A stretch of 63,883 nt of DNA, the filler included, from Circinaria calcarea (Eukaryota), in NCBI GenBank assembly GCA_051942165.1. It is 17 parts of 17 records of this genome, joined end to end, with 100 filler letters (N's around TTAATTAATTAA, not from the genome) between each part and the next. Parts side by side here need not be neighbours in the genome. Positions count along the whole stretch, not along the records: positions 41,442 to 45,100 come from JAVECS010002689.1; 16 more parts are not named here. The stretch is one strand, 5' to 3'. The notes beneath the pieces were generated by a model. That model made no database searches. It was not told the origin of the DNA and saw only the letters and a program-made list of their open reading frames with translations. Shown in pieces: positions 1 through 63,883 of this stretch. The translations under genes and the position numbers were made by a program. The number at the start of each line of letters is the position of its first letter. The stretch's first letter is position 1.

Positions 1-695
1 CCAGCGATTTGTGGAGAGTATGAAGATCGATAAGGTGGTTCGGGTTGTTGGTAGGGATATGAATATGCCGAGGACGTGCTTACTTGAGATAACCGTCGAT
101 TAAATGGTTGCTCAAACGGCCGAGAGGGTACAGGAGGTGACTGAGGTGGACCAGGGTACGACGAAGTAGGTGTAACGTATGGACTTGGGGAGGGTTGACT
201 GCCATGGCTTGGTAGCTGTGTAAGGTTGGTTCCTTGGTATGCTGATGGTATATAGGGCTGGTAGCTTGAATGGTAGGTCGGACTGGCGGCGCTGTAGACC
301 GGCGTACTCTGCGGCAACGGGACTCGGACGTACTCCTGTGGATTGTAGGGCGGCTGCGATGCTGGGAGAGCTGGGAGAGGTGGTAGAGGGGCTGCGTGAT
401 GGTGATATGCTCCACCAGCGTAGAATGTGTTCCCTCCGCCAGAGCTTGGTGTCCCCATGAAGAGCTCTTCATTTTGAGTACCGGCATTGTTCCCTGTCCT
501 GTAGCCACGACTGTTCATGGGATATGGCTCCCGGCCCGTAGCATAGCTTATGTCGTCGCCAGTGTCGAAGCTCGCCTCCTGCCTCAGGAACTGCGATCGG
601 GGCGGAATATAGCCACCATAGCGATTGGGTTCGGGTGATCCATGCAGAGTGGTGTGCTGGCCTCTGAATGGTTGGCCGTTCTGTTGAGAGGCCAT
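1..695 (-). CDS. N-terminal Pro/Ser/Tyr/Gln-rich region of a large protein, 3'-truncated by the contig end; tentatively a Rho GEF (Tus1/Rgf3-like) N-terminus
   Basis: Hand translation from ATG at 695 gives a stop-free frame to base 1 (MASQQNGQPF...RQEASFDTGDDISY...NEELFMG...YNPQEY...YQPYIPSAY). It is absent from the ORF track because it has no stop. The Rho-GEF identity rests only on recalled SFDxGDD/EELF/YNPQ motifs and is weak; coding status is much firmer. Confidence 0.6.
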   Translation of the reverse strand, partial: MASQQNGQPFRGQHTTLHGSPEPNRYGGYIPPRSQFLRQEASFDTGDDISYATGREPYPMNSRGYRTGNNAGTQNEELFMGTPSSGGGNTFYAGGAYHHHAAPLPPLPALPASQPPYNPQEYVRVPLPQSTPVYSAASPTYHSSYQPYIPSAYQGTNLTQLPSHGSQPSPSPYVTPTSSYPGPPQSPPVPSRPFEQPFNRRLSQVSTSSAYSYPYQQPEPPYRSSYSPQIA

Positions 696-1744
696 TCGAA
701 TTCCGAAGCTTCAGGCCCTTTGTACCAACAGTGTTGTATTCCCACGCCGGCTTCTGGCCACCCCACAACCCTGTTCACTTGCCCCAGCTATTCGCATTAG
801 ACGCCGCTGTATAGGAGCCCTTCCCTGAACCCGAGGCACTTTGATATTGGCCTTGGTACGTGATGCGACTGATCGTAAGCTTGTACCACTGGTTGGGCAT
901 TCTATCATGTCATCCTGTCGCGCCAACAGCGACAAGGAGCCGAAGAAGTAGCGAACGCGGGCGGCGAGTCTTCTGATGAAGGGAAAAGCCTCACAGGTCC
1001 TTTTCAGCGCCTCTCTACTGTGGTAGATGCAGCTACCAAGCCCAGCTGCAGAGTGTCGTATTCGAGAATCGCATTGGCCATGAAAAACCTGGGCAAGGAT
1101 TACGCATTCGTATTAGTCTAGCCTCATCGGGGTATATTTTGGGGTCGACGGCGTTCTTTACATCCTTCAAGTCGCGGAAATGTGGTAAAATTACTTGAAT
1201 TCTTAAGGTGCCCCGTGCACGAGCAGAGGGTTGATACTTGATAGGTGGACCTCAGGATTCCGCCTTGGCCAGCAGAAGAAGGTCGTACTTCAGGCCGCAT
1301 ACTTCAAACGTGTTTCGCCGTACAATCGCGCATGCCCTCGGAATTGCTACTCTTTATCTCGATAGGGATATCCAGAAGATGGACCCCGTCTCCAAAACTT
1401 CGGCCTTATGGGCAGATTCTCCAACTTCCCCTTTCGTGTCGAAAGTCTCCTACACTCATGTCCGGTTCCTGTTTCATTCAGAGTCTTTTTGACAATTGTT
1501 GAAATAGACGTCGTAGGTTTCTATACCAAACGACAAGACCTGCCCAACAGAGATGAATTCGTTATCTTTGCGGGGTATCGCCTTTCGACCAGGGAAGTTG
1601 GTTTCCGAGGGAGTCAATGGATGCGGTGCTCCCATTGACATTTGGCATATTCTCCTTGGTCTTCTCCCTCTTTACTGACACTTTGAAAGCGCGTCTGTGT
1701 TTTGCAATACATTTCATCTCCCCAGTTTGACAGCATCTGACGCT

Positions 1745-2821
1745 ATGGCTCCTTCAACTATCGATCCTAATCCCCCAGCTCCAGGCAAGGACTTGGATGA
1801 CACCTCTAATACATTTCAATCCCGCGCCTTAATTGGCAAAGTACCTAATCATTGGCTTCACTCTCCATCGCCACCTTTATTCGATCTCACCCGTCCTACA
1901 CCTCCTGAGTTTGCCGTACCATCCCCAGATGCATCAATTAAGCTCCAGACCACCACAACTCCTATCATCATTTCGCCGGCCTTGACAGCTCTGGTTATCA
2001 TAGACATGCAAAATTTCTTCCTCTCGACCTCCCTTGGCCGTGCAGTAGACGGAGCTGGCAACATGGCTGGCCAGCGCCTACTCGAAACTGCTATTCCAGC
2101 AGCACGGAAGGCCGGTATTCGGGTGATATGGCTGAACTGGGGTTTGACGGACAATGAGGTTGAGAATATGCCTGCCAGCACCCGACGAGCATTTGGATTC
2201 GAAGCTGCTTTGAGTCATGAAACGAAAACGAAAGGCTTCCCGACCATTGATGCCCACGGAGTAAATCAAGTCGCAGCAGAACAAGTAATGCAAGGCAAGA
2301 ATGGGAACAACCAAACACAAAATCTAATGGAAAAAAGCAAGCCAACCCGTATTTACAAAGGACTGGGCAGCGAGATTGGACCTGTAAAATTAGAAGACGG
2401 GTCTACTGTTGACGGTGGAAGACTGCTGATGAGGGATACGTGGAACGCCGCTTTACCGCCAGGTCTTGATGCGTCATACCAAGAAGGTAAGAAGCTGGCT
2501 CAGAACCCCGATGTTTGGATCCACAAGACCCGTATGTCCGGCTTATGGGGATCGAGTACTCCGTGCACCGATTTCCTCGAAAAGGAGGGTATCAAGACTC
2601 TATTGTTTGCAGGCGTCAATACCGACCAGTGCGTGGCCGGGAGTCTACAAGACGCTTTCAGCAAGGGGTGGGATTGTATCCTGTTAAAGGACGCATGTGG
2701 GACTACCAGTCCGAGTTTTGCTAGCAAGGCCGTCGAATTCAACTGTGAGAGGACCTGGGGGTTCCTCAGTGATTGCAAGGATTTGGAGATGGGGGTGGAG
2801 GGTATGCTGAGTGAAAGATAG
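1745..2821 (+). CDS. Isochorismatase-family cysteine hydrolase
   Basis: Single-exon ORF with ALVIIDMQNFF, HKTRMSG and GVNTDQCV...DAF, giving the D-K-C triad. First ATG is at 1745. Confidence 0.9.
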   Translation: MAPSTIDPNPPAPGKDLDDTSNTFQSRALIGKVPNHWLHSPSPPLFDLTRPTPPEFAVPSPDASIKLQTTTTPIIISPALTALVIIDMQNFFLSTSLGRAVDGAGNMAGQRLLETAIPAARKAGIRVIWLNWGLTDNEVENMPASTRRAFGFEAALSHETKTKGFPTIDAHGVNQVAAEQVMQGKNGNNQTQNLMEKSKPTRIYKGLGSEIGPVKLEDGSTVDGGRLLMRDTWNAALPPGLDASYQEGKKLAQNPDVWIHKTRMSGLWGSSTPCTDFLEKEGIKTLLFAGVNTDQCVAGSLQDAFSKGWDCILLKDACGTTSPSFASKAVEFNCERTWGFLSDCKDLEMGVEGMLSER

Positions 2822-3123
2822 CAGCAGTCACTTATATCTACCTTCGTACTGAATTCCAGAAAATCAAACAAACCACGCCGCCAGAAAGCCGAACAATAGT
2901 TTTGAGAGACGTTGACAAGTAACCCTACCCGATCAGCTGTACTGTCGCCTTCCCCTCGTATCCTTTAGCCGCAATCCAACGTAAAATTTCATCATATGTC
3001 GTATTAAGTGGGGTGAAATCGCCAACAAAAAGAGACAATACCAGATTCTCAACTTCAATTCTTTGCAAACCGAACAAAAGTCCAATTTTGCTGATTAGAA
3101 AATCTCCCATCATCTTCCCCATC

Positions 3124-3584
3124 ATGACAAGCTCTTTGGAACAGCTCAAGGCCACCGGCACGGTAACCAACCCACCCCTCCCTATGCCCCTCCCCCCACC
3201 CATGGATGTGTTATCGTCGAGCTCCCACGCTGTGGCAGCAGCCTCCATGGGAATGTTTCCGAGAGAGTACTAGGCTGACCGATCTGTGTTTGATTCAAAG
3301 GTCGTGGTGTGCGATTCCGGTGAGCATCCAAGGAGCATCGTGCCCGGGACTGGAAACAATGACTGACGGACAACTTAGGTGACTTTGCAAGTAAGCGTCC
3401 TTGGCTCTTCGATGATTCCACCGGCATTGCTCCTCCAGTAGGATGAATCCTGACACGTACTGAAGCAATCGGCAAATACAAGCCGCAAGATGCGACCACC
3501 AATCCCTCGCTCATCCTCGCTGCCTCGAAGAAGGCTGATTATGCAAAGTTGATCGATTTGGCTGTCGAGTATGGAAAGGAACAT
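3124..3584 (+). CDS. TAL1: Transaldolase, 5' part (4 exons, truncated by the contig end)
   Basis: Exons 3124-3162, 3301-3319, 3379-3390 and 3466-3584 with GT-AG introns splice to [63 protein letters not shown], which contains the transaldolase [10 protein letters not shown] signature. Confidence 0.97.
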
Positions 3585-3673
3585 GTCAGTCACCATGGGA
3601 CCCTTCGATCGAACTTGTAGCATCGACTATGGCCGAAGCGGGACAACAAAAACATGGCGGCTGACTTGAAAAC

Positions 3674-3773
3674 NNNNNNNNNNNNNNNNNNNNNNNNNNN
3701 NNNNNNNNNNNNNNNNNTTAATTAATTAANNNNNNNNNNNNNNNNNNNNNNNNNNNNNNNNNNNNNNNNNNNN
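3674..3773. other. Artificial contig-joining spacer (first of 16)
   Basis: 44 N + TTAATTAATTAA (stops in all six frames) + 44 N. Identical spacers start at 3674, 7447, 11217, 14986, 18755, 22522, 26288, 30053, 33818, 37580, 41342, 45101, 48859, 52617, 56375 and 60130. Confidence 0.99.
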
Positions 3774-4574
3774 GCTCTACACTTTTATAAACCGGGATGC
3801 TGGTGCCCGCGAACGCTGACCGAATCCGACGAAGAATGGGACCCTAACAACGACGAGCTCAATCTAACTCTAGAGTTCCGTTACGAGCTGCTAGACCACC
3901 CCTACATCGAGATACCGCTGGTCTTTGTTAACCACGAGGCCCGCGCCATTGCCCTTGCTTGGGTGCGCAACCAGGGCATCGAGACACACTTCCGCGACGA
4001 CGACGACGGTGACAGTGATGACAGCAGACAACAGCAACACCGCCCCATCTTTTTCGTGCGCCCATTCGACCCATTGTATGACGCGGTGTATGTTGCGCCC
4101 GATCAATGGAACGAATTTATGTTCTCGTCTTTCGAGCGAGGCATGGAACCAGATCTCCAAGGAAAATCGGTTGACGTTTGTCCGAACATCACGCGCATCG
4201 CCGTGCCAGAGGCGCTGCTGCTTCAGCGTGACGATGGTGGCGGCGGCGACCCATTTTCCGAGCTTTTCGTATATTACTGGTGGGCGAAAGTGCTATTCGT
4301 TGTCCTCAGCGACGTGCAGCGAGGGCTGCTATGGGAGGTCGATGAGACAACGACACGCCGGGCTAGAGCCCTCGTTTGGGATGCCGAAAATGGCCGCTTT
4401 GATTATTCAACAAAGGACAGAGATGGCGAATGCATTATTGGAGTCTGTGACGAGGCCCTGGAAAGGCGAATGGAGGAGGTCGGCCAAATCGTAAGCGAAA
4501 CGCTAATTACTAATCGCGAACGGGGTTACAATGTCAGCTTCGAGATTCGGCCTGTCGTTGCCGTGGCAAGATGA
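3774..4574 (+). CDS. Fungal 2EXR-like hypothetical protein, 5'-truncated
   Basis: Frame is open from the first base of the contig: ALHFYKPGCWCPR...LEFRYELLD...PLVFVNHEARAIALAW. The L-x-V-N-x-E-A-R motif is typical of 2EXR domains. It continues into ORF 3963-4574. Confidence 0.7.
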   Translation, partial: ALHFYKPGCWCPRTLTESDEEWDPNNDELNLTLEFRYELLDHPYIEIPLVFVNHEARAIALAWVRNQGIETHFRDDDDGDSDDSRQQQHRPIFFVRPFDPLYDAVYVAPDQWNEFMFSSFERGMEPDLQGKSVDVCPNITRIAVPEALLLQRDDGGGGDPFSELFVYYWWAKVLFVVLSDVQRGLLWEVDETTTRRARALVWDAENGRFDYSTKDRDGECIIGVCDEALERRMEEVGQIVSETLITNRERGYNVSFEIRPVVAVAR

Positions 4575-4829
4575 ATAAACGGGGCTTTGCTAGCATGTGC
4601 GGGAAATACGCAAAGACGCTCTATTGACTTTCTCCAAGACGGCGAGGTAGGAACTCGTATGAGTGATACTGACGGCTTTTCCTGCGACCGACGACACGGT
4701 ACTGTGCTGTATCGGGGGAAGCTTTATTACTTGGATGTTACTCGGGTCTCCTGAGAATATCTGCGATAACTAGCGATTGCACAAATGGTGCAAGAATTCG
4801 GTCTTGTCGTGGTGTATCGAGTTGCAAAT

Positions 4830-6060
4830 GATTCGGATTATTTGATCGACTGATTGTAATACTTTGAAACTATTCGGCGATATGGGCGATAGCTGAGTTG
4901 AGCCGCAGGTGTGCGAGATCTCTTATATTCAACCAACCTACTTTGGTGTAATATAGAGGGCATTATATATACGTCTTCAAACGGTCTGATTAAAGGATAA
5001 TTAAAATATGGAGCGAAAGGCGCGCACCCAGCACTCAATTAACTTCAAATTTTATAAATCGGTTTTTGACGCGCCCTTTTCTATCTCGTTTTAAATTCCA
5101 ATGCATACCACATCCTCCATTATCTCACAGCCAGGCCCCCAACCCCATCTCTTTCCCATCCCCTTCCTGCCCACGCGCTTGATAAAAAAATAGCGACCCG
5201 AGAAGTTGCCAATTGTAATTACTGTGGTCCTTCCAATAAGAGACCACAGAGCGCGGCACGGATTAATGGGGTCGCCGAGGTTTTGCCGGACAAGCACCAA
5301 AAATCGAATTATATACCAGTCGGCAAAACTTTCGGAGACCCATACTGCTGCTCTGCCCGTCCGGGAACCATTTAGGTACCCAGTATCGTCGTCGTTGCCG
5401 CACATTTTGAGCGAGAGTAGTATTATATTAGCGTTCATAAGCTCTGTTACAGCTCCTATGTCAGCCCCGGCGGCTCTCACTGCGGCTTCGGCTTCGTAGG
5501 CGGCTACGAGAATTCCTTAGCAATAATTCATACGATTATGCGAACCCATTGAGCTCATTATCACACAATTCACCGACCCTTATCGTAAGATCATTATATT
5601 ATTCGTGAAGGATCCTTACATTATTTATGGGAGCCAGGAGGCAACACCCAGAGATGTAAATATAAACTGTTAAATAGAGAGCCAAGCACACCGTGTGCTA
5701 TGCAGAAGTTCTGTATTGCCCGTATTAGTACTAGCGTGGGCTGCAGAGTTTTCCCCTTCGCTTCGCACTTTGCGAACCACAGAACTTACACACGACGTTA
5801 CACAATATATCGACTATTGCGTACATTTCCAATACCGTCTCAATGCATTGCTTAAGCCACTTCATGCTGAACCTTTAACATAAACGAATTAATTAAAGAA
5901 TTTTGCTAATAAAAATAGCGAAAAGCTTTCAACCTGCTGTTATTTTTAAAATATTTGTTCGAATATTAAAACCAATTGAAAACCGTCGTGCTTAATTTGA
6001 TTTTATAAAATAAAATCAAATTCGTTCTTTTCGAACGTTGGACTTAGTATATTATGGAGG
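4830..6060. mobile_element. AT/TpA-rich degenerate repeat relic (RIP-like)
   Basis: Visible shift to TA-rich sequence with no credible ORF. It contains TACGTCTTCAAACGGTCTG (4970-4988), which recurs on another contig. Boundaries are approximate. Confidence 0.4.
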
Positions 6061-7122
6061 CAGAGTTCGGCGAGGCATATAGGGGTTCGGCACTGAAAAG
6101 GCTTTTGTAGGACTACAGCAAATCACAGCTAATCTGTGAGTGGAATGATTTTTATTTTCTAGGCTGGAACCCCTCATCTCATACTATCAAAATGACGCAC
6201 CTTCCTCGGTGGGTTAGGAAGTCGCTCCACAACACGTATATATATCAACGCATATATATATAGCAAGGGGGGGGAGGGGCAAAAAACGTGTGCGAAATTT
6301 AAAAAAACTAAAAACCAAAAACCAAATTTTTTTCCCCCTCCACATACCCCCGATTTCCAAACCCACGACGGTATGAGAGATTTTATTTGCGGGTTGGGTT
6401 TTTTGATGAGAGGCTATCGAGGCTGCTGCGCGGGGGCAGAAGACAACGCAGGCAGACCAGCACCAAGGCCAGGCTAATAAGGTCCCTTTTCGTTCGAGAG
6501 GGAGTTTGTTGGGAAGGCGCCCTATGGACCGGACTAGGCCTAGCGTTTAGTGTCGTTCATGTACAAGGAGCGAGTCTCCCACATGGCAAATCCACAGCCA
6601 TTTCACACATATTCAACAATGGTCATGGTCATGGTAATGATCATGGTCGACGTGTGTAGGTCTCCCCATGAGGATAGGATAGGGACGTGGAGATACTAGA
6701 TTGGGGTTTTGATGATTTGGTTTAGAACTCTATATAGGAAAAGGAAAAGATTTTAATTGAGCATGTTTTATTCCATTAACATTCTAAATACCGTCTATCC
6801 CTTCTTGATCTATAATATTTGGCTCGCTTAAGTGCAGCAGGCAAAAAGAACAAGAAGAAAAGGGGTCAGAAAGCAGCGCAAAGCTTACTACCTGCCTCGG
6901 ATTAGACTTGATAAAGACCTGTCATATTAACATGAGAACTAATGGTGTAAATATCCCGGATTTCCATCCGAGTACACCATCTTCACCAAGGAGAGTGACA
7001 TGCATCAGTTGGACTAGACAAAGCCACAACTGTTTATCCTCCGCCGTAATCATGCCATCGTCACATTACTCCAGGGGTCAGCAACAAGAGAGGATTTCTC
7101 GTAACCATTACTGACATGAGAT

Positions 7123-7446
7123 TCATGCAGCACCAGCGGTGGCGACCGGCTCACTGATCTTCGTAACCTGGTTACCCGCGCGGATGATCTGCTGTCCCTG
7201 GTCGTCCTTGACATACTCGATATCCTTATTTTCCCTTTGGGCCCTCTTCCAGATTTCCACCTCACATCCTCCACGAATCACACCTACTCGCATCGTACTG
7301 AGTAGGTTGTGCGCCGCGTTGCTGTGCATGTAGACTCCGCCGTTGAAGATGGCAGTAGCATCCTTGCCAATACCAGAGCTGATCATAGCCTTTCCACCTG
7401 GATGGCTCTTGATGAAGTCAGTGACATCATGGACAACACCTGCAAC
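7123..7446 (-). CDS. OLE1: Delta-9 fatty acid desaturase, C-terminal cytochrome b5 domain (5'-truncated)
   Basis: [71 protein letters not shown] haem motif plus the characteristic fungal Ole1 tail. Confidence 0.95.
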
Positions 7447-8272
7447 NNNNNNNNNNNNNNNNNNNNNNNNNNNNNNNNNNNNNNNNNNNNTTAATTAATT
7501 AANNNNNNNNNNNNNNNNNNNNNNNNNNNNNNNNNNNNNNNNNNNNTTGTCAAGAGTGTTGAGGAAGCACTGAAGATGACGGAGTTGGAGAGTCTAGACG
7601 ATTGGGATAGAGATCACCCCGATCATGGCGGATGAGGGAGTGGTATACTGGACTCTCTATTAGCGTTTTCCCTGCCTTACCAATGGCGGAGGATTCTGTG
7701 GCATCGAGCGTTTCTGACACGCACGATCTAGGCTTGAGGTTAGCGGGCATGGTTTGTTCGTTGTCAGTCTGCACTTGGGCAAAAATTGCTCGCCATGCTC
7801 TAGAACTCGGGCTCGCTCCAAGTTTCCTAACCTCGTGTATCGACACGTCTCATTACATCAAAGATACCCCCTTGTAAACAACATCGCTTAAGGAACTTGC
7901 AATGTGTTAAATCCACACGTGTGTCTACTGTGGTGGTTCTGTTCCCAATGAGTTTCAGAAAGAACCAGGAAAATGGAATTTGAGGTTACTTCAGACAACG
8001 GAGGGTAGTCCCTTTGGTACCTTACTTATTCTCCGATACTGTATTGCACCTATAAATAATCCTGCCTGCACCATCGAATCAAAACTGACACGGATCCCAG
8101 ACTACGCAAGCCCTAATTTTCAAGACAAACCCCAAAGCCTGGGGATAAGCGAACTCTAAATCCACCATCATCGCACCTCCCAGATTAAAACACCAAAAAA
8201 AGAACCTCCCCACCAATCGACACCCTGTTCCAGAGCCCTCGCGTTCCACGACTCACTCTCTCGTATGCCAAA

Positions 8273-10046
8273 ATGCATTTCCTCTCCTTCCTCATCCTCA
8301 CCACCACTCCCTTGCTCCCAATGGGATTCGCCACCGCGTCCAATCTGCAGACCATACGCTCGCTGGACAAAGAGCCCGTGTTGCATTTTCCAATATCCCG
8401 GCGCGGCGGCGCGTTTGCCAATTGGGACATTGGGATGGAAGTTGCCGATCTGACGTACTTGGAGGAAGAGTTGCGGAGGGTGGAAGAGAGGTATAATCTC
8501 ACAAGGAGGGAGGCCAAAGGGAACAAGTTGGTGAGGAGGGCGAAAGAGAAGGGTGTTGGGGGGAATGAGGTTGGCAAGTTGATGGGGGAAGTGGCAGGGG
8601 ATGGGCGGTGGTAGGACAATTTTTCTCGGCAATTAGACCTTCAGAGGTCTTTTGAGACCTCTCTGCTGATTTGTCATGCAGGTACGCCAACATTGGCATT
8701 GGCGAGCCACCGCAACCGATTGAGATGGACTTGGACTTGCTCACCTCGGACTTTTACGTTCTCACTACCACGAGTGCTAGAGGGAGTAAATATGTCGATC
8801 TCTTTTCCAAAGCCAATGGTATTTATGCATTTCCAAGCCACTCTCTGCAAAACTCACTAAACGAGCATCACAGTCAAGTCCCATGCCCATCCTTTTCCTG
8901 GCTGCGGTCTTCCAACGGATTCCATTTATCTGCCTCAAACAGACGACTCTGTACCTCTTGCCTTCGCATACTGTCACCCTTCCAAATCTTCTGCTGCTAC
9001 TCTTGGCCCTTCCGGTAGCCTGCTGGGACTCGCTCCGTCTGAACATCTTAGGCAAATGGCCTCACCTACTTTTCTCAAGCAGCTATTGGATAAAGGCGTG
9101 ATCCGAAGGAATGTGTTCTCCATATTACTAATTAACGGCAATGAAGGTGTGTTGAGTATCGGAGGCACAGCAGCCCAAGCAATACGGTTGGTTGAGCAAC
9201 AAACCAGAGACGAGCTGGATCGTGTCGGTATGGCTGAAGCAGGACTTAATAAGCACCAAGAACTCCTAAAAAGAGGATCTGAAGACGTGACTAGCATCTA
9301 TACCCGCGGATCAGATTGGCGCGAAGGTTGGAGTTGGAGCAAAGTTCAGGGCGCAGAAGGCTGGTGGCAGGTCTTGATGCAAGGAGTCCTTGTTGACGGC
9401 GTTAGAGTGCTCAAGAACCAACCGGTCGTCATTGACGTGAGTGGCATCTTGTCCTTCACTTGAACCTCTTACTTACCACCTACATTTCCTACCTTTCTAA
9501 CCCACAACCTCTAGATTAATTCTCCCTTTATTCTTGCACCTCCCTTTGCCGCTCGTGCCTTCTATGCCTCGATCTCCGGCTCCCTCCCCTTGGCTTCCTC
9601 ACCCTTCTACCTCTTCCCGTGCCTAAATCCTCCAGTTCTGGAATTCGAGTTTGAAGGTGGAACCTTTCCAGTACTTCAAGGTAGCAAAGGCGCGGACTGG
9701 GTAGGCATGCCGGGTGGGAGACTCAATCTCGGAAGGTTGGAGGAGGGCAGTGGGTACTGCGTGGGTGCAGTTGTGGAGACCAGAATGGGCGTTGGAGAAG
9801 ACGGGGGAATGGCGGGTAATGGAATGAGAGATGTCTGGGTGTTGGGAGAAGGGTTCTTCAGAGGGGTAGGCGGAGTGTTTGATGTGAGTATTCCTATAAG
9901 CTTATCCGCCGCTGGTTCCTTTGGGGAGAGGGTATTCTTCCCAAAAGACTTGTTTCCCTTCACCACCACATGACTGAGATGGAATGCTGACTGTCCGACG
10001 CAAATTCCAGTTCAAGGACCAAAAGGTCGGATTTCGCACATACTAG
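8273..10046 (+). CDS. Secreted pepsin-like (A1) aspartic-protease homologue with non-canonical active-site motifs, 5 exons
   Basis: Signal peptide, WYANIGIGEPPQPIEMDLDLLTSDF, FSILLINGNEGVLSIGG, VVIDINSPFILAP, WVLGEGFFRGVGGVFD and last exon 10011-10046 (FKDQKVGFRTY*). Introns are GT-AG with branch sites. Confidence 0.85.
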
Positions 10047-10781
10047 GTTATCAACACGGTGGACGGTGTTATGATTGATAGAGGAAGGAGAAGACTTGCA
10101 GATTACGGTACATTGCTAGGTTCAGAGCTGATCTACAAGGGGAGAGCTGGTGCTATAGTACGACCTTGTTAGTAGATTAGCATTGGAGTAGCTTGCAGAT
10201 GTCCCTGGATGAAGTCGAAGAGAAATGGGCATGAACATATGACATGGTGCAGTGCCATACACGTTGTTCGCTTCCAATTGAAGATGGTATAGGACTACTC
10301 CGTGGGCTTAGTTAACTACAAGTCAATGAGCTTAGCGGTTTATAAGAGGTTCACACAAAGTTGACAGCTCGACAGCATTCAAGATCTGAAATGCATTTGT
10401 TTGTTTGCTTCCGGAAGGTTAGTATTCCCCTGTCGTAGTTGAACTCATGGGAGTCCTGGTGCTCTACACCTTAAGTGTCTTGAGTAAGTGTCCTACATCC
10501 AAATCAGCGAAGACTCTACGTCATTACGGAGTGCGAAACTATGCCTGGACGCAATGCATTCACATGCGCGTACCCACGGGACCTCATACCTGTTGTCGAA
10601 CCTCTTCCCATACTGTGTGTACTTCCAATTGTTACCCAAAGCTAAACATTGAGCACCCTCACGACGCCTCTTGCATCTTGCTTTGTTCTTCAGGTATTAG
10701 CCTTTCTTTGGCCATTTAATTAAACCTACAGATCCTAACTTACACGTCCTGTGCAGTTCATTCGAATCCCTTTCCGTCGAC

Positions 10782-11216
10782 ATGTCGTACGCTCAAGTCG
10801 CTGCCAAAGGCCCCAAGCAATCACCAGAAGAGGTATGTTGTCGCCCACTGTGCCTCGTATAGGGGCACTTTCCTTAGCTCCACGGTGCTAGCCTACTGAT
10901 CCCCGTATGTGTGTGGCAATGCTAACTAGACCACGTTCCTAGGCGTATGTATTTTTTTCTATCACACATTCCGTCGCCTTAACCATTGGCTTTCACCTAC
11001 TCCTCATTACTTTCAAAACCCTCCTGTCATTCCTGCAAGAGATACGTATCACAAAGCCGGCAACATGCCTCCAGTCCGCTCCCTACGCGGCAACCGACTT
11101 CGCGTCATGCAGGATGCTGATTGTCCGTTCCCCCGTTATAGACGCGCTCCGCCGCTCTCTCAGGTAGAGCATGATACCTCCTCTACCGCCTCCCTAATCG
11201 ACGTCGACTCCCCGCA
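10782..11216 (+). CDS. Conserved small fungal protein (MSYAxxAAKGPKQSPEEARAP family, recalled as OM14-like), 3'-truncated, with a 2-nt micro-exon
   Basis: Exons 10782-10832, 10943-10944 and 11142-11216 give MSYAQVAAKGPKQSPEEARAPPLSQVEHDTSSTASLIDVDSP. Both introns are GTATGT...branch...TAG. Confidence 0.85.
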
Positions 11217-11316
11217 NNNNNNNNNNNNNNNNNNNNNNNNNNNNNNNNNNNNNNNNNNNNTTAATTAATTAANNNNNNNNNNNNNNNNNNNNNNNNNNNN
11301 NNNNNNNNNNNNNNNN

Positions 11317-12509
11317 GCCTGCGGGCTTGCCCATGTGATGTGCTTTTCTTCTGCCGGATCGAGCACGGGTGGCTGGCCATAGGAGTAATCGAGCTCGCCA
11401 CCGTACTTTTTGGGGATGTTGGTTGGGTCGATGAAGGTGGAGAGGGTGCGGAAGGAGTCTTGCGGGGAGAGGATGAAGATTTTGCTGGTGGTGATGGGGT
11501 CGAACCAGCGTTTTATCCAACCCCATACTGTAGGGAAAAATGAGGGTGCGCCGATGACCTTTTTCGGAAGGGTTAGTGCGTCGGGGAAAACGGGTTGCAG
11601 AGACTCTGGGGAGGGCACGTACGAATATACGATCGAGGGTCTCGGGGTAGTGAGCTGTTGCTAGTGTGCTTGCATCTTGCATATGACTTCGAAGATTCCA
11701 AAATTGTTTCAATCCCACACCGGAGATGTCGACGATGTTGTTGGATTGTGAAATGGGGGTTTCAGGATAGGGCCTCTCTTGCAATGCTGAACACAATGGC
11801 ATTATGAAGTTGGTTAGGTTCTCGTAGAGGGCGAAGAGACGTAGTAATCGGGGCGGGGTCGTGCCTTTGCTTTTTATGTGGGCGATGGAAGTGGATGCGG
11901 AGGATTTGTTGTATGCTGACATGGTTTTGGAATTTAAGGGGGCGACTTCGAAGAGGTAGACGGGTATTCCGCGCTTATCTGGTAGAATGGTTAGTTTTGC
12001 CAGGACACGCAGTGAGAGATCCTTCGGTACCTCTGCGTCCGGTCCATTGAGGATACTGTTATCACCACCAAAGTCAGGATTATAGGGTGAATAATCAGCC
12101 TTGCCACCTCATACTCACAAGTCTCCTTGTCTCCTCGTAATCTTTCACGTCGATATTCTCGTATATGGTGTCAATCTGGTTTTCCGCCCGCCACTTTTCT
12201 GTATCTGAAAACTGCTGGACTGCATCTTCAGGAACGAAACGCCGAGCTCGCAGGAATCGCCTAGCCCGAGGTAAGCACCAAGCCGCGCAACGGACAGAGA
12301 TATACCTACAGTAGTAAGCAGTCTCCATGACTTGCACGCGCGCCTGCGCTCGCTGGTTGGTATAGGCCCTTGCTCGCCAGCAATTCCTTGAAGGTTACCA
12401 GGGCATCTTCCTGTTGCTCCGTAAGGTGCCCCAGATGACCGACAGGAAATCCGTACTCGCCGGTAGCAATTATGCCGGATTCGGTCGTCCTGATCCGTTG
12501 AGCGTCCAT
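11317..12509 (-). CDS. CRAL-TRIO (Sec14-like) lipid-binding protein, multi-exon, 3'-truncated
   Basis: Exon pieces GHLGHLTEQQEDAL, RFLRARRF, YPQWTGRR, DKRGIPVYLFEV, NIVDISGVGLKQFWNL, AHYPETLDRIF and IGAPSFFPTVWGWIKRWFDPITTSKI...IPKKYGG. Confidence 0.93.
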
Positions 12510-14518
12510 GGTTGAGGTGGCTTATTACGCTTATTACTGTGTCCTGCGAACTGCGACTTTGTCCTTTATAAACGTCAAGGCCGGGAAAAGTAATCATCAG
12601 CCCTAGCACGTTGGTAATCATCACCTACCATAAGACTCATGCCGAGAAGCGCTAAATCCGATAAACCGCCTTCGGTGCTCGGATCCGTGAACAGCCCGTA
12701 TCGCCCCGCCGCTCCGGACAAGGCTCCGGTGTCACACCACGACAGTTACGGAATAAGGTAAGGCGGTCATCATCGGTAGGGATTCAATCCGAGTCTTCAG
12801 CATAACTCCTTTGTGAAATTGCAACAGGTATTCAGCTCCCCCTCGTAAACATATTCTAGCTGACCACACTGCCTACATTGGGGGTGAAGGCACATCTCCA
12901 TTCTCATATCCGCAAAGTGTTCCTGCATCATCTCTTGCTGGAGCCTTTGGGAGAATTTAGGTAACACGAGATATGACTTTCCTTAATATCGGAAGCGAAG
13001 ACTCTCTACTAAGTTTGGGGTAGCGATTGCCGCAGTGAATATCGGAGACATATCCTCTTATGACACGCTCAACGTATGCAAAGGGAACAGCTTGCCTCTA
13101 TATGCTTTTCAATGCGTCACTCAAGGTAAGTGAAGAAAGCATCCCACCACAAGGCCAATTTTCATCTGAGTATTCCCACGGAAGATCACTCCCGAATACT
13201 GGAGTTGAAACGGTAAGTCCGCTAAGAGATCGGCTTGCTTTTCTAGTACACCATTAAACCCAGCTCCCCCTTTTTGCTCTACCATCTAATCCTGTTGGAA
13301 TGTGGCGGAGAGCGCTGGATTCATGCAAAAATTTTGAGAATCAGTGTTCCATGCAGAGCATTCCTGCAGGCTGCTCCGCATCAAGTGTGCAAGCTAAAGG
13401 GTCATGACTATCATAAATAGAGCTATAAGCCCATAGCAATTCGATAGCTTCAACCCATTCAATTTCCCTTTTTCAATGCTCAGGCACAACGTGACCAGAA
13501 GCATCTCATCACTACAGCGCAAGTGGGCAAGGAATTATGGTACAATATAACTCCATCCGAGCAAAGAAATCTTAAACGAGTAACGGTATTTATTTTACCC
13601 AACAAAATACCGAAACAACTAGAACATCTATTTATCAACGGACTATATTGCATGCATATATTGTTTGCTGCGGCCTTCGAGTTGGGATGCACAGGAACTA
13701 CACTTTATACTCCGTATCTATCCTTCCAAATCCTCCAACTCTCGCTCAGAAACTTCGTCAATAAGCAATTTTGGAAATAGTAGCCTCGCAGGCAATAGAC
13801 GTTCATGAAAGAATCAGCATATCTAAACAACACCTTTTCAATTGAAGGAAGTATAGTGAGTGGATGCCAATAATATAGTGGGCGTACGGCAATACAGTGG
13901 CAATATGAACTAAAATGGAAGCGTAGAGGAACGAGTACAAGGAGTATGCAACACCAATAGCAACCGCTTTGAGGCACGAAACACGGGACTTCTGGCGCAG
14001 TTGGCCTCAACGGTAGGCCGCATTGTCGGCCTGCCAGTTGTGTTGTTCTTGACAGCCCCCTCTCCTTTCCAATCTCTTCTCAGGTGCTATACCGTTTCAA
14101 CTTGGAGAGTCTTGAAAACTCCTCTCGGACGTTCGGGCCATACTTCTTGGCCACCTTCAACGCATGCATGGTAAGCCGTTGGTTCACGAGCACTCTTCTC
14201 CCATTTGTTGAACATGGTGAAATGCTCTGTATGTGGACCCCTTATGTGCATTGCTTGACGAGATGGCGAGTTAGTGAGAGAAAGAGGGCTTTCAGGTTGC
14301 TTATAAAACTTTTTCGTAGCATAGGTAGTTACTAAGTTACACACTCGTATATAGCATAAATGCCACCACACATATTGCATGTTCAACAAGAACAAACTAA
14401 TGAGACGGTCTCAGCAAGAAAGAGCGAGTAGCATTTGTGTTTCACGAAAGCAACTCCAAGAGCACGCTCCAAGTAATGGCCACGCGAACTTTTGAAGTTC
14501 CAAAAGAGTTTTGTGACC

Positions 14519-14985
14519 CTACTTGCAATCCTGCCCAAGCTCACGCCCGTAGGGAGTGACTGCCACAGCCTTGAGTCCACCTGGCATCGTGTGTTCGTTC
14601 TGCATTTTGTACAGAGCGGGCAGGTTTTCGAATTTGTCTGTTTGGATAATTACGACTTGGAAGATGTCTTGGTTGATTGCGAGCTTACCTTTGTGGGTGA
14701 AGACGAAAGACGGGTCATACTCACCCTTGAGTGTAATGTCCAGAAGATAGGGGTGATACTGCAGAGACGTTAACAATACGGAAACCTTCGAGTATGCGGC
14801 TGGAAATGCAGTAGCGTACCTTTTGTGCAAACAATTGACCACCTCGGAGAGTGATCGTCTTCTCCATCAGCGCGCCGATTGGAAACTCATTCGTGTTAAA
14901 GAAGAAATCTCCTATCAAGGCAAGGTTGCCGCCCTTCCGAGTTGCCCTAATCGCAGCCGCAATTGTATCGGACTGATCTCCCTCG
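14519..14985 (-). CDS. Zinc-dependent medium-chain dehydrogenase (formaldehyde dehydrogenase-like), C-terminal exons only
   Basis: Spliced: AIRATRKGGNLALIGDFFFNTNEFPIGALMEKTITLRGGQLFAQK|YHPYLLDITLKGEYDPSFVFTHK|DKFENLPALYK...GGLKAVAVT, a typical MDR C-terminus. Confidence 0.8.
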
Positions 14986-15085
14986 NNNNNNNNNNNNNNN
15001 NNNNNNNNNNNNNNNNNNNNNNNNNNNNNTTAATTAATTAANNNNNNNNNNNNNNNNNNNNNNNNNNNNNNNNNNNNNNNNNNNN

Positions 15086-16697
15086 TCTCCGTTCCCAGGT
15101 CCTCGTCCTCCAAGAACCTCTTCCCCTTCAGCTTCTCCGGCAGATAGTCCTGGGCGACCTTGCCGTCCCGGTAATTCGGATTGTATTTGTATTCTTTCCC
15201 GTAGCCCATTTCCTTCATCAGCCGTGTGGGGGCATTCCTGAGGTGGATCGGGATAGGGAGACCGGCGACGCCCGGTTCATTCAGGGCCGCGGTCGCGTTT
15301 CCTAGTCCGCGGTACGCACGCGTGCTTTTCTTCGCGAGGGCCAGTGCGACGGTCGCGTGGGCGAGGTTGATGCGTGCTTCGGGCATGCCTATCTTCTCGG
15401 CGGCGGTGTGCGCGGCTGTGGCTAGGGAGAGCATGGTGTTGTCTGCGAGACCGACATCCTCAGATGCGATGACGACGAGACGTCGGGCGATGTATAGAGG
15501 GTCTTCTCCTGACTGTATCATCCGCGCGAGGTAGTAGAGCGCTGCATCGGGGTCCGACCCACGTATTGATTTGTGGAAGGCCGAGATTGTGTCGTAGTGC
15601 TGGTCGCCGGCGCGGTCGTAGACCAAGGTCTTCGTCAGGGCAGATTTGATGCTCTCCTTGGTCGTCGCTGGTCTTTTCGAGAGATCCATGGCAAGCTCCA
15701 GTAGGTTTAAAGCCGTGCGTGCGTCACCGTCGGCAAAGGCCGCAAGGTAGTCGATCAGCTCGTCATCGACCAATGCCGAAGGGTCGTAGTTGGAGCGTTC
15801 TATCTCTAGGGCATGCTTGAGGATGTGGGAGATGTCCCTGTCTGTCAGTTTCTGCAGAACGAAGGTTCGGCATCGGGACAGCAAAGCGGTCTGAACCTTG
15901 AAGGATGGATTCTCGGTCGTGGCACCTATGAGCGTTATTTGACCGCTTTCCACGGGGCCCAGGAATACATCCTGTTGCGATTTCGAGAACCTATGAATCT
16001 CATCACAGAAGAGAATTGTCTTCCTGCCCGTAAGAGCGAGGTCGCTTCGAGCTTCCGCAAATATCTTCTTCACGTCCCCGACGCCTGAGGAGGTCGAGTT
16101 GATTTCCAAAAACCGGGAACCCACCATGTTTGCGACGACTCTTGCTATTGTAGTTTTGCCCGTACCTGCACCGCCCCATAGAATCATTGAAGGGACCCGG
16201 TCTGTCTCGATAAGGCCCCGGAGGACCCCGTCAGGGCCAACGAGTTCTTGCCCGTAGATTTCATCGAGGGTGCGTGGTCGCATACGTTCTGCTAGGGGTG
16301 CAACCTTCTGGAAGGCACTGATGGACTTGAGACGTTTTGCTGGAGGCTCCGCCTCATTGCCTGCCTCTGCTTCGTCCACTTGTAGTGACACAGCATCTTG
16401 GGCATCAGAAGGGCGTTTGCTGCTCAAAACAGAACCTGTCTTCAGCCGCGGGCCGTTAAGTTCAGGGGGAGTAGGAGCAGATCGCTCGGTAATCGGAGTG
16501 ACAGGACCAAGTTGTCTCTTGGACGAGGACGTTTTGAAGAAGCTGGCAACAGGTGCAGCATTTTGGTGACTGCCACTCTGCGCATTGGTGGACGGGGGTG
16601 TCTCGGAGGCTTCGAGTAGTATTTTGCAATCGGCATCGATGTGGCCGTTGATGTTGGATTCCTTTACAGTTTTGCCGCAGATTGGGCAGTCGACCAT
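15086..16697 (-). CDS. MGS1: Mgs1/WRNIP1/RarA DNA-dependent AAA+ ATPase (extreme 3' end missing)
   Basis: N-terminal UBZ finger CPIC...H...C, PLAERMRP, Walker A GGAGTGKTT, Walker B LFCDEIHRF, ISAFHKSIRGSD, ASEDVGLAD and HLRNAPT. Confidence 0.97.
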
Positions 16698-16919
16698 TGC
16701 AACCGGTTTCTTGTCATCGCGAAATGAGGTCCAAATCCCCCTCTGGGCTACATAATGTTTAGATAACTGCAGGGGGGATTCGCGAGGCCGACGAGGACGC
16801 CGAAAGGATTTGACGCGAGATTCCTTTGAGATTTCGTCACGAGCTTAGGTCGGGCTGTAATATGCGATGTCGGTCTTAGTCAATGTCTACGGTGTGTTAT
16901 CGGAGGTTTCCTGTTACTC
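16698..16919. promoter_or_regulatory. Short divergent promoter between MGS1 and the aminotransferase gene, with CGCG-core motifs
   Basis: 222-bp head-to-head gap containing TCGCGAAA (16717), TTCGCGAG (about 16779) and ACGCGA (16813), resembling MCB/SCB elements. Confidence 0.5.
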
Positions 16920-18752
16920 ATGAGTGCATCTTCAGTCATCAGGAAAGTACTTTCCGTACAAAAGCACCTTCCACGGATCTCTCAGTTTTCACATAGACCA
17001 TCCCACTACCCTTCACTCTCCTTCACAACGAGAGATATACCAATTTCAGCCATGTCATCGACGGCAGTGAAAAAGGATCCCTTCCGTCCGGCCAAGCGAG
17101 TGGCAGGGCAGAAGCAGGATGTGTGGCAAGTATACTTCATCCTACCTCCGAAGTGCTGGCTAATTGGTCCATCAGGACAGTTGTCAACGAAGCCGCTGAG
17201 GCGTCTCCTGTCCAGCCATTAATCAACATGGGCCAGGGTTTCTTGTGAGTATGCTGCCCGTCAGGTCGCATATAACTTCACAAAGGCTTAACTGATTAGT
17301 GGATACAACCCCCCTAAATTTGTCACCGATGCAGCCAAGGCAGCCCTGGATAGGGTAGATTGTAACCAATACTCGCCTACGACTGTAGGAATGACCTTGT
17401 TCAGAAGCCATTGAGTACGAACTAACGCAGAACTGTAGGGACGTCCAAGACTGAAGAAAGCACTTGCGGATGCTTACTCCCCTTTCTTCGGCAGAACTAT
17501 CAATCCTGTCACAGAGGTTACAATTACCACTGGCGCAAATGAGGGACTGCTCAGTGCCTTCATGGGATTTATTGAACCTGATGACGAGGTCATTGTCTTC
17601 GAACCCTTCTTTGACCAGTATTCTACCCTGAACTAAACGCTCGATGTAGGCTTACTGAGGGGATAGGTATATAAGTAACATTGCAATGGCAGGCGGGATT
17701 GTCCGATACGTCCCACTACAGCCCCCAAGGCACGGCGCCGAAAGAACCTCGTCGGCCGCGGATTGGACCATTGACTTTACAGAGCTGGAAAAGGCTATGA
17801 CTCCGAAGACCAGAATGATTGTATGTCATTCCTTTCTAGCCATTAGCTTCAAATCAGCTAACTTCGTCCTAAAGGTCCTGAATTCACCGTGAGGCTATCA
17901 GACCTGCAGGCTTGCAATCAAAGTAACAGAAAAGCAGGCACAACCCAGTAGGAAAGGTCTTCTCCAGAGACGAGCTGCAAATGATTGGGGATCTTTGTGT
18001 AAAAAATAATATCATTATTGTTTCAGACGAGGTATGTCACTACTAGAAACTTACTGTGCGATTACCTAATGGCTTTTCAGGTCTACGATCGACTATATTA
18101 TGTCCCTTTTACCCGCATCGCTACGCTCTCTCCCGAGATTGCGAGACTCACTCTGACTGTTGGTTCTGCTGGCAAAAACTTTTATGCAACTGGATGGAGG
18201 GTCGGCTGGCTTATTGGTCCTGAGCATCTCATCAAATATGTCGCTGCTGCCCACACTCGGATATGCTTCAGCAGTGTTAGTCCCTTGCAAGAAGCTGCCG
18301 CTGTCGGCTTCGAACAAGCTGATGAAGTTGGTTTCTGGGAGGAAAGTAAGAAAGAGATGAAGGGCAAGATGACCAGGTTCAATGAGGTTTTTGACGAGTT
18401 GGGCCTACCGGTATGATCCGAACGATTGCTTGCCGAGAATTGACTGACCATGATGCAGTATTCTGAACCGGAAGGTGGATACTTTGTTCTTGTCAACATG
18501 AGCAAGGTCCAACTACCGAAGGACTACAAGTTCCCACCACATGTGGCTAGTCGACCTCGGGATTTCAAGCTGAGTTGGTTCCTTATCATGGAGCTTGGCG
18601 TGGCCGCAATCCCACCGACGGAGTTCTATACCGACGAGAATGCTCACCTAGCAGAAAACTATTTGCGGTTTGCTTTCTGCAAGAACGACGATGTTCTGGA
18701 GCAAGCCAAGGATAGGCTGCGAGGCTTGAAGAAGTACATGAGCACCAGCTGA
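16920..18752 (+). CDS. BNA3: Kynurenine/glutamine aminotransferase (class I PLP enzyme), multi-exon
   Basis: QDVW|TVVNEAA...INMGQGF, ITTGANEG, EPFFDQY, VLNSP|HNPVGK, SDEVYD, PLP-lysine motif SAGKNFYATGWRVGW and YLRFAFCK. Confidence 0.92.
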
Positions 18753-19995
18753 TGNNNNNNNNNNNNNNNNNNNNNNNNNNNNNNNNNNNNNNNNNNNNTT
18801 AATTAATTAANNNNNNNNNNNNNNNNNNNNNNNNNNNNNNNNNNNNNNNNNNNNCATATTTTGCGCACGAGGAGCAAAGATAACCGAAACGCGTAAAGGC
18901 GCTTATGTATGGATAGATAACCCCGCCACATGAAATTTCCGTAGTCTAACAGACCCTATTGAGTATCGCATATCCCTTCAATGCTTGACCCTTCGATCTC
19001 ACGAGCGATACTTTCTTTCTTCCTTCCTTTTGAGACTCGAAACCCCAGATTCGGTAAGTTGTTACCTAAGAAAGAGCAATATTTGTTTCGTTATATGGTA
19101 TCCGAGGGCTTTTCTAGTGGCCCATGATTCGCTATGATGAGTGCTGATATCACCGACAAAACGATATCCATATCAAAGATATGACCGCATGCTGAGCTCA
19201 AACACCGTAAGCTTAGGATTGAGTTCCTTCCGCTCGTTTTTTTTCCCGAGTTGGCTGGATGGCGCTTACAGCGCGGGCTCTGGGGGATAGCGTTGCTGCG
19301 CGGGTGAAGATGACAGGCAGTTTCTTTCCCTTCTCCGCCAAGGATGGGGGAGTTGATTTCAGTAGCGTGAGATCACGTGAGCAAGGGGGCCGAACTCGAT
19401 CTACCCAGGTTATCGTAATGCTCCCTAGCATGAGCCTGTGGGTGATTGCTAGAAGCTGGACCATGAAGTTCTTATCCTCCGCCTCGATTGAAGTCGTAAA
19501 TTTGTCCAATTTTGGAGGCCCCCTTCGTCATCTGTAAAGCCAGCAGCGGGAGAACTATGCGGGGCCAGGTAAACGCTTGAGATATCATGTCTGGCGATAA
19601 TAATACTCAAGTACGCGCGCGTAGGTTCTCCAATCTCATAATGATCATCTGGTTAGGAACTGGAAGCTTGGGTATCTATATAACCAAACATCCTTTTCGG
19701 GACTCCAACGGATGTTGTCTATGAGGAAGATATGACGTGCGATGCACAGAGTAGCTGTAGTACGCAATAGAAATCCTGACCATCATAATCCTCTAGATAG
19801 GCGAGAAAAAAATGTCGATGTACTACCAAAACATAAGTAATGCATGAGATTGGGTACCTATGCTCGGGTCGGGAACCTAGAGGTTTTAGTGTGGACCATG
19901 GACTAGTTGGAGCAGGCGGAGTGGTGATGTTGCGAGTACAAACCCTACCCGACGCAAAAATCTCCTATCAGGATAAGGTAGCCTATATGCCCAAA

Positions 19996-20949
19996 TCACT
20001 CCACCTTAGCTTCGATTTCCGCATTCACCTTGGACTGCTTGGCCAACTTCTCCAAAATAAACCTTGCCAGCACCTCAGGCATCAGATCCATAGAGAACAT
20101 CTGCAACGCATGCGGCAGATATGCCGTCACGACATCCCTTCCACACCCGACCCTCTCTAACGCCGCCTTCGCCATAACCCTCGCCGGCGGTGTGAAAGGG
20201 CCCATGGTGACGTCAGAAGTCCTTCCCTCTGTTAGAACGCTTCCCACTACGATCCCCAAGAGTTCGATGTCGTGGCCTTCCGCTCTCATATCGGCTGCCA
20301 GACTGCTGTTGAAGTTCACGTTGTAATCTTTAGCAGCGGAGTAGACGCTAATGTATGGGACGCTTAATCTTGCGACTACGGATCCGATGTTAAGAATCAG
20401 ACTTGGTTGGTTCTTTTGCAGGACTGGTAAGAGAGCCCGCGTGATTTGCGTCGCGAAGCCGGCGTTGACTTTGATGGTCTCATCGACTTCCTGCGCTGTG
20501 TACGCCGCGAGGGTCTTAAAGGGAGGAGGTGCCATTCCCGTAATGCCTCCAATATTATTGATCAGGACAGTCAGCTGGAGGTCTCGGAGACTGGAGACAA
20601 TGTCCTCAATCGACGATGCTACTTTGCTTCGAACGGCATCTGCAATGGCGATACGGATAGAACGGTCTGGGAATTGGCGTTGTAGCTCTGCTTGAAGTCG
20701 TTCCAGCTTGGTACGGTTGCGGCCGTGAAGGATGACATTGAAGCCGTGACTGCAAAGCTCCTGGGCGAACCCAAAGCCGATGCCGCTGCTGGCGCCTGTT
20801 ATGAGAGCCCAGGAACTAGGCCGGCGGAGGTAACGAGGCAGCGAGGACGGGCGGATGAAGAGGTAGATGAATTGAAAGAACCGGAGAAAATAGCAACATG
20901 TTGTCAAGATACCCAAACACTGAAGCGACTTTTCGAGCATCATTACCAT
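19996..20949 (-). CDS. Short-chain dehydrogenase/reductase (17beta-HSD/3-ketoacyl-CoA reductase-like)
   Basis: N-terminal hydrophobic segment, WALITGASSGIG, LINNIG and catalytic YSAAK. Single exon. Confidence 0.92.
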   Translation of the reverse strand: MVMMLEKSLQCLGILTTCCYFLRFFQFIYLFIRPSSLPRYLRRPSSWALITGASSGIGFGFAQELCSHGFNVILHGRNRTKLERLQAELQRQFPDRSIRIAIADAVRSKVASSIEDIVSSLRDLQLTVLINNIGGITGMAPPPFKTLAAYTAQEVDETIKVNAGFATQITRALLPVLQKNQPSLILNIGSVVARLSVPYISVYSAAKDYNVNFNSSLAADMRAEGHDIELLGIVVGSVLTEGRTSDVTMGPFTPPARVMAKAALERVGCGRDVVTAYLPHALQMFSMDLMPEVLARFILEKLAKQSKVNAEIEAKVE

Positions 20950-21220
20950 AGGTGTATGGATAGTACAGGGGAATCAAAAAGAAGATATGCTAGATATACT
21001 GCATATATGTATAGATTTAGCAATAAGAAATGAATGGTTCAAATCTCTACCAAGACTGTGAACAAGAGCCGTAAAACAAAGAGCGTGCTGCAGACATACC
21101 AGTAGCTGTAGTATATTAGGGATGAAGAAATGGCTAGCAAGTACTTTCTTCAAATGCTGCTTTACTATCCGCGGAAGCGGCTTAACTGGTCGCAGAGTCC
21201 ACTTTCGTCCCAGATCTTAC

Positions 21221-21400
21221 ACGCCTGCTGAGCATATCACGCCTGCTGAGCATACCACGAAAGTGCAACATACCAAGCTCGCTGAGCATATCCTGATTGC
21301 TGATTATATCAAGCTTGATAAGCATACCACAATTATTATGTGTATTACACTTACTTCATACGTTATTTTCGCTATATCCGCTAGCCTTGGTTAGCATGCT
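21221..21400 (+). repeat. Degenerate 18-bp tandem repeat (about 10 units)
   Basis: ACGCCTGCTGAGCATATC / ACGCCTGCTGAGCATACC / ACGAAAGTGCAACATACC / AAGCTCGCTGAGCATATC / CTGATTGCTGATTATATC / AAGCTTGATAAGCATACC, and the register still holds at 21383-21400. Confidence 0.75.
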
Positions 21401-22064
21401 AAGCAAACAGGAAGCATACAGAAACGGCAATACGTCTTCAAAGTAATAGCAGACTCACATCTTATTAGCGACGTTTCTCCGCACGCTTTCTCTACACGCG
21501 ATCTAATCACAACATTGGCTTACTTTGGCTACCTTTGGAAAAGCCCATTTTCAAGCCGAGCCCGGAACGTTCTCCGCATTACATCATAATTCGAAACCAC
21601 GTTCGAACATGTCGCAGCTCCTCTCCCCACCATTGTCCGATGAGAGCGGGTTGTATTGAGCTTGTTGGCGCAAGTGGTAGAGAGATATGAATTTGAGAGG
21701 TTGGAAGGGTTTGAGAGGGCTAGAGGTTTAAGAAGGTTAGAGGTTAGAAGTTTAAGAGGGTCGTGACGGTTGGGCTGGCGGAGAAGAGAGGGACTTTATG
21801 ATCAGCATAATCAGTCCCTAAGACGGTTCTAGTGTTCTTCCATCACATATTTATTCCATTAACTTCGCCGCCTGCAAGCTCATCCCCTATATTCTTAGAG
21901 AAAGGAGGAGCATTACAGGGACGGCACTACGTCTTCAACGGTCTGCACGGTATCCCTTAAAGTGTTGCTTAGGCAGCCCGAACCGTGCACGGTACAGGGA
22001 GTCTCGAGCACTAACAAAATATTAATTCGGGCCAATCAGCTGAGAATAATGGCTCATTTACATA

Positions 22065-22269
22065 CTATGGTCGCAGCCATAATAGATGTTAGCGCGAGCT
22101 TTGACCAGTCCTGGTATCCAACAAAGGCTTTATAAATTCTTAGAGAAAAGAAGTGTAATATGGAGGGGATTTTCCGGTGCATATTCCCAGCTTTCTCAAA
22201 CTGTCGTGTGCGCCTTCTACGAGTATTGTAAGAAAACCGCGCTAACATCTATTTTGCCTGCGACCATAG
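22065..22269. mobile_element. MITE (non-autonomous Tc1/mariner-type), 205 bp
   Basis: 32-bp terminal inverted repeats CTATGGTCGCAGCCATAATAGATGTTAGCGCG (22065-22096) and 22238-22269 with 2 mismatches, flanked by TA on both sides. Confidence 0.85.
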
Positions 22270-24421
22270 TAGGTACTGTGGCAATAATTTGTGCGGAGGG
22301 ACTAAAACCACCCCATACTAGTATAGCGTGCACGGACAACGCGTTTGCGATAACTTCTTTCCCGTTCCTGACCACCCTGGCCGACTCCAACTCTAGATTT
22401 ATCTATAGTGACGAGCCATGTCCAATCCACTGCCACCAGATCCACCACCAAACATGGTTAGAGATAATACTGGCAAATCCGAGGATGCAAACTCGACCTG
22501 GAATGGCCACTTTTGGACGATNNNNNNNNNNNNNNNNNNNNNNNNNNNNNNNNNNNNNNNNNNNNTTAATTAATTAANNNNNNNNNNNNNNNNNNNNNNN
22601 NNNNNNNNNNNNNNNNNNNNNGGGTACGTCGAGTCTGGAAACCCACCCGGTTGGGTTGTCGTAACTATGTACTTACGATTAGGCTGACCATTTGCGCGCC
22701 ACCAGATGAGAAACTGATCAACTTAAGCCAGTGGCTAGATATGTCACTTGCATCTTGCACAATGCGTGTCCGATAATAGACCAAGGCAAACGCGGCATAT
22801 ATACTTCAATTTCTCACTGCTTATAATAGATCCTTCGGGCATTCAATGACGCTACATGATCAGACCTCAGCTCGCTACCGATTGCGAGAGCTGTCCGGAT
22901 GCAAGTTGTACTTCCCCCCGCGACGATCCACAGAATGAGCAGTTGCATCTGCAGAGGATGGCTACACTGGAATAGCGCATTAATGCAGGAGAAGAAGCAT
23001 GAGGCAGGCACACCACAGCAGTGTTTACACCAATGGTAGATCATCAACATGCAGGATGTCTCGAGGGTTGTCCGCCACCCACACGCCCGGTCGATTATCG
23101 TGTGCGTGGGCTTTGATGACAAAGTCGCCGCGGATCGATGACGAGAGCGCCCTCATACAAGCAGCGTTCGAATATGTAACATCTATCTCAGCGGTGCAGC
23201 ATTACTAATCGAGGGTTAAGAGGTCGACATATTTTCTAGCCTTGTCCCGTCCTGATGCGCCCGACCGATGAATTCTTTCGAGTGAAGCGGAGGTTGTTAA
23301 GCGTGCCTATGGTGAGTCGGCGAACGTCTGGAAAGCGCAGGTTGATGATTATGCAAAGACGTTTGAAATCTGCCAGACCAAGTCCCTTGCGCGATTGATG
23401 ATTTGATCGAAACCTTTCCCTTGGGAAGCCACAGATGTGGGTGGCAGTGTTTTTAGCACTTCGGTGGTTCGTACCGGCCCTAACACCAGATTGACCTTGA
23501 CCTCGAGAGTTTACACCACTCCACAGTCACGAATATCCTTGGCTCCAGCTTTTGCCGCCAATCTGCGCCCGGTGGATTTGACAAGTCGTGTTCACGCGCA
23601 GCAACTACACATCGATACCGCACGTAGGTACGATTGCCCGAAGTATCCAACGAGAAAGCCTATCCTTGCTGCTTTGGGATATGTTCCCGTCGACGACGTC
23701 TGGAACTCGGCGGCGGGGGGATCTGACGGTGATATGCTGAAGGGAGCGTCACCGGTGGTCAGCGGGAGCGAGCTCGGCTGTCGTCACGGTATATCGCTCC
23801 GGTCGCTCAGTGCCCGCGAGAAGGTCGATGGACGAGTCTCGAAGATGAAAATCATCGGTGGGGTCAAATCGAGACCGGTAGGTCGGCGTGGTAAGCTCGT
23901 GAGGTAGGGTGGGACAAGCGTTCGCTTGTGGCTTCCATCTAGCGTCGCGCTAAGGTCCCCGCCGCCGTGATTCGATCCTTTACCCACACCTCGACATCAC
24001 ATGCGCGAGCCGACTCTCTGCCTCCACCCTTTTAGTAGCTTGGACCCCAGAAATGGACCACGAATGGGTTCCGAACGAGAAACCCCATCGACCAAGTCAA
24101 GAGCAGGCGGGCTAGTCTCGACAGGAGGCGCAAATCTTTCTGGTGGCTGCAGCCCTTTTCATTCGTCCTGATGGCGGATCCTTTTGGCGCAACAAACTCT
24201 CGACTGCAGCGGCCGCCATCCCTGCAACCCCCAATCTCTCCTGCTGGAAATAGAGAATGGACAATGGCAAGTTGCATGTCACAGAGCATGCCTCTAGAGC
24301 CCTGGGCAACGGCGCCTTGGGTTATTAGCATCTCAAGGGTCCGGTTTCTTTCTGAGCCACCAGGCAATGAAGTTGAGGTTATTATGAACCTATTGTTGAG
24401 CACGCTCGTTTGATTTCCGTC

Positions 24422-25984
24422 ATGTTTACCTATGCTAATCTCTTTGTGCTGTCGTTGTATGTTGAGGACAATGACCCTCTCGCCTCGAGGCCGGGCCTAC
24501 CAGATGCTAAACTGTTCGATAGCTTATACCGGTATCTGCGCTTGGTTGTCAACCTCGTGGCCTTCTGCAGGTTCCGGCCGATTCCTCTGCCCGATGTCCC
24601 TAGGCTCACATCCCAAGATGTCACCGTCGTCATCCCCTCCCTGGAAGGCGATGGCCCGGAACTGTGGGAAACCATCCGTAGTATCCTCGTTACCGAGCCC
24701 TACGAGATCATCCTCGTAACAATTGACGCACATCTGGACCGAGCCAAACTGATGCTCAAAGGTATCGCGGCGTCGAGGCTCCGAGTCCTGAGCGTTGCCC
24801 ATCCGAACAAACGGCGCCAAATGGTTCGGGCAATACCGGAAATTCGAACCCTCATCACCGTATTTGCCGATGACGATGTGACCTGGCCTACTATGCTACT
24901 TTCGTGGATGCTCGCTCCTCTTGAGGACGACGCGTATGGCGGCGTTGGGACCAACCAGAGGCTACGGCGCGCCGAAGCACCAACTATGCGTCAACGGATC
25001 TGGGGATTTCTGGGTGCTCTGTACTTGGAAAGAAGAAACTTTGACTGTGCTGCATGTATGTACATGGATGGTGGTTTGCCGTGTCTTTCTGGAAGGACTG
25101 TAGCATATCGCACGAAGATCCTGATGGATGATACGTTTATTCACGGATTCACACATGAAGAATGGCTCGGCCAGTATCAGCTAAATGCCGATGACGATAA
25201 TTTTATTACCCGATGGCTTGTGTCTCAGGGGCAAAAAATTGCTTTCCAGTATCATAAGGAAGCAGAAGTTCTCACCACTTTGGAAGACAACCCTATGTTT
25301 CTGAAGCAATGTCTGCGGTGGTCACGCAGCAATTGGCGGAGCAATATTACCAGCATGTTTGTGGAAGGGTACATCTGGAGGTGAGCCCCTGAGCCTTTTT
25401 ACCCCTTCCATCTAGATGCTGATTCCCGAAGACAGCAACCGTGGAGCACATATGCTGTTCACCTAACCACGATTTCTCATTGGGCTCTTTTCTGGGATGC
25501 ATCCTTCCTCTATCTTTGCTACAAGACAGTTGAGTCCTGCGACGAAGAGGTTCAGCTGCTGGCAATCGGACTCCTCCTGCTCTGGATGTTCGTGAGCAAG
25601 TTTGTCAAATTAATCGGCCACTACATCCGTTATCCCGTCGACTTCTTCCTACTACCCGTTTCAATCGTTTTTGGCTACTTCCACGGTCTAATTAAGATTT
25701 ATGCTATATGCACGGTCAAAGTGGTAAGTCGGCAACAAGCTCCTTTTCCGTTAAGGCCCCTTACGTTAGGGCGTCCTTTGCCTACAAGCTTCGGAGAATA
25801 CATGAATTTCTAGCACTGGCGATCTCCCGCGACATAAACACGCTAACCAGAGTGATGTATGTAGACAGCCTGGGGAAGTCGTGAAGGGGCCGACGTCAAC
25901 GATGGCTATCGCATGATCCGCGTCAATCAGAGCGAACGAGACCACACTGCCGAGATCCGGAAAAAGGAGACGTATACACAGTGA
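24422..25984 (+). CDS. cps1: Cps1/CpsA-like processive GT2 polysaccharide synthase, 4 exons
   Basis: YRYLRLVVN, DVTVVIPS, NKRRQM, FADDDV, CLSGRT, NADDDNFITRW, QCLRWSRSNW (QxxRW), TM helices and last exon TAWGSREGAD... (25865-25984). The first intron (24457-24522, 66 nt) is in frame and is read through by the ORF track. Confidence 0.88.
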
Positions 25985-28900
25985 TGACTTTACGACCGCA
26001 TTTAGATGCTTCACCATTAACGAGCCATGCCGAGTGGGTGAGCAGGCATCTGCCGTTGTTGCGAGCACATGGTGTATTCACACCACTCAAAGTAGGTTCA
26101 TTTTCCGCATTGGATCTGGGGTCCTTCCGACGTCGAGTCTCTCCGTCGTCGAATTCAGCTAGGAGCATGGCGTGTTTGTATCAATATCCCTGTACGTACT
26201 AGCGGGTTCGATGAAGCGAGGGTCTAGGCATGGGCAGGAGCTGGCTGCTTTGGGCGTTTAAACAAAAGTTATGGGCACCGATAAACCNNNNNNNNNNNNN
26301 NNNNNNNNNNNNNNNNNNNNNNNNNNNNNNNTTAATTAATTAANNNNNNNNNNNNNNNNNNNNNNNNNNNNNNNNNNNNNNNNNNNNCGCGTTATCATCC
26401 CACATGGCAGGAAGAATGGAGGGAAGTCCATGCGGCGTTGGATTGGCTGCGCTCCATCATCCCAATGCCTATTCTTGTCTTCCATATGCAATACAGCCTG
26501 CAGCAGTCACTCGGTTCCCACCAATGAACAGGACTCTGGTTTCAGTTCAAGACTGCAGCCAGAAATACCTGATGAAAGAAGCTGAAGTGATCCCCTTGGC
26601 ACAACTTCCAGCTACCAGAGCCTTCATCTAATAAACTTTCCCACCTTGCCAAGTTATGCGACGTTGAAGAAGAGGGGAGGGGGCGTAAGCTAAGGAGAAC
26701 TGTACCGAGGAAACCTCAGAGGATCCTTTGATGGGACATCATTCTTGGGTCAAAGCAGAGCATCGGCGAGCCCAATGACGACCTCGGTGGCTGATGATGG
26801 CCGGAGAGTCGAGACGCTTCATGGTCATTCTTTTTTTTACTATAGTAGACGGTTCTTTCAGGGCATTTCGCCTCCCCAAGGGCCTCCCGAAGGGCCTATA
26901 ATTCGCAAGGAAATTCGGGCAGCTTCAAGTCAAGCGCCTGATGCAGCGGGGTTTTAGCAAGGACTCAAGGACCTGGTCCCTGTGGAGCAAGTCACGTGGA
27001 GCGTAAGCTAGCCACTAGCAAAACGGCTCCTCGCGGAGTAAAGGCGATCATACTCGTGATGTGCCGGAATGAGGTACCTAAACAGCCCCCTTCATGCATG
27101 GATGGAATCCTTCATCACGCCGGACTGCTTTACCCACGGTACGGAGTAGCGCAGATCATCCTTAAAGATCCTTGACAAGCAACAAGGCTGCTGCTGCCTT
27201 TCCGCCCTGTTCAAATGGGGCTGTTGAGGTAGCAATACTACAGAGGTTTTCCGCATTGCTGTTTACTTTTGGATTCCCCAGGACCCTTGAAAGATTCATG
27301 AGAAGAGTGCCCAGTCGAGTTAGACGGTCCGAGGATACACTTGTGGAAAGTACCAGTGAGAGGATACCCTCTCCCTACCCCCAATTTTCATCACCCTTAA
27401 CCAAGCCGGGGCAACCTACATATGAAATTTGTGAGTCAACACCTTGGCCCGTCGCTCTACTGGATTATGGAAGTCATGGGTTTAAGAAGCAGCACTTATC
27501 TACACACAAGGCTCTAATTGGCCCGGTTTCAGTGATAGCGGCGTCAGCCTACCTTCAATGGAATTCGCCAGCCAAATGATTCCGACTGTGCATCCTTTCC
27601 TCAGTTCTGATGCTCTCTCCAAATTCAAGGAACACACAAGGTTGCTTACATTGAAGACCAGTTAAACTGCTTTGGTGTTACTCAGACCGCCGGATGAGGT
27701 CAGATGGGCAGTAATTTCAGCGAGGACCTTGTTTGACTCTGGAAGCTCACGAATGATTTCTACCTTAGTGACAACCTAAACAGGGACCTCAAGGTTGATT
27801 TTCCAGCTCTTTGGAGCGCCAGTACCATACCATGTCCGACTACTCTAGTTGTACTATCGGTTGGCCCCCACCGCGTCTGTGACTTGGATGTACGCACGGA
27901 CCTCCAAAAGGCCCGAAGTTCGCGCCACTACCTTATTTAATAGAGCCTCAAAAGAACAGGGAACGGGAGTTGGGAAAGGGTGCTACCTGAGCGTTAACAC
28001 GTGCATGGCATTGGCGGAGTGGCTGGTATCAGCTCACCATCCCATTTTGCACTATCAATACTGTACAAAGACTGCTTTGCCGTATTCAACAGAACGATGC
28101 TCTAAAATTCTCGAGCATCCCGAGACGACACCTTAAAACAATACCGTATCTGTTGCATCTGAATTTTCGAGACGACGAGCAGAGTACTGTCTAGGATGAT
28201 GATTCTACGGAGTACATATCATACATGGCTTGGCGTCAGTTTGTTTGGAGCGGGAGACATCGGTGCCAGATATCCTCAACGTGTAGAGCTACCTATCGGT
28301 TCACTGGCCGACCAACCTCGATTGGGGTAGCAACTTCCCAATAATCTATTTCGTACTCTCAAGTTTCACCCCAAGGAAAAGTGGTATCCATTCGGCTGCT
28401 GCCCCGGCACCCTTTACCATGGTAGATAATCTTTGGCTACCCGCAATCGGTGGTGTGTGCCTTAACTGACGTCGCGGCTTTGATGATCGCTTTCATAGGG
28501 TAGAGATACCACACTTCAGCAGACAGCCGTGCACACCCAGTAACTTATTTAACCAAGAAACGCACGGTTCGGTCTGTTGGAAAAATAGCTTCATGGATAA
28601 GGGTTACTGGTTCGGCAAAATCTCCTCACGAGTGCGATTAAACCGAGGCTGCTAATTGAACAGATTTCCAGTTAATAAAAGCGGTGCCTATGCAGCAGAT
28701 GGAGGCCATTGATTTGACTATTCAAAGATTCAAAAGCGACCGGAACCTTTGTCATCCAAATCACAAAAGGCACAACAGCCAGAAAACGAATATAGAAAAG
28801 ACGCCGGGTTTAGCCAGAGGCCAAAGCGGAAGCCGACCCTCTCGCAACATTCAAGATCCAACTGGTATCATTGTGGTGTTCACAAAACTTCGTGAGCACT

Positions 28901-30507
28901 CTAGGAATCCCTGTTTAAGCACAGGTGAGTTCCTCGGCATTAATGGCTATCTCAAGCCTGCAGCTTGTTGTCGAGATCCATGTTCTCCAGTGACATCACT
29001 TTCGTCCCCCACCGCGCCGCATTAGGTTCAACCGCTGTTGTTCCTGATGTCGATGGAGTACGTTTGATACTTCCCATGATCTCCGTAAACCGGGAGTATA
29101 TGTAGTATCATCAGCAGGTCCATGACCCATGAATAGTTTTCGTATGCTAGGCAGAAATAATCAGGTGAATTGGGGGAATGGGACTAGGTACCAAAAGGCC
29201 ACAGGAAGTACAGGAAGTTTACGGAAATATTTTCGAGGGCAAGCCGAATGGATAAGGACAGTGAATTTGTAATATGGTGCGGTCATCAATGGAGGAAGTG
29301 GAGGGGAAAGAGCACATTTTGGGTATCTTAAGGAGGATGATGTTGCTATGTTGACAGTGGACAATGTACAAAATAATATGGACCAGGACCACCATTGGTG
29401 AAGCAATAGACCAAGTACTTCGACGGCCCCTTACCATCATCATAGGATGCGTTACTAAATCGCATTGAACAAGCGGGAACGGGAAGACTGGCTGTAAAAT
29501 GAGTAAAGGGAGGTACTCAAGTCGAAGAAATGTAGGATATCCTTTCCTTTCGACTTCCAGGTACAAAGACAGCAGTAGTTCTCCGCAAAACATGCTGGAA
29601 CATAGCTGCCAGTCCTCTAGATCATATTCGACAATGACTTTTCCGAGGTAAAGCCTGCCATTTGGTTGTGAATTACTTCACAATGGTCCATCTTCGTGAA
29701 GATCTGATATCGCCAATGAGGCACGTGAGGGCATGTTTGGCTTCTGCTCCTCGCTAAGCCGACTCGCTGCCCTCTGATAGGGCTACTGCCGGTCAGCGAT
29801 GGAAGGTTCGAGAACTCTGGTCGCTTCCGACCTTGGAAAAGCGCACCTTATTGTGCAGACTGACTTTAGGTTCGGACTCTACCGTGTACCTAGTGACACC
29901 GCAGAAACGGACTATTCTGGGAAGAGGCAGATGGTCTTGTCCACATTCGAAAATTGGAAGAAAAGAACAGCCAGTCATTCTCTGAAGGCTTTCTCAACCG
30001 AAGCTAGATCCCCGTAGCATCCTTTCTCATGGTTCTCCCGAACATCTTCAAANNNNNNNNNNNNNNNNNNNNNNNNNNNNNNNNNNNNNNNNNNNNTTAA
30101 TTAATTAANNNNNNNNNNNNNNNNNNNNNNNNNNNNNNNNNNNNNNNNNNNNGGGTTGGGGTTGAGAGTGGGATGGAGGAAGGTGGAGTAGGATAGGTGG
30201 GGTTTGAAAATTTGAGGAGGGGAGGAAAGGAGGGAAGAGAAGACGGGGTGGTAAGGTATAGTACGTAGTTTAAAAGACCAAAGGACCAGTGGGGTGGGAT
30301 GATTTACGTTCATTCTTAAACAAACGTGAGATTTAGTATCCGTAAATCTGTCGTTTTCTTTCGCATATCCAAAAGTAAACAAAAGCCCTCCATTCATAGT
30401 CTCCGGTATGGATTACTTTAGAAACTAAACACGCTCTTTGGTAATATCCAACGATATTCCAACCTAGATTGCGTAATATATATACGTATCGAAGGTGTCA
30501 ACATACC

Positions 30508-33007
30508 CTATTGCAGCAACTCTGTTGCAGCGTCAATTTTCTTCTCGATGATTCCGCTCCAACGCTACAACACGAAATCATCAGTTACACATCCAGTAAA
30601 GTAAAATTCTAGGACATACCTGCACGCTCTCCATATCTCCATTATCAATACTCTCCACCAATCCAGGGAACGTCGCTCCAGCATAACCCGTCCAAACACC
30701 GGGAGCAAAAACAACATGTTTGAACCAGCTCCTCCCATCCAATCCCTGCTCGTGCAAAAACATCCGCTCGAAATACTTGTACTTATCATTCACCTTCTTC
30801 ACTTCATAGAGCAGTTTGACTTTCTCCCACCACTTCCACCAGGGAACGTCAGCTTTGATGTTGACTGCCAGGTGCGCGGTGTAGGTGTCAAATGCGGATG
30901 TGGCATTGTGGAGGCGGGCAATGGCGGTTGAGAGGGTGGAGAACAAGGAAGAGGAAGAGGATTGAATGGAGGGGAAGGGTGATGAAGCGGTTTTGTCGAT
31001 GACGTGTTGAAGGTAGGTTTTGAGACCGGCGGCGTAGTCCGTAGTGTTGAATTGAATAATAGGTGCTTCGGCAAGGTTTGCTGCGAGTAAAGCCCACACC
31101 TTTGTAATGGCAACATGATAGTGCCACCCCGCATCCCCGAACTTGTCCATCCAATCGAAGCTATCATAGTTCGAGTGGTAGTGATATACTGCACTGTTTG
31201 CCGAAGCGCCGAATCCGATGTCAACGGAAGGAATACCGGCGAAATCTTGAAAAGCTGTAAAATCGGAGCCGGAGCCCATCGTGCGTATAGCCCCGTTCCA
31301 GAGATCGCGAACGGTTTGGCCTTTGACAGTTTGATTCGGAGATTGAACGAGGGAGGTAGCTTCATATAGAGCTCTATTTAGCAGAGGAGAAGCGGATGCT
31401 CTAAAGTCCGGTCCTCGCGTCCCAACATCAACGTTAATGTAGGCGACAGCGGCTTTCGACAGCCAGGGTATATACTCTTCTACCCATTCCGTAGATCCGA
31501 TCAATCCGTATTCTTCACCATCCCAGCTAGCGAAGACGATGGTTCGAAGAGGCTTCCAGCCTTTGGAAAGAGCAACACCGAAGCTACGGATAAGCTCATT
31601 CATTGCTGCAGATCCACTATTAGGATCGCCTGCTCCACCAGCAATCCAAGCATCACGATGGTTGCCAAGTATCACTACCTCATCAGAAATGGTACCGTTG
31701 ATTATGCCAATGACGTTCCATAACGGTGTTATAACGTACTCTTGCTCATTAACAAGGTTGAGAACAATGTCAGATGGCGAAGGACCGATGTTATAATCAA
31801 CGCCCCTGTATCCAAGTCCGCCCCCTTGCCAGTATCTGTTGAAATCAGAGGCCTTAGGGCCGTGCCCATTAAGTGCTTTGAGAATAGGTAACGCATCTTG
31901 ATATGAAATTGGCACAGAAGGAATTGAAGGAATCGAGCCATGTGGATCTTGTCGGGGAGCGCCAGGCTTTGACGGATAACCTATAGTGGTAGGGTCCCCT
32001 GGGGCTATAGCTGAGTTTGTCAGTTTTTAAATGGTAAATTCTCGACGGGATTCCAACTGACATAAGAATTGGGTACTTCCCCTCTGGACGCTACTAGGAT
32101 TCCTAGCAGGTCCATCAGGGTAGGCTTTGTACCCATTGGCCTCTGTAATCACTCCATCTTCCTGCGGATCGGTATATATAACAGTACCTATCATTCCAAG
32201 CTCTTGTGCTCGCTTCACTTTGAGCCCTCGGAAAATGCCCCCATATTTAACCAGAGCAATCTTTCCCTCAAGGCTAATGTTGGCTTTGACCAGGTCATCG
32301 AAGTCCTGATATGTCCCAAAATTGACGTATACGAATTGCGCAGTCACATTTCCGTTCGCAGAGTATCCATGAAAGGTAGGAACGCGATCTGGGAGCCCAC
32401 TTGTGCTATCTTCCTCGAGCACGTCCTCTTCCATTTTGCATTCGTATTTAACAGTATAGTCCGCTTCTGTATTTCCCTCTAGAACATCGCGCTTCTCGAA
32501 GGCTCCTAAGCTGTTGCCAGGTTTCTCGAGGAGTGCCAAACGGTGACCTAAGAAGTAGTTGATATATATATCGTATGCAATAACAGTCGAGTCCTGAATG
32601 CCGAATTCCTGCCATTTTTCCATCGTCCACAGAGCCTGGCTGAGGTTCTTGCCTGCGAGATGCGGTCCGGCGGTGTAGTACTGACTCCATTCCCGTGCTT
32701 TTTCCTCTTTTGGAGTCTCTAACAGTATGTTCTGTAGCTCAGCGTAAGATAAACCATCCCTTTGTAACCATGCCTTCCGTGAATAAGCAGGAGACCATGT
32801 TCTACCATGGCCATCATGCGTCGGTAGCCATTCAAGTAGCAGAAGGAACAACACGACTACAACGACTGTGGAGGCTGCGAGAGCGACGGTGCAGAATCGT
32901 CGAATGGCGCTGTGTGTGTAGCGTTGGCGTGGAGGAGCTACGCGAACGGTTTGTAGTAAGGGTGTTTGCTCACCGTAAGCCATTGCGGCCTTCTCATTAT
33001 TGTTCAT
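30508..33007 (-). CDS. VPS70: Glutamate carboxypeptidase II-like M28B peptidase (TM + PA + M28 + TfR-dimer), 3 exons
   Basis: YTAGPHLAG, FHGYSANGNVT, SSVQRGS, GNHRDAW, DPNSG, SWDGEEYGLIGSTEW, YHYHSNYD and WFKHVVFAPG. Last exon is RWSGIIEKKIDAATELLQ*. Orthology to VPS70 is inferred. Confidence 0.9.
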
Positions 33008-33932
33008 TCGGTCGAGTCAGTGGTTTCGACAAGGGCTTGAGAAGGCTCCGCCAAGGTCTAAGAGAGAGGAGGAAACCAAAGCATTAAGGTGCCATACAGT
33101 ACTCTCCAATACGAGGTTATTCACTCGAGGGAGAGGTCTCCGATCACTCGTTTTGTTTACAAAGTCGGAAATAATTATAAAAGAAGAATAGAGAATTGGA
33201 ATAAAATAGTAATCTATCTTTTTCGGTTATCAGCGGCGATCTCGTTTTTACCCTCGAAATAGCGCCTCGGGTATGATGATACGGCATCTCATCCTGGATA
33301 AAGTCTAAAAAACTGATAACGGTACTCCAAATTCCACACTTGACTCGTTATCCTCAGAGTCATATCTCCCAGCAAAAGGACACCACCCACCCGTTTTTAT
33401 ACAAGTACAAGACTGGCGCAACTTCATCGGGCAGAGCAATATGCCCAAATCTGGATCGCGTGACTTGGGAAGGGAGGGCTCGTTGAAAATGTGAAAATGT
33501 AAAAAGTGTTGGGTGCCGCTGCTGCCCATATTATTAGTCTGTGGGATGTCTAGCTTATAACGGTATATGTGAGGAGTCGGCGAGTTGGAAAGTCTCCCTT
33601 TAGAGGTGGTGGGGGGAGGGCGAGGTATACCCAAACGGAAATATTCTCAAAAAAAAAAAATCGAAAAGAAAAGAAAAGAAAAAGGCACAAGGGGACCATC
33701 TTTGTCCCACGCAAAAAAGCAAACAGTTTGAATCCGTTTCCAGTTTTGGTAGAACCAACCCCCCCGCGGGGTAGAATAGTGGTTACTATATGCGTACTTG
33801 GGGGAGGGGGCATGGAGNNNNNNNNNNNNNNNNNNNNNNNNNNNNNNNNNNNNNNNNNNNNTTAATTAATTAANNNNNNNNNNNNNNNNNNNNNNNNNNN
33901 NNNNNNNNNNNNNNNNNAAAGGTCCCTTTCGC

Positions 33933-34688
33933 ATGGCGAGCACTAATATTGCCGATACGACAGCTCGAGTGTTCGCAGAGTAAGTCTCCCTTCCTCCCGG
34001 GTGCGTCCGCGACCTTGTTGACCAACCAGAACCTATGCGCTCCAGACTTCTGTCCGGCCCAACGGTAGACATCTACGTCGGCGAGTCGAAGCGCCATTGG
34101 TCGCTGCACCGCAATCTGCTCTGCCATCACTCGACATATTTCCAATCGCATCTCGACGAGGAACCGAAGAAGAAGGGTGGGAAAATCGAGCTGTTGGAGG
34201 ATGATCCCAGCGCATTCGAACTCCTCGTCAAATGGCTATATCAGGGTAAGATTGACGATGTCTCCAGTATGCCAGTAGAGAAGAAATGGGACTATGCGGA
34301 CGCGTGCCAGAAACTCTACGTTCTTTGCGACAAGATCAACCTTCCGCAGCTCAAAAACTTCGCAATCGATCAGTTCCGCAAGGGATGTCACGAAGCTGAA
34401 TTAGTACCAGGGCCAGAGGAGATGAAGCCGATCTATGATACTACACCGCCGGACTCCCCGTTCCGGAAACTGGTGAGTCGCATCGCTGCCAGGCAGATTA
34501 TGGACCCGGAAAGCCAGAGTGATGCCGCAACATACAAGATGTGTTTTGAAGGAAGTGCCGATTTCGCGATTGACGTTATCACCGCGATAAGAGAAGGAGC
34601 AGGTGGGAAACTGTTTGACGATCCGACCGAAGATGGAGGATGCACTTATCACGAGCACAACAACGGCCAATTATGCAACGGGATCTGA
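33933..34688 (+). CDS. BTB/POZ-domain protein, 2 exons
   Basis: Exon 33933-33979, intron 33980-34045 (GTAAGT...CAG), then LLSGPTVDIYVG...LHRNLLCHHSTYF...LEDDPSAFELLVKWLY...KLYVLCDK. Confidence 0.9.
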
Positions 34689-36215
34689 TAGGATTTTAAG
34701 CGGAAACCCATTGCATAATGAGAGGTAGAAACGGAAGCTGCAGAAGTGTTCACGAAGACTTAGGGAAAGGCTCTTTGAGCGGTGTCCTTCCGAGCAAAAC
34801 AGAGGCGAGGGATCAAGTGGACCTCTATCGACGTCCCCCCGCCCCCCGATACAGGCACGTGGACAGCGATGTTGAAAGCCAGCGTCGGGTCGAGTCTAAT
34901 TCGCAAGTCGGAGAGGAGAGGTAAGAGAAAGGCAGAGAGCGCGAAAATTCGAGAGACCAAAGCAAACAGACAAAGTTGCACGATATGGATCGACCACCTC
35001 AAGGACAGCCGTACAGCAGCAAACCCAATGGGCCAGTACTTCTTCCTTCGCCTTCTCCATACGGTCCTTGTGTTCGAAGCGATCTCCAGCGATACAGCCT
35101 ACGTCTTCAACCGCATCAATCGGATCGTCGAGCTCGTTGTTCGATTTGCCATTCAAGACGGTAGAAGAATCTGTTCGTTCTCCAGCCCCATCAAAACAAT
35201 GTAGAGGCAAGGGTCACAGCCACAAAAGACCGCGCCCGACTAACTGAGACTTACCGTCGGGTTCAAGTCCCAAGCTTCACCTTACCGCTGGAATGTTTTT
35301 ATAAGGCTATTTGGAAAAGGGAGTGAGTGACCTCCTATGGGGCATCTGGTCCAATGAAAGCCTTCAGGCATCAAAGGCGCTCAGTTTCTTAGGGACGAGA
35401 CTGAGATAAGGCAGCCAGCAACGAATGCCAAATTGAAGATGAACCTTTCGACGTAGCAGCTTACAGGTGAATCAATCCGGAACTACATCAGTCGTTCGCG
35501 GTATCAATGTCCCAAGTGGGAGCTTGTCTCGGACACCCGTTCTTCCGGCGTACCCTTAATCCCTTCTCATCAGCCGTTATGCATGTCGACCTCACCAGCA
35601 TCCCCCCGTCGGATTGTTTCAGCATTCTTCCTACGCTTTTGCATTCAGGGACCATGTCCAATCGCTGCTTTTCCCTCGCTTAGGTCGATCGGTCAGACAC
35701 ACGTAAGACGGCCTGTTCTCTGTATTTGAGATAGTACCCCGCTCACGTCATAATGCAGGGTGATGTTCTCCTCTTTCGGTTAGTACCAGGCCGCCCCTCC
35801 CAAGCTCCAATCGGACCCGCAACCGTCTCCTAAGGCTCAGGAGCATTATCAATCGGGCCAATCTGCTTACCACCAGCTTATCCAATCCGCGGTCGAGGAT
35901 GAATAATGCCCACGGCTGTAGATGCCCTGCATCGATGTTCCCGCACCGCCAGCTCATCGTACCTTCACCTCGGAATGATTGGTAATAGCCTCGAGATCAA
36001 GGCGGGATGATCAAGGCGGGAAGCTTTACCCGCATCCTGCACGAAATGGCAATGCAGGGACGAGGAACAGTCCACTCCCAGTGAATGACAATTCATTTCC
36101 CTCATTTCACTACATATACCCTGCCTTGCCTTTCCTCCCACTCTCCCACTCACTCTCCTCTCCATAATCATACACACAAACCTTCCTTCAGCACATCGAC
36201 AACAACTCCGCCATC

Positions 36216-36945
36216 ATGACTCAAGAAATCACTCTCTTCAATCATGCCACCGGCCCGAATCCGTGGAAAGTTGCCATCATCCTCGAAGAACTCGGTCTTC
36301 CCTACAAATCCGTCTTCTTTGAAATGAAAGACTTGCACACTCCCGCCTTCGAGAAGTACAACCCCAATGGCCGGTAAGCTTTCACCCCGGACAACCACGC
36401 CGCCTCTCCACCCATGTCCTCTCCACTGACTTCTCCACAGCACCCCGGCCATTCAAGACCCCAACACTGGCATTACCCTCTGGGAATCCGGTGCCATCAT
36501 CGAGTACCTGATTACCGAGTACGACAAAGACCATAAAATCTCCTTCGCCTCTTCCCCCGAAAAGTACTACGCCGTGCAGTACCTGCATTTCCAAACTTCC
36601 GGCCAGGGTCCTTATTTCGGCCAAGCGGCCTGGTTCGTTCATTTCCACCAGGAGAAAATTGAATCCGCCCAGGAGCGCTACATCAAGGAAATCGGTCGTG
36701 TCACGTCGGTCCTCGACGGGATTCTAAGTGACAAGGAGTATTTAGTGGGCGGGAAATGCAGTTATGCCGATCTGGCCTTCATCCCTTGGTATACGTTGGC
36801 GCCATTCTTGGATCAGAAGGGAACGTTGGACCTTGACAAAAACTACCCCAACTACGCCAAGTGGATGAAGGCGCTGTTGGAAAGGCCGGCGGTGAAGAAG
36901 GTGCTGGCGGACAAGGCGGAGGCGAGTAAGTCCCACAGTCAATAG
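36216..36945 (+). CDS. Glutathione S-transferase (Ure2/GstA-like), 2 exons
   Basis: GPNPWKVAIILEELGLPY, NPNGR|TPAIQD, LWESGAI, FQTSGQGPYFGQ and YLVGGKCSYADLAF. Confidence 0.95.
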
Positions 36946-37361
36946 ACTACCACGCCACAGACAGCCAATAGGCTCCGGATAGCGACATGAGTGAGACGAT
37001 GTTCGTCTGGCATAAATAAAATTTGCTGCAGACTAAAATCTTTTCACGGTATCATCTAAATCAAGTGACCATCCAATGCATTTAACAATGACTCTAAAAC
37101 TCACTCCGTGGTAAATTTCCAGATAGTAGTCATTCCCCAGGAGGATTGAAATATAGAATGGATTTGTGGACCATGTCTGCAAGAAATTACATTGCAGAAG
37201 AGAGAGAGGCCTATGATGGACCTCTAGATAGTTAAGCGAGCTGCGGTAGGGGGTTGACGACGACTTGGCAAATCCGCCGACAAACAGCTATAAACTTCGC
37301 TCAGAACTGGACTGGAACAATACCAATACCCGTTTTTCCCGCATACCAATCTGGATCGAAT

Positions 37362-37579
37362 ATGTCAGCCAAAAAAATTGAGCAATGGGAGGTGGAGCGG
37401 TATTGGGAGATATTCTCCTCTCTCTCCGGCGGCGGCAGGCACCTGAACGGGGCGCAAGCAGCTACGGTTCTCAAGAACAGCCAACTCTCGGAAGATCAGT
37501 TGGCCAAGGTCTGGGATCTGGCCGATGTGGACAATGATGGCAATCTGGATTTTGAGGAGTTTTGCGTGGCCATGAGGCT
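37362..37579 (+). CDS. END3: EH-domain endocytic protein End3, N-terminus only
   Basis: [18 protein letters not shown]...VLKNSQL...[24 protein letters not shown]. Confidence 0.93.
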
Positions 37580-38505
37580 NNNNNNNNNNNNNNNNNNNNN
37601 NNNNNNNNNNNNNNNNNNNNNNNTTAATTAATTAANNNNNNNNNNNNNNNNNNNNNNNNNNNNNNNNNNNNNNNNNNNNGGTGTGCGGCGGCCATGGTAC
37701 ATTAGGGAATTGGGAATTGGGATTTGGGGTCCGGGCCCGGGGGGGAGGGGGCTCCATGACGTGGTACTGCGAAATGTGTCTTCCAAATTTCCCAAAACAC
37801 CCAAACTGGGTCGAGAGGTATTTTATTTGGATATTGTGGATGGAAAGTTTACATATCAAAACGGAGAGATAGTGTTGGGATTATTGTGTCGAAATGATCG
37901 ATGAGGAAGTAGTGGATGGATCGGGGGTCGGAGGAGTAAGCGGAACTTGTTCGCGCGGGGGCATATGAGGAACTCGTGGAGAGAGGGGTCTAGGAAAAGG
38001 TGCAAAGCAAGGGGGTGTGGAATAGTTGGATGCGCTTTACTCTCTGCCCTCGAGATCGAAGCTGACAATCAGGTTAGTTACGTCTATCATGTCCCATCTG
38101 TTCAAATTTCATCAAAAGAGATGCAACAGGTCGTCAGGACTTTTGTTGAGGAGTTTGCCATGAAGAAATACGCCTCTACGGTCTGTGGTGAATGCCACAC
38201 TTGGTTGAGGTGTACAGCTTCGAGCTCATGTCATAATCTCAATACTGGCTTTTCGCCAAGTGTTGGCTTCCTCAAAGCGGTTGTCCAAGTGTCCTTGTGT
38301 ATTGCGACAACGTGATAAGGCATACGTAGAACATTGAGATGAACTATAAGGTGTAGCAATAATATTCCACGTGTTTCAATGTTTTATTCCGATGAGGGAT
38401 AAATCACCACGAATCAGCCAAATCGAAGGACAGTCGTCAAACGTTCAGCCCCTTCGTAATTCACGTTACCCCTCATCAATTTAGTACCCACATCTTGGAG
38501 ACGCC

Positions 38506-41001
38506 TTATTTAGGAAAGCTGGAGGGTTCTCCCTCTGGTCTCCATGGCCTGGATTTTCGAGGGAAAACTCTTTTATAGAGGCTAACACCGACGGCATCCT
38601 GGGGGTTGATCTTGCCATCAAAGGTAGCCTTAAAATACCCGTGCGTGCCTAAACTCTCCTTGATATATCCGCTTCTCCCTCTCTTTGTCCATAGCTGCAA
38701 TGCCTTGAACCAATTCACGTCCTCGGAGTTGAAGAACATGTATCGTACAGTGACCAGCTTCTTATGGATTTTGTAAGGATGACCGGTTAAGATAACTCTT
38801 TTCGCAATCACGCGGGAATGATCAGGAGCTTGGGATGTGCCTGTTCCAATAAGCTCCATTTCTGAGTTGGAGGGTATCCCGGTGATCATGGAGTCCGTGG
38901 CCGGAGATGCAGGGTTCCGCTTGAAGATCAGCGTTGGTACTGAACTCCAGGTCAGTGGAGCCACGAATGTTGCCATAGCAGTGCGTCCGGGATGAAGGTA
39001 ACGGTCGAATTTGTGGACGTTATTCGGCGTATTGCCGGTTTGAGAGAAAAGAGGATTGACGATGAATCGTCGCGGACCGCACTGAATGATTAGTTCCTCC
39101 TTTGACTTTATCGGACTCGGATACTCGGAGTTTAGTGTCATACTGAAGTTCATTACTGTTTGTTGATGTTCATGCTGTAAGAGCGAAAAGAGTATCAAAG
39201 GATTCGTGGACAAGACATTATTTTGCAGTGAGATAGGGACACCACGTATGTGCACATTGACACGGGTACCAGCCTTTACGCCACCAACCAGAGCTTCACG
39301 GAGTGCCTGCGCTTTTGCACCTTTATAGTTTGAAACCTGGAGTAGTCTGTTCCAATCGTCAGGTTGGTGTGCTTTATCTTCTTCGGTTTCCCAGTTACTC
39401 GTTCTTAGGCTCTTCAGCCCTCTATATCTTGCGAGCCGCTCACGAGCAAGCACATTCGGATGTAACTCAATCTCGTCTGGAAACTCAAGGTCCTCGTCCG
39501 CTTCATTTCTCCGAAGTGACCTATAAGCCGCAAGCTCTTCAGCTTCCTCGTTAGGAGAAGGATCAAGGAACATCTCCGATTGAGGATATTCTGAAGCGGC
39601 CAACTCGGTGGGATCCTTCTGAGTAGCCCGGTCGAGTCCTTCGAGCCCGTCCTGGGGTAGTGCAGGTACATCCATTGCAACATCACCATCTTCCTCTAGG
39701 AGATCTTCATCATCTGAACCAGAATCTGACATATCCCCAAGAAACCAAGCAGCTTGATAGGACGAGGTCCCTTTGGGTAGACGTTTGGGCGCCTCTGGGA
39801 GATGAGTCTCATCGTCAGAAAAGTAATGATGATCGTCAAGTAGGACTCCTTTCTTCTCAGTGGGAACTTCGGAGCTTGCTGCACCAGTATCGTCCTCCAT
39901 TGTGATGTCATCTGGGGCGAGATCTGTAAGCTGTTCTTGATGCTCATCTGATACCTCGAGCACTGTTTCATCTTGAGGCTCATCTAGTGCCATCTCGTCT
40001 GCCTTCCGCTTCTTGAGATTTGGTAGGGCTGCTGCAGTGATCTTCTCAATTTGAAAAGTACCCCAATCGCCAACTTGTACTAGTCTATTGGCTTTAAGAC
40101 CCTTGCCTCTAACAACACCAGAAACCACAACTTCACCGCGTGTGAGGGGATAATTGTTGTCAACGCTTGGCCATTGGACAGCCTCGATAAGCATCCAACT
40201 TCTGGCTTCTCGCCACCTAACACCCTTCGGAGTAGTTGTGCAAAGAGAACGAACCACGTTGGCGCAGTCTTGATGCGAATCGAGACTGTGTACCTTTTCC
40301 TGCTCAGGAAAGAAGTGGTTTATGTAAGACTTTAGAGAAGCGAGAACCTGTGGTCGCCGTTTGGATGGCTCGACCTGATCTATATCTTGTACTGCTGTAA
40401 GAACATTGGAAACTCCTTGATTATCAACAGCTCGTAGAAGTAGCTCCCCTATTTCATCTACCTCTTCGGAAGATGACAGTATAAATATTACGAAATCTGC
40501 GACTCGACAAGCATCGAGCACATACAATAGGTCTCGTTGCACCGGTATGTACTGAATATTTTGCTTAAAGCGGTCGACTCGAATCTTTGCCAGACCTTCC
40601 GCCGGCACATCCGCTTCCAGATTTAGTCCATCATTGAGCCTTTGTATCGCAACTTTCGCGTCGCAAGCTTTCGTCAATGGTACGATTGCCACATTCCTTG
40701 GTGCACCATTGAGCCCAGAAAAGACAGTGGTGAGTTTGGTGTTTTGCTGATGCTTCATCTGCTTTTTCTGGTGTGCTTGGTGTCTCCGCTCAATCTTTGA
40801 CATGACTTGTTGATGCAGCGACTTACGGTTTCTCTGCGTGCCGTTCTCGACTTTACCTATTGGATGTCAGCTATAAGTTTTCAGCGCGGTTCTCAGGCAC
40901 TGACCTTTTGTTAAGTCCTTGATTAGACCTTTGGTAGCATGCTTTGACTTGAACGGTTTATGAGATGACTTCGTAGTACTTCGGTGGTGGTGGCCATCCA
41001 T
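38506..41001 (-). CDS. TSR1: 40S ribosome biogenesis factor Tsr1, 2 exons
   Basis: Exon 1 (41001-40905) MDGHHHRSTTKSSHKPFKSKHA, intron 40904-40857, then FPDEIEL, RLARYRGLKS, KRVILTGHP, VRYMFFN and GYIKESLGTHGYFKATFD. Confidence 0.97.
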
Positions 41002-41441
41002 TACTGGAGCCAGTCCGCCACCGGATTTAAATCTGTATGGAATGGAAGTCAGTTTGACGTTGTGAGCATTCGTAGCAGAGGCTCGTATCTACGTGTATCT
41101 AAGGGAAATGCTTGACCATCACTCGGGCATATCAAATTCGTCAAATGTGCGATTGCGTAGGACAGGCGAAGTGAAATCTTGGCAGTCGGGGGGTAAAATA
41201 GAGGTTACGACTTTAATGGTAGACTTTTAGCGCCTTGGCGACTACGATGGTAGACCACGACAGACATGGTAGACCTCGCCTAATAGTCTGTGTTTCAATA
41301 CCGAGTGACAATACAATTTTGTATGCGAACATGATAGAATTNNNNNNNNNNNNNNNNNNNNNNNNNNNNNNNNNNNNNNNNNNNNTTAATTAATTAANNN
41401 NNNNNNNNNNNNNNNNNNNNNNNNNNNNNNNNNNNNNNNNN

Positions 41442-42232
41442 ATATACGACTTCCCCATCCGATCCCCCTCCGCCCCTGTGCCCTTCCATGTTCCAGTAAC
41501 CATCCCTTCAAACCGCTCCACGGTAAAGACCTCATCCGTCCCCAACAGATCCCGTGCATCATTCTCCATTCCCAGACCACCCTCATCGTACACAATCAGC
41601 TGATCGATGCTGCAGGCAAACTCGCACCGGTAGTACAGTACCCGCGCAGCCGCCTTTCCATCCTCCTCATCCTCCTCCTCATCATCATCATCCTCCACTG
41701 TCACTAGGAGAATGCTGGACCCGTCGCATACAGACTTCTGGTCTAGCACTCCGAAGGCGCGCTGCGACCAGTCTGGGTATTTAGGCGCGAACTCGTCGAG
41801 GAAGATGGACGCGAGTTCTGTAATAGGCTTGCCGGGGAACGGAGCCTTGACGTCGTCGATTGGGAGGCGTGTGCCATGCGTGTGTTCGTTGGGGGATGGG
41901 GAGGTTAGGATGCAGAGGGCCGCGCCAGAGGAGGGGGGAAAGCTGGCACGGGTGAGAGTTATGAGGGATTCCAGGATCTAGGAATGGGTGATCAATACAC
42001 TGGTGAGAAGATCGATAGCATACAGAGAGAGAAAGGGGGGGGGAGTTTGGCTGTTGATGTATACCTTTGCGGGCACGTCTGCGGTGCAGAAGACGGGGAA
42101 GAGCTTGCATGCGTTTTCAATGGTATCAGAGTCATCTACCCAGCTAGCTTCGCTTTCGTCTGACTGTGAAGCTTGGTCGTCAATGGGATACTCATTTTCG
42201 GAGACGGCGCTGCTGGGTCGTTCGTGCGCCAT
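41442..42232 (-). CDS. Hypothetical acidic protein, 2 exons, probably 3'-truncated
   Basis: Intron 42064-41978 (GTATAC...TAG) joins FPVFCTADVPAK to ILESLITL...FGVLDQKS...LLVT...YRCEF in one open frame that runs to the contig end. Confidence 0.65.
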
Positions 42233-42604
42233 TAGCGGGTATGAGGACAGATGATATTAAATAAGTTAAAACAATGCTGCGAGCGTGTTTGTGACTGCAG
42301 AGAGTGAAGAAGAGAAGGTGAGCTCGTGATATATGAATGTTTGTAACCGCAAATGTGTTGGTAGAGGTTGGGGCAGATGTTACGTCCCTAAGCTTCTTAG
42401 GCAAAGGCAATGCTAGTCACTGGTATAAGGCGGGGACTCTGTAATATGCACTAAGGTTCTATACCAATCACTTGGCAAGTAATAAGTGACAATAGAAGTA
42501 TATTGCTACACTTGTAAAGTCTTGACCACACAGGTCAAATACTACGGAAAGGACTATGGTTATATAGATCCCATGAGACAGGGGTAACACCTCCGCTCCC
42601 ACTG

Positions 42605-42697
42605 CTCCCATACGTTACACAGGGATCTCTGGGAGCATGCCAAGCCTTGTGCTCCCTATACTCCCATCCGTTACACAAGGATCCTCGGGAGCATACC
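42605..42697 (+). repeat. Imperfect 37-bp direct repeat, 56-bp period
   Basis: CTCCCATACGTTACACAGGGATCTCTGGGAGCATGCC versus CTCCCATCCGTTACACAAGGATCCTCGGGAGCATACC. Confidence 0.75.
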
Positions 42698-43390
42698 TCA
42701 TCATACGCCTCCCCTGGGCTTCTTTGGTCACGCTCCTCTAGTGTCTTAACAGGAAAGCGCTCCATAATATAATGTTTCTGTGCGCGGAGCACTAAAAACG
42801 GAGCCCTTCGTATCATATATAAATTATCGATGGGATTTCGATATACATATCGTAGTCTACAAGGGCTCGACGATAATAAATAAGTGGTGATTTAATTATT
42901 GCTTTTTTGGTTGCCTGTAGAGGAGTCTGTAATATTTGCCAGAACTTTAATTGCATTGCCACTTGGCTGCCTTTATGTTCTGTACTTAGCCACCACAAAC
43001 GGCCGGCAAACTCTTTCCCAACTATCGTTTTGTTACCAACCTAGTTTTTCGTTCGCACTTTTACTTTACTGGAGCTAACATTGTTCAATGGACCCCCTTC
43101 TTCTTATTATATCGTGTTATACATATTATTTTATTCCGCAATTGCCTTTTGGTTGGTTGTTGTGCCCTCCATAATATAGCAACTTCACTTTGCAGATGTT
43201 TTATAACAAGTTAGTAGGAGGAATCTGATGTTTTAACATACCGGTATAATCTTCTCTAAGTTACCTTTCTATAGACTGTATATATAAAGCCTTTGCCCCT
43301 CTTTAAACCATATTGATTTCTATTAACTATTCATGACTTTTTATACTTCAAGTGGGCAACGCAAATTAGTAAAGCTTCTCTTTATTCATA

Positions 43391-45100
43391 ATGAAGCTCT
43401 TTTACGTCTTCTCTCTTCTCCTTTTACTTCCGCTCGACTTTGGACTGGCTGCGCCACCATCCAAGAAGTCGAGCAGTAGCAGTTCATCCAGGAAATCCTC
43501 CCTCTCATCCCCGCCGGTACCCCAGTTACCCGCTATACCGCCTATACCAGCCTCACCGAAGAAGGATCCGGTCGTTGCAGCTCCGGCAAAGCAGCCGCAA
43601 TCGATTAGTAAGGAGCAGAAGCCATCTAACCATCAATCGGCTGGAAGTACCAAAGCTCCAGCGAATAACACTCCTCCCAAAGTTGGAGGAGAGGGAGATG
43701 GCCGCAGGACTCGTGCGAAGGCAAAGCAGCAGCAGCAAAAAGGGAGCGATCAAAAACCAGCACAAGGAAGGCCTGTCAAGCCGAAGCTGACATTGGATAC
43801 GAGTGGTAATTACAAGAAAGATCCAAGCCCAGGAGGTAGCCCGAGGAAGGGTGACCAGGGTAAATCTCCCATCTCTCCCAAAACACCCACGACGCCAGGC
43901 GCGCCGCCTAGAATTATCGATACCACACGCGGAAGCGACTACGAACGTCTATGGCCCAAGCCCGGAGAGAAGTCAAGGGATAGTAAATCCTCATACCCAA
44001 CCCAAGAGGGCCCTTCCACGCCACCAAAAAAAAAGGACAAGGAAGCGGCAACCAAAAAGAAGCAAGATGAAGCCAGACAGAAAAAAATCAAAGGACTCTT
44101 AAAAGAACCTGGACACAAGCCCCAAAGACCAGACGCTAACTGGGTCCCTCCAAGCCCTGACGCCAAGCCTGGACTCGAAAAAGCTAAAGCACAAAAAGGA
44201 AAGCCGAAATACCACCTCCCAGGGGAGGACAAGAAGGCAGGCAAAACGCCATATCACCCTATTGAGAAATCCTCTGGCGTAATCACGGCTCCCGATCGCA
44301 AGCAGCAGTATTCTGGGCAGTCTGGAAGCCCGCGAAATGATCCCGGCTTCCTACAGTACACGAACAATAAAGACCCATATGATCGATCATATGTGCGCAA
44401 GGAGAAATTCAAGGAAAAGGATGGCAAAGAGAAGGTTGCCGGCGTGAGCGTATATGATGGGCTCAACATGCCGTATCATGCTGCCAATAAGCTCAATAAT
44501 CTAAAGAAGAACCCCGATTATACTTACGCGCAAGTGGTAAAGGGCGGGAAGGGCAAGAAGGACAACCGCAAAGTCACTGATAAAGTGAAGCAAACATATG
44601 ATCCCGCCCGGGAAAATTCCAAGAAAAAGCCGCTGGCTAATCCAAAGGACGAATCCCCGCAGGCCGCAACATATGTTAAGGACAAAGGCGAGGAGAGGAT
44701 GGCCAAGACCAATGTTGCGCCGGTCCCAGACCGGGAATCTCGAGGCAAGCTCCCTATTATTCTGTTAATTTTATTCCTCATACATACTTTGCTAATAATT
44801 CTGCAGCTGAGGGCTTTTTAAGTTCGAGCACAGATCGGCAAGCCCAGAAGCTTGCCGACAAAGCGAAACAGAAAAAGGTTTGGACTGGAACCGCAATTAT
44901 GGACGGTGACAGGTTGAAATACGACTACAAAAATGGCAAGAAAGGACCTTATAACCTGCCCAGCCCACCTGGGTCGCCGTAAGTTCCCCCTTCGACTTCT
45001 CGCCTCTCTAATCCCCCTTTCTTATCCCACATTCCCCCTTTGCCCTTCTATGACTTCTCCTTTACTTCCTAACACAGTAACCACTAACATCGTTCTAGCC
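43391..45100 (+). CDS. Secreted Lys/Pro-rich protein with a C-terminal NucA/NucB-like nuclease-fold domain; probably continues past the contig end
   Basis: Signal peptide, roughly 330 aa of basic low-complexity sequence, then MPYHAAN...KDNRK...KDESPQAATY...NVAPVPDRESR|AEG...IMDGDRLKYDY after removing GC-AG intron 44745-44806. A second intron-like segment spans 44979-45098. The domain call is by motif spacing only. Confidence 0.65.
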
Positions 45101-45200
45101 NNNNNNNNNNNNNNNNNNNNNNNNNNNNNNNNNNNNNNNNNNNNTTAATTAATTAANNNNNNNNNNNNNNNNNNNNNNNNNNNNNNNNNNNNNNNNNNNN

Positions 45201-45321
45201 AAAAAAATATTAAAAAAATTAAATTATATTTTATTAAAACACCGTCTCAAAATATATTTAATAATTTTAAATAACTAAGAGAAAAATTAATAAGTTAAAT
45301 TAATTATTTAATCTCGAGTAA
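45201..45321. repeat. Extremely AT-rich RIP-like relic at the contig start
   Basis: Nearly pure A/T with dense TAA, grading directly into coding-like sequence. Confidence 0.55.
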
Positions 45322-46735
45322 GCACTAGGATATGTTAAAGAACTTGAAGCTAAGACCGAGGTTAAGGAAGCGGTCAGAGTCTATCTTGCGGAGAGAATAA
45401 TCGTGGACAGTGTTATTGATTATCTAATGGAGACTGGCGAAATGGAAACCCTGGTCCATGACTATCTCCATAAGAACCAATTTCACGAAGGTGCGTTTGG
45501 AGATACCGTAGAGGTCGGCTTAGCTACTTCTGTGAAGCGATTGAGCAGTCAAACATTGCCACAGTCAGAGCGCTTTACATCCGTTTTTCAGACGGTATAT
45601 AAAATATCTACAAAGCCGGGGGATTGCGCATTAAAGCAAGATGCCCGACTGGTCGACTATTTCTTAGAGGAAGGCTATGGACTTCTAAGCGACTGGAGAC
45701 CTCCTAAAGGTGAGAAATTAGGTCTGACAGATTGGCTGCATCGTGTCCGCAAGGGTGCTACAAGGCCGACATTCTTTTTCCCAGAATAAGTTACAGGGCC
45801 GGACCTCATGTTTGTGTTCAAGGAGAGGGAAGGGACTAGACGAGTGATTTTTGCTATCCAGGTATAGACCTCTTGCAAGCGTACTTCCAGCCTTATTGCT
45901 GACTAAGTTGTCCTTTTGGTGAAGACAGGAAACGTAGATGCAGCCAAAGCTGAGGTCCTGAGAACCATGGATCCCGACCTCTGGTTCTCGACGAAGGGAA
46001 ATCTGAAGCAGGGTTCTCAAGCTGAATTAAAGGCCTGCAATGATGACAACACGATTGAATTTCTGAGTGTGCTTCTGATAGCCCCTTTGAAACTGTCGGT
46101 GTCGATGAAGCATGCTAAGGCCATCATCTATATGGAAGAACGTGTATCGTTCTCACCTGATTGGCGGAAGACATTTTTGGAAGCTGTGGAAGCATTAAGT
46201 CGTGCAGAGGCTCGATATCAGAAACAGCCCAATCTCGAGGAGGCCAGAGATGGGTTGGAGAAGGCGCAACAAGCACTTCGACAAATGGAAAACGAATTTC
46301 CGAATGTTCAGAGTAGAAAAACGGGGGATATTAGAGAAACAGGAGAAACAAGTAAAATGGGGGGGGACAAAAACCGTGGTGTCATTGCTATTCGACTTGC
46401 TTAAGGGCGTTGGATACCACCTGACCACTTACTTTTCCCCATGGCCGGGGACCAGAATCTCTATGCAGGCAGACGAATCTGCAAAGAACGAACCAAAGCA
46501 TTCAGAGACAAGTTCAACGAATTATTACTTCCAAATCCTGACAGATGAGTCTCTTGAAAAGATTTTTGGGCACGTTCTTGCAAGACTGATTCGAGGAATC
46601 AAAAGCAACTCGACATTTGTTGTGAAGCCGAGAGAAAATCTGCTACCGAGTCGCCAATTAATGACAATATCCAATGGGGACGCACAGGTTGACGGCTGGC
46701 GAGATGACCTTATAGGGGATCATTTTTCCGACTGA
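45322..46735 (+). pseudogene. Disrupted gene with a Crinkler-type restriction-endonuclease-like domain
   Basis: RPTFFFPE*VTGPDLMFVF...RRVIFAIQ|VKTG...LRTMDPDLWF gives a PD...QxK core. There is an in-frame TAA at 45787-45789, no AG immediately before GTGAAG (VK), and the tail YFQILTDESLEKIFG lies in a different frame. Confidence 0.6.
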
Positions 46736-48715
46736 TGAGAGCTTAAAATTTGTGGAACATCTTGTGGTAAACCGGGGAAACGTATGCTCGACGGCAGAGT
46801 TTGTAGCTATTGCTCGCATATTTGCAAGCTAAAAGGTCGACTTCTTGCGAAGCTGTGAAGCTCAGAAGCTAAGAACACAACTCGTGAAATGTCCGAGTCG
46901 CGGATTAGCAATTAAAGGGGATTGATTTTATATAAGGGTCTAGAGTTCCGTTGAGGAAAAGCTAAATTAATACTCAGCTAAACAACACTTTTAAAGGAAC
47001 CACACACCCATCGACACGTAGATAGTACCATCAAGCTGAGGCTTGCGTAATCTGTATACACCTTTTACTACTTTCCTCTGATATAACGCACCTATTATCA
47101 AGTATACCCCCGATCTCTTCGCATAAGTACTTAGCTATCAATGTCCGCATCCAAAGGATGCGGTGCTCGATAATCGCGAAATTTTATACACATTTAAAAC
47201 AAAGCAACAATATGTCCTGACTACCGCAGGAAGATTGAGAATAGGCAGATTAAACGAAAAGCAAAAGAGAGAACAATATATATAGGCAGCCGGTTAAATT
47301 ATATCTGAAACTATTCGATCAGCATCCACTTCCAGCTAGATATACGGCCTCGTTTAAACTTGCATGAAGTCGATGGCCAGGAAAAATATAGAAAGTGGTT
47401 AAAAGAAAACACGGGGAATTAGCGAGCGAGCACGAAGGAGCAATAAACGAGTATAAGAGAGCATTAGGGGAGTACTAGAGAGCAGAGGGAGAGTATAAGG
47501 GAGTAATAAAGGAGCAGATGGACGAAACGGGCCTTAATGGGGGAGTAGAGTGGCGAGGCATTAATGAGCTGAAGATTACGTGCCAATCTGAGTCCTAGGA
47601 ATCTATATATATATATGTTATAATTATATCAATATATAAATACAACCCCCGGCCCGCTTTTTTTTTTCCCCCAATCCGGTTCGGTTCCCCACCAACTCTC
47701 CGGTTTCTCTCTTTTCTTTTTTGTTTTTTTTTTTTTTTGGAAAAAAATAAAGCTATGGCTGGTTCGCCTGGGAAAGAAAAAAAAAAGAAAAAAAGAGAAA
47801 AAGAACGCTGGCATTTCTGCTAATTATAAATTCCCAGTACTGATTTAGACCCTTGGGGTGGACAGACACCCTTTTGGTCCTTTTTGAAATGTTTTCTTCC
47901 CGGGTTTCCTCCCCCCTTCCCCCCCTCCAACAACTTTTGGAAAAATCTCCCACTCGCCGTGAAGCTTGTTCCAAACGAGATATTTTTCCGAGGGGGGTTT
48001 TTCTAGCTCTTTGTTGGGAGAAGGATTGGTATCTGGACTTTTTGGGTCTCTGGGGTTGCTGTGCCCTGTTATTTCCTGTTGGTTCTTGTTGGTCTTGCTG
48101 CCGCTGTTGTTATTCTTGATGCTCCTGTTACTGTAACTACTGTTGTTGCTCTTGCTCCTGTTGCTCCTATTGGACTTGCTGTTCCCGCTCCCGCTGTTGC
48201 TGTTGGGCTAAATATAAGGTTTCAATCAACAGGATGACGGGGGTTGTAGAAACTTCCCAGGGCAGAGAATACCCATATCCTGCACCGGAGTCGAAAAGTG
48301 TCAGAGTCATAATGTCAACAGAACCGATGCTACCTCGGACGCCCCCCAGTGGGGATTCCCCTGGGTTGGAGTAGTGGTACAAGGGCTACCATGACGATAG
48401 GTGAGCTATGCCTCGCATACTGTGAGATGGGAGATGGTGGATGGTGAAGGATGGCGATAGGGTGGGCGGTTCCGGGTTACTCATATATAAACCAGAGAGG
48501 TGCATTGAATTGCTTGTATGTACCCAAGCTGGCTTTAATCGAAAGGTCAAATCTAGCTTGAAAAACAATGAGCGACTCATTTCCTTCCTTTATATATCCC
48601 TTTTAAACCACGCCGGTGATATTCAGTTTAAACGCTCAAAATGCCATCCATCCGTGGATCGTGTCACAGCTCTTATTTTCAGCGTTTGGTTTCATGACAG
48701 CGTGATTGGGGTTTC

Positions 48716-48844
48716 TTAGGCGGCAATAGCCTTTTCCCTAAACCGTACGTATTCCTTCCTGACCGGGTTCTCGTCAAGCTCCGGCGCTCGATTCAACGGA
48801 GTCCACTTGGGCTCCTCCTTGAACAGCCTCATAGCTTTGATATA
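48716..48844 (-). CDS. ADI1: Acireductone dioxygenase, last exon
   Basis: After CTGAC...TAG acceptor: [32 protein letters not shown]...*, the conserved ARD C-terminus. Not in the ORF track. Confidence 0.93.
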
Positions 48845-48958
48845 CTACACAACGTCAGNNNNNNNNNNNNNNNNNNNNNNNNNNNNNNNNNNNNNNNNNN
48901 NNTTAATTAATTAANNNNNNNNNNNNNNNNNNNNNNNNNNNNNNNNNNNNNNNNNNNN

Positions 48959-49263
48959 AGGGGGAAGGGGTAAAGCTCACGGTTCCAGCGTTCGCGGAGC
49001 TCAATGTACAGGCCCACGATGCTGTTGGGGCTGAGTTTCTTTGCCGCTGCGACAATGTCCATGAGCTGGTTGTGCGCTGCGGGCAGCTCAGACGCAGCGT
49101 GCACGAGTATATATCCCGGGTCTGGGTCTGCGGCTAGGATCTGTTCTGCTGCGGTTTGGGCGGTAAGGAAATGGGTGCCGTTGACGTATTACTGCAGGAT
49201 TGAGAGCGCTGACTCGTTCATGTCGGGATTCTGCATAGCTTCTGAAAACCAGTGTTCGGACAT
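48959..49263 (-). pseudogene. DUF3632-like fungal protein N-terminus with a premature stop
   Basis: MSEHWFSEAM...ALSILQ*YVNG...TAQTAAEQI...ILVHAASELPAAHNQLMDIVAA...ELRERWN, then a GTGAGC donor. In-frame TAA at 49189-49191. The family call is from recalled pattern only. Confidence 0.55.
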
Positions 49264-50410
49264 AGTGTGAGCTTTACTATAGGTAAATAAGTGGATACGG
49301 TTTTGGATGAAGGGTATTAGATTTAGTGATTGGTTGGTAAGAATGAAATAAGTAATCAGGGTTTCTTATTTAGATTGAATAAAGGAGAATAGTCGAGGTA
49401 CGTGAAGTTCATTTGACTCTTATAAGTTATCAAGGGACATGAAATGAAGCGACAGTGAAGGCCTGAGTCGAGGTGCGAATCAGCTGCGCAGAGACTTTTG
49501 CTTGGAGCAGTTGGAGCTGCTGTTAGAAGGCTTGTTGCTCGAAGAGTTAGACCTTGAAGAGCCTTAGATGGAGAGTTGCCGTATCTCGTCTACACGGGTT
49601 GGCATGAAGCATTACGTTGGAGGGGTTTAGCTATCCAATAGCACATGATAGGGAGTAATAACTCTGGGGTTGGCGAGAACGTTGCGGGCACGTTCCAGAC
49701 TCGAATGTTGGCAGTAAGGAGTATAACAAAATTCTCCGGCATTAACTGCATCACTGCCGGGCGCTAGAATAGCTGGGACGGGCCGTAGTGGCTGCAGGAG
49801 CAGAATAAGGTTTCTTCTGCAATTAACAATGGAGTAATTCCTTCTCTTCGTAATATTGACATTCAACTCATTTGGAGCTCTCTACGCAGATCTGATGCTT
49901 TCTATTAAGGCCGAGCTGTTTACTTCGACCACAGTTGGATGGCTTGCCGGTCGGAAGGCTTGCCGGGCTTATGAATAGTAATCCAAGTCTTTCAATGTGT
50001 ACAAACAATGTATTCTGGGCACGAGTATCACTATCCTTTAGACAACCAACCGGATGTTTCAGGGCTACGGTGCAGTACTGGCTCTACGTCCGGTTATATC
50101 TACAGTTGGCATCTTTGCAGTATTCGGTTCACGCTAGCTTCGAAATTTTCCAACTAGGAAGCCTCTGCATAAGTAAGTTGTCTCTGAGTTTACTTCAAAA
50201 TATATAGCTTAGCAGATTATCTCTCTACAGGCATTTCTTTTATCAATTTAAATGAAAAAGCCGGTCTTTTCGTCACCAAATCCATACTCGGCATTTCATC
50301 ACCTTTTCCCGTTTCACCTCTCTCGTGTTGGTCTTGCCTCAAGCCATAGTTATTCTCTAGCTCGTTTTCAAATCCCCCATTCCTCTCGAACCTTTGGAGC
50401 TTAATCCACT

Positions 50411-51134
50411 ATAAAGGTCATCAATGTTCTACTGGGCTTTGCTGCCGTGACTGCTGCTTTCCCATCTCAACTCTATAACAGAGACCTGGATCTGTCCAGC
50501 CATCTCCAGCTGAGAAGAGATACAGGCGCCTTAGCCGCCTTTAGTGCTTATCTGTCGAAACGGGACGCATACCTGCGTAAGCGTGAAGCCTACCTAGTGG
50601 CACGTACTCCGAACAAGGCTCATTTCGCCAAGAGAACTCTTTCCCATCCGCCTGCGAAGTCCTACACATGTGGAAGTATGTCTCTTTATTCCATCTAAAG
50701 GCTACCCTCTAACAAGAGTTCCTTATAGCTGTATCGTTCGCACCTACGGCCATCACAGCAGCCATAGAACAGGGCATGAAGCTCCATGATAGTAAAACCT
50801 TTCTAATGAGCGTGCCTGAATATCATAAGGATGATAAATTAGCCTGTATTCTTCCGTTGACCAAGATTAAATGCTAACCCAACATGCATTAGTCAAATTC
50901 TGTATGCCCAAGGATTTCGGCAACCACGAAACACTGAGCTTCCCAAACTGCGCTGGGAAGCCCTTAACCGAATTTCCAATCCTGAGCAAGGGCGGAGTTT
51001 TTCCCGGAGGTCGAGAAGCCGGTTAAGATGAACCCGCTCGCGTAATTTTCGCGGTCAATAATGCATCGGCGACTTTCTGTGGCTTGACCTATCACGATAG
51101 GGCGAAGATAGGTGGAGTTGCTCCTTGTAAATAG
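50411..51134 (+). pseudogene. Secreted RNase T1/N1-family ribonuclease pseudogene, 3 exons
   Basis: Signal peptide begins ATA-KVINVLLGFAAVTAA, KR-rich propeptide, SYTCG, PKDFGNHETLSFPNC, LTEFPIL, G*DEPARVIF, FCGLTYH and terminal C. Catalytic E, R and H are in place, with TAA at 51024-51026. Confidence 0.85.
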
Positions 51135-52269
51135 TCTTCAAAGTGTTAAGCTATATGTATGGGGTGCGTGTCTGTATTGTTGCCGGTTCGACCAGGTACT
51201 ATACAATGCTCGATTTGGTCAACAGCTAGTGGGTAGGTAGCTCGAGGCGGTTTCATCTACGAGGGCGATAAGAATCTATAATTTCGGCTATCACATTCAC
51301 ACAACCTGGATCCAGTGACAGCTGCAATGCAACGGACCATCTGATAGTGACAAGCTTCGCAAGTTTCCGAAATTTCAATTGGTAATCCACGACAGATTCG
51401 AGGCATCAGAACATCTTATTGAGTCGAGGAAAAGTTTCAGCTTCTGTAACAACTAATGTTTAATATATGCCGGAATTTATATTGGCATCGTTACTCTGGT
51501 ATATATATTATGTATCTCAGATACTTTATGAAGATGGAAGAATATATGGGCAGAGCTGCATATTTGAACTAATGTAATGATTGATAGTGGGTAATAGGGA
51601 TATAAATCCTGAAGGGTTTGGTTAAGTCACGTGACACACGCCAATAGTGTAGTTTGAATACAGCCTCCGTCGCGTTTCATGCGGCTGAATCGTGAGAGCT
51701 TTGGCGGAAGAGGCAAAAAGCACACGCACGTGTGTCTCAAAACCGGGTTTTAAACTGGATGTCTCCCCACCACCAACCGGAAGAAATACAGACAAGAGAG
51801 ACTAGATCACACCCCGGTGCATGCTTGAAAAGGGTGAAATGAAAAAGAAAAACGAGAAGAAAGAAACCAAAAAAGAGGATACGCACCCCCAGGTTTTCCG
51901 ACTATTGGGTCCTTTGCAGGTTTGGGCTTTTCCCTCCTTCTCCTCCCGGAGCGAGAACACGGAATTAGAGGAATCTATCATGCGTAGAAAACAGGAAGAG
52001 AACCAAAGGGATTTCTTGAGTATGATGTCTACGGTTAGTTCGACCTTACCATAGATGTTAGTTCCCGGTTCGAAATGAGTGGCGAAGATGCGAAAAAGGA
52101 GGGTAGGCAAATCATGCGAAACAAACAACTTTGTATAGAGAAGAAAGCAAGGAAGCTATCTCTTCCTGCCGCCAATCATATCAAAATCCAAGTTAAACGG
52201 CTATCTGGACCGCGACACGAACGAATCCCAGCTCGGTATTCAATAAAGAATAACGATTTGTGCTACCAG

Positions 52270-52616
52270 ATCTAATAACGAAATAAGATATTAATAATAT
52301 ATATAAGGTATAGCTCTGTCTATCCAGTACTTCGTATAGATAATTTAATCTATAATTTCGCTTTCGGCCCTTCGATATTAAATAGGAATAAATCGCGAAT
52401 ATCGCCTGCCGCCTTGTTGAGATAGAAACTCATACGCTCGCTACCGAGACCTTTATTAACGATATTGAATTAGATATTATAAATATTATATCGAGAATCA
52501 GTAACCACGGGATCCGAAACGCGATCTGAGGGAAAATTCTAAACTGGATTAAAAAATAAGGAAAAAGCTTACTTTATTTTATTAATTATATATATAATAC
52601 TAAATTTATTATTTAT
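52270..52616. repeat. AT/TpA-rich RIP-like relic at the contig end
   Basis: Stop-dense and TA-rich with retained CG dinucleotides. The left boundary is approximate. Confidence 0.55.
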
Positions 52617-54715
52617 NNNNNNNNNNNNNNNNNNNNNNNNNNNNNNNNNNNNNNNNNNNNTTAATTAATTAANNNNNNNNNNNNNNNNNNNNNNNNNNNN
52701 NNNNNNNNNNNNNNNNAGGAGTTCGTATTGATTGAGTAGCAAGAAAAATATCCCGAGGCGCGTTCTCCTGTGTAAATTCTACCATAGCTTCTGTTTAAAG
52801 TATACGTCAAAAGGGCGATAATACATTTCATGGGTAGTAGATCTTAGTGCAATATCAATACTAGACTGTTATAATCTAATTACATCGTAATTTGCTTGTA
52901 AAATGTAATGGTAGATGTCGAGTTATAGGTGGGGCGAAATTTTTCGCCCGCTACTCAATTAATACGTACGAACTCCTTCGTAGACAGGGACGACCGCTAA
53001 ATCAAATCGAGTCAATGCAGCCACTTCGGAGAAGATTATTGATGGGGAGAATGAGTCACACTAAAGGATTCGGTCCAAAACGAAAGGGAGAAGATGTTAG
53101 ATGGCGGTGGCCCTCCGTACCTTTAGGTCCTTCGCCCCGAGAGTCATCTCGTGTCGATCCCTTCGGAGATTTCGCTTTGGTGCTTGAACGGAGGATCAAA
53201 GGTCCAACGGGAAGAAAGCAAGAAGAATGTCGCGAGGCAATGTACGGATCATCAGAGCTGAGGGGGGTGGCGAAGTTGATCTCCCGCACTTTACTCCGTG
53301 TTCGACCTACCCCCTGGGAACGGTGTGTCTGTGCTTCGAGGCTTAGATTCGGAAAGTATAGCTCAATGAGGAGAGGTTCAGTCGGACCTGGGATAACGGC
53401 AACAGACATGGTAGTTCAGACGTCGTTGCGGAAATCGCTGTCGTTGTTCTTCTCGTGCTTTATTCCATGGCGTACTGGCATTGCACCGTGGAGAAGTGTC
53501 CTTACCGACCTGTAGAAGAAGACTGGTTTACTCCCCGATCAAACGGGACATCAACCGGTCGTTACATGGCTTCGCCAGAAGATGCCGTCGGTTGCAGGCT
53601 TGGCGAGGAACACATGCTGGATCACAGTCGTAGAAGACGCATGGCGGGAGTTTGGGGATTGCAGGTCTAAGACATAGCAGCTCCAAGCGAATGAGACCAT
53701 GCGCAAGGGAACATAGCACGGCCAATCAGCACGCGATCAGAGACTACTCGAGATTGGCCTTCATGCCGGAAATTCAACGGCGCCCGTGGGTGCTGTCCAT
53801 TAGTGACTATGCACATTACTCCTTCGAGACATGGAGGGGTTCCCGCTCTTCAGACTTCAACCTCCGGACGGGATTCTCAAGCGATGTCGACAGCCTCAGC
53901 TGCTGGGTGTGTGCAGCGCTAAACAGTCGCTGTCGACACCGGCCGTGGTCATTTGCTACTGGGGGGGGGGGGCCTCCCAGAATCCCAATGCGGCTCCCAC
54001 TTTCCGCCCGCTGTCTTCGGAAACCCCTGCCTGTGTGCTCGATATAACAGCCCAAGGCGTGGCCTCTGCAGATTCCCTGAGTTTCAGGCGCACGCTCAAA
54101 CGTGTGCTGTAGCTTCTCATTGGATAAGCGCATATCGAACCGTCTGTTCGCCTCTCCGTGGGAAGCCTATATTGTGGATTATGCAGACAACGAATATGCA
54201 GCGACGATCTCTCATATTCATCCTTCCCATCCACCCTCCCACCCCCCTGCTTGACTGCTATTCTGGGTTCCCCTCCCTTCGAAAAAGGCTTCCACCGCTC
54301 CCCTTGCTGCCTTGTTCCCGCTTCCTCTGCGGCAATCTTCCCGCCAATCGTCTTCATCGCCTCTATCCATGGACATCTGTTTGGCTGCCTGTCCTACATA
54401 TTGCGTGTGTAGGCGGTGTCACCTAACCCACCTCTATATGAGAGACTGGACAGCCGCTGCACTGTTTGTTCTTGGATGCTGTGGTTAGCTGGCCTGACCA
54501 CTGGATGATTTCCAGTGCATCCGTCTATATTGCCGTGGTTTGATACACTACTCCCGCTCCGTCATCTTCATGTGCATCCGAGGCGCCGTCAGATTATTTC
54601 CTTCACTACAAACCATCCCCCAAGGCATACACCGCCTATCCTGTTCGACCAGCCTCGAGAAAGGATTTTGAATCTCGAGGTCGTGGGCTCCTGATGCGCA
54701 ACAGATAGCAAAAAC

Positions 54716-56311
54716 ATGAGTGCCAGGTCGACTCATTACCGTTTCAGTATTACGAGAGCCTCGCCCGACAGTTCGAAGGCGTTGAGTTCGAAGAAGCACA
54801 AGACTAATGGCTTCAGAGGGACCATACGGAAGCTCTTTGGCAGGAAGTCGGTCAAAAGCCAGATCAGTCTACCGACACCGGCAATATATCTGGGCCACGT
54901 AAGCTGCCGAGGCCCTATTTACTTCTATCCTAATGACAGCTACTAGGACTCGACCACTTTCATCACCTCGGCCACAGACTACAAGGACCAACGGGCAGTC
55001 TCTCTACCTGCACTCGAGATTTCCCGTACAAGTGCTCTAGGATCACACTGCCCACTAGCTGCCTCACCGCGGAAAGTCCCCGAAGAAAGCAACGGTGATC
55101 CCGTCACCAAAACACCATCAAGGCCCCGGCGGGCCACTCTACCAAGTGTAATTGTCGACATCCAAGACCGGGAGACTCTCCACTCAGTCCTCGGCCAAGA
55201 ACAACCAGAGGGAACCTCTCAAGATGCCAATAATGAACCCATCGGGTTCGCCGTCACAAGTGGATCAAATCCCAAAAGACGGTCAAAGAGTGCTGATCAG
55301 TTGTATGATATTGCGAAGTCTCATCGCATGTCCCCCATCCAATGGAGACGGTGGAGGAGAAGAAGTGATGAGATAGCCTGTTGGCGAGACAGCATCGAGC
55401 ATGGTCCTGCTCATGACGCTACCCTCGGTCCAGCAGCAGTACAACCTAACCACGACCAAAAGCATCTGCATATCCTAGACGAGGATACGCAAGTCCTCGA
55501 CGGACAGCTGAGCTCGAACGACCCAAATACATTCGATTTTGGAATACTCGCGAATACAATCCACGATCAGGAGCATATCCCACTCGAGGAGAGGGTAGTC
55601 ACGGTAGAGATCAAGCTAATCGATCTCGAATACGCCATTTCCAGACTTCAAGCACGGACGCCAACTCCGGTTGAGGGAGATTTACGGAATCGCCGCCCGA
55701 ACATGAGACCTAAAGAACAATGTGCAGAATATGTTCAATCGACCTCGGAACTGGGGCCTTGCCCTTGCGAGTCGTCAGCAAGCTCCACGATTGAATCTCG
55801 AAATATGGATGACTCGGTTGTTGCTGGCTCACATTCCACCCAGCTGACTTTACCCTCCTCGTTGGGCGAGCCGCCTAGTGACGAGAAACTCCGTCCGACC
55901 AGTACAGCGACGACCGTCCGACCTCAAACAGTGATCGAGATGCCGGTTTCCCCGGTTAGAGAAGACGATTCGAAGACTGCCAATCGGTGTAGCCTTACTA
56001 GTGTCATTTCACTCCTTAGACGTGAACAATCGGCCCGTATGCGCCTCGAAGACATTGTTTCGGACCTTCAGCTTCAGTTGAATGATATTAAGTCTTCAAA
56101 TTCACAGAGGCCATATCATCGGTTTTTACACGAGAATCTACGCACTCAAGGGAGCAACGAGTTTCTAGCCTTTCAAGGTGGTAGAACGGGAAGTGACGCC
56201 GATGAAACGGATACAGAGGATGGATTTCTGGATGTATATGAAACACCGAGCGAGCACAAAGAGTTTGAAAGACCTTCCTTTGCGAGCTTGCTAGAGGGGA
56301 AAGCATTTTGA
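54716..56311 (+). CDS. Conserved fungal hypothetical protein (disordered + coiled-coil), 2 exons
   Basis: An intron at about 54899-54947 joins FRGTIRKLFGRK to RPRRATLPS, IGFAVTSGSNPKRRSKSA, HRMSPIQW, LEERVVTVEIKL and LLRREQSARMRLE. Confidence 0.85.
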
Positions 56312-56474
56312 TGTGTGAAGATTGAGATAAATTAATGAAATTTGCTTGGATGCCGGACATCCCTCAAATGCGACNNNNNNNNNNNNNNNNNNNNNNNNNN
56401 NNNNNNNNNNNNNNNNNNTTAATTAATTAANNNNNNNNNNNNNNNNNNNNNNNNNNNNNNNNNNNNNNNNNNNN

Positions 56475-57782
56475 AACAGAGAGAAAACCCCCATCCTCAA
56501 CTTCCCACAGGGGTCCAGCCAAAATATTCCCCATGGGACCAATAATACATGAGCCGCCACGACTGACAAACTCGTCATCTTCATCGCTTGTTGATGCCTG
56601 GTCCGACTTCGCGGAGTAGCTCACGGCTGGTAAGACTATCTCGTGATTATCCTTGGTCTTGGTAATAGTGGATGTTCGCCTTCTTGTAGGACTAGGTTGT
56701 TCTGCCTGACGGTCTTCTTCGTCCTCGACCGCGCTGTCCTTGCCATTCAAGGTTGCACCATTGGTCGAATTGGGCTCAACTTTAGTCCTCTCTGAGACAA
56801 GCCATGTAGCCTCATGATTCTCGTCTACTGCTATATCTGTCGATAGTCGTCGATCAGACGCATTCGAGCCATTAATCGATTTCTCATCTAGAGTGCCCGG
56901 AGCTTTCCCGCTAATCCATGGAGGAAGGTTTCTCCTTCTCATACATTGGTTCGCACTAAGTACAAATGCCCTACTCTCGAATCCAATGGTTTGCATTAGA
57001 GGAGCCCAGGTATCTCGAGCATCTGCCGTCGGCGCTAGGTATAGATTGACGTTCTGGGAGTATAGAGAGTATCTACCAAGATTAGCTTGGAGAAAAGTGT
57101 AATAACTGCTTAGTTCTTTACCTGAGTAGAGGCATGTAGTTTTCCCAGCAAATCGCAGCCGCGATAATCAAATCTACACCGGCAATTGTGGTAGTAATCG
57201 CTCTGAGCGTTGAAGGGGAGCCTTGCGCCCAAACCAGCCGCTCACTTCCCGTCTGTAACTCCGTTAGAATGCACCAGGGCCATATTTCATCGAGTGTGCA
57301 CTCACAGGCATCACTTTCCTCCTCTTCCCCAACACGCCCAATCTCGGACAGATGTAGAGTGCAGCGCAATACAAGCTCCCTCCCGCCCTTTCAATAAGAC
57401 CTGTAACCACGAATACCCCAGTGTCTTTGGCTACTTTCTCGAGGTATTCTCTCGTCCCATCCCCTCTATAATCTTTTCCCTTCCCTTTTGGTAATCTCCT
57501 CTCCACCCAGTCATCCCCAGCACCAATGGGGGTGTCACCTAAATCGACGGCATTATGGAAGTATTGGAGGAACTGCTCGCGACCGGAAGGATCACGTCCA
57601 CCTACGGCAGAGCCGAATGAGCATGTTCGTGGATAGCCACCAAGGTAGGCTTCGGGAAATAGGATGAGGTTTACGCCTTCCTCTGCTGCACGGTGTGTAG
57701 TTTCTGACAGGGCTTCGAGAGTTTCCTGGGTTGTATTAAGGGTACGTGATTGAGCGCTCGCTAATTTAAGAGTTCGTGGCAT
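56475..57782 (-). CDS. Nitrilase-family carbon-nitrogen hydrolase, 3 exons, 3'-truncated
   Basis: [37 protein letters not shown] (E-K-C triad) and [10 protein letters not shown]. Confidence 0.93.
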
Positions 57783-58419
57783 TATTAGTTAATCCGATGA
57801 TACGAAGATGGCGTAGGGAAAGCCTATGGGGTATTGGGCAATCAATTTATGTTCTTAACTGGATCTCCCTTTTGCGGGGAATAAGCCTCGGACAGATTAA
57901 ATCAGATTAGATCTCGATTAGGGCTCCAGCGCTTTACCAGCCAATCACCTTATCTAGGCGTGCTAAGGTCCGCTAAATATTTGTGATTACTTTGACCCAA
58001 TACCAAAAGTTTGCAACGCTGGTCGGCGTCAAGAGGATACCGATACGTTTCTATGGAAAAGCAATACACATATCACTTGGTGTATTTCGAGCCTTATGGC
58101 AGCAGATGCAAAGAAAGGATGACTGGGTAAACATATTTCAAACAGAAGCTACCATGATGGCTAGAGTGCAGGTCTTTAGAGGAAAGTTTAGGCACCGACA
58201 ATCAAGGTCACTGTAGGGAGATTAACTGCACATGCATCGATCTATTAACACCTTCATCTAATAATATACTCGTATGCTGACTGACACGACACTACCGGGT
58301 CGAGGAAGTAACAGGCATTTGGAAAAACCATTCTCCACATGGATGATGACTCCTAGTTGTAATTAGAAAGCTTGAACAGCATAAGCTCAAATAAAGCTGT
58401 ATATCCTCGAACCCGTATG

Positions 58420-58948
58420 TCACGGACCTGGTTTGCGCAGCGAAAGAGGTCGAAACAGTGACACAAGAAGCGTAGGAGTTGTAGAGCCTTCATGGAGAAC
58501 GCTCCTTAACTCCAGAAATTCGGATGCGTCCTTTAGCCCCGAACTGCCTTCTAATCTGACAACTCCCCCCATCTGATCAAACAAGCTTCGGAACCGTATG
58601 TAGTCGCAGATGGAAAAGCCACACGTAGTTTCAAATTTCTCCATCTGTTTCTCGACCCTCCTTGAAACATTGGCCGATGTGTTTATCCTCGTTTCTATGT
58701 CGTTGACGGTGTTAGGAGATGCAGCAATTGTTGCTTCGAGATTCCTCCTCATATGGTAACCGTAAAATAGGATAACAGAGAGGTTGACTGCACAGACTGC
58801 CACGTGAAGAGAGAAGTTTCGATTATGAGCTGTGATAGCAATGGTCAGTCTTATAGACGTAGTGGCGCTGTAGGGAGCGATGGAACAAACTCCCTAGGAC
58901 CTTCGTGGTTCGCTCAAAAACCCTTGTGAAATTTGCTTTGACAGCCAT
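58420..58948 (-). other. Possible small orphan gene or gene relic (one hydrophobic helix + coiled-coil-like segment)
   Basis: A good branch/acceptor (CTGAC...CAG) precedes the open frame HNRNFSLHVAVCAVNLSVILFYGYHMRR..., but the upstream donor position reads GGAGTT rather than a GT. Confidence 0.3.
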
Positions 58949-59945
58949 GACTAATGAGTAATACCGGCCTTCACCAAAGAAATATCAATAAGAGTAGAAC
59001 TAGGGGGTTTCAAAGAGGGAAAGGATTCAATCACGGAGACCTTTAGATGAAGGAAAACAAATGCTTGAAGGAAGGCGGAGCAGTGATGCTACTTTAGAGG
59101 TAAAGTGTAGTTTTGCGAGCCTTCAGCTAGTTCCCCACCCAAACTTAGTAATTCACGGACTCGAAAGAGCCTAAGACAAGAAAAGCCGTGAAGTAGGAGC
59201 TAGTAGTAGCTAAAATTCAGTTTCCATTAGTTTACATCTTAGCGGACACTGACAGCGAGTATAATGACTCGAACGAACGCCTTGACGATTCCGCTGTTGG
59301 CTCTAGTCGTGCAAAGATATGGCAAAGACAATGAGCTGCCGATATCTTGCGCTCCCGTTCAGCTCGACCAAGTTTGTTCTAGCAACGAGCGTGAATTCCG
59401 AGAGCTGAGCACACCATCGTAGACGTAATAAGAACGATTTCTCTACGAGGCTCTTTACAAGACCCTTTGCAAGACCCGAGGCACGTGTTTTATATAAGCT
59501 TTAGAAAGCTGAGTGCTTTCGAAGAACATCAAGCAATAGATGTAGATGTCACTTATATGTTGAAGTACAGTAAAGCGAGATAGAAAAACAGATTGCGCCT
59601 GTTAATTGAAAATATAACAAGAAGCGGCCTGCACTCATAAGTGGCAAAGAGCCGTTTATTTTTAGACTTCGCATGGCTGGATCGAATCTAAGCGCAACCT
59701 TAATTTCAGCCTCATTATTTAGCGAAGCCTTTAGTTTCAAGGGGAAACCGGTTAACGTCTGTCACGTTTCACGACCACGACCACGGCCACTTTTCATTCT
59801 CATTCACTCGTCGACTGATTTGTTCGCTGTAGATATCTTTTCGGAGTCTTTTGCCATTTCATGTATTCATATAACCTATGGAATTGAGGGCATTCGTATT
59901 GCTCCATCTTCCTTTTCGGCTTTCTCGATTCCGACCCAGGCAGTG

Positions 59946-60129
59946 ATGGCCTTCAACACCCTCCTACCTTCTTCATCTCGCCGTGATATCATCATAATCA
60001 CCACGATCATCTGTCTACTCACTATTATCATATCTTTCCGCTCCGTGTTTTCCGACCATGCGCCTGGACGACCTCACGTTGGGGAACTTCCTAAGTTTGG
60101 CAATCCCCCGAAGCCGTCTAGCCCTCCCC
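59946..60129 (+). CDS. N-terminus of a type II membrane/secretory protein, truncated
   Basis: MAFNTLLPSSSRRDIIIITTIICLLTIIISF followed by a Pro-rich stem, open to the contig end. Confidence 0.55.
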
Positions 60130-61128
60130 NNNNNNNNNNNNNNNNNNNNNNNNNNNNNNNNNNNNNNNNNNNNTTAATTAATTAANNNNNNNNNNNNNNN
60201 NNNNNNNNNNNNNNNNNNNNNNNNNNNNNGAAATAATCTAGGGTATTTTACCAGCTAGGGATGACTGCTAGGGTGCATTAGGCGAGGAAGTTGGAAGTTG
60301 GCATCTTTTCCATATGTCGACGAGCAAAGAAAAAGTCGCCGGCGAACACCATCAGAAATAACAAAACCCAAGCGGGGATGCTGCCTGATCTGTTCTACCG
60401 AGTGATTGTAAGTTGACAAACTGACAGGTCGTGCAATGCGTTGCCGCAACTGGGGTTTACCTTTCCCCCAAAAACCCGCGGCGAGTGCTCTTCAATCCCG
60501 TGTCTTTTCTGAATCTCCTCTCCCTTCCCTTCCCGAATTGAACCCCCTTTGATCTGGAATACGTGCACAGTTCGCTTTGCCTATGTTTCGCATTCGCGGG
60601 GGAGGTTCGATTTATCTCCGTCTATCTGTGTGTCACTCTTCGATGGCCCTATGGGACGGGCTCCCCGTGGCACTCAAGATTTTGCTATGCTGAGATTCGA
60701 TATCGAGATCAAATGCCCCCTTTTTTGGTATATATTAGTCGTTGGAAAGCACCCCCCGCCCCGGAGCCCTGCTTCCCGGATTTGTTTCGCCTCGCGCTCT
60801 CACCCAATGCAAGGCAGACAGCTGGCTAAGCCTCGAACCGCAGCATCAAGGCGAACCTATAAAGCGCAAAGAATCACCTGCTGATACCCTATTCTCTCTG
60901 TTCATTCGCTATAGACGCGACTGACCGGAGGATCCACAGCATGCACGCTGCCGGGGCTGTGCAGTAGAAGGCTGCCTTGGGATATTATAAGGAATGCCAG
61001 ATCCGCGCTCGATCTCAAAGGAGACCAACCTACCTGCCCCGATAATGATGAGTTTTGGATTTATTCTCTGTATCATATCAAACTGTCTAAAGTTAATTCT
61101 TAATTAAAGTAAATAAGTTTCCGGAGCC

Positions 61129-63883
61129 ATGGATCCCACCTCCGCCGGGATCGCGTTCGTGGGATTCGCCGCCAGCCTCGCGACTCTAGCCGCCGTTGTC
61201 GCGAATAGCTCCAAGACACTGTACAACCTTCGCAACAAACTCAAGGACGCACCCGAAGATAGTAGAATACTCATAGGAAGCTTCAAGCTCTTTGAAGGCT
61301 TACTGGAAGAGATTCAAGCTCGACTGCAGGAGCATGGAGATGTTGCTGGATCACAACGCTTGCAGAAGCTATGGGCGGATTCTGAAGCACAGATGCAGGA
61401 AGACATGGTAGGCTTCAAGGTCGTGGTGGATAGACTCGACAGTCTCTTGAATGGGCCAACGCTCTCTTCAAAACGGATGCGTTTCCGGATTCGTACCTAC
61501 TTCGATGAAGACACTATTGCGAAACATCAGCGGAAAATGTCTACTCATATTAAGACTCTAACGCTAATACAGTTGCTCATGAGCGAGTATGTATCAACAT
61601 ATCTACATATCTCCATATCTTAGCGATTTTGCACTGATTTTTCATGTCACATGAAGTCTGAAGCGCGATGCGATTTCCCAGCAGCTGGTGGATATGGTTA
61701 GTGCTGGGTCTCAAGCTATATGCTCCAGGCTGTCATCTGCAGAACACCTGGGGCATGAGAGACACGACTCGCAGCAAGGCTCGTTGTCGCGAATCGAGCA
61801 TTTGCTTCGAGGTCAGCTGGAGTTAAGGTCATTCCAACCAAGCATCGCGGTTGATGCTCCCACGACCCACCGCCGCCTACAACCGACAGGCATCAGACCT
61901 GCCATGGCAGCTATTGTATACTGGACTCACCAGAGCTATTCTTTGCCGATCGGGTTCTTGAGTATGCAGGTCTCGAGAATGCGTCGATCCGAGCCATTAA
62001 ATAATGCATCCGTTCAAGCATCCGAGCCATCCGAGGTCAAATTAACATTCGTTCCTCCACGGTGGCTGTCTTGCATCATGCTTCACTTCACACTAGAAAC
62101 TCACCGTAGTCTTTCTAGCAGCTGGCCACAACTGTCGGGCAGCTTGACACCTTTCACGGTTAATTACAACCCTTTGCTCCAGGAAGCCCTCCGGCGCCAT
62201 GACGTAGCAGGATTACGGAGGCTTTTCCGGGACGGCCTAGCCCGACCCACCGATCACGTTCCTTGTTGGCTCTCTCGAGATCCCCAACCCATAGCCTTTG
62301 TAAGGTACAGATGACACACTCTGTCTAGAACTTGCTAATGCTACCGAATAGGTGCATGCACATATATGGTGGGAGGATAATGTGGATAACGGTTTTAGTG
62401 CAGGTTGGGAGGCTTATGAAATGTGCAAATTCCTACTAGGCCAAAGTACATGTACTCAGCAAGTGTATGTGGGCCATGCACTTGACGATTTCGGAACGGC
62501 TAAACGCTAACCTGGGGAACCAAAAGGATGCACGATTTCTCTAAAGATATGTTCTTGGGTTGGGAGGGCGTGCAGTTGATAAATTCCGAGTTGATAAATT
62601 CCGAGTTAGCGAGAGCTTATCTAAAAACCTTCCTGGCTAGTGGTGCGCTTGTGACTGTCAATTGCTCCGAGGAGCGTCGCACCCTGCTTTTCAAATTAGT
62701 ACAAGGTCCGCTGGGCTTCGATGCTATCCGTGATGGCTTAGCTGGCCAACTGGAGCCATGGATGGTGGCTGACCTGCCTCAGCTTGACACTTGGTTGATC
62801 GGGATCTTGGCGCACACCGATCTTCGCTTCCGCAACTGGCTTCAGATCTATCTCGATAGTTTCCGTTCAGCCTTCAGTCCGAAGGGGAGGGCTTACAGGA
62901 ACGAGGGAGATCAGTCAGTATTCGACATCGCGACCATCGTGGCTCAAGTGAAAAGAGCCCCGTCGCGACTCAGGGTATCATTTCTCGAGGTGATAAGTGC
63001 TTCTGGTACTTCATCTATGCTGGAACCTTTTCTGGAGGCAGCAATTGATATCGATGAAGGGGGGCCCACATGGGGCAACTATCTCGGGGAGGCAGCAGCA
63101 TATGGCAATTTGGACACATTCAATAGGTTGCTAGCCGCCGGTGCCAAAACTCCCTGGGCAATCAACCGTGTCCTCACATGCTATTCGGGTCCTTCTGAGG
63201 CAGTGTTTAAAACCGTGTTTCCCGTTCTTATGGCATATGTGACTCCGGTTATCCTGCAAGATAACAGCGATCCAATCCTTGATATTCTTGAGCATTATAA
63301 AGCACTCCAAGCCTATCCGCAAGCTATCGAGGTGCTGCTTAGCCACCGAGTGTTCAGACCAGAGCACTTGCACGGAGGGCACGGTACCAGTCTGCGTGGG
63401 AGTTACATGTACCATGCAATCGTGTACCGTCGTGCTACTGCGGTCAAGCTTTTCCTTGACCACGGAGCTCAAGTAGACGCCCAAGTCAGAGACCTGTTTC
63501 CTGAGACTGAGAGATGGAGGGAGCGAGGATTCACGGAGCCATTATGGCTCTGTAGTTGGTTAACGTTAGCTGTCCGTTGTGGCAGTGCGTCTTGTGCTGA
63601 TGTCCTACTCAAGCATGGTGCTAATGTCCTCTCTCCGGATGGATCTGGCAAATCCGCGCTTCGGCTCGCTCGGTCTAATGCACCTGGTGAGCATCCTAGA
63701 AAAGTGTTCGATTTCGTTGAGTATATGAACATTGAGATCACGAATGTTGAAGACAACGAGATTCTAGCCATTCTGGAGAGCTCTCTACCACTCAGCTCCG
63801 AGACGGGAAACATAGAAACGAACAAGGTTACGCGGGTTAAGGATCCTTCATTTACTTCTCGTGAGTCATTACTACCTCCGTGT
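61129..63883 (+). CDS. HeLo-like (fungal STAND N-terminal) domain + ankyrin-repeat protein, multi-exon, 3'-truncated
   Basis: Exon 1 MDPTSAGIAFVGFAASLATL...KLKDAPED, exon 2 ...FVPPRWL...LRRLFRDGLARPTD, and a long open exon from about 62527 to 63860 (missed by the track) with YLGEAAAYGNLDTFNRLLAAGA, AVKLFLDHGAQVD and LTLAVRCGSASCADVLLKHGANV..DGSGKSALRLA. Confidence 0.85.

What the first reader, a model, noticed from the sequence alone, without database searches (positions are those of the whole stretch)
43391..45100. Secreted, Cys-free, polybasic protein hiding a NucA/NucB-like nuclease fold
Seen: a signal peptide, about 330 aa of K/P/S-rich sequence, no cysteine in either readable exon, and after splicing the ordered motifs PYHAAN...DNRK...KDESPQAATY...VAPVPDRESRAEG...MDGDRL. 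Known: NucA/NucB (His-Me finger) nucleases have a DE-x-P-x-A core, then V-x-x-V-x-x-x-[DE]N-x-x-x-G and a terminal DG-x-x-hydrophobic strand. Inference: a divergent secreted nuclease or nucleic-acid-binding effector with a cationic tether for DNA, surfaces or microbes. The metal-ligand Asn position reads Ser (ESR), so activity may be altered or lost. This is my best candidate for an undescribed system in the window.
Basis: partly seen in the sequence, partly recalled or inferred. Interest (0 to 1): 0.8.

Follow-up and report, generated by a model that had tools for sequence, protein, structure and literature searches.

The report
Secreted NucB-derived protein, swapped metal ligand
A fungal gene encodes a cysteine-free, strongly basic, likely secreted protein whose last third is likely a remodelled NucA/NucB DNase that keeps the catalytic Asp-Glu pair but has serine where the metal-binding asparagine should be, so it would be a rare new branch of this family that either cuts DNA with a rewired site or only binds it.

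Summary
The gene is real: 43391-44982, one GC-AG intron at 44745-44806, 509 aa, no Cys, pI about 10. It is single-copy here and belongs to a small unannotated family (9 clusters among 1.84 billion representatives). Descent from NucA/NucB nucleases is likely (about 85%). One relative's only Pfam hit is PF14040 (E 0.014, below cut-off). Family and NucA/B profiles align in register over up to 113 columns, beating nearly all shuffles. The intron sits at the same codon and phase as in the genome's own canonical NucA/B gene. The NucB residues Arg77, Asp93 and Glu94 are kept, but the essential Asn117 is Ser in every member that keeps the motif. All cysteines of fungal NucA/B are gone, and conserved extensions flank the core. 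The fold is unconfirmed: the AlphaFold core had pLDDT under 50 and structure searches found nothing. Activity, expression and secretion are untested. Verdict: a new variant of a known kind and a single gene, not a system. Best reading is a tethered extracellular nuclease with a rewired metal site (0.45); the main rival is a dead DNA binder (0.3).

The parts
43391..44744 (+). Exon 1 (residues 1-451 and the first base of codon 452)
   Evidence: identical to P0001 over this exon
43391..43450 (+). Predicted signal peptide (about residues 1-20)
   Evidence: Kyte-Doolittle 9-mer 2.66 at residue 5, the best in the protein; P0003 has a similar N-terminus. No dedicated predictor was run.
43451..43897 (+). 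Variable K/P/S-rich, predicted disordered cationic region (residues 21-169)
   Evidence: composition; low identity to relatives; pLDDT about 35-42
43898..44242 (+). Basic segment conserved among close relatives only (residues 170-284), with a predicted helix at 215-237 and an NLS-like basic patch at 211
44243..44428 (+). Family-wide conserved N-terminal extension of the domain (residues 285-346), absent from canonical NucA/B; predicted beta hairpin
   Evidence: pLDDT block means 77-85 over 311-350
44429..44744 (+). NucA/NucB-like core, exon 1 part (residues 347-451): H363 at 44477, N366 (His53 site) at 44486, R393 (Arg77 site) at 44567, D420-E421 (Asp93-Glu94) at 44648-44653, S450 (Asn117 site) at 44738
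   Evidence: NucB residues from PMC5758888
44745..44806 (+). 62-nt phase-1 GC-AG intron at the same codon as the intron of the canonical fungal NucA/B gene
44807..44901 (+). Exon 2, core part (residues 452-483): long helix and the likely last strand of the core
44902..44982 (+). Exon 2, conserved C-terminal tail (D-Y-x-N...G-x-Y-N-x-P) and stop codon
   Evidence: D491, Y492, G498, Y500, N501 and P503 are identical in both relatives that cover it

Best explanation
This is a single-copy fungal gene for a likely secreted protein whose C-terminal domain likely descends from a fungal NucA/NucB DNase gene and would still cut extracellular nucleic acid, using the kept Arg393, Asp420 and Glu421 with a rewired metal site, while the basic N-terminal region would tether it to DNA or other anionic surfaces. 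Shown: gene structure, composition, a small family, the conserved residues, Ser at the Asn position, and the shared intron position. Inferred: secretion, the beta-beta-alpha fold, Glu421 as general base and Asp420 as metal ligand as in NucB, and replacement of the Asn ligand by Ser450, water or a nearby conserved residue (Glu449, Glu453 or the family-specific His363). Untested: any activity, substrate, expression or role in the lichen thallus (scavenging DNA phosphate, or clearing bacterial biofilm matrix).
For: Homology: P0004's only hit among 24,736 Pfam models is PF14040 (E 0.014; 1 of 12 members scanned). It scores 17.7 bits on a fungal NucA/B profile, with 0 of 1000 shuffles as high. Family versus 14 bacterial domains: hhalign score 25.4 over 84 columns; versus bacterial plus 8 fungal: 21.9 over 113 columns, all motifs in register. 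Column and block shuffles reached these scores in 0/70, 0/70, 0/70 and 0/70, 0/70, 2/70. With the KDE-x-P motif masked, the first strand-helix and the last helix still align in register, weakly. Intron: same codon and phase 1 in the candidate (ESR-A^-EG) and in the genome's canonical gene L002 (ENS-S^-EG); chance about 0.3-0.6% given the register. Selection on the site: R393, D420 and E421 are among 16 invariant of 83 columns in 5 non-redundant members, as are H363, E449, S450 and R451. P0009, the one member lacking D-E, also lacks H363 and S450. Predicted element order strand-helix-strand-helix ... helix-strand fits NucB's five strands and three helices (PMC5758888).
Against: Asn117 is essential in NucB (the B. 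subtilis N111A mutant is inactive; PMC5758888 section 14). The site is Asn in 60 of 64 scorable fungal hits (Ser in 1), and Asn in 11 and Gln in 3 of 14 bacterial domains. Glu453 is also present in canonical fungal members that keep the Asn, so it is not a new compensation. The window protein itself scores only 3.4 bits on the fungal profile (23 of 1000 shuffles as high), and P0003, P0006, P0007, P0009 and P0010 score at chance. hhalign probabilities are 1-17%, against 99% for the fungal-versus-bacterial control, and the whole-length comparison was off-register at 0.2%. The AlphaFold model did not form the beta-beta-alpha unit (pLDDT under 50 at 385-457). 3 of the 5 longer relatives tested show no N-terminal hydrophobic segment, though these are probably partial gene calls.
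Confidence: 0.45

Rival explanations
1. NucA/B-derived pseudo-nuclease: same ancestry, but loss of the Asn ligand abolished catalysis, and the protein binds, condenses or shields extracellular DNA or other polyanions in the thallus matrix while the canonical paralogue does the cutting.
For: Loss of this Asn kills NucB. Ser is fixed in all 7 rows that keep the motif, and P0009 has lost D-E yet keeps both flanking extensions. The genome has an intact canonical NucA/B gene (L002, 86.7 bits). The protein is very basic.
Against: Arg393, Asp420 and Glu421 stay invariant out to P0007 at 24% overall identity; an acidic pair is not needed for plain DNA binding.
Confidence: 0.3
2. NucA/B-derived nuclease that works inside a target cell (photobiont or neighbouring microbe) as an effector, entering with its basic region; loss of disulphides would suit a reducing compartment.
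For: 0 Cys against 8-10 in 8 canonical fungal members; NLS-like patch at 211; bacterial NucA/B domains occur as Rhs and PAAR toxin tips.
Against: No uptake, localisation or expression data. It is single-copy in this genome. Cysteine-poor bacterial members are also annotated as plain nucleases.
Confidence: 0.12
3. The motifs are a chance resemblance; the conserved domain of about 220 residues has another, unknown fold and function.
For: No Pfam, NCBIfam, PHROG or PDB sequence hit for the window protein; low hhalign probabilities; a branch of about 3.8 changes per column to any NucA/B; the family's best-predicted part (311-360) lies mostly outside the NucB core.
Against: Shared intron codon and phase, colinear alignment of several separate motifs, and the relatives P0004, P0005, P0011 and P0012 being closer to the NucA/B consensus than the query.
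Confidence: 0.13

Closest known systems
Bacillus NucB (PDB 5omt; PMC5758888), Glu-type beta-beta-alpha endonuclease
   Same: Order and rough spacing of the helix-1 P-x4-[HN] motif, Arg77, [RK]-D-E-x-P, and [DE]-x-R-x-x-G; basic residue before D-E; likely secreted.
   Different: Asn117 is Ser; His53 is Asn in the window protein (His in P0007 and P0010); longer loops; conserved extensions of about 60 and 25 residues; a 280-residue basic N-terminal region; no disulphide.
Fungal DNase_NucA_NucB proteins (PF14040), e.g. the own-genome gene L002 and P0013-P0079
   Same: Phase-1 intron at the same codon; E-x-x-x-E-G helix motif; Asn at the His53 site; signal peptide.
   Different: They carry 8-10 Cys, Asn at the metal site (60 of 64), about 230 aa, and P0028 is near neutral; the candidate has no Cys, Ser at the site, 509 aa and pI 10, and falls outside their clade in the tree.
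Actinobacterial and proteobacterial NucA/B domains, including Rhs and PAAR toxin tips (L006-L019)
   Same: N-R motif, D-E-x-P, tolerance of Asn at the His53 site (4 of 14) and of a non-Asn residue at the metal site (Gln in 3 of 14).
   Different: None has Ser at the metal site; no bacterial homologue of the candidate family was found; no immunity-type neighbour is evident.

Membership tests
DNase_NucA_NucB (PF14040) | Score over the curated cut-off of 23.8 bits | tested here: not met
   No hit for the window protein or P0001; best relative P0004 16.4 bits, 1 of 12 members
NucB-type beta-beta-alpha nucleases | Asp93 metal ligand and Glu94 general base in a D-E motif | tested here: met
   D420-E421; present in 8 of the 9 aligned rows that cover it, P0009 being the exception. 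The register rests on profile alignment.
NucB-type beta-beta-alpha nucleases | Asn117 metal ligand at the start of the last helix | tested here: not met
   Ser in 7 of 8 covering rows, Val in P0009, Asn in none
NucB-type beta-beta-alpha nucleases | His53 positioning Asp93 | tested here: inconclusive
   Asn366 in the window protein and 7 relatives, His in 2, Lys in 1. Asn is invariant at the matching site in 21 fungal PF14040 members (register by eye) and occurs in 4 of 14 bacterial domains.
NucB-type beta-beta-alpha nucleases | Arg77 contacting the scissile phosphate | tested here: met
   R393 in 9 of 10 covering rows; mapped through the N-R column and the Asp-minus-16 position of L011, assuming no indel against NucB
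NucB-type beta-beta-alpha nucleases | Beta-beta-alpha fold, five strands and three helices | tested here: inconclusive
   Model core pLDDT under 50; the outer elements fall in the expected order; structure searches uninformative
NucB-type beta-beta-alpha nucleases | Metal-dependent non-specific DNase activity | not testable with these tools
   Needs an assay
Fungal NucA/B subfamily | Conserved cysteines | tested here: not met
   0 Cys against 8-10 in 8 full-length members
Fungal NucA/B subfamily | Phase-1 intron in the codon before E-G of the last helix | tested here: met
   Seen in DNA for the window gene and L002; inferred from read-through peptides for the other members
Classical His-Me finger (HNH) nucleases | Histidine general base on the first strand | tested here: not met
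   Glu421 at that site, as in NucB

The most novel reading that the evidence does not exclude
An undescribed fungal branch of NucB-type nucleases that is active without the asparagine metal ligand thought essential for the fold, using a new His/Asp/Glu site, and that a lichen fungus deploys with a cationic tail against extracellular DNA, its algal partner or thallus bacteria.
Probability: 0.3. Interest if true: 0.75.

Novelty: new variant of a known kind. Interest (0 to 1): 0.5.

Why it matters
If active, it would be a natural beta-beta-alpha nuclease with both the His-to-Glu change of NucB and an Asn-to-Ser change at the metal site. That bears on how this active site works, which the NucB paper left partly open, and it would add a disulphide-free, surface-tethered DNase. 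If inactive, it is a secreted pseudo-nuclease kept beside its canonical paralogue, pointing to a use for DNA binding in the lichen matrix. Either way it gives a testable handle on a family that Pfam, NCBIfam, PHROGs and the ESM Atlas search miss, and it corrects the public gene model at the very helix that carries the site.

Tried and rejected
RNA runs: none was listed, so there is no evidence on expression or splicing. ESM Atlas: no usable hit and no model for two queries. Foldseek against PDB: no match at E 0.001 or better. VIA-align against 48,161 chains: best Z 4.3, rmsd 4.2 over 73 residues, to GNAT acetyltransferases, none at Z 5 or more, NucB not listed; with a low-confidence 510-residue model this neither supports GNAT nor excludes NucB. 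The model used the public splice form, which has seven other residues in place of six at the start of the last helix; a second model on P0007 could not be run. JGI metagenome scans: 588 and 249 pattern matches, none confirmed. Prokaryote genomes: 1 of 77 candidates passed, a weak 27% match lying within an unrelated 319-aa ORF that looks like an aldo-keto reductase (by eye), rejected. Viral contigs (one exact pattern) and plasmids: none. The third homologue search covered only proteins of 1148-3275 aa and found none, which is weak evidence. Whole-length profile comparison failed. The tree puts the family on one very long branch and does not resolve its origin (L014 and five family rows left out). 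A shared upstream repeat between this gene and L002 was rejected (blastn best E 2.4). Earlier scan findings: nothing. Literature: searches listed no paper on this family; two lichen preprints had no passage on NucA or DNase. Their supplements and those of PMC5758888 were not seen and could list such proteins.

Full report
Setting. The window is a chain of contigs of about 3.7 kb joined by N spacers. The gene lies on G000:C2689, 3659 bases, window 41442-45100, so nothing beyond these limits is a true neighbour. The protein collection holds the same exon-1 sequence as P0001 on a contig of the same length, labelled hypothetical protein of Circinaria calcarea, a lichen-forming fungus (own knowledge).

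Observation. The frame starts at 43391. Removing 44745-44806 gives 509 residues, no cysteine, K 15.9%, P 12.6%, S 9.2% and a mature pI of 10.0, with all six motifs in the order given. The intron is GC-AG. The public model uses another intron (44764-44822 gives its 510 aa) and reads G-K-L-P-I-I-L after ESR. Five relatives in three clusters (P0002, P0005, P0006, P0011, P0012) lose similarity right after ESR, with Gly or Arg, as reading into a phase-1 GT donor would give (inferred from peptides, their DNA was not seen). No RNA run was listed.

Family. A two-sequence profile against 1,835,955,588 representatives found 9 proteins at E 0.001 or better, none named by a source except as hypothetical. 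P0004 and P0008 may be two pieces of one gene (both on contigs of 1450 bases, abutting in the alignment). Close members (P0002-P0006, P0008, P0011, P0012) are 44-61% identical to P0001 and distant ones (P0007, P0009, P0010) 24-25%. Conservation begins near residue 151-170 in close members and near 285 family-wide, so the conserved domain is about 220 residues, larger than NucB's 109. Three searches of the own genome found only this locus. No bacterial, plasmid or viral homologue turned up. The longer members are all basic (net +9 to +74).

Is it NucA/NucB? The window protein has no Pfam, NCBIfam, PHROG or PDB sequence hit of note. Among 12 members, P0004 alone hits PF14040, at E 0.014 and 16.4 bits against a cut-off of 23.8. 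I built reference sets from the genome's own canonical gene (L002), its 67 fungal relatives (21 aligned, whose profile finds NucB at E 2e-6) and 14 of 62 plasmid records. For these tests the family alignment was cut to residues 352-509, P0008 was dropped, and read-through tails were trimmed from seven rows. On the fungal profile P0004 scored 17.7 bits (0 of 1000 shuffles as high), P0005, P0011 and P0012 scored 7.6-7.9 (1-4 of 1000), the window protein 3.4 (23 of 1000), P0002 2.4 (50 of 1000), and five rows were at chance. Profile against profile gave 17.3 on fungal (1 of 100 shuffles), 25.4 on bacterial and 21.9 over 113 columns on the combined set. Column and block shuffles reached these in 0 of 210 and 2 of 210. 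Probabilities were only 1-17%, against 99% for the positive control, and the uncut comparison failed.

Independent support comes from gene structure. L002 has a 68-nt phase-1 intron in the codon before E-G in E-N-S-S-E-G; the candidate has its phase-1 intron in the codon before E-G in E-S-R-A-E-G. The site is common in fungal NucA/B genes: 24 of 62 scorable hits read S-K or S-M there instead of S-E, as intron read-through would give. A coincidence of codon and phase has a rough chance of 0.3-0.6%. I put descent from NucA/B at about 85%. The intron points to a fungal NucA/B ancestor; the tree shows only a very long branch outside the cysteine-rich fungal clade.

Structure. AlphaFold on 12 sequences gave mean pLDDT 48.8 and pTM 0.32. 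Residues 311-360 and 461-480 were fairly confident; 385-457, which hold the putative active site, were under 50 (P0001 numbering). The elements that formed (strand 347-355, helix 362-373, strand 379-382, helix 394-397, helix 456-471, strand 477-483) fall where the alignment places NucB's first two strands and helices, its last helix and its last strand (five strands and three helices, PMC5758888 section 13; the order is partly my inference). Foldseek and VIA-align found nothing meaningful, so the fold test is inconclusive.

Active site. In NucB, His53, Asp93, Glu94 and Asn117 are each needed, and Arg77 is modelled on the scissile phosphate (PMC5758888: abstract, passages, sections 13 and 14 read; supplements not seen). 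The family keeps Arg (9 of 10 rows), Asp-Glu (8 of 9) and a basic residue before them (9 of 9); it has Asn or His at the His53 site (10 of 11) and Ser at the Asn117 site (7 of 8, Val in P0009). Canonical members have Asn there in 60 of 64 fungal (the script's label D+23 should read D+24) and 11 of 14 bacterial sequences, with Gln as the usual variant. In 5 non-redundant members 16 of 83 columns are invariant, among them R393, D420, E421, E449, S450, R451 and a family-specific H363. P0009 has lost H363, D-E and S together while keeping both extensions, which hints that these residues form one site (a single case). A fixed Ser amid invariant catalytic residues looks more like rewiring than decay, hence 0.45 for an active enzyme. 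A serine is a poor Mg ligand (own knowledge) and an intact paralogue exists, hence 0.3 for a dead binder.

How it would work. Secreted through its signal peptide (inferred), held on extracellular DNA or anionic matrix by the basic region (inferred), with Asp420 binding a divalent ion and Glu421 activating water as in NucB (inferred), and the Asn role taken by Ser450, water or a neighbouring conserved residue (speculative). Its role in the thallus is untested. Because a defining residue fails and the Pfam cut-off is not met, I file it as a NucA/B-derived variant and not as a member.

Literature. Ten searches (listings only) showed no description of this family. In bioRxiv 10.1101/2024.08.16.608140 (passages only) lichen effector candidates include ribonuclease folds, with no mention of NucA or DNase; 10.64898/2026.09.03.749242 (term search only) has none of the terms. 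Their supplements were not seen.

Verdict. A real, rare, unannotated gene family, likely a remodelled NucA/B nuclease with an unusual metal site. It is a single gene with unproven fold and activity. New variant of a known kind; interest 0.5.

Noticed in passing
window, whole: The window is a concatenation of contigs of about 3.7 kb separated by N-TTAATTAATTAA-N spacers, so gene neighbourhoods across spacers are artefacts.
   Followed up: yes
L002 (G000:C423:7872-11114), minus strand, start near locus 1842: Intact-looking canonical cysteine-rich NucA/NucB gene (PF14040, 86.7 bits) with at least one intron. The public model P0068 covers only 57% of the queried region and may be mis-annotated.
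   Followed up: partly
window 42595-42697: Two 47-nt direct repeats, 81% identical and 56 apart, about 700 bases upstream of the gene.
   Followed up: partly
L002 1954-2190: Tandem repeat of period 115, 2.1 copies, just upstream of the canonical nuclease gene; unrelated to the repeat upstream of the candidate.
   Followed up: partly
window 41442-42232, minus strand: Divergently oriented gene cut by the contig end, in two frames that meet near 41978 (probably an intron), with an acidic run; the part tested has no Pfam hit.
   Followed up: partly
P0002 residue 60 and P0007 residue 245: Both carry a C-R-R-x(n)-G-C motif in the otherwise unrelated basic region, possibly a processing site with a disulphide; absent from the window protein.
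   Followed up: no
PDB 9fj7: A NucB sequence with Gln at the Asn117 site is deposited; its purpose was not checked, but it may show how the site behaves without Asn.
   Followed up: no
window 38506-40866, minus strand (another contig): 786-codon open frame that looks like the ribosome biogenesis factor Tsr1 (recalled, not tested).
   Followed up: no
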